Shown one piece after another: positions 1-64,000 of a stretch of 64,000 nucleotides of DNA. Made by a program: the position numbers and the translations under genes. Under the pieces are notes generated by a model that saw only the letters and a program-made list of their open reading frames with translations, ran no database searches and was not told where the DNA came from. The stretch is taken from NCBI GenBank assembly GCA_027490255.1, contig JAIXYM010000038.1, positions 6,233-70,232 of the forward strand, written 5' to 3'. Source of the stretch: Oxalobacteraceae bacterium (GTDB lineage: Bacteria > Pseudomonadota > Gammaproteobacteria > Burkholderiales > Burkholderiaceae_D). Numbering within the stretch: position 1 is the first letter of the stretch; the number at the start of each line of letters is the position of its first letter.

Positions 1-581
1 AGGGTTTCGTAGGCAACCTCTTGTCCATTCACCGTCAAGCGCTTGTTTTTATAGATAATTTTGTCATCCGGCACGCCGACCACCCGCTTGATGTAGTCGA
101 GGGACACATCCTTGGGGAATTTGAACACCATCACATCGCCGCGCGACGGCGTATTGATATCAATAATCTTTTTGTTAATAACTGGTAAACGAATGCCATA
201 GGTGAACTTGTTTACCAGAATCAGATCGCCGATGACCAGGGTCGGCACCATAGAGCTGGATGGAATCTTGAAGGGCTCAAACAGAAATGAGCGAAACAGG
301 AATACTGCCGCAATCACCGGGAAGAAACTTCCGGTATAGGCAACCCAGCCCGGCTGACGTTCCAGCTGAGCCACCAACTCGGCACGCGCTGCGGTGTCAG
401 GTTTGACACCTGTCTCGGCCAATCGCGCTTGGCGAGCGTCGAATTCAGCCAATGCCGCTTGCGCTGCCTTCTGGCGGGCGGGCGCAAGGCGGAAGCGATC
501 CAGCGCCCAGATCACACCGGTCAGGATGGTCAGCAGGAAGAGAATCAGTGCAAAGTTGCCCAGTATCGATTGCAATGTCAT
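1..581 (-). CDS. lepB: Signal peptidase I (partial; 3' end lies outside the window)
   Basis: Minus-strand frame starts with ATG at 581 (MTLQSILGNFALILFLLTILTG...). It contains the RSFLFEPFKIPSSSMVPTL catalytic Ser motif and GDVMVF...YIKRVVG, and directly abuts the lepA stop. Read manually; not in the ORF track. Confidence 0.95.
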   Translation of the reverse strand, partial: MTLQSILGNFALILFLLTILTGVIWALDRFRLAPARQKAAQAALAEFDARQARLAETGVKPDTAARAELVAQLERQPGWVAYTGSFFPVIAAVFLFRSFLFEPFKIPSSSMVPTLVIGDLILVNKFTYGIRLPVINKKIIDINTPSRGDVMVFKFPKDVSLDYIKRVVGVPDDKIIYKNKRLTVNGQEVAYET

Positions 582-2375
582 TTATTTTTCATCCACCTGA
601 AGGATTGCAAGGAAAGCTTCTTGCGGTATCTCTACCGAACCGACCTGCTTCATCCGCTTTTTGCCAGCTTTTTGTTTTTCCAGCAGTTTTCGCTTACGCG
701 AAATGTCACCGCCGTAGCACTTGGCAAGCACATTTTTTCTCAGCGCTTTGACGTTTTCTCGCGAAATGATGTTGGATCCGATGGCCGCCTGAATCGCCAC
801 ATCAAACATTTGGCGTGGAATCAGTTCACGCATTTTTGCTGCTACTGCCCTGCCTCGGTACTGACTGTTGGAGCGATGCACAATGATGGCCAGCGCATCG
901 ACTTTTTCGGCGTTGATCAGCATGTCGACTTTGACGACATCGGAAGATCGGTATTCCTTGAATTCATAATCCATCGATGCATAACCGCGCGAAATCGATT
1001 TCAGTCGATCAAAGAAATCAAGCACGACCTCAGCCATCGGAATCTCATAGGTGAGCTGCACTTGCTTACCGTGGTAGGTCATGTTGATCTGAATGCCACG
1101 TTTTTGCGTGCAAAGCGTAATCACCGCGCCCACATATTCCTGGGGCATGTAGAGATTGACGGTCACAATGGGCTCGCGGACTTCTTCAATCTTCGACGGA
1201 TCCGGCATCTTTGATGGATTGTCGACCATGATGGTGGAACCATCACGCATGACCACTTCATAGATCACCGTCGGCGCTGTGGTGATCAGGTCCATATTGA
1301 ATTCGCGCTCGAGACGTTCCTGCACGATCTCCATGTGCAACAGACCCAGAAATCCACAACGAAAACCAAAACCTAAGGCCTGCGATACCTCAGGCTCGTA
1401 CATCAATGCAGCATCGTTGAGTTTGAGTTTTTCGAGCGAGTCACGCAGAGCATCGTACTGATTCGACTCTACTGGAAACAAGCCAGCAAACACTTGCGGC
1501 TGAATCTCTTTAAAACCGGGCAGCGGCTCAGTTGCTGGCCGCGACACCAGCGAAATCGTGTCACCCACCTTGGCTGATTTGAGTTCTTTGATACCAGCAA
1601 TGATGAAACCCACCTGCCCTGCTGACAGGCTGTCACGCGATAGGGACTTGGGTGTGAACACGCCCACGCTCTCCACCAGATGCTGCGCACCCGTGGCCAT
1701 GAGCAGTATTTTTTCTTTCGGACGCAAGGTGCCATTGATCACACGTACCAGCATGACCACACCCACATAATTGTCGAACCAAGAATCAACGATCAGCGCT
1801 TGCAAGGGCGCATCGGGGTCACCCTTGGGTGGCGGCACGCGCTTGATCAACGATTCCAATACATCCTGAACACCCAGACCGGTTTTTGCAGAGCAGTGCA
1901 CCGCATCGCTGGCTTCAATACCAATGACTTCTTCAATCTCTGAAATTGCGTTATCAGGATCTGCCGAGGGCAAATCAATTTTGTTCAGTACCGGTACTAC
2001 TTCCACACCGAGATCCAGCGCGGTGTAGCAGTTCGCTACGGTTTGTGCCTCAACGCCTTGAGAAGCATCAACCACTAACAATGCGCCTTCGCACGCAGAG
2101 AGTGAACGACTGACTTCGTAACTGAAGTCCACATGCCCAGGGGTATCGATCAGGTTGAGGTTGTACACCTGACCATCCAGCGCCTTGTAGGTCAGGGCCG
2201 CCGTTTGCGCCTTGATCGTGATGCCACGCTCGCGCTCGAGATCCATGGAATCGAGCACTTGGGCTTCCATCTCGCGATCAGACAAACCACCGCAGAGTTG
2301 GATGATCCGGTCAGCGAGCGTAGATTTGCCGTGATCGATATGGGCAATAATTGAAAAATTTCTAATGTTTTGCAT
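582..2375 (-). CDS. lepA: Elongation factor 4 (LepA GTPase)
   Basis: [28 protein letters not shown] and C-terminal [23 protein letters not shown]; 597 aa. Confidence 0.98.
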
Positions 2376-2390
2376 GCTTGCCGCAGGTAC

Positions 2391-2434
2391 AAAAAAAGCG
2401 CTCTGAACGGGGCGGATTCCCCAGTGAGCGCTTT
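2391..2434 (-). promoter_or_regulatory. Terminator-like hairpin in the lepA 5' region
   Basis: AAAGCGCTC (2395-2403) / GAGCGCTTT (2426-2434) inverted repeat with an inner GGGG/CCCC pairing, followed by a T-run on the minus strand; lies downstream of a TAAAAT -10-like hexamer (2460-2465). Confidence 0.4.
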
Positions 2435-2491
2435 GTTTTGAAAGCTTTCCAGACCGCGCATTTTACCGGATTTGCGCCCCGTCAGCCTGTC

Positions 2492-2755
2492 TTAGCTAGC
2501 TTGAGCGGCAACGAAAGCCCGGACGTTGTTTTCATTCAGGAAATAATTACACAATTGCCGCGGCGCATGGCCCTCCTCCACCCCCATGAGGACCGGCACC
2601 AACTCGTCATAACGCTCGACCAACTCGGCATGCAGGTCGACGTCGATGACCTCGATGGGCAGCGCATCGCCGCACAAGGCACGCAGCGCCGTGATCATAT
2701 CGTCGCAGAGATGGCAGTAGCTGCGGGAATAAAGAATAAAACGCTTGTGAGTCAT
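2492..2755 (-). CDS. Glutaredoxin-like (thioredoxin-fold, DUF836-type) protein
   Basis: LYSRSYCHLCDDM CxxC motif and DVDLHAELVERYDELVPVL; ATG at 2755 preferred over TTG at 2764. Confidence 0.85.
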   Translation of the reverse strand: MTHKRFILYSRSYCHLCDDMITALRALCGDALPIEVIDVDLHAELVERYDELVPVLMGVEEGHAPRQLCNYFLNENNVRAFVAAQAS

Positions 2756-2772
2756 CAACCGCAAACCGGAAA

Positions 2773-2806
2773 TAAATAAAAAAAGGCCACGATCTTCATC
2801 GTGGCC
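2773..2806 (-). terminator. Intrinsic terminator after degQ
   Basis: GGCCACGAT-N4-ATCGTGGCC 9-bp stem followed by a T-run on the minus strand. Confidence 0.8.
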
Positions 2807-2821
2807 CCGATAGCTGCAACA

Positions 2822-4306
2822 TCAAGGCTGGGGTGTGGGTCGCAACGGTACAAACTGCGATGACTCGCCCCGACGAACGAGCAACAAGGCATTTTTCTTT
2901 GGATCCAGCTTGGCAACCAGTGCATTGAACTGGCGGGCATCCTTGATGTCGGTGTTGTTAAGACGAACGATGACATCACCGGGTTGCAATCCGGCACGAC
3001 CCGCCACGCCATCGGCGAGTTCGACAACAACGCCGCTATCCATGCGCATTTCACGTTTTTGTGCTTCGGTCAGGTCAGCCACGGCAAGACCGAGCGCATT
3101 GAGCGCCTGCTCCTGCTTGGGCTTTTTCTCTTCCTTCTTCGCGGTCTGGTCTGCCTCCATTTCAGCGACAGTCACTGGCAGATCCCGTTTGGTGCCCTTG
3201 CGAAGCACGGTCACTGTGGAGTTGGCACCGGGTTTGGTATTGCCGACCAGTCGCGGCAAATCGCCTGACTTATCGATAGTGGCACCGTTAAAGTGGGTGA
3301 TGATGTCACCGGCTTCCACACCCGCCTTTTCAGCGGGACTACCCGGCTCGACACGGGCGACGAGAGCGCCCTGCGCACGCGGCAGGCCGAGCGATTCAGC
3401 CACTTCCTTGGTCACTTCACCAATTTGCACACCGATACGACCACGAACGACGCGCCCTAATGATTTGAGCTGCTGCGAAACGCGCATGGCTTCATCAATA
3501 GGCACAGCGAAGGAAATACCCATGTAACCGCCGGAGCGGCTGTAGATCTGTGAGTTGATACCGATGACTTCGCCACGCATGTTGATGAGCGGACCACCGG
3601 AGTTACCGGGGTTGACGGCCACGTCCGTCTGAATCAGCGGCAGGTAGTCACCTGTATCACGCGAATTAGCCGAGATGATTCCGGCGGTGACTGTGTTTTC
3701 GAGGCCAAACGGCGAACCGATGGCAATCACCCACTCGCCTACGCGCAGCTTGCTGGAATCACCGATGGTGAGTCGAGGCAAGTTGCTGCCTTCGATTTTG
3801 ACCAAGGCCACATCCGTGCGGCGATCTGAGCCGATGATCTTGGCCTTGAACTCACGTTTGTCTGTGAGCGTCACGAAAACCTCATCAGCGCCTTCGACTA
3901 CATGGGCGTTGGTCAGCACGAAACCATCAGCGGAAATGATGAAACCAGATCCAACACCCCGTGGGACCTGCTGCTCTTCTTGCTGTGGCGAAGGGCGGCG
4001 ACCACGAGGCGCAGGGCCCTGCCGTGGCGGCACGGGCTGACCGAAGAAGCGACGGAAAAATTCCTGCATCTCCTCTTCCTCGGGAGTGCCCTGGACGCCG
4101 GGCTGCATGGATTTGGATTTTTCAGTGGTGCGGATGTTCACAACCGCGGGTCCAACTTTATCGACCAGATCCGTAAAGTCAGGCAATACAGCGGCTGCGG
4201 CAATGCCTGGTGCCAGCAAGCCAAGACTAGCTGGCACGAACAAAGCGGCGGCCGCGGCAAAAATGGCGGCTGAAAAACTGCGATTTACCTTGATCATGAT
4301 TTTCAT
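2822..4306 (-). CDS. degQ: DegQ/DegP/MucD-family periplasmic serine protease with two PDZ domains
   Basis: Signal peptide, GSGFIIS..G.VLTNAHVV, DVALVKI, QTDVAVNPGNSGGPL; last gene of the sigmaE operon. Confidence 0.92.
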   Translation of the reverse strand: MKIMIKVNRSFSAAIFAAAAALFVPASLGLLAPGIAAAAVLPDFTDLVDKVGPAVVNIRTTEKSKSMQPGVQGTPEEEEMQEFFRRFFGQPVPPRQGPAPRGRRPSPQQEEQQVPRGVGSGFIISADGFVLTNAHVVEGADEVFVTLTDKREFKAKIIGSDRRTDVALVKIEGSNLPRLTIGDSSKLRVGEWVIAIGSPFGLENTVTAGIISANSRDTGDYLPLIQTDVAVNPGNSGGPLINMRGEVIGINSQIYSRSGGYMGISFAVPIDEAMRVSQQLKSLGRVVRGRIGVQIGEVTKEVAESLGLPRAQGALVARVEPGSPAEKAGVEAGDIITHFNGATIDKSGDLPRLVGNTKPGANSTVTVLRKGTKRDLPVTVAEMEADQTAKKEEKKPKQEQALNALGLAVADLTEAQKREMRMDSGVVVELADGVAGRAGLQPGDVIVRLNNTDIKDARQFNALVAKLDPKKNALLLVRRGESSQFVPLRPTPQP

Positions 4307-4312
4307 GGGAAC

Positions 4313-5311
4313 TTAGTTAGGGCCGGAGGCGGCAAATTCAAGCGATTCGGCAACTTGCCGGATGGTCACCAATGGAACTTCGCCGACAATGGTAAGCCAA
4401 AATTTACCGTGCCGCTTGCCCAGCATATTTAGCGAGCCTTGCTGTACCGGAAGGCTCTCGTGCCGTGGCGACCAGGCTTCGATAAAGACGGAAATGCCGG
4501 CCAAACCATCGGAAAACACCAGCTGAACGACCTCGCGAGGCTCACCGGCGTTTTCCGGGCGTCCCATTACGCGCTTGACCGCTCGGACGGGCTTGAAGCC
4601 TCCGGGCAACCAGCCCGCTTTCCAGCCGGACGGCTCCTTTTCGGCGGCCGATGAATTTTCAGTACGCCAGCCGCGGGTATTGGCATGACTGGTTTTGACC
4701 TGCGACGGCCGAACCTTGCCAATGGAAAGTTGAGTAAATGCAATCTGCTCGATAATCTCGCCCTTCTCACTCAGGGTCTGCGCGCGCAAAAGCAAACCTG
4801 ATGCGCGGTCGGACCAAAAACGATAGCCGTAACGCAATCCATCGCGCGGCTCGAGGGCAAAACCCAGTACATCGCGCCCTGCAACACGATCCATCCCAAG
4901 CTGACGCGCTGTGTAGTACCTGAGAATTTCGCGCGGATTGGTAAAACTGATGTCGGGAAAACTCCGCTCACTACCGCGATGCTCAACAACGATACGTCGC
5001 TCCGCGGGAAAATAGTGAATGATTTCTTCACCATTGCGAACGTATTCCTGCGACTGACCATCAAGGACTTCCAGCTTTTCGATGACGGATTTCGTGGTGC
5101 GCATGCGGGTGATGCGCGAAGTTCTTACCTGTGAGCCCTGCTGATAAACGAAGGTCCCGGAATACTCCAGCTTCTGTACCGCGCTCTGCGAATGGTAGAG
5201 CCGATCCAGCGGGTCTGAGATCGGCGACTCGGCTGCCTTCGCGCTGAAAGCCAAGGAAGCGACACACGCAAATAACAACAGCGCATTGCGCAGCGTAGCT
5301 GGTCCGCGCAT
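4313..5311 (-). CDS. rseB: Sigma-E regulatory protein RseB/MucB
   Basis: Signal peptide, YSGTFVYQQG, EKLEVLDG, YGYRFWSD..SGLLLRAQ, LVFSDGLAGISVFIE; follows rseA. Confidence 0.92.
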   Translation of the reverse strand: MRGPATLRNALLLFACVASLAFSAKAAESPISDPLDRLYHSQSAVQKLEYSGTFVYQQGSQVRTSRITRMRTTKSVIEKLEVLDGQSQEYVRNGEEIIHYFPAERRIVVEHRGSERSFPDISFTNPREILRYYTARQLGMDRVAGRDVLGFALEPRDGLRYGYRFWSDRASGLLLRAQTLSEKGEIIEQIAFTQLSIGKVRPSQVKTSHANTRGWRTENSSAAEKEPSGWKAGWLPGGFKPVRAVKRVMGRPENAGEPREVVQLVFSDGLAGISVFIEAWSPRHESLPVQQGSLNMLGKRHGKFWLTIVGEVPLVTIRQVAESLEFAASGPN

Positions 5312-5315
5312 GGCG

Positions 5316-5864
5316 TCAGTGATCAGAGTCAGTTTTCAGATTGACCGGTCGGGCCAGTTGCGCCGCACCGTATAACGAAGGATACGAGCCGTGGTGAATG
5401 CGGATGTAATCATTCAACGCATAGGTATCGTCAACAGATGCGGGGAAATCCGTTTTCGCAATAACCGAGCCTTGCGAGACAGACTCTGCTGCAGTGATGA
5501 CTGTGCTGTCGGTCGCATCGTTGCGCATGAATTGTGGTGCGATTACAAATCCGGTCAATGCAGCAGCCATGGCTGCCGCCGCAACGGGCCACGCAGGACG
5601 CAAGCGATCGATCAGACGCGGCTTGGGTGCCAGCAGTGGTGGCTCAGCTGCCAAGCGCGCTGCGAGACTTTCGGTAAATCGGGGGCTCATGGGTGCAGCC
5701 ATCGTCTCCGAGCGAAGCACATCACCGATCTGGTGATAGATGTCCCAGTCCGATGCGTGCTCTGCGGCGCGAAGCGCAGCCATCACCACCGGTACCTCGT
5801 CCTTGGGCAGTTCGCCATCGGCGAATGCCGATATCTGTTGCTTGCTTAATTCACCCCTGCCCAT
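5316..5864 (-). CDS. rseA: Anti-sigma-E factor RseA/MucA
   Basis: ISAFADGEL...W..YHQIGDVLRS motif and one TM helix; ATG at 5864 has a GGGAG SD (the ORF-track start 5921 is probably too long). Confidence 0.9.
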   Translation of the reverse strand: MGRGELSKQQISAFADGELPKDEVPVVMAALRAAEHASDWDIYHQIGDVLRSETMAAPMSPRFTESLAARLAAEPPLLAPKPRLIDRLRPAWPVAAAAMAAALTGFVIAPQFMRNDATDSTVITAAESVSQGSVIAKTDFPASVDDTYALNDYIRIHHGSYPSLYGAAQLARPVNLKTDSDH

Positions 5865-5914
5865 GATGCTCCCTGCCTTAGTAATCCAGTTATTCAATGC
5901 TGCTTCTTGATGAC

Positions 5915-6517
5915 TCACCAACGCTTGTCGAGGGCAGTGTCCAACAATGGCCTGAGTTTATCGGCAATTGATTCCCGCGCGCGGAAAATACGACTGCGTA
6001 CCGTGCCTATCGGACAACCCATGACAACAGCGATCTCATCGTAGCTCAGACCTTCGATTTCTCTCAAGGTAATGGCTATTCTGAGTTCTTCGGGCAACGC
6101 TTCCATCGCAATGTTGACCGTTTCAGCAATTTGTTTGGTCGCCAACATGGATTCGGGAGTATTGATATCTCTTAGATGCTCTCCGTCATCAAAAGTTTCC
6201 GCCTCTTCAGCATCCGCCTCGGTTGACGTAGGTGCACGCCTACCTTGGGTGACTAGATAATTTTTAGCAGTATTGATCCCGATCCGATAAAGCCAGGTAT
6301 AGAAAGCCGAATCGCCCCGAAACTGCGGAAGGGCACGATAGGCTTTGATGAATGCTTCCTGGACAACATCCTCGGCTTCTGCCTGATCGCGCACGAGCCG
6401 CGAGACAAGACGCATGAGCTTCCGTTGATACTTGGATACCAGAAGCTCAAACGCCTTTTTGTCGCCACGCTGGACGCGATCAACCAGAAGCTGATCAATG
6501 TCGCGTTCTGTTGTCAA
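5915..6517 (-). CDS. rpoE: RNA polymerase sigma factor RpoE
   Basis: DQLLVDRVQRGDKKAFELLVSKYQ, AFYTWLYRIGINTAKNYL, CPIGTVRSRIFRARE; TTG start. Confidence 0.97.
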   Translation of the reverse strand: MTTERDIDQLLVDRVQRGDKKAFELLVSKYQRKLMRLVSRLVRDQAEAEDVVQEAFIKAYRALPQFRGDSAFYTWLYRIGINTAKNYLVTQGRRAPTSTEADAEEAETFDDGEHLRDINTPESMLATKQIAETVNIAMEALPEELRIAITLREIEGLSYDEIAVVMGCPIGTVRSRIFRARESIADKLRPLLDTALDKRW

Positions 6518-6750
6518 TGCCTCATTCCTCTTGCCGATGCCAGAGACGCTACGCTATGGAATCTTGGAAAACTCCATGCATACAACAACATCGTCTGGCG
6601 CGCATCGCTCAGCACTGATGAGATACGGCTCAATGCCGTAGATAGTCCAAACGTCACAGACTATGCTTATCTCCGCAGACGCTTTTTCCTCTTCCTGCGA
6701 AACGCAGCGTCTTGACTACCCGAGCGCTGACTGAGCGAAATCAAAAAAGT

Positions 6751-7284
6751 TCAATCGAACCGAGATTCGCTAAAGGAGGATACTGATGCGGGGCGCGTAT
6801 TCTGCGCCGCTATCCATTGACATGCAACGCATACTGAACGGAAAGCGGCAGGCGTCATGCTGTCGCGCAGTATGGGCAAGACAATGATTTTTCCTGAAGC
6901 TTTACGAAGACGAAGTATTAGCATGCACGACCACAGCGTCGAATCCCTGAGCAATTGAACAACCTCGCCTTCTTCACTACTCACGACGTTGTGACTTCTG
7001 TCGCGCATGAAGGCGTTAGCGCTAGTGTGGGTCAATCGGATCTGCCCGGTTGCAGTTATATCAATGCGAAGGGGTTTTACACGTGTGCGACAGGACAAGA
7101 CCAGCAAACAACCGGCAAAAGCACAAACAAGCATGGCCAGCCAATAGAGAGGATCCGGCGTCTGTACGCGTACCATCATGGCGAACTGCCATGCGGTGAG
7201 CCATAAGACGCAAGACATCGCGAGTTTGAGCGCACACAAGATGCGTGAAGACCTCACCTCGGCCGAGGTGCCGATCGACATCAC
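6751..7284 (-). CDS. Inner-membrane protein, YgfX-like
   Basis: Two N-terminal hydrophobic helices and a C-terminal L.ILRDSM....FR.V.VA..W motif recognised as YgfX-like. Confidence 0.55.
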   Translation of the reverse strand: MMSIGTSAEVRSSRILCALKLAMSCVLWLTAWQFAMMVRVQTPDPLYWLAMLVCAFAGCLLVLSCRTRVKPLRIDITATGQIRLTHTSANAFMRDRSHNVVSSEEGEVVQLLRDSTLWSCMLILRLRKASGKIIVLPILRDSMTPAAFRSVCVACQWIAAQNTRPASVSSFSESRFD

Positions 7285-7344
7285 AAATCAACTTGGAGAA
7301 AGGAGCGCATCGCCGTCATCAGCAATGAGGCGATGCGCGATGAA

Positions 7345-8592
7345 TCAGGCTTTGGCGAAGATCAGACTGCCATTGGTACCGCCAAAGCCGAATGAGTTTT
7401 TCAAAGCGACATTGATCGGCATTTCGCGCGCGGCATTCGCGCAGTAATCGAGATCGCAAGCAGGATCTTGATTAAAGATGTTGATCGTTGGAGGGGAAAT
7501 TTGGTTATGCACCGCCAATACGGTGAACACAGACTCCAAACCACCAGCACCACCGAGCAAATGCCCGGTCATGGATTTGGTGGAATTGACGACGACCTTG
7601 GAAGCAGCATCACCCAGTGCGCGTTTGATCGCGACGGTCTCTGCGACATCACCGAGTGGTGTTGAAGTGCCGTGCGCATTCACGTAGTTGATTTGGTCGG
7701 CATTGACGCCGGCGTTACGCATGGCAGAAATCATGCAGCGACGAGCACCATCGCCATCGTCCAGCGGCGCGGTCATGTGATGCGCATCGGCACTCATGCC
7801 AAAACCGAGCAACTCGGCGTAAATTTTTGCGCCGCGAGCTTTTGCGTGTTCATACTCTTCAAGCACCATCACGCCAGCACCTTCGCCGAGTACGAAACCG
7901 TCACGTTCAGTATCCCAGGGGCGCGATGCGGTTGCGGGGTCATCATTGCGGGAAGATAGCGCGCGCGCAGCAGCAAAGCCACCCAACCCGAGCGGCGATA
8001 CCGTGGATTCGGCACCACCGGCGATCATCACGTCGGCATCACCGTATTCAATGAGACGCCCTGCTTCGCCTATGCAATGCAAACCTGTCGTGCAGGCAGT
8101 GACGATCGCCAGATTCGGGCCTTTGAGGCCGTATTTGATCGACAGATGCCCAGAGATCATGTTGATGATCGAGGCGGGAACGAAGAAAGGACTGATGCGG
8201 CGCGGACCACGGCCGGTCAGCTCGGCGTGGGTTTGCTCGATCATTGGCAAGCCGCCAATACCGGAACCGACGAGAACACCGATGCGCTCTGCATTGATCT
8301 CTGTTACCTCGAGGCCGCTATCCTGCATTGCCTGCATGCCGGCGGCCATGCCGTAATGAATGAAGGTATCCATGTGACGGGCTTCTTTACCGGGGATGTA
8401 ATCCTCGATATTGAATCCCTTGACCTCACCCGCAAAATGCGTGGAGAAGGCGGAGGCATCAAACTTAGTGATGGTCGCGATGCCGGACTTTCCGGCGAGA
8501 AGCGCGTCCCATGAGGCAGCAACCGTGTTACCAACAGGTGAGATACAACCCAGACCTGTGACAACAACCCGGCGACGATTCGGACGAGTCAA
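7345..8592 (-). CDS. fabF: 3-oxoacyl-ACP synthase II
   Basis: [15 protein letters not shown] active-site Cys, [20 protein letters not shown]. Confidence 0.97.
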
Positions 8593-8626
8593 ACAATACT
8601 CCTGAAAACAATCAGAAACAGGTCAA

Positions 8627-8866
8627 TCAGGCTTTTACGTTGGCCTTCGCGTAATCAATCGCCTGCTGAACAGTCGTGATCTTCTCGGCTTGCTCATCAG
8701 GGATCTCCATCTCGAACTCATCTTCGAGTGCCATCACAAGCTCTACGGTATCGAGCGAGTCTGCACCGAGATCGTCAACGAACGAAGATTCATTTTTGAT
8801 GTCGGCTTCTGCAACACCAAGTTGCTCAGCAACTATTTTTTTTACACGTGCATCGATGTCAGACAT
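8627..8866 (-). CDS. acpP: Acyl carrier protein
   Basis: [20 protein letters not shown] phosphopantetheine site. Confidence 0.98.
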
Positions 8867-8993
8867 CTTGGTCCTCCAGGGGGTGGGTTACACAAAGTGC
8901 GCGCATTTTATCAGGTTTGCGCGTCACAAATTAAGTTTTAGATTTTGCTTTTACTAACACTATTCGTCATTAAAAATGAGGCTGCGACCCGTT

Positions 8994-9761
8994 TTAGCCG
9001 CCACTCATGTACATACCGCCGTTTACATGCAGGGTAGTGCCCGTAATATAGGCTGCCTCATTTGATGCAAGAAAAGCCACAGCAGCAGCAATATCCTCAG
9101 GCAAACCGAAGCGCCCGGCCGGTATTTGCTGGAGCAGAGCCGCTACTTGCTGCTCAGTTAACGTTCGTGTCATATCCGTATCAATAAAGCCCGGCGCCAC
9201 GCAATTGACGGTGATATTGCGGCTACCCACTTCGCGCGCCAGAGCGCGACTCATGCCAGCGACGCCGGCTTTTGCGGCAGCATAATTCATTTGGCCTGGG
9301 TTACCGGCCGAACCGACGACGGAGGTGATGTTAATGATGCGACCGTGCTTGGCTTTCATCATGCCACGCAAGACGGCGCGCGATAGACGCCCGACGGCTG
9401 TCAGGTTCGTTGAAATCACGGTATCCCACTCGGCATCTTTCATGCGCATGGCGAGTTGGTCCTGCGTGACCCCCGCATTATTGACCAGTATGCTGATGCC
9501 ACCCTGATCCTTGCCCAAGGTATCAACAAGCTGCATTGCGGCTTCGGCGTCATTGACGTCAAGAACCACCCCATGACCCGCCTCGGGTCGAATGGCTTTC
9601 AGATAATCCGAAATAGCGGCCGCACCCGAAGCCGAGGTTGCGGTACCAACCACGGTCGCACCGCGTTGAGCGAGCTCCATCGCAATCGCGCGACCAATAC
9701 CGCGCGATGCGCCAGTCACCAGCGCCACTTGTTTCTCGAGTGATGGTTGGGTCATCGTCAT
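8994..9761 (-). CDS. fabG: 3-oxoacyl-ACP reductase
   Basis: VTGASRGIG, NNAGVT.D, NYAAAKAG (YxxxK). Confidence 0.97.
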   Translation of the reverse strand: MTMTQPSLEKQVALVTGASRGIGRAIAMELAQRGATVVGTATSASGAAAISDYLKAIRPEAGHGVVLDVNDAEAAMQLVDTLGKDQGGISILVNNAGVTQDQLAMRMKDAEWDTVISTNLTAVGRLSRAVLRGMMKAKHGRIINITSVVGSAGNPGQMNYAAAKAGVAGMSRALAREVGSRNITVNCVAPGFIDTDMTRTLTEQQVAALLQQIPAGRFGLPEDIAAAVAFLASNEAAYITGTTLHVNGGMYMSGG

Positions 9762-10690
9762 TTAGTCGCCTCCAGAAGTGCATCCATGGATGCCTGATCG
9801 ATGATGGCATCCGCTGTCAATGTGCCATCGATACGTTTTACAAGGCCGGTCAGTACTTTGCCCGGCCCACATTCGATCAATTGCGTGATACCCAGCCCAG
9901 CCATTTTTTGCACGCTTTCCACCCAACGTACGGGACTGGCTGCTTGACGCACCAGTGCATCACGGATGGCCGAGGGATCGTCAACGATGGCGACATCGAC
10001 GTTATTGATCAGTTGAATTTGCGGTGCTGAAAAATCGACACCCGCCAGATAATCGCGCAGACGATCCGATGCCGGTTTGAGTAGCGACGAATGAAAAGGT
10101 GCGGAAACGGGCAAAGATAAAGCACGCTTGGCACCTTTGGCTTTGGCCGCTTCACAAGCACGTTCAACTGCGGCCTTGTGTCCGGCGATAACGACCTGGG
10201 CTGGCGCGTTGAAATTGACAGGCTCGACAACCTCGCCCTGGGCGGCTTCAGCGCAGGCGGCTCGCACGTCGTCGTCAGACAGACCAAGAATCGCTGCCAT
10301 TCCGCCCTGACCCACCGGGACAGCTTCCTGCATCGCCTGTGCCCGGAAGCGAACCATGGGCACCACATCCTTGAATTGAATAACACCGGCTGCCACCAGC
10401 GCGGAATACTCACCGAGGCTATGGCCAGCCACCAATTGGGGCAGCTTGCCGCCGGCTGCCAGCCAGGCACGGTAAAAAGCGACCGCACAGGCGAGCATGA
10501 CCGGTTGCGTATTGGTGGTGAGGTCCAGCGCTTCTTTAGGGCCTTCAGCGATCAGTTTTGCCAGATCAAACTGCAAGGCATCAGACGCTTCAGCGATGGT
10601 GTCTCGGACTGCTGCGTTATCGGCAAAACCGTTAAGCATGCCGATGGCTTGCGAGCCCTGACCGGGAAATACGAAAGCAAATGAAGTCAT
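9758..10690 (-). CDS. fabD: Malonyl-CoA:ACP transacylase
   Basis: FVFPGQGSQ, AGHSLGEYSAL, VSAPFHS. Confidence 0.97.
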   Translation of the reverse strand: MTSFAFVFPGQGSQAIGMLNGFADNAAVRDTIAEASDALQFDLAKLIAEGPKEALDLTTNTQPVMLACAVAFYRAWLAAGGKLPQLVAGHSLGEYSALVAAGVIQFKDVVPMVRFRAQAMQEAVPVGQGGMAAILGLSDDDVRAACAEAAQGEVVEPVNFNAPAQVVIAGHKAAVERACEAAKAKGAKRALSLPVSAPFHSSLLKPASDRLRDYLAGVDFSAPQIQLINNVDVAIVDDPSAIRDALVRQAASPVRWVESVQKMAGLGITQLIECGPGKVLTGLVKRIDGTLTADAIIDQASMDALLEATK

Positions 10691-10702
10691 GATAGAAAAA
10701 TG

Positions 10703-11689
10703 TCAGATACGTGCCAAAACGGCGCCCCAGGTAAAGCCGCCACCGACGGCTTCGAGCATGATGTGCTGTCCGGCCTTGATGCGGCCATCGCGCATGGCCA
10801 CATCCAGTGCCAGCGGAATTGATGCAGCAGAAGTATTGCCATGCTGGTCTACCGTGACCACCATTTTTTCCATTGGCAATCCAAGCTTTTTGGCTGTGCC
10901 CTGCATGATACGAATATTGGCTTGGTGCGGAATCAGCCAGTCAATCTGCGAGGCTTCCATTCCAGCGATCTGCAGGACTTCGTTGGCCACTTTCTCGAGG
11001 ACAGATACCGCCAGCTTGAATACTGCCTGACCATCCATGTAAAGAAAGGCACTACCAGCAATCGCACCACCCTGAACAGCGCCGGGCACACATAAAATAT
11101 CCGCGTGACGACCATCAGCATGCAGACGCGTAGCCAGCACACCCGGCTCGTCCGAAGCCGCGAGCACAACTGCACCGGCACCATCACCAAACAAGACGCA
11201 TGTGGTTCGATCATTGAAATCAAGAATGCGCGAGAACACTTCAGCCCCGATCACGAGCACGCGCTTATGCATACCGCAGCGGATGAAATTGTCAGCTACC
11301 GACATCGCATAAACAAATCCGCTGCATACTGCTTGCACATCGAGTGCAGCGCAATCATTGGTGATGCCAAGCTTGCGCTGAACGACGCACGCTGTGCTGG
11401 GAAAGCCACCAAGAAAATCGGGAGTAGAAGTTGCAACGATAATGAGATCGATATCGTCCGGCTTGAGTCCGGCCATATCGATAGCGTGACGCGCGGCGGT
11501 CGCACCCAGATCACTGGAGAGCACACCATCATCAGCGAAGTGTCGCGCGGAGATACCGCTGCGAGAAACAATCCATTCATCCGATGTATCAAGACCTCTG
11601 GCCGCCAAAAGCGTTGTCATGTCGTGATTGCTCACGCGCCTTGGGGGCAAACAGCTGCCCGTACCTACAATGCGAGTGTATTTACTCAT
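10703..11689 (-). CDS. fabH: 3-oxoacyl-ACP synthase III
   Basis: [32 protein letters not shown]. Confidence 0.97.
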
Positions 11690-12750
11690 GCCGTTTTCTG
11701 TTGATTGATCTCTAGAGAGCTGTCTGGCTGAGGCATCAGCTCGGCAATCGAGGTTTCGATACGCGACAGCACATCATGTCGGGCCGCCTCATAAGCACGT
11801 CGTATCGCCCATTCGAAGCCATACGCACTTTCGCCGCCATGACTTTTGAATACCAAGCCACGCAAGCCCAACAAACTTGCGCCATTGTAGCGGGAGGGGT
11901 TGAGACGTTGTGAGATTCGTTTGAGTGCCCGTTGTGCAATGAGTGCGCCCAGCATGTTGATCCACCCCTTGCGCAATTCGCTGACCATCACGCCTTTGAT
12001 CAAGCGCCCCAGACCCTCGGCGGCTTTCAGAGTGACATTGCCTACGAATCCATCGCAGACGACGATATCAGTGGTGCCTTCGAAAATGTCATTACCTTCA
12101 ACATTACCGTAAAAATTAATTAAGCCTTTTGCGTGATCAGCACGCAGTAACTCCGCCGTTTGCTTGACCAGTTCATTGCCTTTGATATCTTCTGCACCGA
12201 CATTGAGAAGACCGACGGTGGGCCTTGCGTGACCTTCGACAGCGGAAACCAGTGCTGATCCCATCAACGCAAACTGATGAAGGTGCAGAGGCTCGCAGTC
12301 AACGTTGGCGCCCAGATCAAGGACGTACGTGGGACCGTCTTTCTGGTTGGGCAGTATCGTGCAGATAGCGGGGCGGTCGACGCCGGCGATAGTTTTTAAT
12401 ACATAGCGGGAGACCGCCATCAACGCACCGGTGTTACCAGCGGATACGCAGGCTTGCGCCGCACCGTCTTTCACCATGGTGATCGCAACTCGCATCGAGG
12501 AATCTTTTTTTCGGCGCAATGCGACTTCAAGCGAGTCGTCCATTTCCACGACTTCCTCGGCGTGCACTACTGACAGTCTTGGATGGTTGGCAGCGCCTAG
12601 CTTCTCGAGCTCGGCGCGCACCAGAGTCTCACGGCCTACAAGAAGCATTTCAACGTCGGGAACGCTGTTGGCAAATGCGAGTGCAGCGGGAACAGTAACC
12701 TTCGGGCCGTGGTCGCCGCCCATGCAGTCAATGGAAATTCTGATTGTCAT
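11686..12750 (-). CDS. plsX: Phosphate acyltransferase PlsX
   Basis: [42 protein letters not shown]. Confidence 0.97.
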
Positions 12751-12919
12751 GATCCGGAGTAGTATTTTCTGACCGGATTCGGGTGCGAGTCACTCATTCG
12801 AGGACCTGACCTTGTCGATAGGCTTGCACATGAAAAAACTGCGCGAGGCAAATTCAGAGCGTGTATCAATGTGCTTCTGGTCGCGTCGCGCTGGTTTTTA
12901 TGGTTACCGCGTAGACAAA

Positions 12920-13102
12920 TTACTCGTCGTTCTTGGTCTTCAAGACCTTGCGACCGCGATAAAACCCATTCGGGCTGATATGGTGACGCAGATGCGTCTC
13001 GCCCGTGGTGGATTCGACGGCCAGCGGTGGCGATGTCAAAAAGTCATGCGAACGATGCATGCCGCGCTTGGACGGGGTTTTTTTGTTCTGTTGGACAGCC
13101 AT
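12920..13102 (-). CDS. rpmF: 50S ribosomal protein L32
   Basis: [20 protein letters not shown]...[17 protein letters not shown]. Confidence 0.97.
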
Positions 13103-13186
13103 GGCTTACTCCTGATTCGATGAGTTCAAAATTTTAACATAGGGTAAGTCGGTTACTGCCATATAGCCAAACCGACAATACTGCAA

Positions 13187-13675
13187 CTATTTGAGTTTTT
13201 TCAGTACTGCAAAGGGCGATTCCGCCTTTTCCGCGCCGGATGTCGGCACATCGCCCGGACATGTCGTATGTCGCGGCGACAGAGGCAAGGCCAGTAATGC
13301 CTCATCCTCGACCAGCACCATCAGGTCCTGAGATGTCGATCCGACAATAACATCCAGACTATCATCATCAAGACGCGCTTCAATTTCGTCAGCGTCCGCC
13401 TCATCTTTTGCCAACAACAACGTCGATGTGGATGCCATCTGGTGCGCCATGGGAGACAAACAACGCTGACATACCAACTGAATCTGTCCACTGACGTTCA
13501 GCAGTAGCTGCGGAACACCCGCTGCATGCCTACCTCCGGCAATCACCCAGTCCAGCGTGCCGGCCGAACTGGCCAGCTCGGCCGAGAGTCTTGCAAATTC
13601 AACAACCGGCACTTGTCCGGATGACTGCTGCTGCTGTTTGCAGAACTCGAAGCTGTCGACGATCTTGGCGCTCAT
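13187..13675 (-). CDS. yceD: YceD/DUF177 family protein
   Basis: LVCQRCL, LVEDEALLALP..PRH..C and SPFAVLKKLK; sits upstream of rpmF; start MSAKIVDSFEF at 13675. Confidence 0.88.
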   Translation of the reverse strand: MSAKIVDSFEFCKQQQQSSGQVPVVEFARLSAELASSAGTLDWVIAGGRHAAGVPQLLLNVSGQIQLVCQRCLSPMAHQMASTSTLLLAKDEADADEIEARLDDDSLDVIVGSTSQDLMVLVEDEALLALPLSPRHTTCPGDVPTSGAEKAESPFAVLKKLK

Positions 13676-13778
13676 TGCAGCGGAATGCTTCGGAAAACCA
13701 GCTATGATAACAGGGTTTATTCCAGATTCCCATAGTGGACTGGCCAATTTATTACCCTCTCCCGCCCATTTGTCCGTA

Positions 13779-14387
13779 ATGCCACCCCAGCACCCTCCCC
13801 GACTGATTCTGGCCTCGGGCTCTGCCTACCGGCGAGAGCTATTGACCCGCTTGAGGCTGCCTTTTGAGGTGTTGCCACCCGACCTGGACGAGACGCCCAT
13901 CGCCGGCGAGACGCCGCCCGATACTGCGCTGCGGCTCTCCCAAGCGAAAGCCGAAGCGGTGGCCAATCAGATTGGTCCGGCGCTAGTGATCGGTTCAGAT
14001 CAAGTCGCGACCCTCGATGGCGAACATATCGGCAAACCAGGAAACCACGAGCGCGCTCTTGAGCAACTCAAAAAAATGCGTGGCCGAGATGTGATTTTTC
14101 ACACGGCACTCTGTTTGCTCGACAGCCGGCCGGACGCAGAACACAGTTTGCAACTGACGAATATTCAGACAATCGTTCGCCTGCACAACTTGCCCGATAA
14201 CGAGCTCGATGCCTACCTGAGAATTGAGCAGCCTTATGACTGTGCTGGCAGCGCAAAAAACGAAGGCCTCGGCATTGCACTTATAGAGAGTATTGATAGT
14301 AACGATCCAACGGCATTAACGGGATTGCCACTGATTGCACTGACGAACATGCTGCGACGGGCTGGCGTCGTTTTTTTTGGTAGCTGA
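13779..14387 (+). CDS. maf: Maf-family nucleoside triphosphate pyrophosphatase (YceF-like)
   Basis: LILASGSAYRRELL, VIGSDQVA, IGKPG, YDCAGSAKNEGLG; ATG at 13779. Confidence 0.92.
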   Translation: MPPQHPPRLILASGSAYRRELLTRLRLPFEVLPPDLDETPIAGETPPDTALRLSQAKAEAVANQIGPALVIGSDQVATLDGEHIGKPGNHERALEQLKKMRGRDVIFHTALCLLDSRPDAEHSLQLTNIQTIVRLHNLPDNELDAYLRIEQPYDCAGSAKNEGLGIALIESIDSNDPTALTGLPLIALTNMLRRAGVVFFGS

Positions 14388-14391
14388 AACG

Positions 14392-15126
14392 ATGACAGGT
14401 ACGCTTTTTCTCATCCCTAATAGCCTAGGTGCTGGCGCCCTGGATCACGTAATCACTGCCGATGTCCGAGCAATCACGGCCGATCTGGATTACTTCATCG
14501 CCGAAAACGCAAAAACGGCGCGCGCCTTTCTGAATCAGGTTGCCCTAACTCACCCGCTGCGTGTGCGTCTGCAGGATATCGAGATACGCGAGTTGAATGT
14601 AAAAACACCTGCATCGGCACTGCCCGATCTTCTGGCGCCATTGATGGCGGGACGTAACGGTGGACTGGTATCAGAGGCAGGCGTGCCGGCCGTCGCCGAC
14701 CCCGGAGCAGATCTGGTTCGGATTGCCCATGAGCGTGGCATCCGCATACGTCCGTTGGTAGGACCCTCATCCATTCTGCTGGCTTTGATGAGCAGTGGAC
14801 TGAGTGGACAGAATTTTGCATTCAATGGCTATCTGCCCACAGATGCCACCGAGCGTGCCACCCGTATTCGCCAGCTGGAGCAGCGCTCCAAACAGGAGCA
14901 GCAAACACAGATATTTATCGAAACGCCCTACCGCAATGAAGCTTTGCTGCAGGCGCTCAGTACTCATTGTCAGCCAGGGACGCAGATCTGCATTGCGACG
15001 CATCTCACGCTGGAGGACGAGTTCATCCAACGCATGTCGGCACAATCATGGAAGCGTGAGCTTGCGGAAAACCGTATGCCGGATTTCCGCAAAAAACCCA
15101 CTGTGTTTCTGATACTCGCTTCCTGA
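14392..15126 (+). CDS. SAM-dependent tetrapyrrole-methylase-fold methyltransferase (RsmI-like)
   Basis: GTLFLIPNSLG, VSEAGVPAVADPGA, PLVGPSSILLALM.SG, FIETPYRN. Confidence 0.85.
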   Translation: MTGTLFLIPNSLGAGALDHVITADVRAITADLDYFIAENAKTARAFLNQVALTHPLRVRLQDIEIRELNVKTPASALPDLLAPLMAGRNGGLVSEAGVPAVADPGADLVRIAHERGIRIRPLVGPSSILLALMSSGLSGQNFAFNGYLPTDATERATRIRQLEQRSKQEQQTQIFIETPYRNEALLQALSTHCQPGTQICIATHLTLEDEFIQRMSAQSWKRELAENRMPDFRKKPTVFLILAS

Positions 15127-15148
15127 AATCGGTAGTATCTACAGCGCT

Positions 15149-16132
15149 TCAGCGCACCTTAAGGGCTTCGACTGCCAGCACTTTCGCTGCGGACTCGCCC
15201 ACCGCAGCTCCGAATTTTTTCAAGACCCGGTCGGACAGCCCTTCACGAACGGTGTAGTCAATAATATCTTCTGCCTCGAGCACATCACGAGCGACACTGT
15301 TGACAGAACCAAGGCCATCAGCCAGTCCAATCGTAATCGCATGACTGCCCGTCCAGAATAGCCCAGAGAAAATCTCGGGTGACTCTTTGAGTCGCTCGCC
15401 TCGACCTGTGCGCACTGCACGAATGAACTGCTGGTGAATTTCCTTCAGCATCATCTGCGTGAATTCTTTATGTTTGGGATTTTCAGCAGAAAACGGATCG
15501 AGCAGTGCCTTGTTTTCACCAGCGGTCATCAGTCTGCGTTCAATACCGAGCTTATCCATCAATCCTTTGAAGCCGAAACTGCTCATCAGCACACCGATCG
15601 ATCCCACGATACTCGCCTCACTAACATAAATCTTGTCGGCCGCCGCTGCAATGTAATAACACCCAGAAGCACACATATCCTCAACGACGACATACACCGG
15701 TTTTTTGGGATACATTTTTTTCAGTCGCATGATCTCGTCATTGACGATCGCGGATTGCACGGGACTTCCGCCCGGACTGTTCATGCGCAGAATCACACCG
15801 ACCGATCCGGGATCATTGAAGGCCTCGTTGAGCGCGGGCAGTATCGAATTGACGGATGCATTGGCACTACTGGAATCAATCTCGCCATCAATTTCGACGA
15901 GCGCAGTATGTCGCGCGCTATCTTGCTTTGAGGCTCCCCTGAAATCAAACGCAGCCCATACAGCGAACAGCGCAACGCCGACACCCACAAAACGGAAAAT
16001 ATTCCGCCAGCGCCGACCAATACGTTGCTCTTTCAAAATTTCCTGCGCGAGCTTCTCGAGCGCGACATATTGGGGTGGCACGGGAGGCTGGGATGCGGGC
16101 TCAGTACCGCTGTCAGTGGTTGGGTCGTTCAT
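15149..16132 (-). CDS. S49 family (SppA-like) peptidase
   Basis: LRMNSPGGSPVQS, DMCASGCYYIAAAAD, SIVGSIGV. Confidence 0.92.
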   Translation of the reverse strand: MNDPTTDSGTEPASQPPVPPQYVALEKLAQEILKEQRIGRRWRNIFRFVGVGVALFAVWAAFDFRGASKQDSARHTALVEIDGEIDSSSANASVNSILPALNEAFNDPGSVGVILRMNSPGGSPVQSAIVNDEIMRLKKMYPKKPVYVVVEDMCASGCYYIAAAADKIYVSEASIVGSIGVLMSSFGFKGLMDKLGIERRLMTAGENKALLDPFSAENPKHKEFTQMMLKEIHQQFIRAVRTGRGERLKESPEIFSGLFWTGSHAITIGLADGLGSVNSVARDVLEAEDIIDYTVREGLSDRVLKKFGAAVGESAAKVLAVEALKVR

Positions 16133-16209
16133 CGCGCGTGTTTATCGTTAACTATTTTAATGAAATGAAACGTAAAAAACGTCTCTATTTTTTGCTCAAA
16201 GGGCTCGCT

Positions 16210-16596
16210 TCAGGCGCGGGTCGCACTGATGCTCTCATCCGGCAACCAGAAAATCTGATTATCTCGTTCGATCACCTGCAGTGGCTGGAGCTTTCCCCCG
16301 CGGCACGGTCCACCAGCACAATGGCCCGTATCCGGTTCATACAGCGCACCATGGGTTGCGCACATCAGGTACAAACCGCTGGACTCGAAGAACTCGCCCT
16401 CTGTCCAGTCCAACTCCATCGGCACATGCGCGCAACGATTCAGATAAGCATAAGGCTGCTGACCATAACGCACCACGAATGCAATCGCATCTTCACCATA
16501 AGCAGTCACCGGAAAGCGTATACCTTTGCCACCGTCCGAAAGTGCATCAGCGGCGCAGATAAATATTTCCGTGCTCACGCATGCTCCGTCAACCAC
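16210..16596 (-). CDS. Rieske 2Fe-2S ferredoxin
   Basis: NRCAHVPMELD (CxH) and CATHGALY (CxxH). Confidence 0.92.
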   Translation of the reverse strand: MVDGACVSTEIFICAADALSDGGKGIRFPVTAYGEDAIAFVVRYGQQPYAYLNRCAHVPMELDWTEGEFFESSGLYLMCATHGALYEPDTGHCAGGPCRGGKLQPLQVIERDNQIFWLPDESISATRA

Positions 16597-17234
16597 TGAT
16601 GAAGCGTTGGCACCGAATCTGCGCCGAACAGCGGACTAAGCGCCTCAAGCTCGTGCGCAGGATGTGCGCCGTAGTGAACGCCGATAGCCGCCGCACCCGC
16701 ATTGGTGGCCATTTGCAGATCATGCGTGGTATCGCCGATCATCACGGTGCGTTTCATATCTTGCCCGAGCTCGCGCGTAATTTCCTGGAGCATGGCGGGA
16801 TGCGGCTTGGAGAAAGTCTCATCGGCACAGCGGGTCGAATCAAACAGCGACATCAGCCCCGATGTATTGAGCGCACGATTCAGTCCGACCCGGCTTTTAC
16901 CCGTAGCCACGGCCAAAAAATATCCCTGCGCTGCCAAATCCTGCAGCATTTCGCGCGCGCCATCAAAGAGGGTCAGGCTTTTGTCCTGCGAAAGATAATG
17001 GTAGCGATAGCGTTCCACCACGCGCGGATAGGATTTGGGATCCAGACCTGGCAAAACGACCCGCATTGCATCTTCCAACCCCAGACCAATCACATAAGAC
17101 GCAGCGCGATGATCCGGCACGGCCAGCCCGAGATCGCGTGCAGCCGCCTGAATGCTGGCGACAATGGTCCCCGTACTATCCATGAGGGTACCGTCCCAGT
17201 CGAATACGATCAGGTCAAATTTTTTTCTGGGCAT
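16575..17234 (-). CDS. HAD-IA family hydrolase (phosphoglycolate phosphatase-like)
   Basis: IVFDWDGTLMDS, AVATGK, SKPHPAML, MIGDTTHD. Confidence 0.92.
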   Translation of the reverse strand: MPRKKFDLIVFDWDGTLMDSTGTIVASIQAAARDLGLAVPDHRAASYVIGLGLEDAMRVVLPGLDPKSYPRVVERYRYHYLSQDKSLTLFDGAREMLQDLAAQGYFLAVATGKSRVGLNRALNTSGLMSLFDSTRCADETFSKPHPAMLQEITRELGQDMKRTVMIGDTTHDLQMATNAGAAAIGVHYGAHPAHELEALSPLFGADSVPTLHQWLTEHA

Positions 17235-17303
17235 GGGAGGCAGCTCTTACCAGGGTCTTGCTTTCAATCTGGATGTAAGGAGTCATAAGGTTGGCGTCAG
17301 CCA

Positions 17304-18311
17304 TCATCCTATCGGTTCAGCTGCGGCTGCGCCATCAATTCCTATGCCCTTGAGAAATTGTTGACATTCTGTCGGCAGTCTCGACTCCAGCGCGATGCCA
17401 GCACCGGTGGCAGGATGCTCGAATTTCAGCCGAAATGCGTGCAAGAACATGCGCTTCAATGCCGGCCTTCCGGGTTCCGCTTTTTGCAACTGCCGATTGA
17501 GACCAAAATCACCGTATTTGTCGTCGCCAGCGATCGGAAAACCCGAAGAGGCCAAATGCACCCTGATCTGATGTGTTCGGCCTGTTTTCAGCTCGGCCTC
17601 CAGCAAGGCATAACCCGCACACTGGCGCACCAGATTGAAGATGGTATGCGATGGCATGCCGTCCGACTGAACACGCACCCGCCGCTCTCCGTCCGGGGTG
17701 GTGTATTTGTGCAGCGGCAGGCGCACATGCTGGCGGCGATTGGGCCAGACACCGCTGACCATGGCCAGGTAGCGTTTATCCAGCAGCCCGGCACGAATCT
17801 GCTCATGCAATGAGGTCAGGGCGCTGCGCTTTTTTGCCAGCATCAGGATGCCCGAGGTTTCGCGATCCAGCCGATGAACCAGTTCCAGAAAAGGCGCGTC
17901 CGGACGTGCGGCGCGCAGCTGCTCGATCACCCCGTAACTGACGCCTGAGCCGCCATGGACAGCGACGCCGGCTGGCTTGTCGATGACCAGCAGATGACTG
18001 TCTTCGAAAAGCACGGCAAATTCAGCGCCAGGGACATGCACCGAGCTTCGCTCGGCAAGGCGCATGGGCGGGACGCGGACCGTATCCCCCTCTACCAGCC
18101 GATAAGTCTGCGCTATGCGTCCTTTGTTGACCCGAACCTGCCCGGAACGCAGCACCTGATAGATATGGCTTTTCGGAACACCCTTGCAAATTCTTAGCAA
18201 AAAGTTATCGATGCGCTGACCGGCATCGTCCGGCCCTATGCTGAGCAGGCGAACGCTGGGTCCCTCAGTGGCCAGGGGGGGACTGAGATCGGGATTCGCG
18301 GCGGTCGTCAA
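17304..18311 (-). CDS. rluC: 23S rRNA pseudouridine synthase RluC
   Basis: GQRIDNFL S4 domain, KPAGVAVHGGSG, VHRLDRETSG, TGRTHQIRVH. Probable TTG start at 18311 with SD AGAGGG 5 nt upstream; the frame stays open back to ATG 18422, so the start is uncertain. Confidence 0.9.
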   Translation of the reverse strand: MTTAANPDLSPPLATEGPSVRLLSIGPDDAGQRIDNFLLRICKGVPKSHIYQVLRSGQVRVNKGRIAQTYRLVEGDTVRVPPMRLAERSSVHVPGAEFAVLFEDSHLLVIDKPAGVAVHGGSGVSYGVIEQLRAARPDAPFLELVHRLDRETSGILMLAKKRSALTSLHEQIRAGLLDKRYLAMVSGVWPNRRQHVRLPLHKYTTPDGERRVRVQSDGMPSHTIFNLVRQCAGYALLEAELKTGRTHQIRVHLASSGFPIAGDDKYGDFGLNRQLQKAEPGRPALKRMFLHAFRLKFEHPATGAGIALESRLPTECQQFLKGIGIDGAAAAEPIG

Positions 18312-18442
18312 TTCAACCCTCTGCTCATAGCCCGCAGCTGAAAGTCGGGCGAACCGACTGACAGACATAGAGAAGCCAGGGAGCAGCGCAAGCCGGCCCC
18401 GGTCATACTTTTCCTCATGCAAACCTTCCCTAAGTCCTTCAT
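18308..18442 (-). CDS. Putative 44-aa uORF (MKDLGKVCMRK...) coupled to rluC
   Basis: ATG at 18442; its TGA overlaps the rluC TTG start as TTGA. Translation is not shown. Confidence 0.3.
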   Translation of the reverse strand: MKDLGKVCMRKSMTGAGLRCSLASLCLSVGSPDFQLRAMSRGLN

Positions 18443-19041
18443 TTTGAATATATAATCAGTTCGGCGAAATAGTTTCGCTGAATGTGCTTCAACGAAAAAA
18501 GCCATTCTACACAGGGGCGTCTCCATCGGCCTCGCCCGTTTTGCAAATTCGATGGAAGAGCTGTGTATGCATTATTCCTGCGCCGTCAGGGTCGCACCCG
18601 AGATGTGATCGGACAGTGCGCTGGAATGATGGAACAGTAAGCCTGAAATGTAAGGATTAGTCTGGCAAGCCGCTCATGGTTGAGAGGCTCGCTGGCAGAT
18701 GTGACTGATTTTTTTGCCCGACTTGCCCATAAACAGATTTGAACGCCCAATGACTGAATTTACCGCCCACACTCTCAGCAAGCAGCCCACTGCGGCGGGC
18801 TTGCGTGTGTGTGCAGATTCGGTCCCGGCGAATTCGATCGTTTAAAGCAAGCAGCAAGCCGCCAGTTTCATCCGCGCCCTGTGGGTGCGTGCGTTGTTAG
18901 TTGTGCGCACCACTCACGTCACGGCAATACTCCTCCCCCAGGCTTCCGTTCTCCGCATACATCCCATGACTTTGCAGCGCAATGAGGCGTTTTCCGCCAC
19001 GCGCTGCAAACATCGGCCCTCACCGGCCGCGGAGCCATAAA

Positions 19042-21828
19042 ATGAAACGCATGCTGTTTAATGCCACGCAACAAGAAGAATTGCGCGTGGCCATCGTCAA
19101 TGGGCAAAAGCTCATCGACATCGATATCGAGACCACCGGTCGCGAACAACGTAAATCCAATATCTACAAAGGCGTCATCACACGCATCGAGCCCTCGCTC
19201 GAAGCGTGCTTCGTCAACTACGGCGAAGAACGTCATGGATTCCTCCCATTTAAGGAAGTCGCTCGCAGCTATTTCCGCGAGGGTGTTGATGTACGCAACG
19301 CCAGCATCCGCGATGCACTGCGCGAAGGCCAGGAAATCATGGTGCAGGTTGAGAAAGAGGAGCGCGGCAACAAGGGTGCCGCTCTGACCTCGTTCGTTTC
19401 CCTCGCCGGCCGCTATCTCGTGCTGATGCCTAACAATCCGCGCGGTGGCGGCGTGTCTCGTCGCGTCGAGGGCGAAGACCGTCAGGAACTGCGTGAAACC
19501 ATGGACAAGCTGGATCTGCCTCAAGGCATGTCCGTCATCGCGCGTACCGCCGGTATCGGCCGTAATGTCGATGAGCTGCAGTGGGACCTGAACTACCTGA
19601 TGCAATTGTGGAGTGCCATCGACGGCGCCAGTAAATCCGCCTCGGGCGCTTTCCTGATTTATCAGGAATCATCACTCGTCATTCGCGCCATCCGGGATTA
19701 CTTCCAGCCAGATATCGGTGAAATCCTGATCGATACCGATGACATCTACGAACAGGCGCAGCAGTTCATGAGCCATGTCATGCCCGACATGGTTCAGCGT
19801 GTGAAGCGCTATCGCGATGATGTGCCGCTGTTCTCGCGTTTCCAGATCGAACACCAGATCGAAAGTGCGTATTCACGCACCGTTGCCCTACCCTCGGGTG
19901 GCGCGATAGTCATTGATCACACCGAAGCACTCGTGTCTGTGGACGTCAACTCGGCCCGTGCCACACGCGGCAGTGACATCGAAACCACAGCGTTCAATAC
20001 CAATCTCGAAGCCGCCGATGAAGTGGCCCGCCAGTTGCGCTTGCGCGATCTGGGTGGCCTGATCGTGATCGACTTCATTGATATGGAGAACTCCAAAAAC
20101 CAGCGCGAGATCGAAAACCGTCTGAAAGATGCGCTCCATTACGATCGCGCGCGCGTTCAGATGGGCAAGATCTCCCGCTTCGGCTTGATGGAACTCTCCC
20201 GTCAGCGTCTGCGTCCGTCATTGTCCGAGGGCAGTCACGTGACTTGCCCGCGCTGTAACGGCACCGGCCACATCCGTGATACGGACTCCTCGGCATTGCA
20301 AGTCCTGCGCATCATTCAGGAAGAGTCAATGAAGGAAAACTCTGCCGCGATTCATGTTCAGGTGCCGGTCGACGTTGCTGCCTTCCTGCTCAATGAGAAA
20401 CGCGGTGAGATTCTGAAGATCGAAACCCGTCATCGCGTCAACGTCGTGCTGATCCCGAACAAGCATCTCGAAACACCGCACTACAAACTCGAGCGCCTCA
20501 AGCATGATGACCCTCGTCTGGACGCCATGGCTACCAGCTATGCGATGGCGGAAGAGCCCGACACGGATGTGGGTTACAGCAAACGCAAACAGGAAGAAAG
20601 CAAGCCCCGACAGGAAGCGGTGGTCAAGACCATCACGCCCGATCAGCCTGCACCCATCGTCGAACGCCGTGAGCGCGCAACTACTGCCAGCCCGGCTGCC
20701 GATGAAGCGGCCGAGGGTTTCCTCTCGCGTCTTTTCGGCTTGTTCCGTAAAAAACCCGGCGCACCGGCGGAAGCAGACTCGACTGCCAAATCACCTTCAC
20801 GTGAACGCAATGATCGCGGTGGCCGTTCCGGTCGTGGCCGTGGTCGCGGCGGTCGCGGTCGTGACAAACAAGAAGAGCGTCCAAGCGCAGAGGCAAAGCC
20901 TCCCAAAGAGCAGCGCGAGCCGAAAGTAGCCAAGGAAGCGCGTGAACCTAAAGAGGCAGCTAACCAGCGCCAACCTAAACCACCGCGCGAGCCACGCGAA
21001 CCACGCGAAGCCGGTGAAGGACGTCAACGTCAGGCACGCGCTCCTCGCGAGGAACGTAAGCCAGCACAGGCTGATGAAGTAGTCTTGGCGACATCGGTCA
21101 CGGGTCTTGACCACGAGGCGGTTCAGACTGATCTGCTCTCGCCACAAACCGAAGGTGGCGCGGTCGAGAATGGCGAAGATGCACCACGTCGCCGCCGTCG
21201 TCGTGGTGGTCGCAACCGCAATCGTCGCGACCGTACGAATGGCGAAGCAATGTCAGGTGATCAGGACGGCGAATTCGCTGAGGGTGGCGATGGTGCCGAT
21301 GGTACCGAGACGACTCAGTTTTCGGAGAGCTCGCACGTAGTTCACGCCTCACCGACATATCAAGAGCAGCCGGCACCGCAACCGACATCGGTTCATACCG
21401 AGGCACCTGTAACAGCTGCGCCTGTCGCAATCCCCGCAGCAACCGAGATGGCGGCCACTGCATCTGTCATGCACACCACGCCGGAAGCAAGCCCCGTGTC
21501 AGAGCCAGTTGCAACGAATCAGACTGTTGTCCATCACGTTGAAGTGCCGGCTGTCCAGCCTGAGCCTGAGACCGCGCCGGTTCAGGCGCCAGCAGCTGCA
21601 AGCGTCATGCAAGCGACACCAAAGCCCGCTCAACAACCCAGCTCGACCGACATCGATACGCTGCTTCGGGAAGCGGGATTGATGATGGCAGTCACTGATC
21701 CGGAAAAGCTGCGCGCGGTGCAAGCCGCCAGCGAAAATGTGACGCCGACGACGCGTGTACCACGCGAGCGCAAACCCGCGGCGCCGGTATCTAACGAGCC
21801 ATTGGTTCAGGTGGAAACGCAGCGCTGA
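19042..21828 (+). CDS. rne: Ribonuclease E
   Basis: MKRMLFNATQQEELRVAIV, S1 domain, DVNSARAT, GGLIVIDFIDM, CPRCNGTG, and an Arg/Glu/Pro-rich disordered C-terminal half; ATG at 19042. Confidence 0.97.
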   Translation: MKRMLFNATQQEELRVAIVNGQKLIDIDIETTGREQRKSNIYKGVITRIEPSLEACFVNYGEERHGFLPFKEVARSYFREGVDVRNASIRDALREGQEIMVQVEKEERGNKGAALTSFVSLAGRYLVLMPNNPRGGGVSRRVEGEDRQELRETMDKLDLPQGMSVIARTAGIGRNVDELQWDLNYLMQLWSAIDGASKSASGAFLIYQESSLVIRAIRDYFQPDIGEILIDTDDIYEQAQQFMSHVMPDMVQRVKRYRDDVPLFSRFQIEHQIESAYSRTVALPSGGAIVIDHTEALVSVDVNSARATRGSDIETTAFNTNLEAADEVARQLRLRDLGGLIVIDFIDMENSKNQREIENRLKDALHYDRARVQMGKISRFGLMELSRQRLRPSLSEGSHVTCPRCNGTGHIRDTDSSALQVLRIIQEESMKENSAAIHVQVPVDVAAFLLNEKRGEILKIETRHRVNVVLIPNKHLETPHYKLERLKHDDPRLDAMATSYAMAEEPDTDVGYSKRKQEESKPRQEAVVKTITPDQPAPIVERRERATTASPAADEAAEGFLSRLFGLFRKKPGAPAEADSTAKSPSRERNDRGGRSGRGRGRGGRGRDKQEERPSAEAKPPKEQREPKVAKEAREPKEAANQRQPKPPREPREPREAGEGRQRQARAPREERKPAQADEVVLATSVTGLDHEAVQTDLLSPQTEGGAVENGEDAPRRRRRRGGRNRNRRDRTNGEAMSGDQDGEFAEGGDGADGTETTQFSESSHVVHASPTYQEQPAPQPTSVHTEAPVTAAPVAIPAATEMAATASVMHTTPEASPVSEPVATNQTVVHHVEVPAVQPEPETAPVQAPAAASVMQATPKPAQQPSSTDIDTLLREAGLMMAVTDPEKLRAVQAASENVTPTTRVPRERKPAAPVSNEPLVQVETQR

Positions 21829-21904
21829 TTCAAGATCGTTTAACTGTTTTGTTTCGGTTTTCGATAAACGATCTTTGATCCTCTCTCTCGGAGAGATGCT
21901 CGTA

Positions 21905-21936
21905 AAAAAACCCGCTTGCATGCAAGCGGGTTTTTT
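21905..21936. terminator. Bidirectional intrinsic terminator between rne and the NUDIX gene
   Basis: Perfect palindrome AAAAAACCCGCTTGCA/TGCAAGCGGGTTTTTT between convergent genes. Confidence 0.88.
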
Positions 21937-21958
21937 CATGGTGAAGGGAATGAATCCG

Positions 21959-22531
21959 TTACGGGTTAAGCGACGACCCCGGCCAATCTCCGCGTCGCCG
22001 CTTGTCTAACCAAAATGCTGCAATCAAAGTTTTAACGTCCGTAACCTTACCGACCCTGATCCATTCCAGCAGCTCATCAAGGGGAAGTGTAAACACATCC
22101 AGAAACTCGCCTTCATCAAGCTGGCGCTCGCCAGCAGTCAATCCCTCTGCAAGATAGATATCCAGATGCTCATCCGAGTAGGCAATGGCATTGTGTATCG
22201 TGCAGAGAAACTCCCAGTGCTTCGCGGTATAACCGGTCTCTTCGCGCAGCTCTCGCTGAGCGCACAATAAGGGATCTTCACCCGGCTCGAGCTTACCGGC
22301 CGGGAACTCAACGAAGACTTGTGCATTCGGATAACGAAACTGGCGCTCGAGTAAAACATCGCCGTTTTCAAACAGAGGCAGTATCACGACGGCGCCCGGG
22401 TGTCGAAAGTACTCGCGATGCGTTTCACTGTCATCGGGCAGCTTGACCAGATCGCGACGCACTTGCAGAAACGATCCGTCATACACGATCTCGCTACTGA
22501 CGGGCGTTTCTCTCAGGTGTTTGTCATCCAT
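21959..22531 (-). CDS. NUDIX hydrolase (ADP-ribose pyrophosphatase-like)
   Basis: Nudix box PAGKLEPGEDPLLCAQRELREETGY; ATG at 22531 (MDDKHLRE). Confidence 0.92.
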   Translation of the reverse strand: MDDKHLRETPVSSEIVYDGSFLQVRRDLVKLPDDSETHREYFRHPGAVVILPLFENGDVLLERQFRYPNAQVFVEFPAGKLEPGEDPLLCAQRELREETGYTAKHWEFLCTIHNAIAYSDEHLDIYLAEGLTAGERQLDEGEFLDVFTLPLDELLEWIRVGKVTDVKTLIAAFWLDKRRRGDWPGSSLNP

Positions 22532-22572
22532 ACGCAATAGTCCGGCAGGTGCGACGTCTGACAAGCTTCTCG

Positions 22573-22878
22573 TCAGGCAGTTCGGCGACGCAAATAACGA
22601 AAAATAAAACCAGGGAAGGCCAACACCAGGAACAGGCAGACCGTCACCGCATAGAATTGCCAGCCCTGGCTAAAAGCATTGCCAGCATTCGACTCAAGGA
22701 GTCGTGCAATACCCAGCACGACGAAGTACAGCACTATCAGCTCAAGCAGCCTGATAAAAAACGGTTTGTCCGCTTGTTTCAATCGCCATACGCCGAGTAG
22801 CGACTCGGTCAGGAAAGGAAAATTGGCCGCAACCACCATCAGAAAAATGATGATCCAACCGGCTGTAGAGTTATTCAA
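22573..22878 (-). CDS. DUF2818-family small membrane protein
   Basis: AANFPFL...ELIVLYF...QGWQFYAV..CLFLVLAFPGF; lies directly after nuoN. Confidence 0.8.
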   Translation of the reverse strand: MNNSTAGWIIIFLMVVAANFPFLTESLLGVWRLKQADKPFFIRLLELIVLYFVVLGIARLLESNAGNAFSQGWQFYAVTVCLFLVLAFPGFIFRYLRRRTA

Positions 22879-22891
22879 TGGATTGATCCGG

Positions 22892-24379
22892 TTAGCTAGG
22901 AAGCGCCTGTGAAATCGCCTGCAGGCACGCGGTCATGAGTGTCCCTGGCAAAATTCCCAGCAAGACGACCGCAATGCCGTTGATGGACAAGGTGATCTGC
23001 ATGCCACGATCGGCAACTATGGGTGACATGTCTGTCGGCGCATCAAAATACATCAGCTTTACGATACGCAGGTAGTAGTAGGCACCGACCAGCGACAGCA
23101 GCACGGCGACAATCACCAGCCACAAATGCCCCGCAGCGAGAGCGGCTTCCAGCACCGTGAGCTTGGCAAAGAATCCGACCATCGGAGGCACGCCCGCAAG
23201 CGACAGCAGCAGCACCATCATGATGGCAGCGAACCACGGGCTGCGCTGATTCAGACCTTTGAAATCATCCAACGACTCCGCCTCAAACCCGCTGCGAGAG
23301 AGCAACATGATGACGGCAAAGCTGCCCAGCGTTGTGAGCACATAAGTGACCGCATAAAACATGGACGCGCTGTAGGCGTTTGCCGCAGCCGCCGTCGTGC
23401 TGCCCTCAAACACACCCGAGAGCAGACCCAGAAGCATGAATCCCATCTGTGAAATCGTGGAATAAGCGAGCATGCGCTTGATATTGGTCTGCGCGATCGC
23501 CGTGATATTACCCACGGCCATGGATGCGACTGCCATCACGATCAGCATCTGCTGCCAGTCGGCTGCCATTGCACCCAATGCACCCACCAGCAAACGCATG
23601 CAGATAGCGAACGCAGCAAGTTTGGGCGCTGCACCCAACAGCAAGGTGACCGAGGTGGGCGCACCCTGATAGACATCGGGTGCCCACATATGGAAAGGCG
23701 CAGCACCCAGTTTGAATGCCAGACCTGCCATCAGGAAGACAACACCCAACACCAGTACCATTTTGTTGACCGTGCCAGAAGACACCGCTGCCGCTACCTG
23801 CGTTAACTCTAGCGAGCCAGTCGCGCCATACAGCAGCGACATGCCATACAACAGGAAACCCGACGCCATTGCGCCGAGTACAAAGTATTTCATCGCGGCT
23901 TCGGTGGAGATAGGATGATCACGACGCAGCGCGACCAGCGCATAAAGCGAAAGCGACATCAGTTCCAGACCGAGATAAATGATCAGAAAGCTGTTACCAG
24001 AAATCATGATCATCTGACCCAGCAGGGTCATCAGCGCCAGCACATAAAATTCGCCGCTGAGCGTACCACCCAGCATGCCGCGCGCCATCGTGTACTGACG
24101 TGCATAAATCAAGGTGGCGAAAGTCGCAATGCAGGCGAATAGCTTAAGTAGCTTCGCCATGGGATCACTGACAAACATCTGATTGAACGTGTAATTGATG
24201 CCACCCGAACCGAAATCTGACATGGCAACGAACGCGGTGATCACAATTGCCAGCAGCGACAGCCAGTGGCTAAGCGGCTGCTTTTCTTCACGAACAAAGA
24301 GGCCTGCCACCAGAATTACCATGATGGCTATCGCCAGGACTATTTCAGCCATGGCCGGAATCAGGTTCAGTTCATTCAT
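22892..24379 (-). CDS. nuoN: NADH-quinone oxidoreductase subunit N
   Basis: EAAMKYFVLGAMASG, FKLGAAPFHMWAPDVYQGAP, KRMLAYS. Confidence 0.96.
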   Translation of the reverse strand: MNELNLIPAMAEIVLAIAIMVILVAGLFVREEKQPLSHWLSLLAIVITAFVAMSDFGSGGINYTFNQMFVSDPMAKLLKLFACIATFATLIYARQYTMARGMLGGTLSGEFYVLALMTLLGQMIMISGNSFLIIYLGLELMSLSLYALVALRRDHPISTEAAMKYFVLGAMASGFLLYGMSLLYGATGSLELTQVAAAVSSGTVNKMVLVLGVVFLMAGLAFKLGAAPFHMWAPDVYQGAPTSVTLLLGAAPKLAAFAICMRLLVGALGAMAADWQQMLIVMAVASMAVGNITAIAQTNIKRMLAYSTISQMGFMLLGLLSGVFEGSTTAAAANAYSASMFYAVTYVLTTLGSFAVIMLLSRSGFEAESLDDFKGLNQRSPWFAAIMMVLLLSLAGVPPMVGFFAKLTVLEAALAAGHLWLVIVAVLLSLVGAYYYLRIVKLMYFDAPTDMSPIVADRGMQITLSINGIAVVLLGILPGTLMTACLQAISQALPS

Positions 24380-24402
24380 TGTCGGCCGCTCTCGCCTTGA
24401 AA

Positions 24403-25890
24403 TTATTGGGGTATTTTGCTGTTTGCGACATGGTTGAGCAAATCACTCACCGAAGTCTGCATAGCGTCAGTAAAGGGGGCTGGATAGATACCCATCCAGA
24501 TCACGGCAATCGCGAGCACACCCAGCATCAGAAATTCGCGCATGCTCAAGTCTTGTAGTGCGGCGACTTCCTTGTTAGCCACTTCACCAAAAACGACGCG
24601 TTTGACCAGCCACAGCGAATAAGCCGCGCCCAGAATCAGCGCCGTTGCCGCCAGTGCGCCTATCCAGAAATCATATTTGACTGCACCCAGAATCACCATG
24701 AACTCACCAATGAAACCTGATGTTCCAGGCAACCCGGCGTTGGCCAGTGAGAACAGCACGAACAGGGCTGCGAAGCGCGGCATCGTATTGATAACACCGC
24801 CGTAGGAAGCGATTTCACGGGAATGCACACGATCATAAAGAACGCCGATACACAAGAACATGGCACCCGAAACGAAACCGTGCGAAATCATTTGCATCAG
24901 ACCGCCCTGCACGGCCATGTCGCTAAACAGGAAGAAGCCCAGCGTCACGAAACCCATGTGCGCAATCGATGAGTACGCAACGAGTTTTTTCATATCGGCC
25001 TGCACCAGCGCGACCAAACCAATGTAGATCACCGCAACCAGTGACAACGCAATCATCAGACCGGCCAGACTATGGCTGGCGTCCGGCGCAATCGGTAATG
25101 ACAAGCGCAGAAAGCCATAGCCACCCAGCTTGAGCATGATCGCCGCCAGAACCACCGATCCGCCGGTGGGCGCTTCAACGTGCGCATCAGGCAACCACGT
25201 ATGTACTGGCCACATCGGCACCTTGACCGCAAAGGCTGCGAGGAACGCCAAGAAGATCAGTTGCTGCACATCTAGCGCCAGCGGAAGCTGATGCCATGCC
25301 AGTATGTCAAAGCTACCCGATTGAAAATACAAATAAATCAGCGCCACCAGCATCAGCAGCGAACCAAGGAAGGTGTACAGAAAAAACTTGATTGCAGCGT
25401 ACACTCGCCGAGGTCCACCCCAGACACCGATGATGATGAACATTGGTATCAGTGTCGCCTCGAAGAATACGTAGAACAGCACACCATCAAGCGCGCAGAA
25501 CACCCCAATCATCACACCCGACAAGATCAGGAAAGCACCCATGTACTGAGCAACCCGGTTCTCGATAACTTCCCAAGCGGCGATCACGACGATAACGGTA
25601 ATGAACGCTGTCAGCGGTAAAAACCATAATGACAAGCCATCAATACCTAAGTAATAGGACACATGAAAGCGCGCTATCCAATCGGACTTTTCAACCAGCT
25701 GCATCCCATGAGCTGCCGGATCAAAATGGCTCACCACCGGTAGTGTCACCAACAGGCTAACGACGGCACCGATCAGCGACAGTACACGAACCAGATTCGC
25801 CCGATTGTCACTGCCGACGGCAAGTACCAAAGCACCGAAGGCAATGGGCACCCAGATGGCCAGGCTCAGATAAGGGAGTGTTGACTGCAT
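24403..25890 (-). CDS. nuoM: NADH-quinone oxidoreductase subunit M
   Basis: FFEATLIPM, KVPMWPVHTWLPDAHVEAPT, KKLVAYSSIAHMG. Confidence 0.97.
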   Translation of the reverse strand: MQSTLPYLSLAIWVPIAFGALVLAVGSDNRANLVRVLSLIGAVVSLLVTLPVVSHFDPAAHGMQLVEKSDWIARFHVSYYLGIDGLSLWFLPLTAFITVIVVIAAWEVIENRVAQYMGAFLILSGVMIGVFCALDGVLFYVFFEATLIPMFIIIGVWGGPRRVYAAIKFFLYTFLGSLLMLVALIYLYFQSGSFDILAWHQLPLALDVQQLIFLAFLAAFAVKVPMWPVHTWLPDAHVEAPTGGSVVLAAIMLKLGGYGFLRLSLPIAPDASHSLAGLMIALSLVAVIYIGLVALVQADMKKLVAYSSIAHMGFVTLGFFLFSDMAVQGGLMQMISHGFVSGAMFLCIGVLYDRVHSREIASYGGVINTMPRFAALFVLFSLANAGLPGTSGFIGEFMVILGAVKYDFWIGALAATALILGAAYSLWLVKRVVFGEVANKEVAALQDLSMREFLMLGVLAIAVIWMGIYPAPFTDAMQTSVSDLLNHVANSKIPQ

Positions 25891-25927
25891 AGTGTTTTTC
25901 GCGGGCGGCTGATTTTATTCGGATCGG

Positions 25928-27961
25928 TCACGCGCTCATCAGCAGGTAGCCCAGATACAGGGCCACCGCGACGATCATCGTGAATGCGTAGTGATAGATG
26001 TAACCGGTCTGCAAGGTGCGTGTGATCGTGGAGAACCACGCCACCAGCTTCGCACTGCCGTTGACCATCAGGCCATCGATCAGCGTGCGGTCACCCACTG
26101 AGGACAAACCACCGCCGAGTCGGCGAGCACCGCCGGCAAAGACGAACTCGTTGATCTTGTCCATGTAGTACTTGTTATCGAGCAGCTTGTACACCGCGCT
26201 GAAGTTGCGGTAGAACCAGGCGGGTACTGCCGGATTGATCAGGTAGCAGTACCAGGCACTCACCACACCCGCCAGCGCCAGTGCAAACGGCAAGGTCGTC
26301 AATGCATGCAGACCCATCGCCACAGCATCATGGAATTCATGCGACAGCTCGGCCATCGCAGGATGATGGTCAGCAACGAAAATCACGCCCTTGAAGAAAT
26401 CGCCATGCAGCATGGGTGCGATGGTCATGAAGCCAATCACCACCGATGGAATAGCCAACAAGACCAGCGGCAAGGTCACCACCCACGGTGCCTCATGCGG
26501 CTTCTCGCCCGGTGCCAGGCCGTGATGGTCATCGCCATGATGATCATCGCCATGAGCGTCATGATGATCGTGATGCGATTTGCCGAAACGCTCTTCACCA
26601 TGGAACACGAGGAAGTACATGCGGAAGGAATAGAAGGCCGTCACAAACACGCCTGCCAGCACCGCAAAATTCGCAAAGCCGCTGCCTGCGATATGCGTCG
26701 CGTGAACTGCCTCGATGATGCTGTCCTTGGAATAAAACCCTGAGAAGAAAGGCGTTCCGATCAAGGCAAGAGAGCCCAGCAAGCTGGTAATCCAGGTGAT
26801 GGGCATGTATTTGCGGAGCCCGCCCATGTGACGGATGTCCTGATCGTGATGCATGCCGATAATCACAGCACCTGCAGCAAGGAAGAGCAGCGCCTTGAAG
26901 AACGCATGCGTCATTAGGTGAAACACGGCCACAGAATAAGCAGACGCACCCAGCGCCACAGTCATGTAGCCCAACTGTGACAGCGTTGAGTAGGCAACGA
27001 CACGCTTGATATCGTTTTGGATGATGCCGAGGAAGCCCATGAACAAGGCCGTGATCGAACCAATAACGAGCACAAAGGACAAGGCGGTGTCAGACAATTC
27101 AAACAGTGGCGACATGCGCGCCACCATGAAAATACCGGCGGTCACCATGGTCGCTGCGTGAATCAGCGCGGAGATCGGGGTTGGACCCTCCATCGAGTCG
27201 GGCAACCATACGTGCAAGGGAAACTGCGCCGACTTACCCATCGCACCAATGAACAAGCAAATGCATGCCACGGTGATCAACATCCAGTCGGTACCGGGCA
27301 AAGTCAACGTAGCGAGAGACTCGCGTTTAGCAAATACTTCTGCGTAATTCATTGAACCGGCATAGGCCAACAAAAGACCAATGCCAAGTATGAAACCGAA
27401 ATCACCCACCCGGTTGACGAGGAAGGCTTTCATATTGGCGAATATCGCGGTAGGTCGTTTGAACCAAAAACCGATCAGCAGGTAAGACACCAGACCTACA
27501 GCCTCCCAGCCAAAGAACAGCTGCAGGAAGTTATTGCTCATCACCAGCATGAGCATCGCAAAGGTAAACAGTGAGATGTAGGCAAAAAACCGGTTGTAGC
27601 CTTCATCGTCCTTCATATAGCCAATGGTGTAGATGTGTACCATCAGCGAAACGAAGGTCACCACACACATCATCATCGCGGTGAGGCTGTCAATCAGAAA
27701 ACCGATTTCTAGTTTGATGCTACCGACCGTCATCCAAGTGTACAAAGTGCCGCTGTAGGTCGCGCCATCAATGACTTGCTGCAACGTCTGGGCAGAGATC
27801 AGGAATGCGATCAGCACACCCAGAATCGTTACCGTGTGCGACGCCGTGCGGCCAATCAGATTGCCAAAGAAGCGCGTGCCAAAAAGGCCTGCGATCAGGG
27901 AGCCCGCCAGAGGCGCCAGCGGGACACACAGCAGCAGGTTTGGGTTAAGTTGCCCAGCCAT
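25928..27961 (-). CDS. nuoL: NADH-quinone oxidoreductase subunit L
   Basis: GKSAQFPLHVWLPDSMEGPTPISALIHAATMV; His-rich loop. Confidence 0.97.
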   Translation of the reverse strand: MAGQLNPNLLLCVPLAPLAGSLIAGLFGTRFFGNLIGRTASHTVTILGVLIAFLISAQTLQQVIDGATYSGTLYTWMTVGSIKLEIGFLIDSLTAMMMCVVTFVSLMVHIYTIGYMKDDEGYNRFFAYISLFTFAMLMLVMSNNFLQLFFGWEAVGLVSYLLIGFWFKRPTAIFANMKAFLVNRVGDFGFILGIGLLLAYAGSMNYAEVFAKRESLATLTLPGTDWMLITVACICLFIGAMGKSAQFPLHVWLPDSMEGPTPISALIHAATMVTAGIFMVARMSPLFELSDTALSFVLVIGSITALFMGFLGIIQNDIKRVVAYSTLSQLGYMTVALGASAYSVAVFHLMTHAFFKALLFLAAGAVIIGMHHDQDIRHMGGLRKYMPITWITSLLGSLALIGTPFFSGFYSKDSIIEAVHATHIAGSGFANFAVLAGVFVTAFYSFRMYFLVFHGEERFGKSHHDHHDAHGDDHHGDDHHGLAPGEKPHEAPWVVTLPLVLLAIPSVVIGFMTIAPMLHGDFFKGVIFVADHHPAMAELSHEFHDAVAMGLHALTTLPFALALAGVVSAWYCYLINPAVPAWFYRNFSAVYKLLDNKYYMDKINEFVFAGGARRLGGGLSSVGDRTLIDGLMVNGSAKLVAWFSTITRTLQTGYIYHYAFTMIVAVALYLGYLLMSA

Positions 27962-27984
27962 AAAAACCTTGTCCTTGTTTTGCT

Positions 27985-28293
27985 TTAGCCCTTGAGACGA
28001 TCAAGCTCTTCCACGTTGATCGTATCGAGGTTACGGAACAGCACGACGAGAATCGCCAGGCCGATCGCCGACTCTGCGGCGGCGACTGTCAAAATAAAAA
28101 ACACAAATATCTGGCCCGCTGCATCGCCGAGATAATGCGAGAAAGCGACGAAGTTCATATTCACCGCCAGCAGCATGAGTTCAATCGCCATCAAAATGAC
28201 AATGAGGTTTTTGCGGTTCATGAAGATACCGACTACCGCAATCGCGAAGAGAATCGCGCCGAGCGTTAGGAAATGGGCGAGGGTGAGTGTCAC
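27985..28293 (-). CDS. nuoK: NADH-quinone oxidoreductase subunit K
   Basis: [32 protein letters not shown]. Confidence 0.97.
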
Positions 28294-28305
28294 GTTCTGT
28301 GCCTC

Positions 28306-28929
28306 TTATGATTTGTCGGCGGCTTGATCAGCCGATTCGCGCGCCTCAGCAGGCATGCTGATGATGCGTATACGATCAGCGCTTTTCACTTTGACGGCAT
28401 CGCCTGGATTGAAGTATTTCGTATCCTTGCGCCGACGCATCGTCAGCGCTACCGCTGCAACCATCGCCGCCAGCAAAATGATGGCTGCGATTTCAAAAGC
28501 GTACAGATATTGCGTATAAATCAGTTTGCCCAGCTCGCGTGTATCCCCGATATTGATTGCGGCCTCGGGATGTGCGCCCTGGGCGATAAACCCGCGCACC
28601 AATACAGTGACCATTTCCGCTGCAATGATGGCGCCTACCGTTAATGCCAGTGGCAAGTGACTCCAGAATCCTGCGCGCAGCTTGGCCATGTCAATATCAA
28701 GCATCATCACAACAAACAGGAACAGCACCATCACCGCCCCGACATAGACCAGTACCAATACGATCGCGAGAAACTCGGCTTTGAGCAGCATCCAGATCGC
28801 AGCGGCCGAAAAGAAGGAAAGAATCAGAAACAACGCAGCATGTACCGGATTGCTGGCCGTTATCACCCGCAGCGCTGCAAAGATCAGCACCGCAGAGAAA
28901 ACGTAAAAGAGTACGGTCGTAAATTCCAT
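28306..28929 (-). CDS. nuoJ: NADH-quinone oxidoreductase subunit J
   Basis: NPVHAALFL, AEFLAIVLVLVYVGAVMVLFLFVVMML. Confidence 0.97.
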   Translation of the reverse strand: MEFTTVLFYVFSAVLIFAALRVITASNPVHAALFLILSFFSAAAIWMLLKAEFLAIVLVLVYVGAVMVLFLFVVMMLDIDMAKLRAGFWSHLPLALTVGAIIAAEMVTVLVRGFIAQGAHPEAAINIGDTRELGKLIYTQYLYAFEIAAIILLAAMVAAVALTMRRRKDTKYFNPGDAVKVKSADRIRIISMPAEARESADQAADKS

Positions 28930-28937
28930 GGATGATC

Positions 28938-29426
28938 TCAGCGATAGCGGGCATCAGCGGCCCGGTTGGCCGCAATCTCGGCTTCATATTTGTCGCCAAT
29001 GGCCAGCAACATGTCTTTGGTGTAGTACAGGTCACCCCGCTTCTCACCGTGGTATTCGAGGATGTGCGTCTCGACAATCGAGTCGACCGGACAGGATTCT
29101 TCACAGAATCCGCAGAAAATGCATTTGGTCAGATCGATGTCGTAGCGCGTGGTGCGGCGCGAACCATCATCGCGCTGCTCGGATTCAATACTGATAGCCA
29201 TGGCTGGGCAAACCGCTTCGCACAGTTTGCAGGCAATGCAGCGCTCTTCACCATTGGGATAGCGACGCAAGGCGTGCAATCCACGAAAACGCGGTGATTG
29301 CGGCGTTTTTTCTTCGGGGAATTGCACCGTGATCTTGCGCGCGAACATGTAGCGGCCTGTCAGCGCCAGCCCCTTAAAGAGCTCCCGCAGCATCAGGCTT
29401 CCAAAGAAATCCTTGATCGCTTCCAT
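28938..29426 (-). CDS. nuoI: NADH-quinone oxidoreductase subunit I
   Basis: Two 4Fe-4S motifs, [12 protein letters not shown] and [12 protein letters not shown]. Confidence 0.98.
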
Positions 29427-29482
29427 GATTATTCAGCCTTTATATTCGATTGCCTGAATCTCATTCAACTCGAATGAAAATC

Positions 29483-30550
29483 TCACTTCCAGATATTCCA
29501 TGGGGTCTGCATCCAGATCGCCACGATGACAAGGTAAATGACCGTCAGCGGTATGAAAACCTTCCAGCCCAAACGCATGATCTGATCATAGCGATAGCGC
29601 GGGAAAGAAGCGCGTACCCAAATGAAGATCGAAACGACCAGGAAAGTCTTGATACCCAGCCAAATCCAGCCAGGGATGAAACTTAAAATCTCCAGCGGCG
29701 CGCTCCAACCACCCAGGAACATCAACGTCGCCAGCATGGAGACCAGAATCATGTTCGCGTATTCGGCGAGGAAGAACATCGCAAACGACATACCGGAATA
29801 CTCAACCATGTGCCCAGCAACGATTTCCGATTCGCCCTCAACCACATCAAAAGGATGACGCGAGGTCTCAGCAATGCCCGAGATGATGTAAACACCAAAC
29901 ATGGGCAAGAGCGGCAGCCAGTTCCATGACAGGAAATTCAGGCCCATGTCGGCGAATACACCGCGCGTCTGCCCGGCCACGATTTCCGACAGGTTCAGAC
30001 TGCCCGATACCATCAGCACAATCACGAACACAAATCCCATCGCAATTTCGTAGGACACCATCTGGGCCGATGCGCGCATCGCACCCAGGAATGCGTACTT
30101 CGAATTCGACGCCCAACCAGCGACGATGACGCCATACACCTCCAAGGAGGTGATCGCCATCACGAACAAGAGGCCGGCATTGACATTCGCCAGAACGACT
30201 TCAGGTCCAAATGGAATAACAGACCAAGCGGCCAGCGCCGGCATGATGGTCATCACGGGCGCGAGCACGAACAAAGCTTTGTTTGCCTTTGCCGGAACGA
30301 TGATTTCCTTGAGCAGCAGCTTGAGTGCATCAGCGATGGGCTGCAGCAGGCCGGCAGGACCGACGCGATTCGGGCCCAGACGAACATGCATCCAGCCAAT
30401 CATCTTGCGCTCCCACAGCGTGAGATAGGCAACACAGCCCATCAACGGCAGCACGACCGCGACGATCTTGATCAAGGTCCACGCCACAGGCCAGACCGGA
30501 CCAAGGAGCCCTGCCCCCGTCGTGGTCAATGTTGAGAGAAGCGCATCCAT
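29483..30550 (-). CDS. nuoH: NADH-quinone oxidoreductase subunit H
   Basis: [43 protein letters not shown]. Confidence 0.97.
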
Positions 30551-32880
30551 CAGGCTTTCTCCACCGAGATGGTGCCGAACATGGGACCGAGACCTGCTGT
30601 GGACGCGTGTGCAGAGGCGACGCGAACAACATTGTCTGGCAGCCCGCGATCAACCGCGCACTCGATCACAATGGTGGTCGTTCCCTGACTGACGCGTACT
30701 TTGTCGCCTGGAGTCACGCCAAGTTTTTCAGCCAGCGCAGCCGAAAGCACGGCGCGCGGCACATGCGCATCCGTGGTCTGCTGCAGTGATTCCGAACGAC
30801 GAACGATCGCATCGCTGAAATAAAGAGGCACATCGGCCAGACGCTCGATACCCTGCGATCGCTGCACTGGCTTGAGTGCGATGTCAGCATGATTGTTCAG
30901 GCGCCCAGTGATATCCAGACCATCCAGGCTGCTTGAACCCAAAATTTCATTGCGTATATCTTCGGAACTCTCGTAAGCAAAACCTTCAAGCGACAACAGA
31001 TTGCCCAACACGCGCAACACCTTCCACGCAGGACGCGTTTCACCCAAAGGCTTTACGCTACCGTTGAAGCTTTGCGCACGTCCCTCGGCACTGACGAAAG
31101 TACCCGAGGTTTCGGTGAACGGCGAGACAGGCAAGAGCACATCCGCAAATGCCATCGCGTGTTTGAAAGGCGACATCACCACAACCATCTCGGCCTGATT
31201 GACCGCGGCGTGCGCGGTGCGCGGATCAGCGCAATCCAGTTCGGGTTCGGTATGCAGCAGCAGATAAGCCTTGCGCGCTTTAGCGACCAGACTTTGAACA
31301 TTGTCGGTACCTGATGGGCGTGCATTCGCTAGATACGCACCGACGGTGTTGGCAGCTTCTGTCAGATAACCAAAATTAGCATCCGTGTTCGCAGCGATCC
31401 ATTGGGCCAGCGCGTGCAACTGGCTTGCCTGCGGATGTTGGGCGGCGGCGTTCCCGAGGAAAATGGCGCGCGGCTCACCGGAGAGCAGGCTGGCTGCGAT
31501 CTGCTTTGCCGTTGGCGATGGCTGCAGGTTGGCCAGCTCGGCTGGGGCGGTGATATTTTTGCTCTGCGCGATGGCAACAGCCACCTCGCCTAGTTGCGCA
31601 ACCCAGTCGCCGGGCGCAGCAATCAACTTGTTTGCGACTGGCATCAGCAAATCGTCATCGGCAGCATGCAGGATAGAGAGACTCGCACCCCGACGGACGG
31701 CGCTGCGCAATTTTGCCGACAGCAGCGGATGATCCTTGCGCAGGAAAGAGCCGATCACGAATACCCGCTTGAGCTCGCTGAACGCCTCAACCGACATACC
31801 CAGCCACGGCGTGAATTTCGGATCTGCGATGGTGTCGGTCTGACGTAAACGGAAATCGATGTTGTCTGATCCCAGCCCGCGCACCAGTTTCTGCAATAGC
31901 GACAACTCTTCCAGTGTCGAATACGGCGTCGCGAGTGCCGCTATGGCATCAGCACCATGCTCATGACGGATATTACGCAAGCCATGAGACACATACTCCA
32001 GCGCGGTCTGCCAATCGGTAGTCTGCCACTGACCATTCTGCTTGATCATGGGCGCAGTCAGACGCTCTTCGCTATTTAGTCCTTCATAAGAAAAACGATC
32101 GCGGTCAGACAGCCAACATTCATTGATCGCTTCATTTTCCAGCGGCAGTACGCGCATGACTTTCGCGCCTTTGACTTGCACGATGAGATTCGAACCGAGG
32201 CTGTCATGTGGACTGACGGATTTGCGGCGTGACAGCTCCCAGGTACGGGCGCTGTAACGGAAAGGTTTGGAAGTCAGTGCGCCGACCGGGCACAAATCGA
32301 TCATGTTGCCGGACAATTCGGAATCGACCGTCTTGCCAACAAACGAGGTGATTTCCGAGTGCTCGCCACGACCCAGCATGCCGAACTCCATCACACCTGC
32401 AATCTCCTGACCAAAACGAACACAGCGCGTGCAGTGAATGCAGCGGCTCATTTCCTTCATCGAGATCAGTGGGCCAACATCCTTGGCGTGCACAACACGT
32501 TTTTCTTCTTGATAGCGCGAAGCGGAGGGGCCATAACCGACTGCCAAATCCTGCAATTGGCATTCGCCGCCTTGATCGCAGATCGGACAATCCAGCGGAT
32601 GATTCAGCAGCAAAAACTGCATCACATCTTTTTGCGCGCGCACGGCCTTGTCGCTGTGGGTACGCACGATCATGCCCGGCGTGACTGGCGTTGCGCAGGC
32701 GGGCAGTGGCTTGGGTGCTTTTTCGACTTCGACCAAACACATGCGACAGTTCGCCGCAATCGACAGTTTCTTGTGATAGCAAAAGTGCGGGATATAGGTA
32801 CCCAGCTGGTTGGCAGCATCCATGACCATGCTGCCTTCCTTCACTTCGACTTTTTTGCCGTCTATTTCAATCTCAACCAT
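30550..32880 (-). CDS. nuoG: NADH-quinone oxidoreductase subunit G
   Basis: [40 protein letters not shown]; start MVEIEIDGK at 32880. Confidence 0.97.
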
Positions 32881-32891
32881 GGCGAGTCCGG

Positions 32892-34187
32892 TCAGAGGTA
32901 CGTGGGCACAAGACAACGCTTGTGCTCGATGTGATACGCAAATTCATCAGTAAAATTCTTGACCATCGCGCGAACAGGCATCGCCGCAGCGTCGCCCAGT
33001 GCGCAAATGGTGCGGCCCTGAATACCATCGGCGACCGTATTGAGCATGTCGAGATCATCTGCCCTGCCCTGTCCATGTTCAATACGGTGCACCATGCGAT
33101 AGAGCCAACCTGTGCCTTCGCGGCAAGGCGTGCACTGGCCGCAGGATTCTTCGTAATAGAAATACGACAGGCGCAGCAGCGATTTCACCATGCAACGCGT
33201 CTCGTTCATCACGATCACAGCACCGGAACCCAACATAGATCCGGCTTTCGCAATCGAGTCATAGTCCATGTCCGTTTGCATCATCACATCACCGGTCAGA
33301 ACCGGCATCGATGATCCACCGGGAATAACGGCTTTGATCTTCGTGCCATCACGCATGCCACCGGCCAACTCAAGCAGCGTCGCGAATGGTGTGCCGAGCG
33401 GGACTTCATAGTTGCCGGGACGTGCAACGTCACCCGAGACAGAAAAAATCTTGGTGCCGCCGTTATTGGGCTTGCCAGCCGCCAGATACGCTTCACCACC
33501 GAGGTTCATCACGAACGGTACTGCCGCAAAGGTCTCGGTATTGTTGATCGTGGTCGGCTTGCCATATAAACCAAAGCTCGCGGGGAAAGGTGGCTTGAAA
33601 CGTGGCTGACCTTTTTTGCCTTCGATCGATTCCAGCAAAGCCGTCTCTTCGCCGCAGATGTAAGCACCGTAACCATGGAAAGCATGCAACTGAAAACTAA
33701 AATCGGTTCCAAGAATACGGTCGCCCAGGAAGCCTGCTGAGCGTGCCTCATCCAGCGCTGCTTCAAAGCGATCGTAGACATCCCAGATTTCGCCGTGAAT
33801 ATAGTTGTAGCCGACAGAAATGCCCATCGCATACGCACCGATGGCCATGCCTTCGATGACGGAATGCGGGTTGTAACGAAGGATGTCGCGGTCCTTGAAT
33901 GTTCCTGGCTCGCCCTCATCGGAATTACAAACCAGATATTTCTGCCCGGGGAACTGACGCGGCATGAAGCTCCACTTCAGCCCTGTCGGGAAACCTGCGC
34001 CACCACGACCGCGCAGCGAAGATGCCTTCAATTCGGCAATGACCTGCTCGGGGGTGATGTTCTCAGTCAGGATCCGGCGCAGCGCAGAATAACCACCGCG
34101 CTTCACATAATCAGCGAGATGCCAGTTACTGCCGTCGAGGCCGGCGAGTATCAGTGGCTTGATATGACGGTCGTGAAGGCTGCTCAT
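32892..34187 (-). CDS. nuoF: NADH-quinone oxidoreductase subunit F
   Basis: [42 protein letters not shown]. Confidence 0.98.
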
Positions 34188-34663
34188 TTTTTCAGCTCCT
34201 CCAGCAGGGCATCAATTTTATCGTTCGACATGTGGCTGCACATACGCTTGTTGTTGACCAACAGCACAGGTGCATCACCACAAGCACCCATGCACTCGCC
34301 TTCTACCAGAGTGAAATTACCATCTGCGGTGGTCTGGCGATAATCGATACCGAGTTTTTCCTTCAGATGGTTCGCCGCTTTTTCGCCACCCGAGAGTGCA
34401 CACGGCAGGTTGGTGCAAATCGTGATTTTCTGCTTGCCCAACGGTTTAAGGTTGTACATGTTGTAGAACGTGGCGACCTCTTGCACCGCAATCGCGGGCA
34501 TGCCAATGTAATCGGCGATGTCTTGCATCACCTCAGGCGCCAACCAGCCTGTTTCATCCTGCGCGATCGCGAGCGCAGCCATGACTGCCGACTGACGCTG
34601 ATCCGCTGGAAATTTTGCCAGTTCGCGATCTATTTTTTTGTACGCTTGCTCTGTTAACAGCAT
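34184..34663 (-). CDS. nuoE: NADH-quinone oxidoreductase subunit E
   Basis: [25 protein letters not shown]; start MLLTEQ at 34663. Confidence 0.97.
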
Positions 34664-34691
34664 TGTTTTGCCTTGTGGATGAATGCGTGAT

Positions 34692-35945
34692 TCAGCGATC
34701 AATCTCGCCGAACACGATGTCCTGGGTACCAATAATCGTTACTGCGTCAGCGATCATGTGCCCTTTCGCCATTTCATTGAGTCCCTGCAGGTGCGCATAA
34801 CCAGGCGCACGTATCTTCAGTCGGTAAGGCTTGTTCGCGCCGTCGGATACCAGATAGATACCAAACTCGCCTTTGGGATGCTCTACCGCTGCATAGGCCT
34901 CACCCTCAGGCACATGAAAACCTTCGGTGAATAACTTGAAGTGGTGAATCAGCTCTTCCATGTTCGACTTCATGTCGACGCGTGACGGCGGTGCGACCTT
35001 GTGGTTATCGCTCATCACCGGACCAGGATGATTGCGCAGCCATTCGATACATTGCTTGATGATGCGATTGGACTGACGCATTTCTTCAATACGAACCAGA
35101 TAGCGGTCATAGCAATCACCATTCACGCCGACGGGAATGTCGAAATCCATCAGGTCATAGACTTCGTAGGGCTGCTTCTTGCGCAAATCCCAGGCAATGC
35201 CCGAACCACGCAGCATGGGGCCGGTAAAGCCCATCGCCAGCGCACGTTCAGGTGATACGACACCGATACCTACTAGTCGCTGTTTCCAGATACGGTTGTC
35301 CGTCAGCAGTGTCTCGTATTCATCAACATAAGTCGGGAAACGATTGGTAAAGTCCTCAACGAAATCGAGCAAAGAACCCTGGCGATTTTCATTCAACCGA
35401 GCCATCGCCTTGTCATTGCGAATCAAGGATGCGGTGTACTGTGGCATGCTCTCCGGCAGGTCACGATAGACACCACCGGGACGGTAATAAGCAGCGTGCA
35501 GGCGCGCACCCGACACAGCTTCATAGCAATCCATTAGATCTTCACGCTCGCGGAAGGCGTAAAGGAACACGCCCATCGCACCCACGTCAAGCGCGTGCGC
35601 GCCCAACCACAGCAGATGATTCAGAAGACGAGTTATCTCATCAAACATCACGCGAATGTATTGCGCGCGCAGCGGTACTTCCAAGCCAAGTAGCTTCTCA
35701 ATGGCCATCACATACGCATGCTCATTGCACATCATCGATACATAATCGAGACGATCCATGTAGGGCACGGACTGCAGATAGGTACGCGTTTCAGCCAGTT
35801 TCTCGGTCGCGCGATGCAACAAGCCGATATGCGGATCAGCGCGCTGAATTACCTCGCCATCGAGTTCCAGCACTAGACGCAACACCCCATGCGCAGCAGG
35901 ATGCTGAGGGCCAAAATTGAGGGTGTAGTTCTTGATTTCAGCCAC
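34692..35945 (-). CDS. nuoD: NADH-quinone oxidoreductase subunit D
   Basis: [35 protein letters not shown]. The functional start is GTG at 35945 (417 aa), with an SD (GGAG) supplied by the upstream repeat spacer. Confidence 0.97.
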
Positions 35946-36235
35946 GACGCATCTCCCGCAACAAAACTTTGTTGCGCAGACCGGTGTATCTCTCAATTTC
36001 GGTGCAGGCTAACTTCGCGCTAGCGAAGTTAAGCGCACATCGCGCGCGGCCGGAGCCAAAATTGAGCGTGTAGTTCTTGATTTCAGCCACGATGCATCTC
36101 CCGCAACACAACTTTGTTACGCAGACCGGTGTATCTCTCAATTTCGGTGCAGGCTAACTTCGCGCTAGCGAAGTTAAGCGCGCATCGCGCGCGGCCGGAG
36201 CCAAAATTTAAGGTGTAGTTTTTTATCTCAGCCAT
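35911..36235 (-). repeat. Tandem array with a 145-bp period: three copies of the first 35 nt of nuoD separated by two 110-bp hairpin-rich spacers
   Basis: nuoD-start copies at 36201-36235, 36056-36090 and 35911-35945. Spacers 36091-36200 and 35946-36055 differ at 4 of 110 positions. Confidence 0.97.
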
Positions 36236-36237
36236 GA

Positions 36238-36834
36238 TTATTTCACCCCGTAATTCTCTTCGCGAATCACGCGCGGCACGTTTTCGCGCGGCTCGATAGT
36301 GACTGGCTGATAAATCACACGCTTTTGCTCAGGGTCGTAGCGCATCTCGACATAACCGCTGACAGGAAAATCTTTGCGGAACGGATGACCAATAAAACCA
36401 TAATCGGTGAGGATACGTCGCAGGTCATCGTGACCTTCAAACAAGATGCCAAACAAATCGAAGGCTTCACGCTCGTACCAATTAGCGGAGTTCCACAAAT
36501 CACTTACCGAGGGAGCCACAGGCAAATCATCATCGGGGGCAAAGGTACGCACACGAAGGCGCCAGTTGTGGGTGACGGACATCAGGTGCGAAACGACAGC
36601 GAAGCGCGCACCATGCCATGCACCATCACCATAGGATTCGTAATCGACACCGCACAGATCGAGCAATTGCTCAAAACGCAGCGAGGCATGGTCACGCAGG
36701 CTTTGCATCACCGACAAATATTCGGCCGCAGCCACAACGACTGTGATTTCGCCGAGCGCGACTGATACCGAACGGACGCGATCACCCAAGACTTCTTGAA
36801 GCGCCGATTCCAGTGTTACAAGTTTGGTTGTCAT
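36238..36834 (-). CDS. nuoC: NADH-quinone oxidoreductase subunit C
   Basis: [45 protein letters not shown]. Confidence 0.97.
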
Positions 36835-36851
36835 GATCCTGGCTTATCGTT

Positions 36852-37328
36852 TCAGCGTGCGATGGTGTTGGTTCGCCGAATTTTGTTTTGCAATTGCATG
36901 ATTCCGTACAACAGCGCCTCTGCGGTAGGCGGGCAACCAGGCACATAAATATCGACGGGCACAATACGATCACAACCTCGGACAACCGAATACGAGTAGT
37001 GATAGTAACCACCGCCATTCGCGCAAGAGCCCATGGAAATTACCCATCGTGGCTCGGCCATCTGGTCGTACACCTTGCGCAACGCGGGCGCCATTTTGTT
37101 GCAAAGCGTACCGGCGACGATCATCACATCCGATTGTCTTGGCGATGGACGAAAGACGACGCCAAAACGGTCGAGGTCATAGCGCGAAGCGCCCGCATGC
37201 ATCATTTCAACAGCGCAGCAGGCCAGCCCGAAGGTCATCGGCCACAATGAGCCGGTGCGCGTCCAGTTGATCAGTTTATCGGCCGTCGTGGTGACAAAGC
37301 CTTCGTTCATGATTCCGTCAATCGCCAT
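36852..37328 (-). CDS. nuoB: NADH-quinone oxidoreductase subunit B
   Basis: [29 protein letters not shown]. Confidence 0.98.
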
Positions 37329-37331
37329 CGC

Positions 37332-37691
37332 TTATTCCCAATCCAGAGCGCCTTTTTTCCATTCAAAAATCAGGCCAACGACCAACACACCCAGAAAAAT
37401 CATCATCGCCCAGAAGCCAAGCAGCCCGATGTCACTCATGGCAACCGCCCAGGGCACAAGGAATGCGACTTCAAGGTCAAAGAGAATGAAAAGAATCGCA
37501 ACAAGGTAATAGCGCACGTCGAATTTCATGCGCGCGTCTTCAAAAGCTTCGAAGCCGCATTCGTAAGCGGACGTTTTTTCTGCATCAGGATGATGCGGTC
37601 CAAGCAGACGACCCAGTATCTGCGGTGCTACGCCGACAGCAATACCGACACCGATGAAGAGCAGTATTGGAAGGTAATTCTCGAGGTTCAC
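37332..37691 (-). CDS. nuoA: NADH-quinone oxidoreductase subunit A
   Basis: [36 protein letters not shown]; GTG start. Confidence 0.97.
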
Positions 37692-37904
37692 GATATCCTC
37701 AGTTCAAAACGATGATTATGTTTGTGGAAGCACTGGTAAAAACTACACCCGGAAACTTTTGTGGCTGCAAAACCGGCGCCGAGAATTTCTCTTCCTGACG
37801 ACCGCGCTATACAGCTACGCTGGCTCGCTATGAAACGCCGATTTTTCAGCATCTCCCTGCAACAAATCAATTTTCAGCCATACAGCCAGGCCGGCCATTT
37901 CAGC

Positions 37905-37935
37905 AAAAAGCCAGCTCGGGGGATCCCCTGCTGGC
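37905..37935 (-). terminator. Possible terminator after tRNA-Leu
   Basis: GCCAGC...GCTGGC stem with inner G/C pairing, followed by TTTTT on the minus strand. Confidence 0.5.
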
Positions 37936-37973
37936 CTGCTCGGAATCGCCGGGATTCCTGTTCCTGTTTTGAC

Positions 37974-38058
37974 TGGTGCCGACGGCGAGACTCGAACTCG
38001 CACAGCTTTCGCCACTACCCCCTCAAGATAGCGTGTCTACCAATTTCACCACGTCGGC
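37974..38058 (-). tRNA. tRNA-Leu(GAG)
   Basis: GCCGACGTGGTGAAATTGGTAGACACGCTATCTTGAGGGGGTAGTGGCGAAAGCTGTGCGAGTTCGAGTCTCGCCGTCGGCACCA: 85 nt, long variable arm, anticodon GAG, TTCGA loop, encoded CCA. Confidence 0.96.
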
Positions 38059-38131
38059 AAAAACCCCCGCATTTTAACCCGCTTTGACCCCTGATCTCAA
38101 TGCAGATTTGACAGCATTCATTAACAAGAGA

Positions 38132-38494
38132 TTATTTAGGGATTTCGTTCGATTTATTCTGTGGTTTCGAAGCATCCGGCATACCGGGCGCAGTCGTTGC
38201 TGGTTTAGCTGGCGTTGTTACCTGATCCATCACACCCGCACCGGACGTGCTGGCCGGTCTGCTGCCGATGAAGCTCAGCGCGAGCGTCGCCGCAAAAAAC
38301 ACGGCTGCGGCAACACCGGTAGATCTGGAGAGAAAGTTTGAAGATCCGCTTGCGCCAAACAGACTCCCGGATGCGCCCGAACCAAAGGCAGCCCCCATAT
38401 CGGCGCCTTTACCGTGCTGTAAAAGCACCAAGCCAATGATCATTAGTGCCGTAACGACCTGAATGACAATGATGATTGCGTGTAAGTTGTTCAT
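38132..38494 (-). CDS. secG: Preprotein translocase subunit SecG
   Basis: LVLLQHGKGADMGAAFGSGASGSLFGASGSSNFLSR.T. Confidence 0.97.
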   Translation of the reverse strand: MNNLHAIIIVIQVVTALMIIGLVLLQHGKGADMGAAFGSGASGSLFGASGSSNFLSRSTGVAAAVFFAATLALSFIGSRPASTSGAGVMDQVTTPAKPATTAPGMPDASKPQNKSNEIPK

Positions 38495-38575
38495 ATTGAA
38501 ATTTTTTCCATTTTAATAATATTTTGTTTCATTTTTTAAATCTCAGCGCATTCGAGAGCGCAAAAAGCGTATTAC

Positions 38576-39334
38576 TCAGGCCGATCTCGCAATGGCGAGG
38601 AAATCCTCCGCCTTGAGCGAGGCCCCACCTATCAGTCCGCCATCAATATCGGCCATCGCCAACAGATCACGCGCGTTGTCCGGCTTCATGCTGCCACCGT
38701 AAAGCAGGCGAACTCCGCTACCGGCGACAGCGTCAGCACCGACCAGCAATCTCCGCAGCTGCGCGTGAACTTGCTGAGCCATCTCTGGCGTGGCGGTTTT
38801 ACCCGTACCAATAGCCCACACGGGCTCATAGGCAACAACGATCTTTCCCAACTGCTGGCCGAGCACATCCAATACAGCCTTGAGCTGGCGGGACACAACA
38901 CTGTCGGTATGACCGGCTTCACGCTCTTCGAGGGTTTCGCCAACACAGACAATGGGTGTGAGTCCACACGCCAGGGCTTGCAATGCCTTGCCGGCCACAA
39001 TGGCATCGGTCTCGCCATGAAGACTACGACGCTCAGAGTGTCCGACGATCACGAACTGACAACCAAAATCACGCAACATCGCACCTGACACTTCACCGGT
39101 ATAGGCACCTGACGCATGCAGCGACAGGTCCTGCCCACCCCAGGCCACTACCGAGCCAGAAAGCGCCGATTGGGCCTGCGCTAAGTACGGTGACGGCACA
39201 CAGACAGTCAGATCCGCGGCAAGCCCGCCGGCGCCGGAGCGTATGCCCTCGAGCAGCACTGCGTTGGCGGCGACGCTACCATTCATTTTCCAGTTACCGG
39301 CAATGAGTGTGCGTCGCATTGTTGTCTGATTCAT
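38576..39334 (-). CDS. tpiA: Triosephosphate isomerase
   Basis: [43 protein letters not shown]; the start may be ATG 39319. Confidence 0.98.
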
Positions 39335-39383
39335 GAATAACCCGTGATTTTATCCTGTGGGCTGAAAACCGGTCAAACCAGCA

Positions 39384-40364
39384 TCAGACGACCGTCAGCA
39401 TGATTTTGCCCACATGCGTGCTGGTTTCCATCAGTGCATGGGCATCGGCCGCCCGTGCCAACGGGAAGGTCTGGTAAATCACGGGTTTGATCACGCCAGT
39501 TTCGAGCAGGGGCCAGACTTTCTGGTGCAGATGCTGCGCAACTTCCTGTTTGAAGGCGATCGGGCGCGGACGCAGAGTCGACCCGGTGACCGTCAGCCGT
39601 CGCCGCAAGATCTCACCGAAATTCACCTCACCTTTGACACCACCGAGCAAGGCAATGATCACCAGCCGGCCATCATCGGCCAGACAATTGATTTCACGGT
39701 TGACGTAATCACCCGCCACCATATCGAGGATCACATTCACGCCAGCACCACCGGTCGCGGATTTGATGACTTCCACAAAATCTTCGGTGCGATAGTTAAT
39801 GCCCCGCTCTGCTCCAAAACCTTCACAAGCACGGCATTTGTCATCCGTACCGGCTGTCGCGAAAACACGGTGACCCATGGCGCGCGCCATCTGGATTGCC
39901 GTCACACCGATACCGGAGCTACCACCCTGCACCAGCAGCGTTTCGTCACCAGAGAGCTTAGCTCGCATAAACAAATTGCTGTACACCGTGAAAAATGTTT
40001 CAGGTAGCGAGGCTGCTTCCAACAAGGACAGACCCTTGGGTACGGGCAGGCACTGCGCGACAGGCGCTGCACAGTACTCGGCATAACCACCGCCCTGCAC
40101 CAGCGCACAAACCATATCGCCTTTTTTCAGTGTGCTACCAGCAAGATCACCATCAACAATCTCGCCCGCTACTTCAAGGCCTGGAATATCAGAGGCGCCC
40201 GCCGGTACCGGATAGTTGCCGGTACGCTGAAGCACGTCAGGCCGATTCACGCCAGCAGCATGCACCTTGATCATTACCTCGCCAGCCTTGAGCACAGGCA
40301 TCGGGCGTTCGGCAGGTTTTAGCACCTCGGGACCACCGGGTTGGACGATTTCTATCGCTTGCAT
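39384..40364 (-). CDS. NAD(P)H-quinone oxidoreductase, zeta-crystallin/MDR family
   Basis: AAGVNRPDVLQR.G.YP, PGLEVAG, VQGGSSGIG, HVGKIML. Confidence 0.92.
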   Translation of the reverse strand: MQAIEIVQPGGPEVLKPAERPMPVLKAGEVMIKVHAAGVNRPDVLQRTGNYPVPAGASDIPGLEVAGEIVDGDLAGSTLKKGDMVCALVQGGGYAEYCAAPVAQCLPVPKGLSLLEAASLPETFFTVYSNLFMRAKLSGDETLLVQGGSSGIGVTAIQMARAMGHRVFATAGTDDKCRACEGFGAERGINYRTEDFVEVIKSATGGAGVNVILDMVAGDYVNREINCLADDGRLVIIALLGGVKGEVNFGEILRRRLTVTGSTLRPRPIAFKQEVAQHLHQKVWPLLETGVIKPVIYQTFPLARAADAHALMETSTHVGKIMLTVV

Positions 40365-40413
40365 GAGTGTCTCCTATGTTTTTTCAGCGCTCTGACGGTT
40401 GGCCATAAAGAGC

Positions 40414-40442
40414 AAAAAGCCGTCCGCAGAGCGGACGGCTTT
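40414..40442 (-). terminator. Intrinsic terminator after pnp
   Basis: AAAGCCGTCCGC-N3-GCGGACGGCTTT stem followed by a T-run on the minus strand. Confidence 0.82.
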
Positions 40443-40470
40443 CATGGTCGCAGTACAGCGACCCGTTTAC

Positions 40471-42597
40471 TTACTGCTGCGCGACCTCGCCACCGTCTTC
40501 TGCCATCGCTGCCTTCATCGACAACTTGAGGCGACCACGGTCATCGGTTTCCAGAACTTTGACACGCACTTGCTGACCTTCTTTCAGGTAGTCAGCGACG
40601 GCATTCACACGCTCGTTAGCAATCTGGCTGATGTGAAGCAGACCGTCCTTGCCGGGCATGACCTGAACGATCGCACCGAAGTCCAGCAGCTTAAGCACAA
40701 CGCCGTCATAAATCTTGCCAACTTCAACGGAGGCTGTGAGTTCTTCGACACGCCGTTTGGCTTCCTGACCCGCCGCCGCATCCACCGACGCAATCGTCAC
40801 CACACCTTCATCGGTAATGTCGATCTGGGTACCGGTTTCTTCAGTCAGTGCACGAATCACCGCACCGCCTTTGCCGATCACATCACGGATCTTCTCTGGA
40901 TTGATGCGAATCGTGATCAGGCGTGGCGCAAAATTCGACAGCTCAGTACGGCCATGCGGCATGGCTTCCTGCATCTTGCCAAGAATGTGTACGCGACCTT
41001 CTTTTGCCTGTGCCAGCGCGACTTGCATGATTTCTTTGGTGATGCCCTGAATCTTGATGTCCATCTGCAGCGCAGTAATGCCATTGGCAGTACCAGCCAC
41101 TTTGAAGTCCATGTCGCCCAGATGATCTTCATCGCCTAGGATGTCGGAGAGGACCGCAAATTTGCTGCCTTCCTTAATCAGACCCATCGCGATACCCGCG
41201 ACGTGCGCTTTGAGAGGCATGCCAGCATCCATCAGCGCCAAACTGCCGCCACAGACCGATGCCATCGATGAAGAACCATTCGACTCGGTGATTTCAGATA
41301 CCAGACGTACCGAGTAGCTGAATTCATCAGCAGCAGGCAAGGCAGCGATCAGCGCGCGCTTGGCCAAACGACCGTGCCCAATCTCGCGGCGTTTAGGCGA
41401 GCCCACGCGACCCGTTTCGCCGGTGGCGAAAGGAGGCATGTTGTAGTGAAGCATAAAGCGATCGCTGTACTCACCCGTCAGTGAATCGATTTTTTGTTCG
41501 TCACGTGCCGTGCCCAAGGTCGCAACGACCAGTGCCTGAGTTTCACCGCGTGTAAACAGTGCGGAGCCGTGCGTACGTGGCAGCACACTGGTGCGAATGG
41601 AAATCGGACGCACGGTACGTGTGTCACGACCATCGATACGCGGCTCGCCATCGAGAATCTGCGAGCGAACGATTTTTGACTCGAGATCAAACATCACATT
41701 ACCCACATCCGCCGAATCCGGTGCCGAGGTGCCTGCCGCTGCAGCATCTGCGGCCAGTGCAGCGCTGACTTCGCTGCTGATTTGACGCAGTTTGTCAGTA
41801 CGCGCCTGCTTTTCCTTGGTCGCGAAGGCTTCACGCAGTTTGCCTTCGGCCAGTTCGGTTACGCGTGTGATCAGCGCTTCGTTTTTAGGTGCGGGGCTCC
41901 ATGACACTTCGGGTTTGCCGCCGTCTCGCACCAGATCATGGATCGCATCGATCACAGCTTTCATATGATCGTGACCAAACACAACCGCGCCCAACATGAT
42001 TTCTTCAGACAGTTCTTTGGCTTCGGATTCCACCATCAGCACAGCCGTTTCAGTACCCGCCACGACCAGATCCATCTGGGAGTTCGGCAACTGTGACAAG
42101 GTAGGATTGAGCACATACTGACCATCGATATAACCAACGCGGGCTGCACCAATCGGGCCATTGAATGGGATACCGGCCACGCACAAAGCAGCAGAGGCAC
42201 CAATCATCGCGGGGATATCCGGATCGATATCTGGGTTGACCGACAATACGTGAATGATGACCTGAACTTCGTTCAGATAGCCTTCTGGGAATAGCGGACG
42301 AATCGGACGGTCAATCAGACGCGATGTCAGCGTCTCTTTTTCTGACGGACGGCCTTCACGCTTGAAGAAGCCACCGGGAATACGACCAGCAGCATAAGTT
42401 TTTTCCACATAATCCACGGTCAGCGGAAAGAAATCCTGACCTGGCTTGGCATCCTTGCGTGCAACCACCGTGGCAAGCACAACGGTATCTTCGACCGAGA
42501 CCATCACGGCGCCGGAGGCCTGACGTGCGATCTCGCCGGTTTCCAGTGTCACGGTATGTTGGCCGTACTGGAAGGTTTTCGTAACTTTATTGAACAT
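40471..42597 (-). CDS. pnp: Polyribonucleotide nucleotidyltransferase
   Basis: [49 protein letters not shown], followed by KH and S1 domains. Confidence 0.98.
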
Positions 42598-42716
42598 TGA
42601 GTAATTCCTTTCTATTTTTGCCGACAGATTTTCAGGCGCTGTCGTTCACCTCACCACGGGCGATCCCTAGGGCCGCCTTGCTTCTACAGACTCAATCTTT
42701 TAGTACACGCATTGCT

Positions 42717-42758
42717 TTAAAAAAAGAAATGCCCGCATCAGAGAACTGATACAGGCAT
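42717..42758 (-). terminator. Hairpin plus T-run after rpsO
   Basis: ATGCCTGTATCAG-TTCT-CTGATGCGGGCAT (13 bp including G-U pairs on the minus strand), then TTCTTTTT. Confidence 0.7.
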
Positions 42759-42782
42759 CTGTGGTTGGGCGACTGGCAAAAA

Positions 42783-43052
42783 TTATTTACGCAGACCCAG
42801 TTTTTCGATCAGTGCGCGGTAACGGTCAACGTCTTTGCGCTTCAGGTAAGCCAGAAGGCTTTTACGACGATTGACCATCATGATCAGGCCGCGGCGGGAG
42901 TGATGATCCTTGGCGTGGGCCTTGAAGTGACCGTTGAGTTCGTTGATACGTGCGGTCAACAGAGCCACCTGAACTTCTGGCGAGCCCGTGTCGTTTTGCG
43001 CACGTGCATTGGCCGCGATGACGGCGGCTTTGCTTTCTTTCGTTACTGACAT
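42783..43052 (-). CDS. rpsO: 30S ribosomal protein S15
   Basis: [25 protein letters not shown]. Confidence 0.98.
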
Positions 43053-43243
43053 GGTTTTTACCTTTCACATGCGGCGTCCAGAGTCGAAACCCTTAGTGCC
43101 GTGACAACAAAAAATCTGACCCGGATTAGGCCAAGGCGGGAGTATAGCGGAAATGCCCGCCCCGGCACAGCGCGGAGAGGCAAATGGCCGGGAATTAGGC
43201 AATTTATTTTCAAAAAGCTATTCCCCGGCAAGCATCGGGACGT

Positions 43244-44788
43244 TTACATCTGCGGATTGAGCTTTTCGGTCTTGGAATGCAGCTTGTTTAAGGCTGACAG
43301 GTAGGCCTTGGCGGAGGCCACGACAATGTCAAGGTCCGCACCCACACCATTGACAATCCGACCGCTTTTGGAAAGACGCATCGTTACCTCGCCTTGCGAT
43401 TGTGTCCCGGTGGTGATGGCATTCACCGAAAACAACAGCAACTCGGCGCCGCTTTGGGTCTGCGTTTCAATGGCATTGACGATAGCGTCGACGGGACCAT
43501 TGCCATCACCCTCACAACTCACCTCTCTGCCACCCATAGAAAAAACGACGCGGGCATGAGGTTTCTCGCCCGTCTCCGAGCGCTGCGAGAGCGATACGAA
43601 CTGGTAATGCTCTTTCTCATGCGATTGCTGCTCATCCGACACCAGCGCCATGATGTCTTCGTCAAAAATCTCGGACTTGCGGTCCGCTAGTTCCTTGAAA
43701 CGCGCAAACGCCGCGTTTACCTCAGCCTCGGAGTCGAGGGTAATGCCCAATTCATCGAGACGCTGCTTGAATGCATTCCGACCGGAGAGCTTGCCCAACA
43801 CGATCTTGTTGGCGCTCCAGCCCACATCTTCGGCCCGCATGATTTCATAGGTATCGCGGGCTTTGAGAATGCCATCTTGGTGGATGCCGGAGGCGTGAGC
43901 GAAGGCATTCGCCCCAACCACCGCCTTATTGGGCTGCACCGCAAAACCTGTGATCTGCGAGACGAGCTTGGAGGTCGGCACGATCTGCGTAGTGTCGATA
44001 CCCACCTCAAGACCAAAGTGATCCTTGCGGGTACGCACCGCCATGATGATCTCTTCCAGCGCCGTATTGCCAGCGCGCTCGCCCAGACCGTTGATCGTGC
44101 ACTCCACCTGACGCGCACCACCAATCATGACCCCCGCGAGCGAATTTGCCACCGCCATGCCGAGGTCGTTATGACAATGCACGGACCACACCGCCTTGTC
44201 GGAATTCGGTATGCGCTCGCGCAGGGTTCTGAGCATCTGACCGTAGAGCTCGGGCACGCCATAACCGACGGTATCGGCAAAGTTAATCGTCGTAGCACCC
44301 TCGTCGATCACCGCCTCGAGCACACGGCAAAGGAAATCCATGTCGGAACGGCTGCCGTCCTCGGGACTGAACTCCACATCATCGGTGAATTGCCGGGCGA
44401 ACCTGACCGCCTGTCGTGCCTGCTCATAGACCTGATCCGGCGACATACGCAGCTTTTTCTCCATGTGTAGCGGCGAGGTTGCTATGAAAGTGTGAATACG
44501 CTTCCGCGGCGCCGGCGCCAGTGCTTCGGCAGCGCGGGAGATATCCCGGTCATTGGCACGGGAGAGCGAACAGACCACCGAATCCTTGATGATGCCCGCG
44601 ATCGCCTTGATGGCTTCGAAATCACCCGGCGAGGAGGCTGCAAACCCCGCCTCAATAACGTCAACTTTCAGACGCTCTAGCTGACGTGCAATCCGAATTT
44701 TTTCTTCCTTAGTCATCGAGGCGCCGGGCGACTGCTCACCATCACGCAAAGTGGTATCAAAAATGATCAGCTTGTTCGAATCAGCCAT
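43244..44788 (-). CDS. leuA: 2-isopropylmalate synthase
   Basis: [38 protein letters not shown], and a C-terminal regulatory domain. Confidence 0.98.
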
Positions 44789-44896
44789 TTCGGGCTCCTG
44801 AGGTTAATGCTGCTGGTAGCTATATTTTCGCCTGCCCGGGCCAACTTTGCCTGAGCGGGTGATAAACGAATTGTGGGGAAATGGAGGTCTGCGCTG

Positions 44897-44974
44897 TCAG
44901 CGCAGTAGATACAGCAGCAGGCCAGAACGGCAGCTGCACGAGGTGATTTTGGTGAGAGCAAATAAGCTTGTCAT
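44897..44974 (-). CDS. Putative leuA leader peptide, 25 aa (MTSLFALTKITSCSCRSGLLLYLLR)
   Basis: Ends CTG CTG CTG TAT CTA CTG CGC TGA (5 Leu in the last 7 codons) about 110 nt upstream of leuA; the stop codon is overlapped by the hairpin CTGCGCT-GAC-AGCGCAG. Confidence 0.7.
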   Translation of the reverse strand: MTSLFALTKITSCSCRSGLLLYLLR

Positions 44975-44981
44975 GAGGGAA

Positions 44982-45010
44982 AGAATAAGGGGGATTGCCA
45001 AAAAGCGCAA
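44982..45010 (-). promoter_or_regulatory. Sigma70-like promoter for the leu leader and leuA
   Basis: TTGCGC (45010-45005) - N17 - TATTCT (44987-44982), ending 7 nt before the leader ATG. Confidence 0.55.
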
Positions 45011-45061
45011 CCAAGCTTTGTCTATCGAACCGATAGCGACTGCTCAGCTCCACCAAAAACG

Positions 45062-45931
45062 CTATTGGCCCTCACCCGGCTCGTCGCTAGTCTGGACGAT
45101 ACTGACCGGCCTGCCCTTGAACCACTGCCAAAAGAACACCCCGTAACCCGACAAGCCGTAGATCACGAAGAGTCCGAACAGCACCTTCGGTGGATCACTG
45201 GACACCGCCACAAAAATCAGCACGATCAGGAAGATCGTAATAAAAGGGACGGACTTCCTGAAGTTGATGTCCTTGAAGCTGTAAAACGGCACATTGGTCA
45301 CCATCGTCAGACCGGCATAGACCGTAATCGCCCAGGACAACCAGTTGAAATCGGCGCCAGCGATGCGCAGATCATCCATGAGCCAGATGAAGCCTGCGAC
45401 CAGCGCCGCAGCAGCCGGGCTCGGCAAGCCTTGGAAGAAGCGCTTGTCCACCACAGCAATGTTGGTATTGAAGCGCGCCAGTCGGAGCGCCGCGCCAGCG
45501 CAGTAAACAAAAGCCGCCAGCCAGCCCAGCTTGCCCATGCCCCGCAATGACCATTCGTAGACGATAAGCGCGGGCGCCGCGCCGAAGGACACCATGTCGG
45601 ACAGGCTGTCGTACTGCGCACCAAACTCGCTCTGGGTGTTCGTTAACCTTGCCACACGACCATCAGTCGCATCCAGCACCATCGCAGCGAAAATCGCCAC
45701 TGCAGCATTAGAAAACTGCCCATTCATCGCCATCACGATCGCGTAGAAACCGCAGAACAGCGCGGCGGTCGTAAAGGCATTAGGCAGCAAATAAATACTA
45801 CGGTTGCGCAATGGCACGGCTGCCGGCTCTCCATCCTGCGGAGCTACACGTCGCAACGGTAGCTTTTGCAGACGAAAGGATCGCGGCGACCCGGCTTTGG
45901 ATTTGTTTTTGCGGTTGTTAAATAAAGACAT
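45062..45931 (-). CDS. pssA: CDP-diacylglycerol--serine O-phosphatidyltransferase
   Basis: IYLLPNAFT, DATDGRVAR...SEFGAQYDSLSDMVSFG, LRLARFN. Confidence 0.96.
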   Translation of the reverse strand: MSLFNNRKNKSKAGSPRSFRLQKLPLRRVAPQDGEPAAVPLRNRSIYLLPNAFTTAALFCGFYAIVMAMNGQFSNAAVAIFAAMVLDATDGRVARLTNTQSEFGAQYDSLSDMVSFGAAPALIVYEWSLRGMGKLGWLAAFVYCAGAALRLARFNTNIAVVDKRFFQGLPSPAAAALVAGFIWLMDDLRIAGADFNWLSWAITVYAGLTMVTNVPFYSFKDINFRKSVPFITIFLIVLIFVAVSSDPPKVLFGLFVIYGLSGYGVFFWQWFKGRPVSIVQTSDEPGEGQ

Positions 45932-45966
45932 AACAGAATGGTAACCGACAGCGCGCCGTTCGTGCC

Positions 45967-46605
45967 TCAGAACTCTGCAAGTACCGTCTCGGTCGCCGAG
46001 ACTTTGTCACCCACCACGACCAATGGCCGGGCGCTCAGCGGCAAATAAACGTCGACCCGGGAGCCAAAGCGAATAAAGCCGTACCGCTGGCCTCTGGCGA
46101 GGGTATCGCCGACGTTCACGTAGCAAAGAATCCGCCGGGCAATCAGGCCGGCCACCTGAACAAATGTGATTGTCTGGCCATTGGCCGCCGTCATGACCAC
46201 CGCATTGCGCTCATTTTCGGTCGAGGCCTTGTCCAAGTCAGCGTTGACGAATTTGCCCGGAAAATATTCGATTTTCTCGATTTTGCCATCCACAGGCGAT
46301 CGGTTGGAGTGGACGTTGAACACGTTCATGAACACGCTGATTTTCAGGGCTTCCCGGTCGGCGTAGGGATCATGGGCTTTCTCGACCACAACGATACGAC
46401 CATCAGCCGGTGACAGGACTGCCTTCGGGTCCAGGGGGATAGAACGGGGCGGATCGCGAAAGAATTGCAACACAAACACGGCGATGACCCAGAAAGGCCA
46501 AGACCAGCCACCAAGAACGGAGGATGCCACCAGCGCCGCCACCAAGGCGATACCTAGGAAAGGCCAGCCTTCACGGGCGATCAGGGGATGGGGGTATTTA
46601 TTCAA
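45967..46605 (-). CDS. psd: Phosphatidylserine decarboxylase
   Basis: [38 protein letters not shown] (pyruvoyl-forming Ser); TTG start. Confidence 0.96.
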
Positions 46606-46835
46606 AACGGCTCCGAGAAATACAGTCCGCGGCCAAATCAGATGCCGCTCAAATTAATTAAATGTTTTTACGAAGAAATATCATAACCAGCAACATTGTA
46701 GCGCGAGAAGGTAGCCGGATCGATTTTAGGCAGCAAAGAGCGGAGATTTGCTTAACGAGATACTAGTTAGCGAACATTTGTTCGCTAAACGTCACGTATA
46801 AAAAACAACATCGACGAAACTCGTTAGGACAAAAC

Positions 46836-47945
46836 ATGCGACCAGACATCCATCGTAAAAATGTACAGGAATCTCTTGACCTGTGGGCTGAGGCTGAAAA
46901 AAACCAGAGAACGCTGTCGTTTGATGACTACGGCGATGTCCACTTGGTCTATACCTCCGTTGTCGAGCACGCACCTAAGCTGGAACTCGAGCTGAAACAA
47001 CAGGCCGTACTTAATATGGTCGCAAAAATACACACCGAGCTAAGGGAATTTGCTGCCGCCACGAAACAAGTATCTGCAGAACACCTGCTGATGCAACTTC
47101 CTGGTCTCGGCAAATTTGCAGCTTCAGGGAAAATCGGAAATCTTCGCAACGAGTGGCAAACATTACAAGCAAATCAGACAAAAATCTTGACAAAAATCGC
47201 AACAGAACGCCAAAAGATTTTTAATGAATTTAAAGGCTTACTGCCAAAAATGCCCACGCACTTCGAAAATGATGGAACGGCAATTCTTCGAAACGACTTT
47301 ACATCGACCGAACATGAAAACCTAATCAAGCAAGAAATAACGGATGTAAATAAATACAAACTTAATGCGAATGGCTACTACCAAACATTTGTGGACGACC
47401 TTCCAAGATTGCCGTGGAGCATAGAAATCGATGGAGCTACCCAATCCTTTGGATTAGGCCTAAAAGAAGAAAAACTTGAAGCAATAAAAAAAGTTTTTGG
47501 TAATGATAAATTAGCGCTATCAACAGTGAGTAAATTGATGAACCAAGCTGCTCCCGGATTAGTCATCGGACCCAATAATGATATTTACCCGAGAAATAAC
47601 AGAATCTTTATAAAGCATGACCAAGACTACGGTGAGCCGACTTTTTTACGTATTTCAAGTAAAGATAATTGCATCAATTTTGAAGCCAGCACTTATTCCA
47701 AATCAATTGCTGTTGTATTTAATGCCGACGACAATAACAAAGGCGGAAAAGATTGGCCAGTCAACCAAGATGAAAGGTGGAAAGGCAGTCCTGGACCGAA
47801 TAACTATGGAGAACGCTATCGATTAGCCATACAGATCGATAAGCAAGCTGCCAGCAATGGAATACTAAAACCGGTCGATGGGACGAAAATTGAGGCATCA
47901 TTTGAGATTCGGCTCTGTCCAGCCTTAAATCTATCAAAGACATGA
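46836..47945 (+). CDS. Hypothetical protein, 369 aa, in the AT-rich island
   Basis: Long ORF with an AGGA SD; no family recognised; the C-terminal half shares motifs with the neighbouring ORF. Confidence 0.8.
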   Translation: MRPDIHRKNVQESLDLWAEAEKNQRTLSFDDYGDVHLVYTSVVEHAPKLELELKQQAVLNMVAKIHTELREFAAATKQVSAEHLLMQLPGLGKFAASGKIGNLRNEWQTLQANQTKILTKIATERQKIFNEFKGLLPKMPTHFENDGTAILRNDFTSTEHENLIKQEITDVNKYKLNANGYYQTFVDDLPRLPWSIEIDGATQSFGLGLKEEKLEAIKKVFGNDKLALSTVSKLMNQAAPGLVIGPNNDIYPRNNRIFIKHDQDYGEPTFLRISSKDNCINFEASTYSKSIAVVFNADDNNKGGKDWPVNQDERWKGSPGPNNYGERYRLAIQIDKQAASNGILKPVDGTKIEASFEIRLCPALNLSKT

Positions 47946-48110
47946 GAAAAGATGGCTGAACACACACCGCCCATCGGCTGCCAACTAATAACAATTAATA
48001 CGGCACAAAATATTCTGAATAGCTCATTATTTTTTTTAATAATTTTATAAACTTAAAATAAATTTTTAGCAAAATATTTAGTTATCTATTTTTCATTCAG
48101 GCACAATTTA

Positions 48111-49805
48111 ATGCCAAAATTTCCCACTCAAACTTCAAGTCAAGCGCTCGAGATATACATAAAAGAAATACAACGTGGAAATGAGGTCAGGGTCTCAAGA
48201 AAAACCAATCGCATCTACAAAGCCAATTTGGTTGATAAATTGATTTTAAAAATCGATCAAAAATTTTTTGACGGCACTCAAGCGTCACTTTGGCGCGCCG
48301 AGGCAAAAATGTCCATCATCAATAAATTTTCAGACGAGTGTGCTTTGGTTCAACCTAAAATGACCCGCACAGAAAATTCATTGGTCAGGACATCACTATT
48401 TTCTGAGTGGGACAATTCAGAATTCGATAAAAAAACCGTCGACGATATAAAAGATAAATTTTTAATATCTGTAAATACCAACTCAAAAACACATGAAAAT
48501 ATAAAAAAAATCTTAGAAAACGATATTAATCCAAATGAGTATTTTTTCAAAGAAGCAATTAAAAAAGGTAAGGATTTTGACTTTGCTGTTGAGTTATCAA
48601 AAAAAGCTAATTCATTAAAAGGAAATCTTGGGCTACCAAAAAACTATATTTTTCACCTCACCTATAACGCACAACTTCTCCAAAAAAAGCATAATTTTTC
48701 AATCGGCGAATGTGTCAACATAATCCAATGTTCAGATCGGCTTGTTACCAAGCACAGGATAAACGAATCCGAAGCGCTTTCCTTTGCAATTGATTTGAAA
48801 GAGCCACTAAATTCAATGAATTTGAGTTTTGATGATATTTCGTCGATAGCACGATCAATTTTTCATAACGGCAGTTTTTCCGAAAAAACCAAAATAAGTG
48901 CAGCGCTTGCTTATTGCCAATTGAAAAATTTGGGTAAAGATCATGAGCAATCAATGTCCATCATAAAAAAACGTATCGACAACCTTAAACATATTGCACT
49001 CCAGCTACCAAAGGGCTGTAAGGCAGAATGCATTCATCAAGGCGCACATATACGCGGCAGATTCAAACTTACCCCCGATGAGATAGCAAGCTGCGAAAGC
49101 AAACTAAATTCACTTAAGCCAGACCAAGCCATCAACCAGGAAAAAGGATTAACGGAAAAATTCGGATCAATGAGCGCGCAATTCGGAAAAGACATAAGAC
49201 GCATGAATTATCAATTCCTTAAAAATGGAAAAACCGCTCCTGAGGTTCGATCACTAATTCCAAATGACACAAAATTGAACATCGGATCAACCGATCAAGA
49301 AAAAGAATCATGGGTAAGAAGTTTCATCGACTATGCAGGTGGGGAAAATGCAGCAAACGTACTTTCTGCTTTCATATCTCAAACCATGTTTGGCGATATA
49401 AGAACAGTTACAGCATCTTCGAATAGTAAAGATCTATCTGTTCAATTTACGGGACAACTGGGCACGGATAATTTCAATTTTTTAGTTGACCAAACGGAAG
49501 TTAATAAAGTGCGTAAAACTTTGGTGAAAGCAACACAATTTATCAATCCGATGAAGATGACAAGTACAAACTTGAACCAAAATGACTATCTTCCAGACGC
49601 TACCGCAGAATTTAAACTGATATCCGCCATTGGAAATGATCAACGCGCAACACCCACTGCCTTTGGTGCAAAGTATGAATGCGAGCTCGAGTTCGATGCA
49701 GAAAAACTTCAGCAACAAATTGTTGACTTCACAATAAAGCGAATTGTCGCGGAATTTGATCTGGTACTTGACCAAGATAACGTCGATCGCTACTTTGAAA
49801 AGTAG
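48111..49805 (+). CDS. Hypothetical protein, 564 aa, in the AT-rich island
   Basis: Long ORF in AT-rich DNA, where a chance ORF of this length is unlikely; degenerate ~21-aa repeats and a C-terminal domain related to the 369-aa ORF. Confidence 0.85.
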   Translation: MPKFPTQTSSQALEIYIKEIQRGNEVRVSRKTNRIYKANLVDKLILKIDQKFFDGTQASLWRAEAKMSIINKFSDECALVQPKMTRTENSLVRTSLFSEWDNSEFDKKTVDDIKDKFLISVNTNSKTHENIKKILENDINPNEYFFKEAIKKGKDFDFAVELSKKANSLKGNLGLPKNYIFHLTYNAQLLQKKHNFSIGECVNIIQCSDRLVTKHRINESEALSFAIDLKEPLNSMNLSFDDISSIARSIFHNGSFSEKTKISAALAYCQLKNLGKDHEQSMSIIKKRIDNLKHIALQLPKGCKAECIHQGAHIRGRFKLTPDEIASCESKLNSLKPDQAINQEKGLTEKFGSMSAQFGKDIRRMNYQFLKNGKTAPEVRSLIPNDTKLNIGSTDQEKESWVRSFIDYAGGENAANVLSAFISQTMFGDIRTVTASSNSKDLSVQFTGQLGTDNFNFLVDQTEVNKVRKTLVKATQFINPMKMTSTNLNQNDYLPDATAEFKLISAIGNDQRATPTAFGAKYECELEFDAEKLQQQIVDFTIKRIVAEFDLVLDQDNVDRYFEK

Positions 49806-49844
49806 AAATACTGTAGAGATTCACTGATTCAGCAAGGTGCTTGT

Positions 49845-51839
<1,995 letters not shown>

Positions 51840-51840
<1 letters not shown>

Positions 51841-53555
51841 TACAGATCCTCCGAGCCAAGCAGCATTTCGGACAGGCCTTTACCCGCCTTGACCATAGGC
51901 CAGACGTTTTCATCACGATCCGTAATGAAATTCAGAAAGACCAGACGATCTTTCATCGCAAAGGCATCGCGCATTGCACCGTCAACATCACCGGGTTTGT
52001 CGATAGTCACACCCACATGACCGAAGGACTCAACCAATTTGTCGAAGTCAGGCAGCGAATCCATGTAGGACTCGGAGTAGCGCGAGCCGTAGTCAATCTG
52101 CTGCCACTGCCGCACCATGCCGAGATAGCGGTTGTTGAGCAGAATGATCTTGGGGGTCAGATGATATTGACGGCAGGTTGCGAGCTCCTGAATACACATC
52201 TGTATCGATGCCTCACCCGTCACGCAAGCCACGGTGGCACCGGGATTGGCCATCTGCACACCCATCGCATACGGCAAACCAACGCCCATCGTGCCCAGAC
52301 CACCGGAATTGATCCAGCGCCGCGGCTTGTCGAAGCCATAGTACTGCGCGGCCCACATCTGGTGCTGGCCAACGTCGGAGGTAATAAAGGCGTCGCCCTT
52401 GGTAACCTCCCACAGCTTTTCCACGACAGATTGAGGCTTGATGACCTGATCCGAGGTTGGATATTTCAGGCACTCTTTGCCACGCCATTCGTTGATCTGC
52501 TTCCACCAGCCCTGCAATGCCGTGGTATTGGGCTGGATCTCGGACGTTTCAATTTGTGCGAGTACATCGTTGAGCACATCGCGCACATTGCCAACGATGG
52601 GGACGTCGACTTTCACGCGCTTGGAAATCGATGATGGATCAATATCGATATGAATGATCTTGCGCGGCACGCTGCCAAAATGCTTGGGATTGCCGATCAC
52701 ACGATCATCGAAACGCGCACCGATGGCAATCAGCACATCGCAATGCTGCATGGCCATGTTGGCTTCGTAGGTGCCGTGCATGCCCAGCATGCCCACAAAA
52801 CGCTCGCTCGATGAACGATAGCCACCCAAGCCCATCAGCGTATTCGTGCAGGGGTAACCCAGCTTATCGACGAGCTTGTTCAATTCAGGCGCAGCATCGG
52901 CCAAAATCACACCGCCACCGGCATAGATCATGGGACGCTCTGCGGTGAGCAAGAGCTGAACCGCTTTGCGGATCTGGCCCGAATGACCTTTTTCGACGGG
53001 TTTGTAAGAGCGCATCTCGAGCTCTTTCGGATACTCGAAGACCGCCTTGGCGGTGGTGATGTCCTTGGGGATATCGACCAGCACCGGGCCGGGACGGCCC
53101 GTGGTCGCAATGTAAAACGCCTTCTTCATCACCATTGCCAAGTCTTTGATATCCTTGACGAGGAAATTGTGCTTGACGCAAGGACGGGTAATGCCAACGG
53201 TGTCGCATTCTTGGAAGGCATCCTGACCAATCGCGTGGGTCGGCACCTGTCCGGAAATAATCACCATCGGAATGGAATCCATGTACGCAGTCACCAGACC
53301 CGTCACCGCATTGGTGACACCGGGGCCGGAAGTCACCAATGCGACACCCACCTTGTTCGAGCTGCGTGAATAGGCATCTGCTGCGTGAATCGCTGCCTGC
53401 TCGTGACGAACGAGAATGTGCTGGAATTTGTCCTGCTTGAAAATAGCGTCGTAGATATAGAGAACGGCGCCGCCGGGGTAGCCGAACACATGTTCGACGC
53501 CTTCTTCGGCCAGACAGCGCACGACAATGTCGGCGCCCGTGATTTCGGTGCTCAT
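51840..53555 (-). CDS. ilvI: Acetolactate synthase large subunit
   Basis: FGYPGGA, RHEQAA, TSGPG.TN, RFDDRV, DVGQHQMW, SGGLGTMG, TGEASIQM..QEL...ILLNN. Confidence 0.97.
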
Positions 53556-53870
53556 TACTGCTTCCTTTCAAGGTCCATTGGAAATTGATCGGATGCTCTC
53601 TCCTGTCGAGACCGGTTGCGGTGGCACGCTGCTGGCATTCCTTTTTTGTGCGGTCACGCCGATCCGTCTTGCGCACTACGGCGCATTTCAAACCGACGCT
53701 AAGCGCAACTCGTTCAGCCTGAGTTCGTGCTTTAGCCATCGATCCCTCACGCTTGTGGCGTGGGTTAGAGCAAACTGCTTTCAGATGAAAGTGGCGCTGC
53801 GACCCGGTCGGCATTATGGGCAAACCGGGGCAGGCCAAAAAATACCCCTCGCGGTGGCGAGGGGAACGAT

Positions 53871-53899
53871 ACGTTAATGCGTTGCAGCACGAAGGTCAA
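53871..53899 (-). promoter_or_regulatory. Sigma70-like promoter of ilvIHC
   Basis: TTGACC (53899-53894) - N17 - TAACGT (53876-53871). Confidence 0.6.
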
Positions 53900-54034
53900 G
53901 TGAAATCTTGGAAAAAGCCTTTGAAATCAAGCGGTTTGGCCTCGATATCGCTCACCAAAACTTAACAAAAAGGCACCTTGAAATAGCGCTCAGAACCGCA
54001 CATCCTGTGCAACGTACAATACCGATTTTCCGCC

Positions 54035-54619
54035 TTGTCCACCCCGTCGCGCCCCATTAGGGGCAGGTGCCTACCCAATACACTCGTGAACGATCTCCAA
54101 CCCGACTCTTTGCCAACTGCCTCGGTCAAAAGCCGCTTGATGGCCATGGTGTACGAAACCATGTTGATGCTTGCTGTCCTGTTTGCTGCGACCTTGCCGT
54201 TTTCCGCGTTACTGGAACAACGTCACGCGCTCTATCGGCGAGACGATCTTCAATATTGGCTGTTTCTGGTGCTGGGTATTTATTTTTGCTGGTTCTGGCG
54301 GCATGGCGGACAAACACTAGCAATGAAGACATGGCGCATTCGCCTGCTTACGCGCGAAGGTAGCGCCTTATCCCTGAAACACGCTGCGTTGCGCTACGTA
54401 CTGGCATGGCTGTGGTTCTTGCCCGGTCTGGCGGCCGCACGCTATCTGCATGCAGAGGGCTGGATGTTGGTGCTATTCCCCACGCTGAACATGGTGCTGT
54501 GGGTGCTCGCTATTTTTCTCGATCCCGACCGACAGTTCCCGCATGACCGGCTGGCGGGTACGCGCCTGGTTCAGCTGCCGCCAATGAAGGCCGAGGATAA
54601 CTCTACCGCCCCATCATGA
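54035..54619 (+). CDS. RDD family membrane protein
   Basis: SRLMAMVYE, YF.WFW..GGQTLAMKTW.IRL, QF.HDRLAGT; start uncertain. Confidence 0.9.
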   Translation: MSTPSRPIRGRCLPNTLVNDLQPDSLPTASVKSRLMAMVYETMLMLAVLFAATLPFSALLEQRHALYRRDDLQYWLFLVLGIYFCWFWRHGGQTLAMKTWRIRLLTREGSALSLKHAALRYVLAWLWFLPGLAAARYLHAEGWMLVLFPTLNMVLWVLAIFLDPDRQFPHDRLAGTRLVQLPPMKAEDNSTAPS

Positions 54620-54632
54620 CTGAGCCGGCAGC

Positions 54633-55589
54633 ATGATCGCCCGACTCACCCGTTTCGTGATCCTGCTCCAACTGATCGCACTTGCAGGTTTAAGCGCACT
54701 GTTTTTTTCGTTAGGCTGGATCAATAGCTTTGCCATCAGCCTGCTCTGCGCTGCGGCAATCCTGACGCTCATGAGAGCGGGCATTATCTTCAATAATTTT
54801 TTTCTGTCAGGCGCGCTCCGACAACCCATGGGTGACGGCCAGCCTGCACCACTGATTGCTGCCGCAGCCAGAATGCTGCAAGAGTTCTGGTACAGCATGG
54901 TGTGCTGGTTTCAGCTGTTTCCACTAGCCCGTCCGTTTCACATCAACTTTGCCGAAGATACCTCGCCTCCGGTGCTACTCTTGCACGGCTATGGCGCCAA
55001 TAGCGGTTTTTGGAAGCCTCTGAGCAAGCAGCTCTCAGGTAAAGGCATTAGTCACGCAGCGATTGACCTGGAGCCTGTGTTTGGCAGCATTGATGACTAT
55101 GCAGAACTGATCGAGATATCAGCGCAACAACTATGCCGCGACAATGGCGTTGAAACGATTATTGTTGTCGGTCACAGCATGGGCGGTCTGGCAGCCCGCG
55201 CCTGGCTACGGCGTTATGGCACCGCGAAAGTCGCCAGCATCATTACCCTTGGCACGCCGCATTTCGGCAGTACGCTGGCTGGGTATGGCATGGGAAAGAA
55301 TGCTCGGGAAATGCTGCCGCACGTCAGCGGTACATCGACGCTGAATCACTGGTTGACCATTCTCGCGAATTCGGAAAGCCCGGCAGTACGCGCAAAAGTG
55401 AGATCAATTCATTCACGTCACGACAATATCGTATCGCCGCAACAGTCAGCGCAATTACCCGGCGCTACCAACGTGGCATTCGACCTGATCGGTCATGTGG
55501 CGCTGGGTTTTGACAGCGAAGTGATGAAAGTGCTAATGGAAGAGATTACGACAGCCCGTCAAAGCAGGTGCTCAGCAGGAACGCAATGA
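54633..55589 (+). CDS. Membrane-anchored alpha/beta hydrolase (lipase/esterase-like)
   Basis: PVLLLHGY, VGHSMGGL (GxSxG), ITLGTPHFG, HDNIV, GH. Confidence 0.9.
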   Translation: MIARLTRFVILLQLIALAGLSALFFSLGWINSFAISLLCAAAILTLMRAGIIFNNFFLSGALRQPMGDGQPAPLIAAAARMLQEFWYSMVCWFQLFPLARPFHINFAEDTSPPVLLLHGYGANSGFWKPLSKQLSGKGISHAAIDLEPVFGSIDDYAELIEISAQQLCRDNGVETIIVVGHSMGGLAARAWLRRYGTAKVASIITLGTPHFGSTLAGYGMGKNAREMLPHVSGTSTLNHWLTILANSESPAVRAKVRSIHSRHDNIVSPQQSAQLPGATNVAFDLIGHVALGFDSEVMKVLMEEITTARQSRCSAGTQ

Positions 55590-56151
55590 TCTGGTCACCC
55601 GAGTACTGCTCATTGCTGTGCAAGTAATCTAGCGTTGGGTCGCAGGAGCGTGCGTAAATCGTAAATAGAACAACCTCGGTAGGCAGATCTTTGCGAATCT
55701 TGCCATCCGCACGCGCTCGCTCGATGAGTTCGCCCATCAACTCGTTCAGGTCCATCAAACGACTGATGTAGCGGGTGTTGTTGAGAAGCGCCTCGCGCAG
55801 GCTGGTGTTCTCAGTAGGCAAAGTGGGCAACCCGCCCCTCAGGCGAATTTCCAGCGCCCACTGCAATACGCTCTTAAGCTGGTCTATGGGGGCAAGGTTA
55901 GTCTCCATGCCACGCACAAATGCCAAAGCGTTTTCAAGCAAGCGAATCATCGCGGCTGCGGCAAGCGCTTCTTTAGAAGGAAAGTGCTTGTAGAGGCTGG
56001 CTTTGGCGATACCGACTTCGGCCGCCACTTCGTCCATCGTCATCAGGTCAAAACCTTTTTTCGCGAGCAAGTTATTCGTTGCATCGACGATGGCATTCTC
56101 ACGGACGATCAGTTGCTGTTGTTTGAACGAGAGCTTGGGTTCTTTACTCAT
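55546..56151 (-). CDS. TetR/AcrR family regulator
   Basis: KGFDLMTMDEVAAEVGIAKASLYKHFPSKEAL HTH. Confidence 0.93.
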   Translation of the reverse strand: MSKEPKLSFKQQQLIVRENAIVDATNNLLAKKGFDLMTMDEVAAEVGIAKASLYKHFPSKEALAAAAMIRLLENALAFVRGMETNLAPIDQLKSVLQWALEIRLRGGLPTLPTENTSLREALLNNTRYISRLMDLNELMGELIERARADGKIRKDLPTEVVLFTIYARSCDPTLDYLHSNEQYSGDQIIAFLLSTCFDGLS

Positions 56152-56435
56152 CGGTTGCGATTCAGGCCAGGCGGTTTTTGACTTTCGGGATTATACGGCA
56201 CGCGAACCATAGGCGGTGCCCTTGCTGTTCTATTAATGGCTTTTTTTACGAGAAAATTGCTTGGCCCGACGCCAGATTTTTATATTTATATTGACAACAA
56301 TGTCTTCCTGGACAGGATCATGGCCAACATATTCTGTTCACATATTGACGAATCCGACTCACGCAGCGTTACTGCCGCGGGATTGATAAGCACGGTCGGT
56401 TATCATCGCGCACGAACCCTAATGGTGCTGAATTC

Positions 56436-57044
56436 GTGAAAAACAAACTTCGTACGATCTGCGTTTATTGCGGTGCATCGAGTGGCCACGCACCCACTCA
56501 CGCAGCAGCGGCACGCTTGCTAGGCACCACCCTAGCCAATCAGCAGATCTCTCTGGTCTATGGTGGTGGTCGTATCGGGCTCATGGGTGTCGTTGCAGAT
56601 GCAGTCATGAACGCTGGCGGCAACGTCATTGGGGTCATACCCAAAGCACTGATGGATACCGAGGTAGGTCATCAGCACATCAGTCAACTATTAGTGGTCA
56701 AAGATATGCATGAACGCAAGGCGCTCATGGCCGAGCATGCAGATGCCTTCATCGCCCTGCCTGGTGGCTTGGGCACGCTAGAAGAATTATTCGAAACACT
56801 GACCTGGGCGCAACTGGGCTTTCATGAAAAACCGATTGGCCTGCTCAATGTGAACGGCTTTTATGATGGACTGATAGCTTTTCTCGCGCATCAGGTCCGC
56901 GAAGGCTTCGTACGCGAAGAACATGCGCGATTGCTGCTCAATGAAACCGATGCGTCAGCGCTGATTGATCAGTTGCAGTCGTTCGAAATGCCAGAGGGTG
57001 TGAGCTGGCTAAGTCGGCAGGCAGCCCGAACGCTAGGACCTTGA
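56436..57044 (+). CDS. LOG-family (TIGR00730-type) nucleotide phosphoribohydrolase
   Basis: CVYCGASSG, LVYGGG..GLMG, MHERKA.M, LPGGLGTLEE. Confidence 0.93.
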   Translation: MKNKLRTICVYCGASSGHAPTHAAAARLLGTTLANQQISLVYGGGRIGLMGVVADAVMNAGGNVIGVIPKALMDTEVGHQHISQLLVVKDMHERKALMAEHADAFIALPGGLGTLEELFETLTWAQLGFHEKPIGLLNVNGFYDGLIAFLAHQVREGFVREEHARLLLNETDASALIDQLQSFEMPEGVSWLSRQAARTLGP

Positions 57045-57066
57045 GAGCCCGTTAAAGAACTCGCGC

Positions 57067-58308
57067 TCAGGCGTCGAGCGCTTGCCGAAAGTCTTCGAGT
57101 AGATCGTCGGTATCTTCAATACCGACAGACACACGAATCAGAGACTCTGCAATGCCCATCTTGGCGCGGCGCGCCGGTCCCATCTCGTGATAAATCGTGT
57201 GCGCCACCGGAATAACCAGGGTACGCGTATCACCCAGATTGCTGGCAGGTATGGCCAGTCGGAGACGATTGAGATAATCGAAACAATCGATGCCCTCTTT
57301 CAGCTCAAAGCTCAGCAAACCACCGTAGGCGCGGAACAGCGAAGTCGCAATCGCATGCTGTGGATGAGATGACAGTCCGGGGTAATACACGGCCGCTACG
57401 CGCTCATCGTCGGACAACATCGTCGCCAATGCCATCGCACTCGCGGATTCGCGCTCGATGCGCAGCGCCATGGTTTCCGCACCTACCGCCAGATGATGTG
57501 CGGCCTCGGGACCGAGTGCACCGCCAAAATCGCGCAATGCCTTAGCTCGCAGCTGAGCCAGACCCCATTGCGCTGGTGCGAAACGCTTGTAGGTCTCTGC
57601 AATATTTGGGTAAGCGGTCCAGTCAAAGAGACCCGTGTCGGTCAAACTACCGCCAAGCGCATTGCCATGACCACCGATAGATTTGGTCAGCGCATTGATC
57701 ACAATACTGGCGCCGACTTTTTTGGGGCGGAATAAATAGGGCGAAGTAATCGTGTTGTCGACCACGTAAAGAATACCGCGCTCGTGACAAAGCGCACCTA
57801 TCTTCTCGAGGTCAGCAATCTGCGTGCGCGGATTAGCAATCGTCTCGACAAATACCATACGGGTTGCCGGCGTGAGCGCCTGCTCAACCGCTTCGACCTT
57901 GGTCGCATCCACAAAGCTGACTGGCATGCCCTGCAGCTGAACCGTCTGCCACAGGCTGTTGGTATTGCCGAACAAATAGGCTGAAGAAATTACATGATCA
58001 CCACTGCGCAGCAGTCCTTGTACTAGCGCACCCACGGCCGCCATACCGGTGGAAAAACACAGCGTGGCCAGGCCATCTTCCATACGCGTGATTTTTTCTT
58101 CGAGCGCGGAGACGGTAGGATTACCCTGCCTGCCATAGCGATAGCCGGGACGCTTACCTTGAAACACATCGGCCAGCTCGCGCGCATCGCGATAACCATA
58201 AGCGACAGCGGTATGGATCGGCTTGTGGAGCGACCCATGCTCAATGGGCTTCTGCCGGTCGCTGTGCAGAATCGTCGTGGTGAAACCGAATTTCTTTTGA
58301 TCGTTCAT
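57067..58308 (-). CDS. PLP-dependent trans-sulfuration enzyme (cystathionine gamma-synthase / O-acylhomoserine sulfhydrylase family)
   Basis: YGRQGNPT, VETIANP, VVDNT, NALTKSIGGHG, NLGDTRTL, IRVSVGIED. Confidence 0.9.
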   Translation of the reverse strand: MNDQKKFGFTTTILHSDRQKPIEHGSLHKPIHTAVAYGYRDARELADVFQGKRPGYRYGRQGNPTVSALEEKITRMEDGLATLCFSTGMAAVGALVQGLLRSGDHVISSAYLFGNTNSLWQTVQLQGMPVSFVDATKVEAVEQALTPATRMVFVETIANPRTQIADLEKIGALCHERGILYVVDNTITSPYLFRPKKVGASIVINALTKSIGGHGNALGGSLTDTGLFDWTAYPNIAETYKRFAPAQWGLAQLRAKALRDFGGALGPEAAHHLAVGAETMALRIERESASAMALATMLSDDERVAAVYYPGLSSHPQHAIATSLFRAYGGLLSFELKEGIDCFDYLNRLRLAIPASNLGDTRTLVIPVAHTIYHEMGPARRAKMGIAESLIRVSVGIEDTDDLLEDFRQALDA

Positions 58309-58324
58309 CAGGCGCAGGCGTTGA

Positions 58325-59842
58325 TCACTCGATCTGAGCGAGATTCAGATTCAGCTGGGTCCGTACCGCATCCTCAATCACTGCCTTGGGATTTTCACGC
58401 GCAAATTCGATACGGTCGAGATAATCACGCGAGATATCTCCGGTGACGTATTCACCATCAAAACAGGATGCTTCGAATTTCTTGAGCATGGGATTGACAT
58501 CGGTGATCGAGCGCTTCAATGCATCGATGTCCTGATAAACCAGCGCATCGGCGGTGATCTCGCGGCACACTTCTTCGTCGGTACGACCATGCGCGATCAA
58601 TTCACTGCGGGTCGGCATATCGATGCCATACACATTCGGAAATTTTACCGGTGGCGCCGCTGATGCAAAGATAACGCGCTTGGCACCAGAGTCACGCGCC
58701 ATTTGCACGATCTCGCGACTGGTCGTGCCACGTACGATGGAGTCATCCACCAGCAAAACGCTCTTGCCTTTGAATTCAGCACTGATCGCATTGAGCTTCT
58801 GACGCACGGATTTGCGCCGTATCGCCTGCCCCGGCATCAGAAAGGTACGACCGATGTAGCGGTTCTTGATGAACCCTTCACGATAGTCAAGGTTCAGCGT
58901 CATTGCCAATTCCATCGCTGAGGGACGCGAAGAATCAGGAATAGGCATCACCACATCGATATCACCGGCGGAGAATTCACGCCGTATTTTTTCGGCGAGA
59001 TACTCACCCATTTTCAGTCGGGTTGCATAGACCGAGGCACCATCAATCACCGAATCAGGACGTGCAAGATAAACGAATTCAAACGCACACGGATTAAGAA
59101 CCGGATTGTCGGCACACTGTTCGTTATAGAGCTTGCCTTCGTTGTCGATGAAAATCGCTTCGCCCGGCATCACATCCCGCAGAAAGTGAAAGCCCAAACC
59201 TTCGAGCGCAACCGATTCACTCGCCACCATATATTCAGGACCGTTTTCAGTGTCACTGAAACCAATACACAGCGGACGAATGCCATAAGGATCACGAAAA
59301 GCCAACAGCCCATAACCCGCAATTTGCGCGACCACGGCATAGGATCCGCGTACACGCCGGTGCAGCGCGGAGACCGCCTTGAACAGAATCGATGGATCAA
59401 GAGAGAAACTACTGGTGCCCTGCTGAATCTCATGTGCCAACACATTCAACAACACCTCGGAATCTGAATCCGTGTTGATGTGCCGACGGTCTTTCTTGAA
59501 CATTTCGATCTTGAGCTGATCGGCATTGGTGAGATTACCGTTGTGCGCCAGCGTAATGCCGAAGGGGGCATTTACATAAAACGGCTGCGCTTCTTCCTCA
59601 CTGGAAGATCCGGCAGTCGGATAACGGCATTGCCCTATGCCTGAATTACCCGGTAATGAACGCATATTACGCGTGCGAAAAACGTCGCGCACCAGTCCAT
59701 TGGCCTTGTGCATGCTGAAGGTATTGCCGTGACTGGTTGCGATACCCGCAGCATCCTGACCACGGTGCTGCAGCAGCAGCAGCGCATCATAAATGAGCTG
59801 ATTCACAGGGCCATGCGAAACGACGCCAACAATGCCGCACAT
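58325..59842 (-). CDS. purF: Amidophosphoribosyltransferase
   Basis: MCGIVG N-terminal Cys, [21 protein letters not shown]. Confidence 0.98.
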
Positions 59843-59888
59843 GGTGGGGCTCCTTCAAAAAACGTAACTTCCGGCCAGGCCGGACACT

Positions 59889-60632
59889 TTACATGGACTG
59901 TACGCTACCGCTCAGACCGATTTTCTTCACACGCGCTTGCATTTTTTCTGCTTCTTCGCGAGTGGCGAACGGTCCCACGCGGACACGGAAACGATCGCCA
60001 TCTTTGGTGTTGATTTTTTCGGAATACGCTTTAATGCCCGATTCTTTCAGACGGGCCTTCAAGTCATCTGCTTTTGATTTGCTGTTGACTGCAGCGACCT
60101 GCAAGAGATATTTGCGTGCCTTTTCCTTGGCCTGAGATTTATCTCCCTCAGCAGGCGCTTCGCGTTCAGCGGTCTTGTCCGCAGCGGGTTTGTCAGAGGC
60201 TTCCGCGTTAGGCTTGACTGTTTTTGCAGGCTCTGGCGCTGTCTTCACCTCGGAGGCGGGCTGGGAAGGCGCAGGCGGCTGCGCAGGCGCAGGGGACTCG
60301 ACGACCTTTTGTGGGACAGATTGCGGCGCAGGCTGGGGCTTTAGGCTCTCGGGCGCTGGCGAAACCTTGTCAGGAATCTGCGTCTCGACATCATCGGCCA
60401 AGGGTTTATTGGGATCGGCATCGAAAATCATCGGCAGCCCGATGATCGCTGCGAGTACGAGCGCTGTCGCGCCTATCAAACGGCGACGTGCGCGCTGCTT
60501 CTCTGGCAGCATGGGATCGATAGGCTCTTCGTCCTGAGTGGGGCTGCGGCGCGAACGGCGCGGCTTTACCGGCACGTCCAGATCGTCATCGGCATCCTGC
60601 TGGTTTTTACCAGGGAACGAGAACAAGCCCAT
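59889..60632 (-). CDS. dedD: SPOR-domain cell division protein (DedD-like)
   Basis: RARRRLIGA TM anchor, Pro/Ala-rich linker, C-terminal SPOR (YLLQVAA...RVRVGPF). Confidence 0.85.
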   Translation of the reverse strand: MGLFSFPGKNQQDADDDLDVPVKPRRSRRSPTQDEEPIDPMLPEKQRARRRLIGATALVLAAIIGLPMIFDADPNKPLADDVETQIPDKVSPAPESLKPQPAPQSVPQKVVESPAPAQPPAPSQPASEVKTAPEPAKTVKPNAEASDKPAADKTAEREAPAEGDKSQAKEKARKYLLQVAAVNSKSKADDLKARLKESGIKAYSEKINTKDGDRFRVRVGPFATREEAEKMQARVKKIGLSGSVQSM

Positions 60633-60682
60633 AAGAAAATTGATTGCGTTGCTGAATTGTGTTTGACGCAGGGTCAGAAAAC

Positions 60683-61960
60683 TTATCTGACAGCCATCAC
60701 GCCGGCCACCGTAACGAATGACCCGAAGACCGCAATTCTATCATTCTCGGTGGCGCGCCCCCGGGCCGCAGCATAAGCCTCCGCCGGCGTCGCAAAACAT
60801 TGGACACTGCGCTCTGCGCCGGGCACCGTACTGGGACGTACACCTGCCTGCGCCAGTGACTCGGCCAACGCCGCCGCGCTGGCTGCTCGCGGCAGTGGCA
60901 GGTCTGTCAAATACCAATGATCGATACGATCCACCAGCTGGGCCAGGATGCCTGCAATATCCTTATCGGCCATGGCTCCAAAAACAGCATGCGTGTAGGG
61001 ATGAAAGCCCATCTGCTCCAGATTTTGCGACAGCGTTGCAGCGGCGTGCGGGTTGTGGGCGACATCGAGAATCACGGCGGGACGCCCCGGCAAAACCTGA
61101 AAGCGCCCAGGCAATTCCACCATCACCAGCCCACTCCGAACTTCCTGTGCACCGAGTGGCAAACGTTCGCGCAGGGCTTCCAGTGCCGCGAGCGCGGCAC
61201 TCGCGTTGAGTAGCTGGTTTGCGCCACGCAAACTGGGATAGGCCAGTGCATTGCGGCGCTGCTGGCGTCCACCGTAATTCCATTGCTGCCGATCACCCGA
61301 GTAATTGAAGTCACGGCCAAACAGCCAGAGATCAGCACCAATGGCTGCAGCGTGATCGAGCAGGGATTGCGGTGGCGAGGGATCACTGCAAATCGCCGTA
61401 CGACCCGAGCGGTAAATACCGGCTTTTTCAAAACCTATCTTCTCGCGTGTATCACCCAGATAGTCTTGATGATCAAGATCGACACTCGTAATAATGGAGA
61501 CATCGGCATCAATCAGATTGACCGCATCCAGGCGACCGCCCAATCCGACTTCAAGAATCACCGCATCCAGACCGGCATCAGCAAAGTATTTGAGAATGGC
61601 CAACGTCGTGAATTCAAAATAAGTCAGCGACACATCCTGACGTACAGCCTCAATGGCTTCGAAATTTTTGCAAAAGGCCTCATCGCTGGCCTGCTCACCA
61701 TTGATGCGTGCACGCTCGTTGAAATGCAGCAAATGCGGCGAGGTATACAGACCGACGCGATAGCCCCCTTGCAGCAGCATCGCTTCCAGCATCGCGCAAG
61801 TGGAACCTTTGCCGTTGGTGCCACCAACCGTGATCACAGGGCACTCGAACCGAATGCCGAGTCGACCCGCGACCTCGCTGACACGATCCAGGCCCATCTC
61901 AATGGCTTTGGGATGCAGTGATTCGAGGCGGGTCAGCCAGTCATTGAGCGAAAGTGGCAT
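60683..61960 (-). CDS. folC: Bifunctional folylpolyglutamate synthase / dihydrofolate synthase
   Basis: VGGTNGKGST, YTSPHL..FNER, EVGLGGRLDAVN, LDVAHNP. Confidence 0.97.
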   Translation of the reverse strand: MPLSLNDWLTRLESLHPKAIEMGLDRVSEVAGRLGIRFECPVITVGGTNGKGSTCAMLEAMLLQGGYRVGLYTSPHLLHFNERARINGEQASDEAFCKNFEAIEAVRQDVSLTYFEFTTLAILKYFADAGLDAVILEVGLGGRLDAVNLIDADVSIITSVDLDHQDYLGDTREKIGFEKAGIYRSGRTAICSDPSPPQSLLDHAAAIGADLWLFGRDFNYSGDRQQWNYGGRQQRRNALAYPSLRGANQLLNASAALAALEALRERLPLGAQEVRSGLVMVELPGRFQVLPGRPAVILDVAHNPHAAATLSQNLEQMGFHPYTHAVFGAMADKDIAGILAQLVDRIDHWYLTDLPLPRAASAAALAESLAQAGVRPSTVPGAERSVQCFATPAEAYAAARGRATENDRIAVFGSFVTVAGVMAVR

Positions 61961-62026
61961 GGTGGAGAGTGCGTGAGGTGAAAAGTATGCGAGATGAAGC
62001 GTGCATGAAGAGACTCAGGAACGACA

Positions 62027-62183
62027 CTGGACCCCGGCCTCCGCCGGGGTGACAGATTGGGGGTCTGTCGGCTTTCCGATTGTCACCCGGGGATGGCTTT
62101 TTAATCGTCATCCTGTGACGGCTTTCCCATCGTCATCCTATTACGGCTTTCCCATCGTCGCCCCGGCGGAGGCCGGGGTCCAG
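62027..62183. repeat. Inverted pair of 28-bp REP-like palindromes enclosing four 25-bp tandem units
   Basis: 62027-62054 is the reverse complement of (T)GTCACCCCGGCGGAGGCCGGGGTCCAG; 62156-62183 is CGTCGCCCCGGCGGAGGCCGGGGTCCAG (26/28 identical). Units start at 62069, 62094, 62119 and 62144. Confidence 0.85.
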
Positions 62184-62206
62184 CGTCTTTGATTCAAACC
62201 TAAAAA

Positions 62207-63079
62207 TCAGGCCAGCACTTCCGGCGGCTGATTTTGCAGAATCGCGAGCAGGCGCGCGATTTCTTCACGCATCTTGCGACGATCCACAATCATGTCGATC
62301 GCACCTTTCTGAATGATAAATTCAGAACGCTGAAAACCTTCCGGCAGTTTTTCACGTACCGTATTTTCGATCACTCGCGGACCGGCAAAGCCAATCAGCG
62401 CCTTGGGCTCGGCGATCACCACATCACCCATGAAAGCAAAGGATGCGGATACGCCACCCATGGTGGGATCGGTCAGCACCGAAATGAAAGGCAGCTTTTT
62501 CTCAGACAACTTGGTAAGCATGGATGTGGTCTTGGCCATCTGCATCAGCGACAGCAAGCCTTCCTGCATGCGCGCACCACCCGTGGCGGTGATACAGATG
62601 AACGGTACTTTTTGCTCCAGCGCTGTCTGCGCGCCGCGCGCAAAACGCTCGCCAACGACCGCACCCATCGAGCCACCCATGAATTCGAATTCAAAACAGG
62701 CCACCACGACAGGTACCGACATGATGGCGCCACCCAGAACGATAAGCGCATCAGTTTCGCCAGTCGCATCCATCGCGGACTTCAGGCGCTCGGGGTATTT
62801 TTTGCTGTCCTTGAATTTAAGTGTGTCGACCGGGAGAACTTCCTGACCGATCTCGTAACGACCTTCGTTATCGAGCAAGGCATCGAGGCGATCACGTGCA
62901 CGAATGCGCATGTGATGATCACACTTGGGACAGACTTGCTGATTGGACTCGAGGTCGGTGCGGTAAAGCACGGCCTCACAGGAAGGGCACTTGACCCAAA
63001 GGCCTTCGGGCACCGTGCGGCGGGTGCTGGCATCTGAACGTTGAATACGGGGCGGGAGGAGTTTCTCTAACCAACTCAT
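62207..63079 (-). CDS. accD: Acetyl-CoA carboxylase carboxyltransferase beta subunit
   Basis: LWVKCPSC...CPKC zinc ribbon, [33 protein letters not shown]. Confidence 0.98.
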
Positions 63080-63216
63080 GGGACTCTCTTTCTCTGAGTG
63101 GACGCCGGGCGACCGTTAGGGCTGCATTCTACCCCTCGACCAGCGCCGGAGCCAGCCCGGCGGGGCCGTGGATTACTATTTCGGCAATAACTTTACCCAA
63201 CTGTGTTCCCGGGTTT

Positions 63217-63243
63217 AAAAAATGGCCACGCCACTCGTGGCCA
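63217..63243 (-). terminator. Intrinsic terminator after trpA
   Basis: TGGCCACG-N5-CGTGGCCA followed by TTTTTT on the minus strand. Confidence 0.75.
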
Positions 63244-63256
63244 GCCGGGGCGAGCT

Positions 63257-64000
63257 TCAGGCCGGGATTTCGTCAATGGCCGCGCGTATGCCAGCAAGAA
63301 AGTCATGCACCGCTGCCACCGCCTTGTCCTTCGGCGTGTTCTCGAGCTCCTGAATAATGCGACTGCCGATCACAATCGCATCCGACACCGAGGCCACCGC
63401 CTTGGCCGTTTCGGCATCCCGGATACCAAAGCCCACGCCTATCGGCAACTTCACATGTTCGCGTATGGCCGCAATACGGCTAGCGACCTCGGCAGTGTCA
63501 ATATGACCGGCGCCAGTCACACCACGCAGCGACACGTAGTAAGAAAAGCCGCTACTGATCTGCGCGACCTGCATGATGCGCTGCTCGGTCGATGTGGGCG
63601 CGAGCAAGAAGATCAGGTCCATATCCTGCGCTTTGAGTTTTGCCGCGAACTCTGCCGCTTCTTCTGGCGGATAGTCAACCACGATGGCGCCATCAGCACC
63701 GACAGCCTTCGCTTCCGTGACAAAACTGTCGATACCCATACGCTCGATCGGATTCGCGTAGCCCATCAGCACGACCGGTGTGTGTGGGTTGTCTTTGCGA
63801 AATTCCCGCACATAGCCGAGCACATCGCGCATGCCGACATTGAATTTCAGCGCACGCTCATTGGCACGCTGAATCACCGGACCTTCGGCCATCGGATCGG
63901 AAAATGGCACACCGAGTTCGAGGATATCGGCGCCCGCCTTCACCTGTGCATGCATCAAGGGCACGGTGAGTTCGGGTGCCGGATCGCCGGCGGTGATGAA
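63257..64000 (-). CDS. trpA: Tryptophan synthase alpha chain (5' end lies outside the window)
   Basis: [44 protein letters not shown]; the frame is open to the window edge. Confidence 0.97.

Follow-up and report, generated by a model that had tools for sequence, protein, structure and literature searches.

A dispersed repeat element in tandem units at the start of nuoD and synonymous-only divergence of duplicated gene ends

Introduction

Between nuoC and nuoD of an Oxalobacteraceae bacterium, the first 12 codons of nuoD occur three times in succession, and the copies differ only by synonymous changes. This raises three questions: what duplicated the start of the gene, how an essential operon tolerates the result, and why the displaced copies have kept their encoded amino acids. 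We addressed them by computational analysis of a 64,000-nucleotide stretch of DNA (the window) and of related loci. Our answer is that the array consists of two tandem units of a small repeat element, that a relay of leader ORFs would make it tolerable, that a later duplication of the whole unit probably produced the third copy, and that exchange with, or import from, functional alleles may lie behind the synonymous pattern. Taken together, we hold this account with moderate confidence.

Results

The start of nuoD is present in three copies

All features described here are on the minus strand. The nuoC gene (198 codons, positions 36238 to 36834; called from the ORF list and the sequence, with the Pfam domain Complex1_30kDa recorded on its orthologue in L001) ends in a TAA stop at 36240-36238. 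TC follows, and the stop is therefore 2 nt ahead of the ancestral nuoD ATG. Copy 1 of the nuoD start begins with this ATG (codons 1 to 12, 36235-36200; ATG GCT GAG ATA AAA AAC TAC ACC TTA AAT TTT GGC). Copy 2 begins with GTG (36090-36055; GTG GCT GAA ATC AAG AAC TAC ACG CTC AAT TTT GGC), as does copy 3 (35945-35910; GTG ... ACC CTC AAT TTT GGC). Copy 3 forms the first 36 nt of a 417-codon ORF, called from the ORF list and the sequence, which is nuoD proper (34692 to 35945). Its product has 87-98% amino acid identity to the 417-residue NuoD of Oxalobacteraceae and related metagenome bacteria.

The three 36-nt copies are spaced 145 nt apart, and Tandem Repeats Finder reported a period of 145 with 2.3 copies and 93% matches. 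Copies 1 and 3 have six differences (ATG/GTG, GAG/GAA, ATA/ATC, AAA/AAG, and TTA/CTC, the last at two positions), copies 2 and 3 have one (ACG/ACC), and none changes an amino acid. The initial annotation had reported exactly this pattern, and the sequence bears it out. The stretches of about 109 nt between the copies differ at 4 positions (3.7%), compared with a divergence of 17% for copy 1. We rejected an assembly artefact as the source of the two-unit array. The stretch common to both units had a k-mer depth of 50 in an independent metagenome, about twice the value in its flanks (approximately 25), and assemblies L130 and L136 also contain two units.

The upstream ATG had been placed at the ancestral position and the functional start at the downstream GTG. 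Both assignments hold. The element-free relatives L157 and L160 read nuoC-TAA-TC-ATG directly, and the downstream GTG has its own GGGAG 7 nt upstream. This recoded start was either brought in from outside (import) or made by duplicating the local start (target duplication). The insertion had been placed inside codon 12 of nuoD. An insertion at codon 11/12 is upheld, but the break is likelier to lie after TTTT, between the two codons. Where the element occurs outside nuoD, the duplicated target stops at TTTT and the GG is the element's own, which suggests that the junction most likely falls after codon 11 (TTT). Gly-12 is mimicked by the GGC of the element: the leader copy always has GGC, while the real codon 12 is GGT, GGA, or GGG in other genomes.

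Each unit is built around a structured core

The array consists of two tandem 145-nt units around a small non-autonomous repeat element. Cargo genes had been suggested as something to look for between the units, and there are none. Each unit comprises a core of about 61 nt, a short segment termed X', a spacer of about 46 nt, and a new copy of the 35 nt that open nuoD. The insertion point is directly 3' of the TTTT that ends nuoD codon 11. In unit 1, the core (36142 to 36202) reads GG CTCCGGCCGC, hairpin 1, hairpin 2 (CTTAAC..GTTAG), and GCCTGCACCGAAA; it is defined by a covariance-model match of 85.7 bits, its fold, and covariation. X' (TTGAG, 36137 to 36141), assigned by sequence, fold, and covariation, comes next. 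The spacer (36091 to 36136), described from sequence and fold, has a small hairpin (CGTAACAAA/TGTGTTGCG) and the Shine-Dalgarno sequence GGGAG (36102-36098), followed by 7 nt and the GTG. The core of unit 2 (35997 to 36057) gave a covariance-model match of 89 bits and a fold z score of -3.6. Its X' (TTGAG) and spacer together occupy 35946 to 35996, again as read from sequence and fold, with a hairpin (CGCAACAAA/TTTGTTGCG) and GGGAG at 35957-35953.

X' is a short inverted copy of the bases just 5' of the insertion point. In unit 1, X' and CCGAAA make up a 3' arm, CCGAAATTGAG, which is complementary to CTCAATTTTGG of copies 2 and 3 but pairs less well with CTTAAATTTTGG of copy 1. In the predicted fold, X' is able to pair with either flanking start copy.

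As a single strand of RNA or DNA, the core is predicted to fold into a three-way junction, whose outer stem X' lengthens. Covariation supports this model. We scored 29 pairs on 33 cores, using shuffles and slid partners as controls. Pairing occurred in 90% of cells, compared with 76% in shuffles and 27-49% with slid partners. Changes on both sides of a pair were seen in 137 cells, compared with 50 in shuffles. The covariation score was 0.34 versus 0.108, and 0 of 500 shuffles reached 0.34. The outer stem is locus specific: 4.64 of 7 flank positions pair, compared with 3.61 +/- 0.16 when flanks are permuted between loci. Within nuoD, X' covaries with its target, AATTTT occurring with GAAATT and AACTTT with GAAGTT. 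A locus-specific stem beside a constant core hints at a mechanism that copies or reads the target.

The element is dispersed at many genes in Betaproteobacteria

The inserted unit is not specific to nuoD but belongs to a repeat family scattered over many other genes. A pattern built from the core alone returned about 55 structured copies, mostly away from nuoD (about 45 distinct non-nuoD sites). The many genera represented include Thiobacillus, Hydrogenophilus, Sulfuritalea, Sideroxydans, Methylophilus, Paraburkholderia, Bordetella, and Rubrivivax. The sites are in unrelated genes, tRNA genes, and intergenic DNA, in both orientations relative to transcription. Simple slippage duplication was rejected.

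At many sites, a direct duplication of 33-79 nt rebuilds the interrupted gene end. The duplicated ends include murG, the start of a thiolase gene, a gene start in L057, the ccmE tail (79 of 79 nt identical in L111), and tRNA-Phe. The tRNA-Phe duplication starts in the anticodon loop and extends to the terminal CCA; ARAGORN found the intact tRNA, and the non-coding half-copy is identical to the real one. The same genes (nuoD, ccmE, murG, and tRNA-Phe) are targeted across distant taxa. Many copies in intergenic DNA share a constant tail (ACTNCGTTTTCG), and no long duplication was detected beside them; insertion may not always produce one. Clustered or nested copies occur in L010 and L106.

Within the window, neither the pattern nor the covariance model with filters off found further core copies. 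Rfam gave no match at E <= 10 on either strand of 35500-36700, ARAGORN found no tRNA or tmRNA within the element, and PLSDB plasmids gave no match in distant-mode blastn. We compared all ORFs from the 8-kb flanks of 55 loci with one another. The only genes that recurred were nuo and dcw genes, and no transposase, recombinase, or reverse transcriptase was among them. Mobility is thus inferred from distribution. We found no published name or description of the element in the literature searched, whether by concept or by the element's own sequence words.

Close relatives carry zero, one, or two units, and there are empty sites in relatives with 97% and 94% NuoD identity. Between the window and L149, the 109-nt element has 4 differences, while third positions of nuoD differ by 0.31. 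The element is more conserved than synonymous sites, and a search for a sharp divergence dip confined to it, which would point to recent horizontal transfer, showed no boundary effect in the flanks. Spacer divergence between element subtypes tracks host divergence, which suggests mostly vertical descent. The start triplication had been attributed to insertion. We agree for the first event, but the third copy would have arisen afterwards, when the entire 145-nt unit was duplicated in tandem; unequal recombination between the direct repeats would be the simplest route.

Leader ORFs bridge nuoC to nuoD

The copy 1 ATG is not inert: a conserved ORF that begins there spans the gap from nuoC to nuoD. 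In the ORF list, leader ORF 1 (50 codons, 36083 to 36235) spans copy 1, the core, and the spacer, and its TGA overlaps the next GTG (GTGGCTGA). Leader ORF 2 (50 codons, 35938 to 36090) starts at copy 2. The unique part of the leader peptide begins SGRARCALNFASAK, and the ORF has been called as a protein elsewhere, in 51 clusters of a protein collection. The bridging ORF is open through the core in all of the approximately 30 distinct nuoD loci, which have at least six unit types, and it stops at +8, +1, -2, -3, -4, or -7 from the real nuoD start. Core-pattern matches at nuoD sites are 55, 58, or 67 nt long (GG and the final A excluded), all 1 mod 3; at non-nuoD sites, all length classes occur. 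The ccmE-ccmF junction has the same bridging design, with ATGA overlaps and the element in the opposite orientation. Some metatranscriptome contigs run from nuoC through copy 1 into the core, and others from the core through the spacer into nuoD.

Because these stops fall so close to the new start (-7 to +8 nt), translational coupling of nuoC and nuoD looks preserved. We propose that the old ATG, coupled to the nuoC stop, opens translation through the structured core as far as the TGA at the next GTG. Ribosomes would then be handed from nuoC to leader 1, leader 2, and nuoD by termination and re-initiation, as the conserved anatomy suggests. Such a relay would spare an essential operon from polarity. 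The ATGA and GTGGCTGA overlaps, with a stop within a few nucleotides of the next start, resemble coupled operon junctions. However, the coupling ORF here is read-through of an inserted repeat, in both repeat orientations, rather than a gene.

Displaced gene ends diverge synonymously

Across the family, synonymous and non-synonymous differences between nuoD start copies number 66 and 4. In codons 2 to 4, which no search pattern constrains, the ratio is 18:1 (P of about 3e-11), and for loci found by the core pattern alone it is 16:1. The initial annotation had named neutral build-up of non-synonymous changes in relatives as evidence against its reading, and no such build-up is seen. Among 15 loci of the 145-nt type, copy 1 divergence reaches 0.257 at third positions, compared with about 0.006 at the first two. 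The real nuoD start has a third-position diversity of 0.109, compared with 0.358 for nuoD at large. Native starts of element-free relatives are synonymous variants of the copy 1 kind (GAG, ATA, AAA, and TTG). This genome seldom uses the ATA and TTA codons found in copy 1, but relatives have them in their native starts too, so they are uninformative. Lineage-specific amino acid variants (D3 and M9) are common to both copies of a genome, and the copies are identical at many loci (L130, L134, L142, L111, and L058).

The 3' end of ilvC in the same window also has duplicated tails, around an element that differs from the nuoD one. The nuoD-element covariance model did not detect the ilvC element in the window, and we do not claim that the two are related. 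The tails have 8 and 3 differences in the window and 10 in the relative L163, all synonymous. A hand comparison of tail 2 between the window and L163 gave 8 differences, again all synonymous, and the pseudo-tails of the two have derived states in common (GCT AAA and TTR). The tails sit behind a stop codon and an intrinsic-terminator-like hairpin and lack a Shine-Dalgarno sequence. The in-frame ORF upstream is not conserved between units, and tails 2 and 3 are preceded by ORFs in different frames. Each pseudo-tail retains an in-frame GTG-CCN-TGG, and the array units differ by compensatory stem changes.

As the cause of the synonymous-only pattern, we prefer exchange with functional alleles, or import from them, to selection on the peptide. 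A displaced copy that stays in exchange with functional starts would not decay as a free pseudogene; this is the least certain step of our proposal. Two routes can be envisaged. Homologous recombination with element-free relatives in the gene pool could overwrite nuoC and copy 1 up to the heterology. Alternatively, the element could bring along a start that had evolved in functional use in a different lineage, like prophage e14 with the icd 3' end. Several observations favor this reading: native starts of element-free relatives vary synonymously in the manner of copy 1, the real start is much less diverse than nuoD at large, and the ilvC tails differ only synonymously despite their position behind a stop codon and a terminator. 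However, exchange or import fits poorly with seemingly orthologous pseudo-copies that still diverge only synonymously after a lineage split. For ilvC tail 2 in the window and L163, in-place selection or positional shuffling within arrays would explain the pattern. Also, the identical copies at many loci fit fresh local duplication or gene conversion better than a diverged donor.

The first alternative is that the displaced copies are purified in place. The NuoD-like N terminus of the leader might be functional, or its exact codons and residues might be needed for efficient coupled initiation, with the other duplicated ends likewise translated and selected. Copy 1 is indeed in its native frame within a conserved, probably translated ORF, as is the ccmE pseudo-tail, and its divergence among the 15 related loci is coding-like. 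The ilvC pseudo-tails point the same way, with common derived states yet 8 further synonymous changes, and with GTG-CCN-TGG retained in frame. Even so, a 12-residue mimic of the ends of three unrelated proteins has no plausible role. The rest of the leader changes amino acids freely through hairpin-preserving substitutions, the ilvC tails have the unfavorable context and differing frames (tails 2 and 3) described above, and the tRNA-Phe half-copy matches the real one while being non-coding. We therefore regard selection in place as unlikely. Because the duplicated ends diverge synonymously even where translation is implausible, these loci might be well suited to studying how apparent pseudogenes are shaped by recombination with functional alleles or by the insertion mechanism.

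Discussion

If our preferred account, insertion with a translated bridge and exchange with functional alleles, is correct, then selfish DNA can persist without harm inside essential operons, including those for complex I, cytochrome c maturation, and cell-wall synthesis, and in a tRNA. Its harmlessness would come from a rebuilt gene end and a translatable bridge between neighboring cistrons. Many short "hypothetical proteins" annotated between nuoC and nuoD (the 51 clusters) would be explained.

What kind of element this might be can be judged against known systems. Like MITEs and REP/BIME-type repeats (Correia of Neisseria, ERIC, RUP, and REP), it is a short (about 60-150 nt), non-coding repeat that forms hairpins and recurs at many places, with approximately 55 structured copies dispersed over many genera. 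As with those repeats, copies are often intercistronic and co-transcribed and sometimes clustered or nested, and there are imperfect inverted termini (TTTTGGC.. and ..GCC..CCGAAA). The termini TTTTGGCTCCGGC and GCCTGCACCGAAA are complementary at only about 10 of 14 positions. However, instead of a fixed 2-10 nt target-site duplication, there is a variable one of 33-79 nt or none detectable. The outer stem is built from target sequence, and insertions are repeatedly inside gene ends. We know of no autonomous partner or transposase, and there was no parent IS in the 8-kb flanks, PLSDB plasmids, or the literature searched. RAYT-type transposases are reported to be absent from betaproteobacteria other than Thauera (PMC2817692).

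Two further kinds of element invite comparison. Rickettsia palindromic elements (RPEs), which a MITE review cites (PMC10969869), are small palindromic selfish repeats tolerated within protein-coding genes of the essential set, and in this they resemble the present element. However, RPEs are in frame and become part of the host protein, whereas here the duplicated end rebuilds the gene, and translation of the element is confined to a bridging ORF of its own. IS1634-group insertion sequences have long target duplications of variable length, as seen here. They are, however, 1.9-kb autonomous elements with DDE transposases and are not known to make an inverted target copy.

The rebuilt ends also have a parallel in integrative elements. 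According to the integrase sublocation rule, a site in the tRNA anticodon loop goes with a repeat that runs to CCA, and this matches the tRNA-Phe cases. In e14/phage 21 at icd and in islands at tRNA 3' halves, direct repeats likewise run from the crossover point to the gene end, and at nuoD, ccmE, tRNA-Phe, thiolase, and L057 such repeats restore the interrupted gene. Tandem arrays with three repeats resemble accretion at one attachment site, and for e14/icd, too, most differences between the displaced end and its replacement are synonymous. Excision of e14 swaps the icd end for icdC, giving a chimeric working gene with "multiple identical synonymous changes" (PMC13626634). However, the present units are only 110-150 nt, and no integrase lies between the repeats of the units at 127-151 nt. 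There is no cargo, one core goes with many different gene ends, and we did not recognize a recombinase core-site architecture.

These comparisons leave room for a second alternative, a true homing element. Its mobile core, X', spacer, and replacement end would travel together. X' would act as a guide, an enzyme acting in trans would insert the element beside TTTT, and arrays would form by repeated insertion. The complementarity of X' to the local target at independent loci, and its covariation with the target within nuoD, fit such a guide. Distant taxa are struck at nuoD, ccmE, murG, and tRNA-Phe, the real copy and element are more uniform than host genes (window versus L149), and the ilvC units have compensatory stem changes as if assembled from separate lineages. 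However, the flanks of the 55 loci yielded no candidate enzyme, and a new target specificity would need X' and the replacement end to be gained together. The D3 and M9 variants are in both copies of the same genome, and the tracking of host divergence by spacer divergence suggests mostly vertical descent. Homing thus seems doubtful to us. We are equally tentative about a broader formulation, in which the element represents a previously undescribed class of non-autonomous mobile element. This would be a Y-shaped DNA/RNA module of about 60 nt that enters gene ends beside TTTT with a guide-like X' and a replacement end and homes to the same gene between genomes. The synonymous-only divergence at nuoD, and at ilvC with a different element, would be the footprint of its life cycle. 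Because the replacement end would be carried or created by the element, essential genes and translational coupling would survive its insertion.

A third possibility is that the array is an adapted regulatory RNA of the nuo operon, in which X' pairs with copy 1 or with the real start. The NuoC:NuoD ratio would then be set by a switch or attenuator, with the duplication as part of the device. The ability of X' to pair with either flanking copy fits this, as do a conserved and transcribed structure and the unusual conservation of synonymous sites in the real copy (0.109 versus 0.358). However, the same core is present, in either orientation relative to transcription, at unrelated genes as well as in tRNA genes and intergenic DNA, close relatives lack the element, and Rfam gave no match even at E <= 10. 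We consider this role quite improbable.

Translational bypassing or mRNA excision, by which NuoD would be made from the upstream ATG with copy 1 under protein-level selection, would directly explain the synonymous-only pattern and has matching TTT GGC codons at both unit ends and a stable structure starting at the would-be take-off site, but we give it hardly any credence because no stop follows the take-off codon, the leader stays open for 29-38 more codons and ends at the next start in every locus (which bypassing does not need), real codon 12 is GGT, GGA, or GGG rather than GGC in many genomes, RNA contigs include the element with no 145- or 290-nt skipping joints among metatranscriptome contigs, and the idea is inapplicable to ilvC or the tRNAs. 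Bypassing of the T4 gene 60 type, in which the gap is 50 nt, was rejected on the same codon evidence and because the gap here, at 130-290 nt, is several times longer.

An integron attC site was also considered. The attC consensus is R''(RYYYAAC)-L'' ... L'-R'(GTTRRRY), an imperfect palindrome of at least 57 nt. GCTTAAC and GTTAGCC of the element resemble R'' and R', but GTTAGCC misses the R' consensus at one position, and the two span 28 nt with both boxes included, leaving no room for L boxes. We rejected this assignment. Also rejected was the idea that the spacer is a decayed duplicate of the nuoC 3' end, for which alignment against shuffles gave a mean z of 0.39. It had been prompted by the leader ending in ..VLREMHRG and NuoC in ..VIREENYG.

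Two minor observations concern neighboring sequences. In the window, an upstream TTG start yields a 434-codon nuoD ORF, and gene callers may miscall the nuoD start in this way. In L028 alone, 28 nt upstream of copy 1 match the spacer and are probably the remnant of a further unit.

Three nuoD starts at the nuoC-nuoD junction

Copy 1 of the nuoD start (ATG GCT GAG ATA AAA AAC TAC ACC TTA AAT TTT GGC) begins at 36235 on the minus strand, 2 bases past the nuoC stop codon (TAA, 36240-36238). The same 36 nt recur on that strand at 36090 (copy 2) and 35945 (copy 3), each with a GTG start. Copy 2 reads ACG CTC and copy 3 reads ACC CTC, the latter running on into the 417-codon nuoD ORF. Tandem Repeats Finder reported a single array with a period of 145 and 2.3 copies. 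Re-reading gave exactly the substitution counts of the initial annotation: relative to copy 3, copy 1 carries six substitutions and copy 2 carries one, none of which changes an amino acid. Only 4 positions differ between the ~109-nt inter-copy stretches, and therefore the divergence of copy 1 is about 5-fold that of the remaining unit. The two-unit array is genuine. In an independent freshwater metagenome, the k-mer depth of the part common to both units was twice that of the flanks, and two units are likewise present in two other assemblies (L130 and L136).

Three minor features were seen nearby, all on the minus strand. The nuoD frame is open 5' of the GTG up to a TTG at 35996 within unit 2 of the element, giving a 434-codon ORF (34692-35996); automatic annotation could choose this extended start, which is probably wrong. 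In copy 1, ATA AAA AAC includes A AAA AAC (36220-36226), the canonical heptamer for -1 frameshifting, correctly in register. It is probably incidental, because only one other locus (L153) has it and other genomes read ATC AAG AAC. The tRNA-Leu(GAG) between secG and nuoA (37974-38058) is ordinary, with no element copy near.

The unit is a structured element that has been gained or lost among relatives

Each unit has four parts. The core (~61 nt) consists of GG-CTCCGGCCGC, a GC hairpin, a CTTAAC...GTTAG hairpin, and then GCCTGCACCGAAA. The five bases TTGAG follow, which joined to CCGAAA make CCGAAATTGAG. Allowing one G-T wobble, this is complementary to CTCAATTTTGG, with which the duplicated nuoD start ends. 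Next comes a 46-nt spacer, which has a small hairpin and places GGGAG 7 bases before GTG, and it leads to the fourth part, the nuoD start copy. The predicted single-strand fold has an 11-bp outer stem closing a three-way junction.

The proposed 29 pairs were scored on 33 diverse cores. Pairing was found in 90% of the cells, versus 76% after shuffling and 27-49% when partners were slid, and 137 cells were changed on both sides, versus 50 after shuffling. The covariation score was 0.34, compared with 0.108 in the control, and was reached by 0 of 500 shuffles. Hairpin 2 was recovered independently by RNAalifold, with 6 pairs varying on both sides. Target sequence supplies the five outermost pairs, whose types differ from locus to locus; flank complementarity dropped from 4.64 of 7 to 3.61 ± 0.16 of 7 when flanks were permuted between loci. 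Within the nuoD loci, AATTTT pairs with GAAATT and AACTTT pairs with GAAGTT.

The window is from a freshwater member of the Oxalobacteraceae whose close relatives differ in unit content. One unit is present in L155 and none in L157 (both 97% identical to the window in NuoD), and the same is true of L159 and L160 (both 94%). At the empty sites, nuoC-TAA-TC-ATG leads directly into nuoD. Units 1 and 2 of the window hardly differ, which makes the second unit a probable recent tandem duplication. The inference in the initial annotation of an insertion inside codon 12 of nuoD is right in part. The ATG copy at the start position of the empty relatives bears out the insertion. However, the element is not confined to nuoD.

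A dispersed family residing in gene ends

Used as a protein query, the 50-residue ORF starting at copy 1 returned 51 clusters in several length classes, all with the same N-terminal start. Some of their amino acid differences resemble compensatory hairpin changes (e.g., LNFA..AKLA versus LDFA..AKSA). A DNA pattern made from the core alone returned 120 stretches from species-representative genomes. About half were chance matches in high-GC genomes, and ~55 have the hairpins, the majority at sites other than nuoD. These hairpin-bearing cores occur in Thiobacillus, Hydrogenophilus, Sulfuritalea, Sideroxydans, Methylophilus, Paraburkholderia, Bordetella, Rubrivivax, and others. The nuoD element is a member of a dispersed family and not a nuoD peculiarity. 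A second subfamily has a constant tail, ACTNCGTTTTCG, and no long repeat.

Local alignment of upstream and downstream flanks revealed, at many loci, long direct repeats finishing at the core or 2 nt before it. The 3' end of ccmE is duplicated in four genomes; in one (L111) the repeat is identical at 79 of 79 nt and ends two bases beyond the ccmE stop. At a tRNA-Phe gene, the element is inserted in the anticodon loop and the repeat extends to the CCA end, and ARAGORN still detects an intact tRNA. Gene starts are duplicated in L012 (a thiolase-like gene), in L057, and in the dcw cluster of seven genomes (murG), where the element orientation is reversed. In all cases examined in detail, one side of the element carries the interrupted gene in complete form. 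This is apparently an undescribed family of small structured repeats residing in gene ends. No published description was found in the literature searched, which does not disprove that one exists, and the element has no Rfam family.

In size, structure, and dispersal the element is like a MITE or REP-type repeat, but it lacks a short target duplication of fixed length, and no parent IS or RAYT is known for it. In bringing a replacement gene end it acts as an integrative element would, but it has no integrase. We rejected an integron attC site (its attC-like boxes are too close to each other) and gene-60-type bypassing, whose features the nuoD element does not have.

At the ftsW-murG junction of four Paraburkholderia loci (L036, L096, L100, and L121), the murG start with its Shine-Dalgarno sequence (GGGGGGAAGGT ATG ACC CCC ATG CAG CAG CGC ACG) flanks the reverse-oriented core on both sides. 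The duplicated start and the region upstream of it also make up a ~21-bp inverted repeat, which could mask the murG ribosome-binding site. Tandem and nested core arrays were also seen at L108, L117, L091, L010, and L106. L108 has three cores 146-147 nt apart, and the X' of the third (its inverted copy of target bases) complements the first core's left flank, as if later units were added within an original single hairpin. Two cores in one metagenome-assembled genome (L040 and L078) have ~40 nt of common flank on each side; therefore, the repeated unit is larger than the core in some genomes.

Reading frames bridge the element

Unit lengths among ~30 distinct nuoD loci are 127, 129/130, 134, 145, 146, and 151 nt. 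In all of them, the ORF that begins at the old start reads through the core without a stop. Its stop lies at +8 (ATGGCTGA or GTGGCTGA overlap), +1, -2, -3, -4, or -7 relative to the real nuoD start. The nuoD-sited cores are 55, 58, or 67 nt long (core-pattern match, excluding GG and the final A), all 1 mod 3; elsewhere, every length class is present. At ccmE, the other strand of the core is read by an ORF whose start overlaps the ccmE stop in ATGA. Its end overlaps the ccmF start in L051 and L102, and in L111 the ccmF start is ~27 nt further.

Ribosomes might pass along a termination and re-initiation chain across the element. From this anatomy, we infer that such a chain would make the insertion harmless for downstream expression. 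Some metatranscriptome contigs of related bacteria cover nuoC, copy 1, and the core, and others cover the core, spacer, and nuoD. Joints skipping 145 or 290 nt were not found in these contigs, which can prove presence only.

In one locus (L028), 40 nt separate the nuoC stop from copy 1. A mini-ORF there, MSHHDSNRTREA, has an AAATGA overlap with the nuoC stop; it agrees with the element spacer at 26 of 33 nt and is probably a remnant of a further, partly deleted unit.

Divergence of the start copies is synonymous

Over all loci, the leader and real copies have 66 synonymous and 4 non-synonymous differences, and because part of this data set was found by patterns forcing codons 5-12, codons 2-4 were counted separately. 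These alone gave 18:1 (p ~3e-11 against a neutral 22% synonymous, although phylogenetic non-independence of the loci means that p-values overstate the evidence). Loci from the core pattern alone gave 16:1. The bias is clearly in the synonymous direction, and the synonymous-only divergence noted in the window is general across loci and statistically strong.

Mean pairwise divergence was calculated for 15 loci of the window's 145-nt type. In copy 1 it was 0.257 at third positions and about 0.006 at positions 1 and 2. Third-position values were 0.109 for the real copy and 0.358 for nuoD at large. The core diverged by 0.081 and the spacer by 0.32 overall (0.04-0.18 within the window's subtype). 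A freely decaying pseudogene would have ~64% non-synonymous differences, which excludes free decay.

Three candidate explanations of this pattern are ranked tentatively. The first is that the displaced copy remains in exchange with working alleles or was imported. Homologous recombination with element-free relatives may overwrite nuoC and copy 1 as far as the insertion; alternatively, the element could have come with a start that had evolved elsewhere as a functional one. Synonymous variants of the same kind as in the window's copy 1 are seen in native starts of element-free relatives, and e14/icd/icdC is a documented precedent (PMC13626634). However, the copies are identical at many loci, lineage-specific residues (D3 and M9) are common to both copies of a genome, and seemingly orthologous pseudo-copies go on diverging only synonymously. 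Direct selection on the translated copy ranks second, and a guide-carrying homing element ranks third.

A second case at the ilvC 3' end

The window also holds a triplicated ilvC 3' end, as three ~150-nt tandem units (49845-50315, minus strand; ilvC ORF, 50256-51272). Each unit contains the last 13-14 ilvC codons and TAA, followed by a different, Y-shaped element of ~108 nt with a GC hairpin and an intrinsic-terminator-like hairpin. The nuoD-core model did not detect this element. Compared with the real tail, tail 2 has 8 changes and tail 3 has 3, every one of them synonymous, and the hairpin stems vary between units through changes on both sides. One relative (L163) has the same array, with 10 synonymous differences in tail 2, and another (L164) is without the element. 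The tails sit behind a stop codon and terminator, and the frame of the ORF upstream of them is not conserved. Therefore, translation-based selection is hard to argue for here.

Directly after unit 3 (49800-49845, minus strand), ACAAGCACCTTGCTGAATCAGTGAA agrees by eye with the ilvC tail in 16 of 25 positions and may represent the original tail, a fourth one now decayed. If so, it would be the sole copy with ordinary decay.

Follow-up and report, generated by a model that had tools for sequence, protein, structure and literature searches.

Palindromic insertions with a conserved open frame at the nuoC-nuoD junction of Oxalobacteraceae and their putative role in a ribosome relay

The DNA analyzed here is a stretch of 64,000 nt from an Oxalobacteraceae bacterium (GCA_027490255.1, JAIXYM010000038.1:6233-70232), referred to below as the window; the genome it belongs to is called the window genome. 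Between the complex I genes nuoC and nuoD, the window carries a tandem array of hairpin-rich units, each headed by a copy of the nuoD start and each open in one frame as a mini-ORF. The locus raises the question of why these frames are open, whether by chance, for the sake of the encoded peptides, or as a passage for ribosomes from nuoC to nuoD. A preliminary description of the window had proposed the passage, with a role for the peptides, which carry the NuoD N-terminus, as the alternative. We compared the array with the same junction in congeneric species and with other loci carrying the same hairpin core.

The tandem array at the nuoC-nuoD junction

Reading of the minus strand together with a listing of the ORFs bore out both mini-ORFs, their coordinates and the 8-nt overlaps of the preliminary description (Table 1). 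The nuoC stop (TAA, 36240-36238) is followed by TC and then by the ATG at 36235, and the native SD within the nuoC 3' end (GGGGTGA) is the SD that serves mini-ORF 1. The stretch leading from the nuoC end into the initial codons of mini-ORF 1 was identical to that of the empty-site relative L063, and displaced copy 1 nearly matched the real nuoD start of that species. Mini-ORF 1 stops at the TGA inside the following GTGGCTGA, and this arrangement is repeated at mini-ORF 2, so that the two 8-nt stop/start overlaps are located at 36090-36083 and 35945-35938.

Table 1. Features of the nuoC-nuoD junction in the window (positions counted from the first nucleotide of the window)
Feature	Position	Strand	Remarks
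nuoC, NADH dehydrogenase 30-kDa subunit	36238..36834	-	ORF; Pfam PF00329 (Complex1_30kDa), E 1e-45
Mini-ORF 1, 50 codons	36083..36235	-	ancestral nuoD start position, 2 nt past nuoC stop
Displaced nuoD start copy 1, codons 1-12, ATGGCTGAGATAAAAAAC...	36200..36235	-	resident-type allele
Spacer 1	36091..36199	-	H1, H2, inverted flank copy, variable filler with third hairpin and SD
Hairpin H1 in spacer 1	36192-36178	-	
Conserved hairpin H2, TTAACTTCGC-loop-GCGAAGTTAGC, in spacer 1	36177-36153	-	
SD GGGAGA in spacer 1 filler	36102-36097	-	
Mini-ORF 2, 50 codons, GTG start	35938..36090	-	stop is the TGA inside GTGGCTGA of real nuoD
Spacer 2	35946..36054	-	96% identity to spacer 1
H2 in spacer 2	36032-36008	-	
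SD GGGAGA in spacer 2	35957-35952	-	
Real nuoD, 49-kDa subunit, GTG start	34692..35945	-	Pfam PF00346 (Complex1_49kDa), E 7e-119
Whole tandem array, 145 nt x 2.3	35910..36238	-	TRF, 93% matches

Each 145-nt unit consists of a 36-nt copy of the nuoD start and a 109-nt hairpin spacer, and the third repeat copy is the first 36 nt of the real nuoD. The nuoD-start copies within the window genome differed at synonymous sites only, and copies 2 and 3 represent the allele that accompanies the unit in other lineages. The spacers contain the strong hairpins GCGCGC-loop-GCGCGC and AACTTCGC-loop-GCGAAGTT. On the 3' side of both hairpins lies CCGAAATTGAG, an inverted copy of the repeat end (flank), and the filler contains a third hairpin and the SD, 6 nt ahead of the next GTG. 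The 5' end of the spacer (UCC) was predicted to pair with the SD; on the sense strand, the spacer gave unremarkable fold z-scores of -0.8 to -1.2. The Rfam scan of 35400-36900 returned no match at E up to 5, and no promoter or terminator was predicted in 35700-36500. H1 to H3 were also considered as intrinsic terminators at nuo and rejected on the negative terminator scan.

Pfam families were found for NuoB, NuoC, NuoD and NuoE, and none for the mini-ORFs. The real nuoD also carries the conserved 20-residue stretch. Beyond nuoE, nine more minus-strand ORFs with the sizes and order expected of nuoF to nuoN extend down to 22892. The preliminary description had counted 11 nuo genes downstream of the insert (nuoD to nuoN), and this count was right, nuoF to nuoN being assigned by size and order only. 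Taken in the window genome alone, the 50-codon open frame was only weakly beyond chance, because a spacer of 37 codons will fairly often lack stops in any one frame and because the second copy is no independent observation.

Occupied and empty junctions in related genomes

The genus is represented by 57 species genomes, and in 51 of them a conserved 10-residue nuoD motif located the nuoC-nuoD junction. Twenty-three of these junctions were occupied and 28 were empty. In the empty junctions, the nuoD ATG lies 0-4 nt past the nuoC stop or overlaps it as TAATG (L056), and this state is the ancestral coupled arrangement. Among the occupied species, 16 had one 145-nt unit, five had one 112-nt unit, one had an 82-nt unit and two had two units, namely the window genome and L010, which combines a 112-nt and a 145-nt unit. 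The core hairpins are gone from the 112-nt class, and the 82-nt unit arose through deletion of the core, a loss of 63 nt that preserves the frame.

In all 25 units, the ORF opens 0-2 nt after the nuoC stop, has no internal stop and closes at the TGA of xTG-GCT-GAA in the next start, giving an xTGGCTGA overlap. The ORFs comprise 50, 39 and 29 codons in the 145-, 112- and 82-nt units, and every unit length is 1 mod 3. The unit of L053 has lost most of its identity (MLDTQSNLLKMSSRRAHRALEV...), including most of the core identity, yet its ORF still counts exactly 50 codons and the overlap is intact. No stop occurred in the relay frame of 15 sequence groups differing by at least 10%, against 0-4 and 2-6 in the other two frames. 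The filler alone (17 codons) was stop-free in eight of eight haplotypes at least 25% apart, with a product of shuffle probabilities of about 0.003, which makes this a test of moderate strength. Its length was constant at 46 nt over the eight sampled haplotypes, and an SD-like G-run stood 4-9 nt upstream of the real nuoD start in all filler haplotypes. In-frame stops and frame-breaking indels in homologous spacers, named in the preliminary description as the sign to look for against a relay, were found in none of the 25 nuo units from 23 species, although units at one locus share ancestry and such counts are incompletely independent. Across genomes, the open frame was far beyond chance.

Copies of the core elsewhere in the genus were nearly all located at the ftsW-murG junction, where the same hairpin core lies antisense to the genes in 20 congeners and in three other genera. 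Within the genus, 29 genomes, including the window genome, were empty at this junction, with an ATGA overlap between the two genes, and 20 were occupied. Among the 20 occupied junctions, 16 reach the end of ftsW (one of them fully and one partly N-masked), and four are cut by contig ends. The readable ORFs start at the ATG within the ftsW ATGA and stop in the ATGA that belongs either to the following unit or to murG. All 18 fully readable units, forming 17 sequence groups, were open from ATGA to ATGA; they came from 15 genomes of the genus and from L115, L116 (Noviherbaspirillum) and L147 of three other genera. Their ORFs fell into eight length classes of 34, 35, 37, 40, 44, 59, 67 and 119 codons, with unit lengths of 101 to 356 nt that are all 2 mod 3. 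The relay frame had zero stops and the other frames had 1-6, and the four contig-truncated arrays were also open. Thus the frame test gave the same outcome at ftsW-murG, with frame, start position and overlap kept in all readable units of 22 species.

The number of units was 1-2 at nuo and from one to at least three at fts. Over both loci, at least nine length-changing events were counted, all of them multiples of 3, for which the chance was calculated as about (1/3)^9. At ftsW-murG, L078 and the third unit of L110 carry a different palindromic element (GGCGGGTTTCGC...CTCTACCCGCC) that follows the same phase rule. In these two genomes, the unrelated element (GGCGGGTTTCGC...CTCTACCCGCCCTA...TAGGGCGGGTAGAG) formed in-phase ATGA-to-ATGA ORFs of 67 and 40 codons. 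Architecture and phylogenetic persistence of the insertions, and the conservation of frame, phase and overlap, were observed at two loci. In the window genome, contig C28 (at its end) and contig C71 (at its start) both break off within about 90 nt of the murG start, where they overlap each other; ftsW-murG is itself empty in this genome.

The 3' end of argF served as an informal negative control on a small scale. In L217, where the downstream gene overlaps (TGATG), the same core has formed a relay at this site; it forms none in L171, L178 and L208, which have no coupled gene, showing that openness of the element is not automatic. The relay evidence is limited to nuo, fts and the hand-checked argF sites, since a permissive walk over 120 family loci gave many spurious chains.

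On the nuoC tree of 45 species, the occupied or empty state changed at least 8-9 times, and sister pairs of opposite state were found. The 112- and 145-nt classes were intermixed in one clade, to which L010, with both types, belongs. This pattern is consistent with units often being lost when the duplicated starts recombine, combined with a spread of the occupied allele by homologous recombination. The real nuoD start was GTG in 20 of 23 occupied species versus one of 28 empty ones (L070, the sister of an occupied species). Codons 10-12 of nuoD read mostly AAC TTC GGN in empty-site species; TTT GG was found in the displaced and the real copy of all occupied species, and the left end of the element is TTTTGG. 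The codon pattern suggests that the element may have a T-run target preference or that microhomology existed at the insertion point.

Frame, peptide and a candidate ribosome relay

The filler was saturated (pS 0.53, pN 0.44), with a pN/pS of 0.82. The core gave 0.74, with pN and pS both low, which means conservation at the nucleotide level. Codons 2-12 of the real nuoD gave 0.01, and the displaced nuoD start of the 50-codon class gave 0.21. In this class, the displaced copy differed from the real start of its own genome at 0-7 of 33 nt; the difference was 14 in L053. The N-terminus has decayed in some lineages to MATFNNSVLNN, the reading of the 112-nt class, or to MLDTQSNLLKMS; the displaced copy is unrefreshed in the 112-nt class and in L053. 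The low value for the displaced start and the synonymous-only differences are explained by the origin of the copies, which are true nuoD starts of resident or donor lineages. A peptide that is not conserved (0.82 and 0.74, against 0.01 for the real start) points to selection on openness and translatability and not on the product.

We therefore turn to the relay itself, for which we put the probability at roughly 0.8: a frame-kept insert would pass ribosomes from nuoC through the mini-ORF or mini-ORFs to nuoD, the peptides being by-products. The sequence data support this proposal of the preliminary description, as frame and overlap are kept despite a saturated filler and through three length classes at nuo and eight at fts. 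A small structured palindromic element, made of an outer stem, the variable H1 and the conserved H2, sits at what had been a tight, coupled nuoC-nuoD junction, with a duplication of about 36-38 nt of the nuoD start on its flanks. The upstream copy retains the whole native initiation region of nuoD (the SD in the nuoC 3' end, spacing, ATG and first codons), and because this region is complete, mini-ORF 1 is probably translated about as well as nuoD of empty-site species. Given such translation, a single phase would be harmless. Read-through in the nuoD frame would yield an N-terminally extended NuoD, and the +1 frame would bring ribosomes about 70 nt into nuoD with its start occluded; in the -1 frame, termination would occur at GTGGCTGA with reinitiation possible. 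Selection would keep the insert open in this phase and hold the unit length at 1 mod 3.

Ribosomes would stop at the TGA in xTG-GCT-GAA, just past the filler SD, and reinitiate there, or their transit might at least melt hairpins H1 to H3 and expose the next start. The melting step is treated as a possibility, because the fold z-scores of the spacer do not stand out. In the window genome, the duplicated unit would make this a two-step relay, nuoC > mini-ORF1 > mini-ORF2 > nuoD. According to published work, termination-reinitiation coupling requires an overlap or a very short distance (PMC6728339, PMC10666635) and is common for subunits of heteromeric complexes (PMC10666635). An untranslated hairpin insert of 145 or 290 nt would break the nuoC-nuoD coupling. 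The benefit of the relay would be preserved translation of nuoD and probably also unbroken ribosome cover of the operon mRNA; it is plausible that the operon is shielded from Rho polarity in this way. Translation of the mini-ORFs, reinitiation and protection from Rho or RNases are what we infer from the conserved arrangement.

The open frames might instead be an unselected by-product of a GC-rich palindrome that was open in one frame at insertion and was inherited in that form. H2 alone closes two of the three frames whichever way it is oriented, which gives every tolerated copy a phased appearance, and each locus possibly had a single origin with later spread via recombination. Part of the openness is indeed built into the element, the conserved H2 allowing one open frame per orientation. 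However, this explanation does not account for a saturated filler that is stop-free in all eight diverged haplotypes, for three plus eight length classes that are every one in phase, for the L053 unit, which without most of the core identity still has 50 codons and the overlap, or for the lack of relays at uncoupled argF ends, and we judge it very unlikely. The near invariance of H2 across Burkholderiales, the H1 pairing kept across 79 sequences and the constant length of the filler would agree with a constraint on a fixed-geometry RNA or DNA structure, such as a protein-binding or processing site, in which the phase is incidental. Such a constraint, however, predicts neither that length changes are all multiples of three nor that one frame is stop-free and start and overlap are exactly conserved, and it leaves unexplained why core-less units (112 and 82 nt) and units of another element follow the same rule; it appears highly improbable to us.

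The idea that the 50-aa peptides are functional, for example as NuoD N-terminus mimics in complex I assembly, draws on the pN/pS of the displaced start and on the synonymous-only differences of the window copies, but both are explained by the copies being real nuoD starts (copy 1 resembling that of L063). The filler evolves near neutrality, the peptides measure 29, 39 or 50 aa and belong to no Pfam family, the N-terminus decays where it is unrefreshed, and unrelated peptides serve the same job at ftsW-murG. This alternative of the preliminary description was thus left unsupported, and we give it hardly any credence. A bypass in which ribosomes would leave the first GGC and land at the real nuoD was considered as well and rejected, because in every species the real gene is equipped with an SD and a start codon, and because the copy needed for take-off is decayed in the 112-nt class. 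A different concern is that the second unit of the window genome may be an assembly artefact in which two strain alleles of a single-unit locus were joined: the assembly consists of 166 contigs, most congeners have one unit, and the two units differ at few positions. Against this, L010 has two clearly distinct tandem units and ftsW-murG arrays reach at least three; we consider the artefact unlikely, and the relay conclusion would be unaffected, holding for single units. Finally, the frame would be conserved equally well if selection acted against harmful read-through into nuoD in a wrong frame and coupling brought no benefit.

The palindromic element family and known counterparts

A pattern scan with one genome per species detected the H2 hairpin in at least 120 genomes across Burkholderiales, with hosts in Paraburkholderia, Cupriavidus, Polaromonas, Rhodoferax, Curvibacter, Hylemonella, Pelomonas, Methylotenera and Noviherbaspirillum. 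Among the matches listed, 14 of 120 were at nuo or fts. Several public MAG records of the Oxalobacteraceae genus (L118, L146, L149, L151 and L216) bear the titles 'uncultured Bifidobacterium sp.' or 'Bordetella parapertussis', labels that look taxonomically wrong. The family consensus consists of (T)TTT, GGCTNCGGCC, H1, TTAACTTCGC-loop-GCGAAGTTAGC and CTNCGNCGAAA, with an imperfect terminal complementarity (TTTTGGC...GCCGAAA). H1 occurred in 79 distinct sequences, and a perfect stem of at least 5 bp was present in 90 of 129 copies versus 29 in shuffles; as H1 lengths vary, its pairing was assessed by this count of hairpins against shuffles. The copies lie 3' of T-runs, often in terminator tails, at gene 3' ends or in the groES-groEL spacer, and a direct repeat of the flank of 20-74 nt brackets 32 of 100 single-copy members.

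Copy number was low, with two copies of spacer and core in the window genome, both at nuo, and 0-5 per congener. These numbers do not agree with a high-copy REP or BIME, and a genome-wide REP or MITE in the window genome was likewise rejected, spacer and core being confined to nuo. An assignment to MITEs failed as well, because the flank duplications are 20-74 nt long and variable and not short fixed target-site duplications.

Other sites with related arrangements were noted. The ilvC 3' end (window 49845-50302, minus strand) is followed by tandem units of about 150 nt, each with the last 14 ilvC codons copied (recoded at synonymous sites only), a hairpin spacer and a terminator; the architecture of gene-terminus copy and hairpins matches that at nuo, and the spacer sequence is different. 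In L163, L167 and L220 (Polaromonas and relatives), the core is located in the groES-groEL spacer, where it adjoins a terminator-like hairpin made of an inverted flank copy. In L113, an uncultured betaproteobacterium, the core apparently lies in frame within the 3' portion of a gene, where the KECGLH motif is duplicated, and this copy may be intragenic and translated in the manner of an RPE.

The relay may represent one aspect of a so far undescribed group of protein-less, Y-shaped hairpin cassettes distributed over the Burkholderiales. These would insert on the 3' side of T-runs at the ends of genes, a single event also duplicating 20-74 nt of the gene end, so that this end, its SD and its coupling overlap would be rebuilt by a self-healing, non-canonical mechanism; they would spread between species by homologous recombination and be lost when the duplicated flanks recombine. 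We offer this broader picture tentatively and regard it as rather doubtful.

The closest published counterpart is the mycobacterial MIRU. According to the account of Supply et al. (1997) in PMC12548453, the stop of its ORF overlaps the downstream start and insertion has little effect on expression. Like the present element, MIRUs are short repeats, often in tandem and variable in copy number, located at start codons or operon stop/start junctions, with an internal ORF overlapping the downstream start and a unit length phased so that tandem copies chain. The nuo/fts insertions were found exactly at sites of the 0-4 nt/TAATG type (nuo) or the ATGA type (fts); the internal ORF was present in 25 of 25 nuo units and in all readable fts units, and phasing and copy-number variation occurred at both loci. 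By this architecture, the element would belong to the MIRU-type class. It is not known to be related to MIRU in sequence; with a different host phylum and a strongly palindromic, hairpin-forming core, homology would not be expected. Unlike MIRU, its core works in either orientation and, among the matches listed, lies mostly outside junctions; it is flanked by a 20-74-nt duplication of a gene terminus, and the nuo overlap is 8 nt and out of frame (GTGGCTGA) rather than ATGA. Frame selection is moreover documented here over about 45 species-level instances.

The BREs of Bordetella (Hot et al., 2011, PMC3110155) are also betaproteobacterial, GC-rich and intergenic, about 90 bp long, and sometimes in tandem with variable copy number, some copies overlapping ORF ends. 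However, the TTAACTTCGC/GCGAAGTTA hairpin is missing from the printed BRE sequences, whose only common feature with the present element is a TTTTGGCCGCGGGCC-like start, and no relay or coupling was described for them. An identity with BREs was rejected, as AAGTTA, TTAACTT and GAAGTTAG had 0 occurrences in the BRE supplement (PMC3110155), where BREs read TTTTTTTTTGGCCGCGGGCCGCCCAAGGCAAAAAAGCC....

Rickettsia RPEs end up within the translated host protein (review PMC10969869). RPEs and in-frame MITEs (PMC10969869) resemble the present case as palindromic repeats tolerated in essential genes through staying translatable, whereas the insert described here forms a cistron of its own between two genes. 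Synthetic bicistronic designs and 'delivery' uORFs (PMC12548453, its reference 78) likewise have a short leader ORF that holds the SD of the target gene and a stop/start overlap, with expression insensitive to local RNA structure; in contrast to these designs, the nuo case is natural, insertion-derived and chained. REPs and BIMEs share hairpin repeats between co-transcribed genes, but REPs are high-copy, untranslated and located in true intergenic spacers, while the present family is low-copy and occupies former overlaps. A literature search on REP and coupling in Burkholderia returned nothing relevant.

For annotation, such mini-ORFs should not be taken for protein genes, and the real nuoD start of the window genome lies 290 nt downstream of the apparent one. 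The units may also serve synthetic biology as natural bicistronic-design parts. The present results extend the MIRU principle, published for mycobacteria, to Betaproteobacteria with a different, palindromic element. About 45 species-level instances at two loci, with at least two element types and eleven length classes, were all in phase. Such uniformity is unusually clean comparative evidence for natural selection policing the continuity of ribosome passage where insertions have entered essential operons, here those of complex I and of the dcw cell-wall cluster, and it suggests a general rule for which junk insertions operons tolerate.
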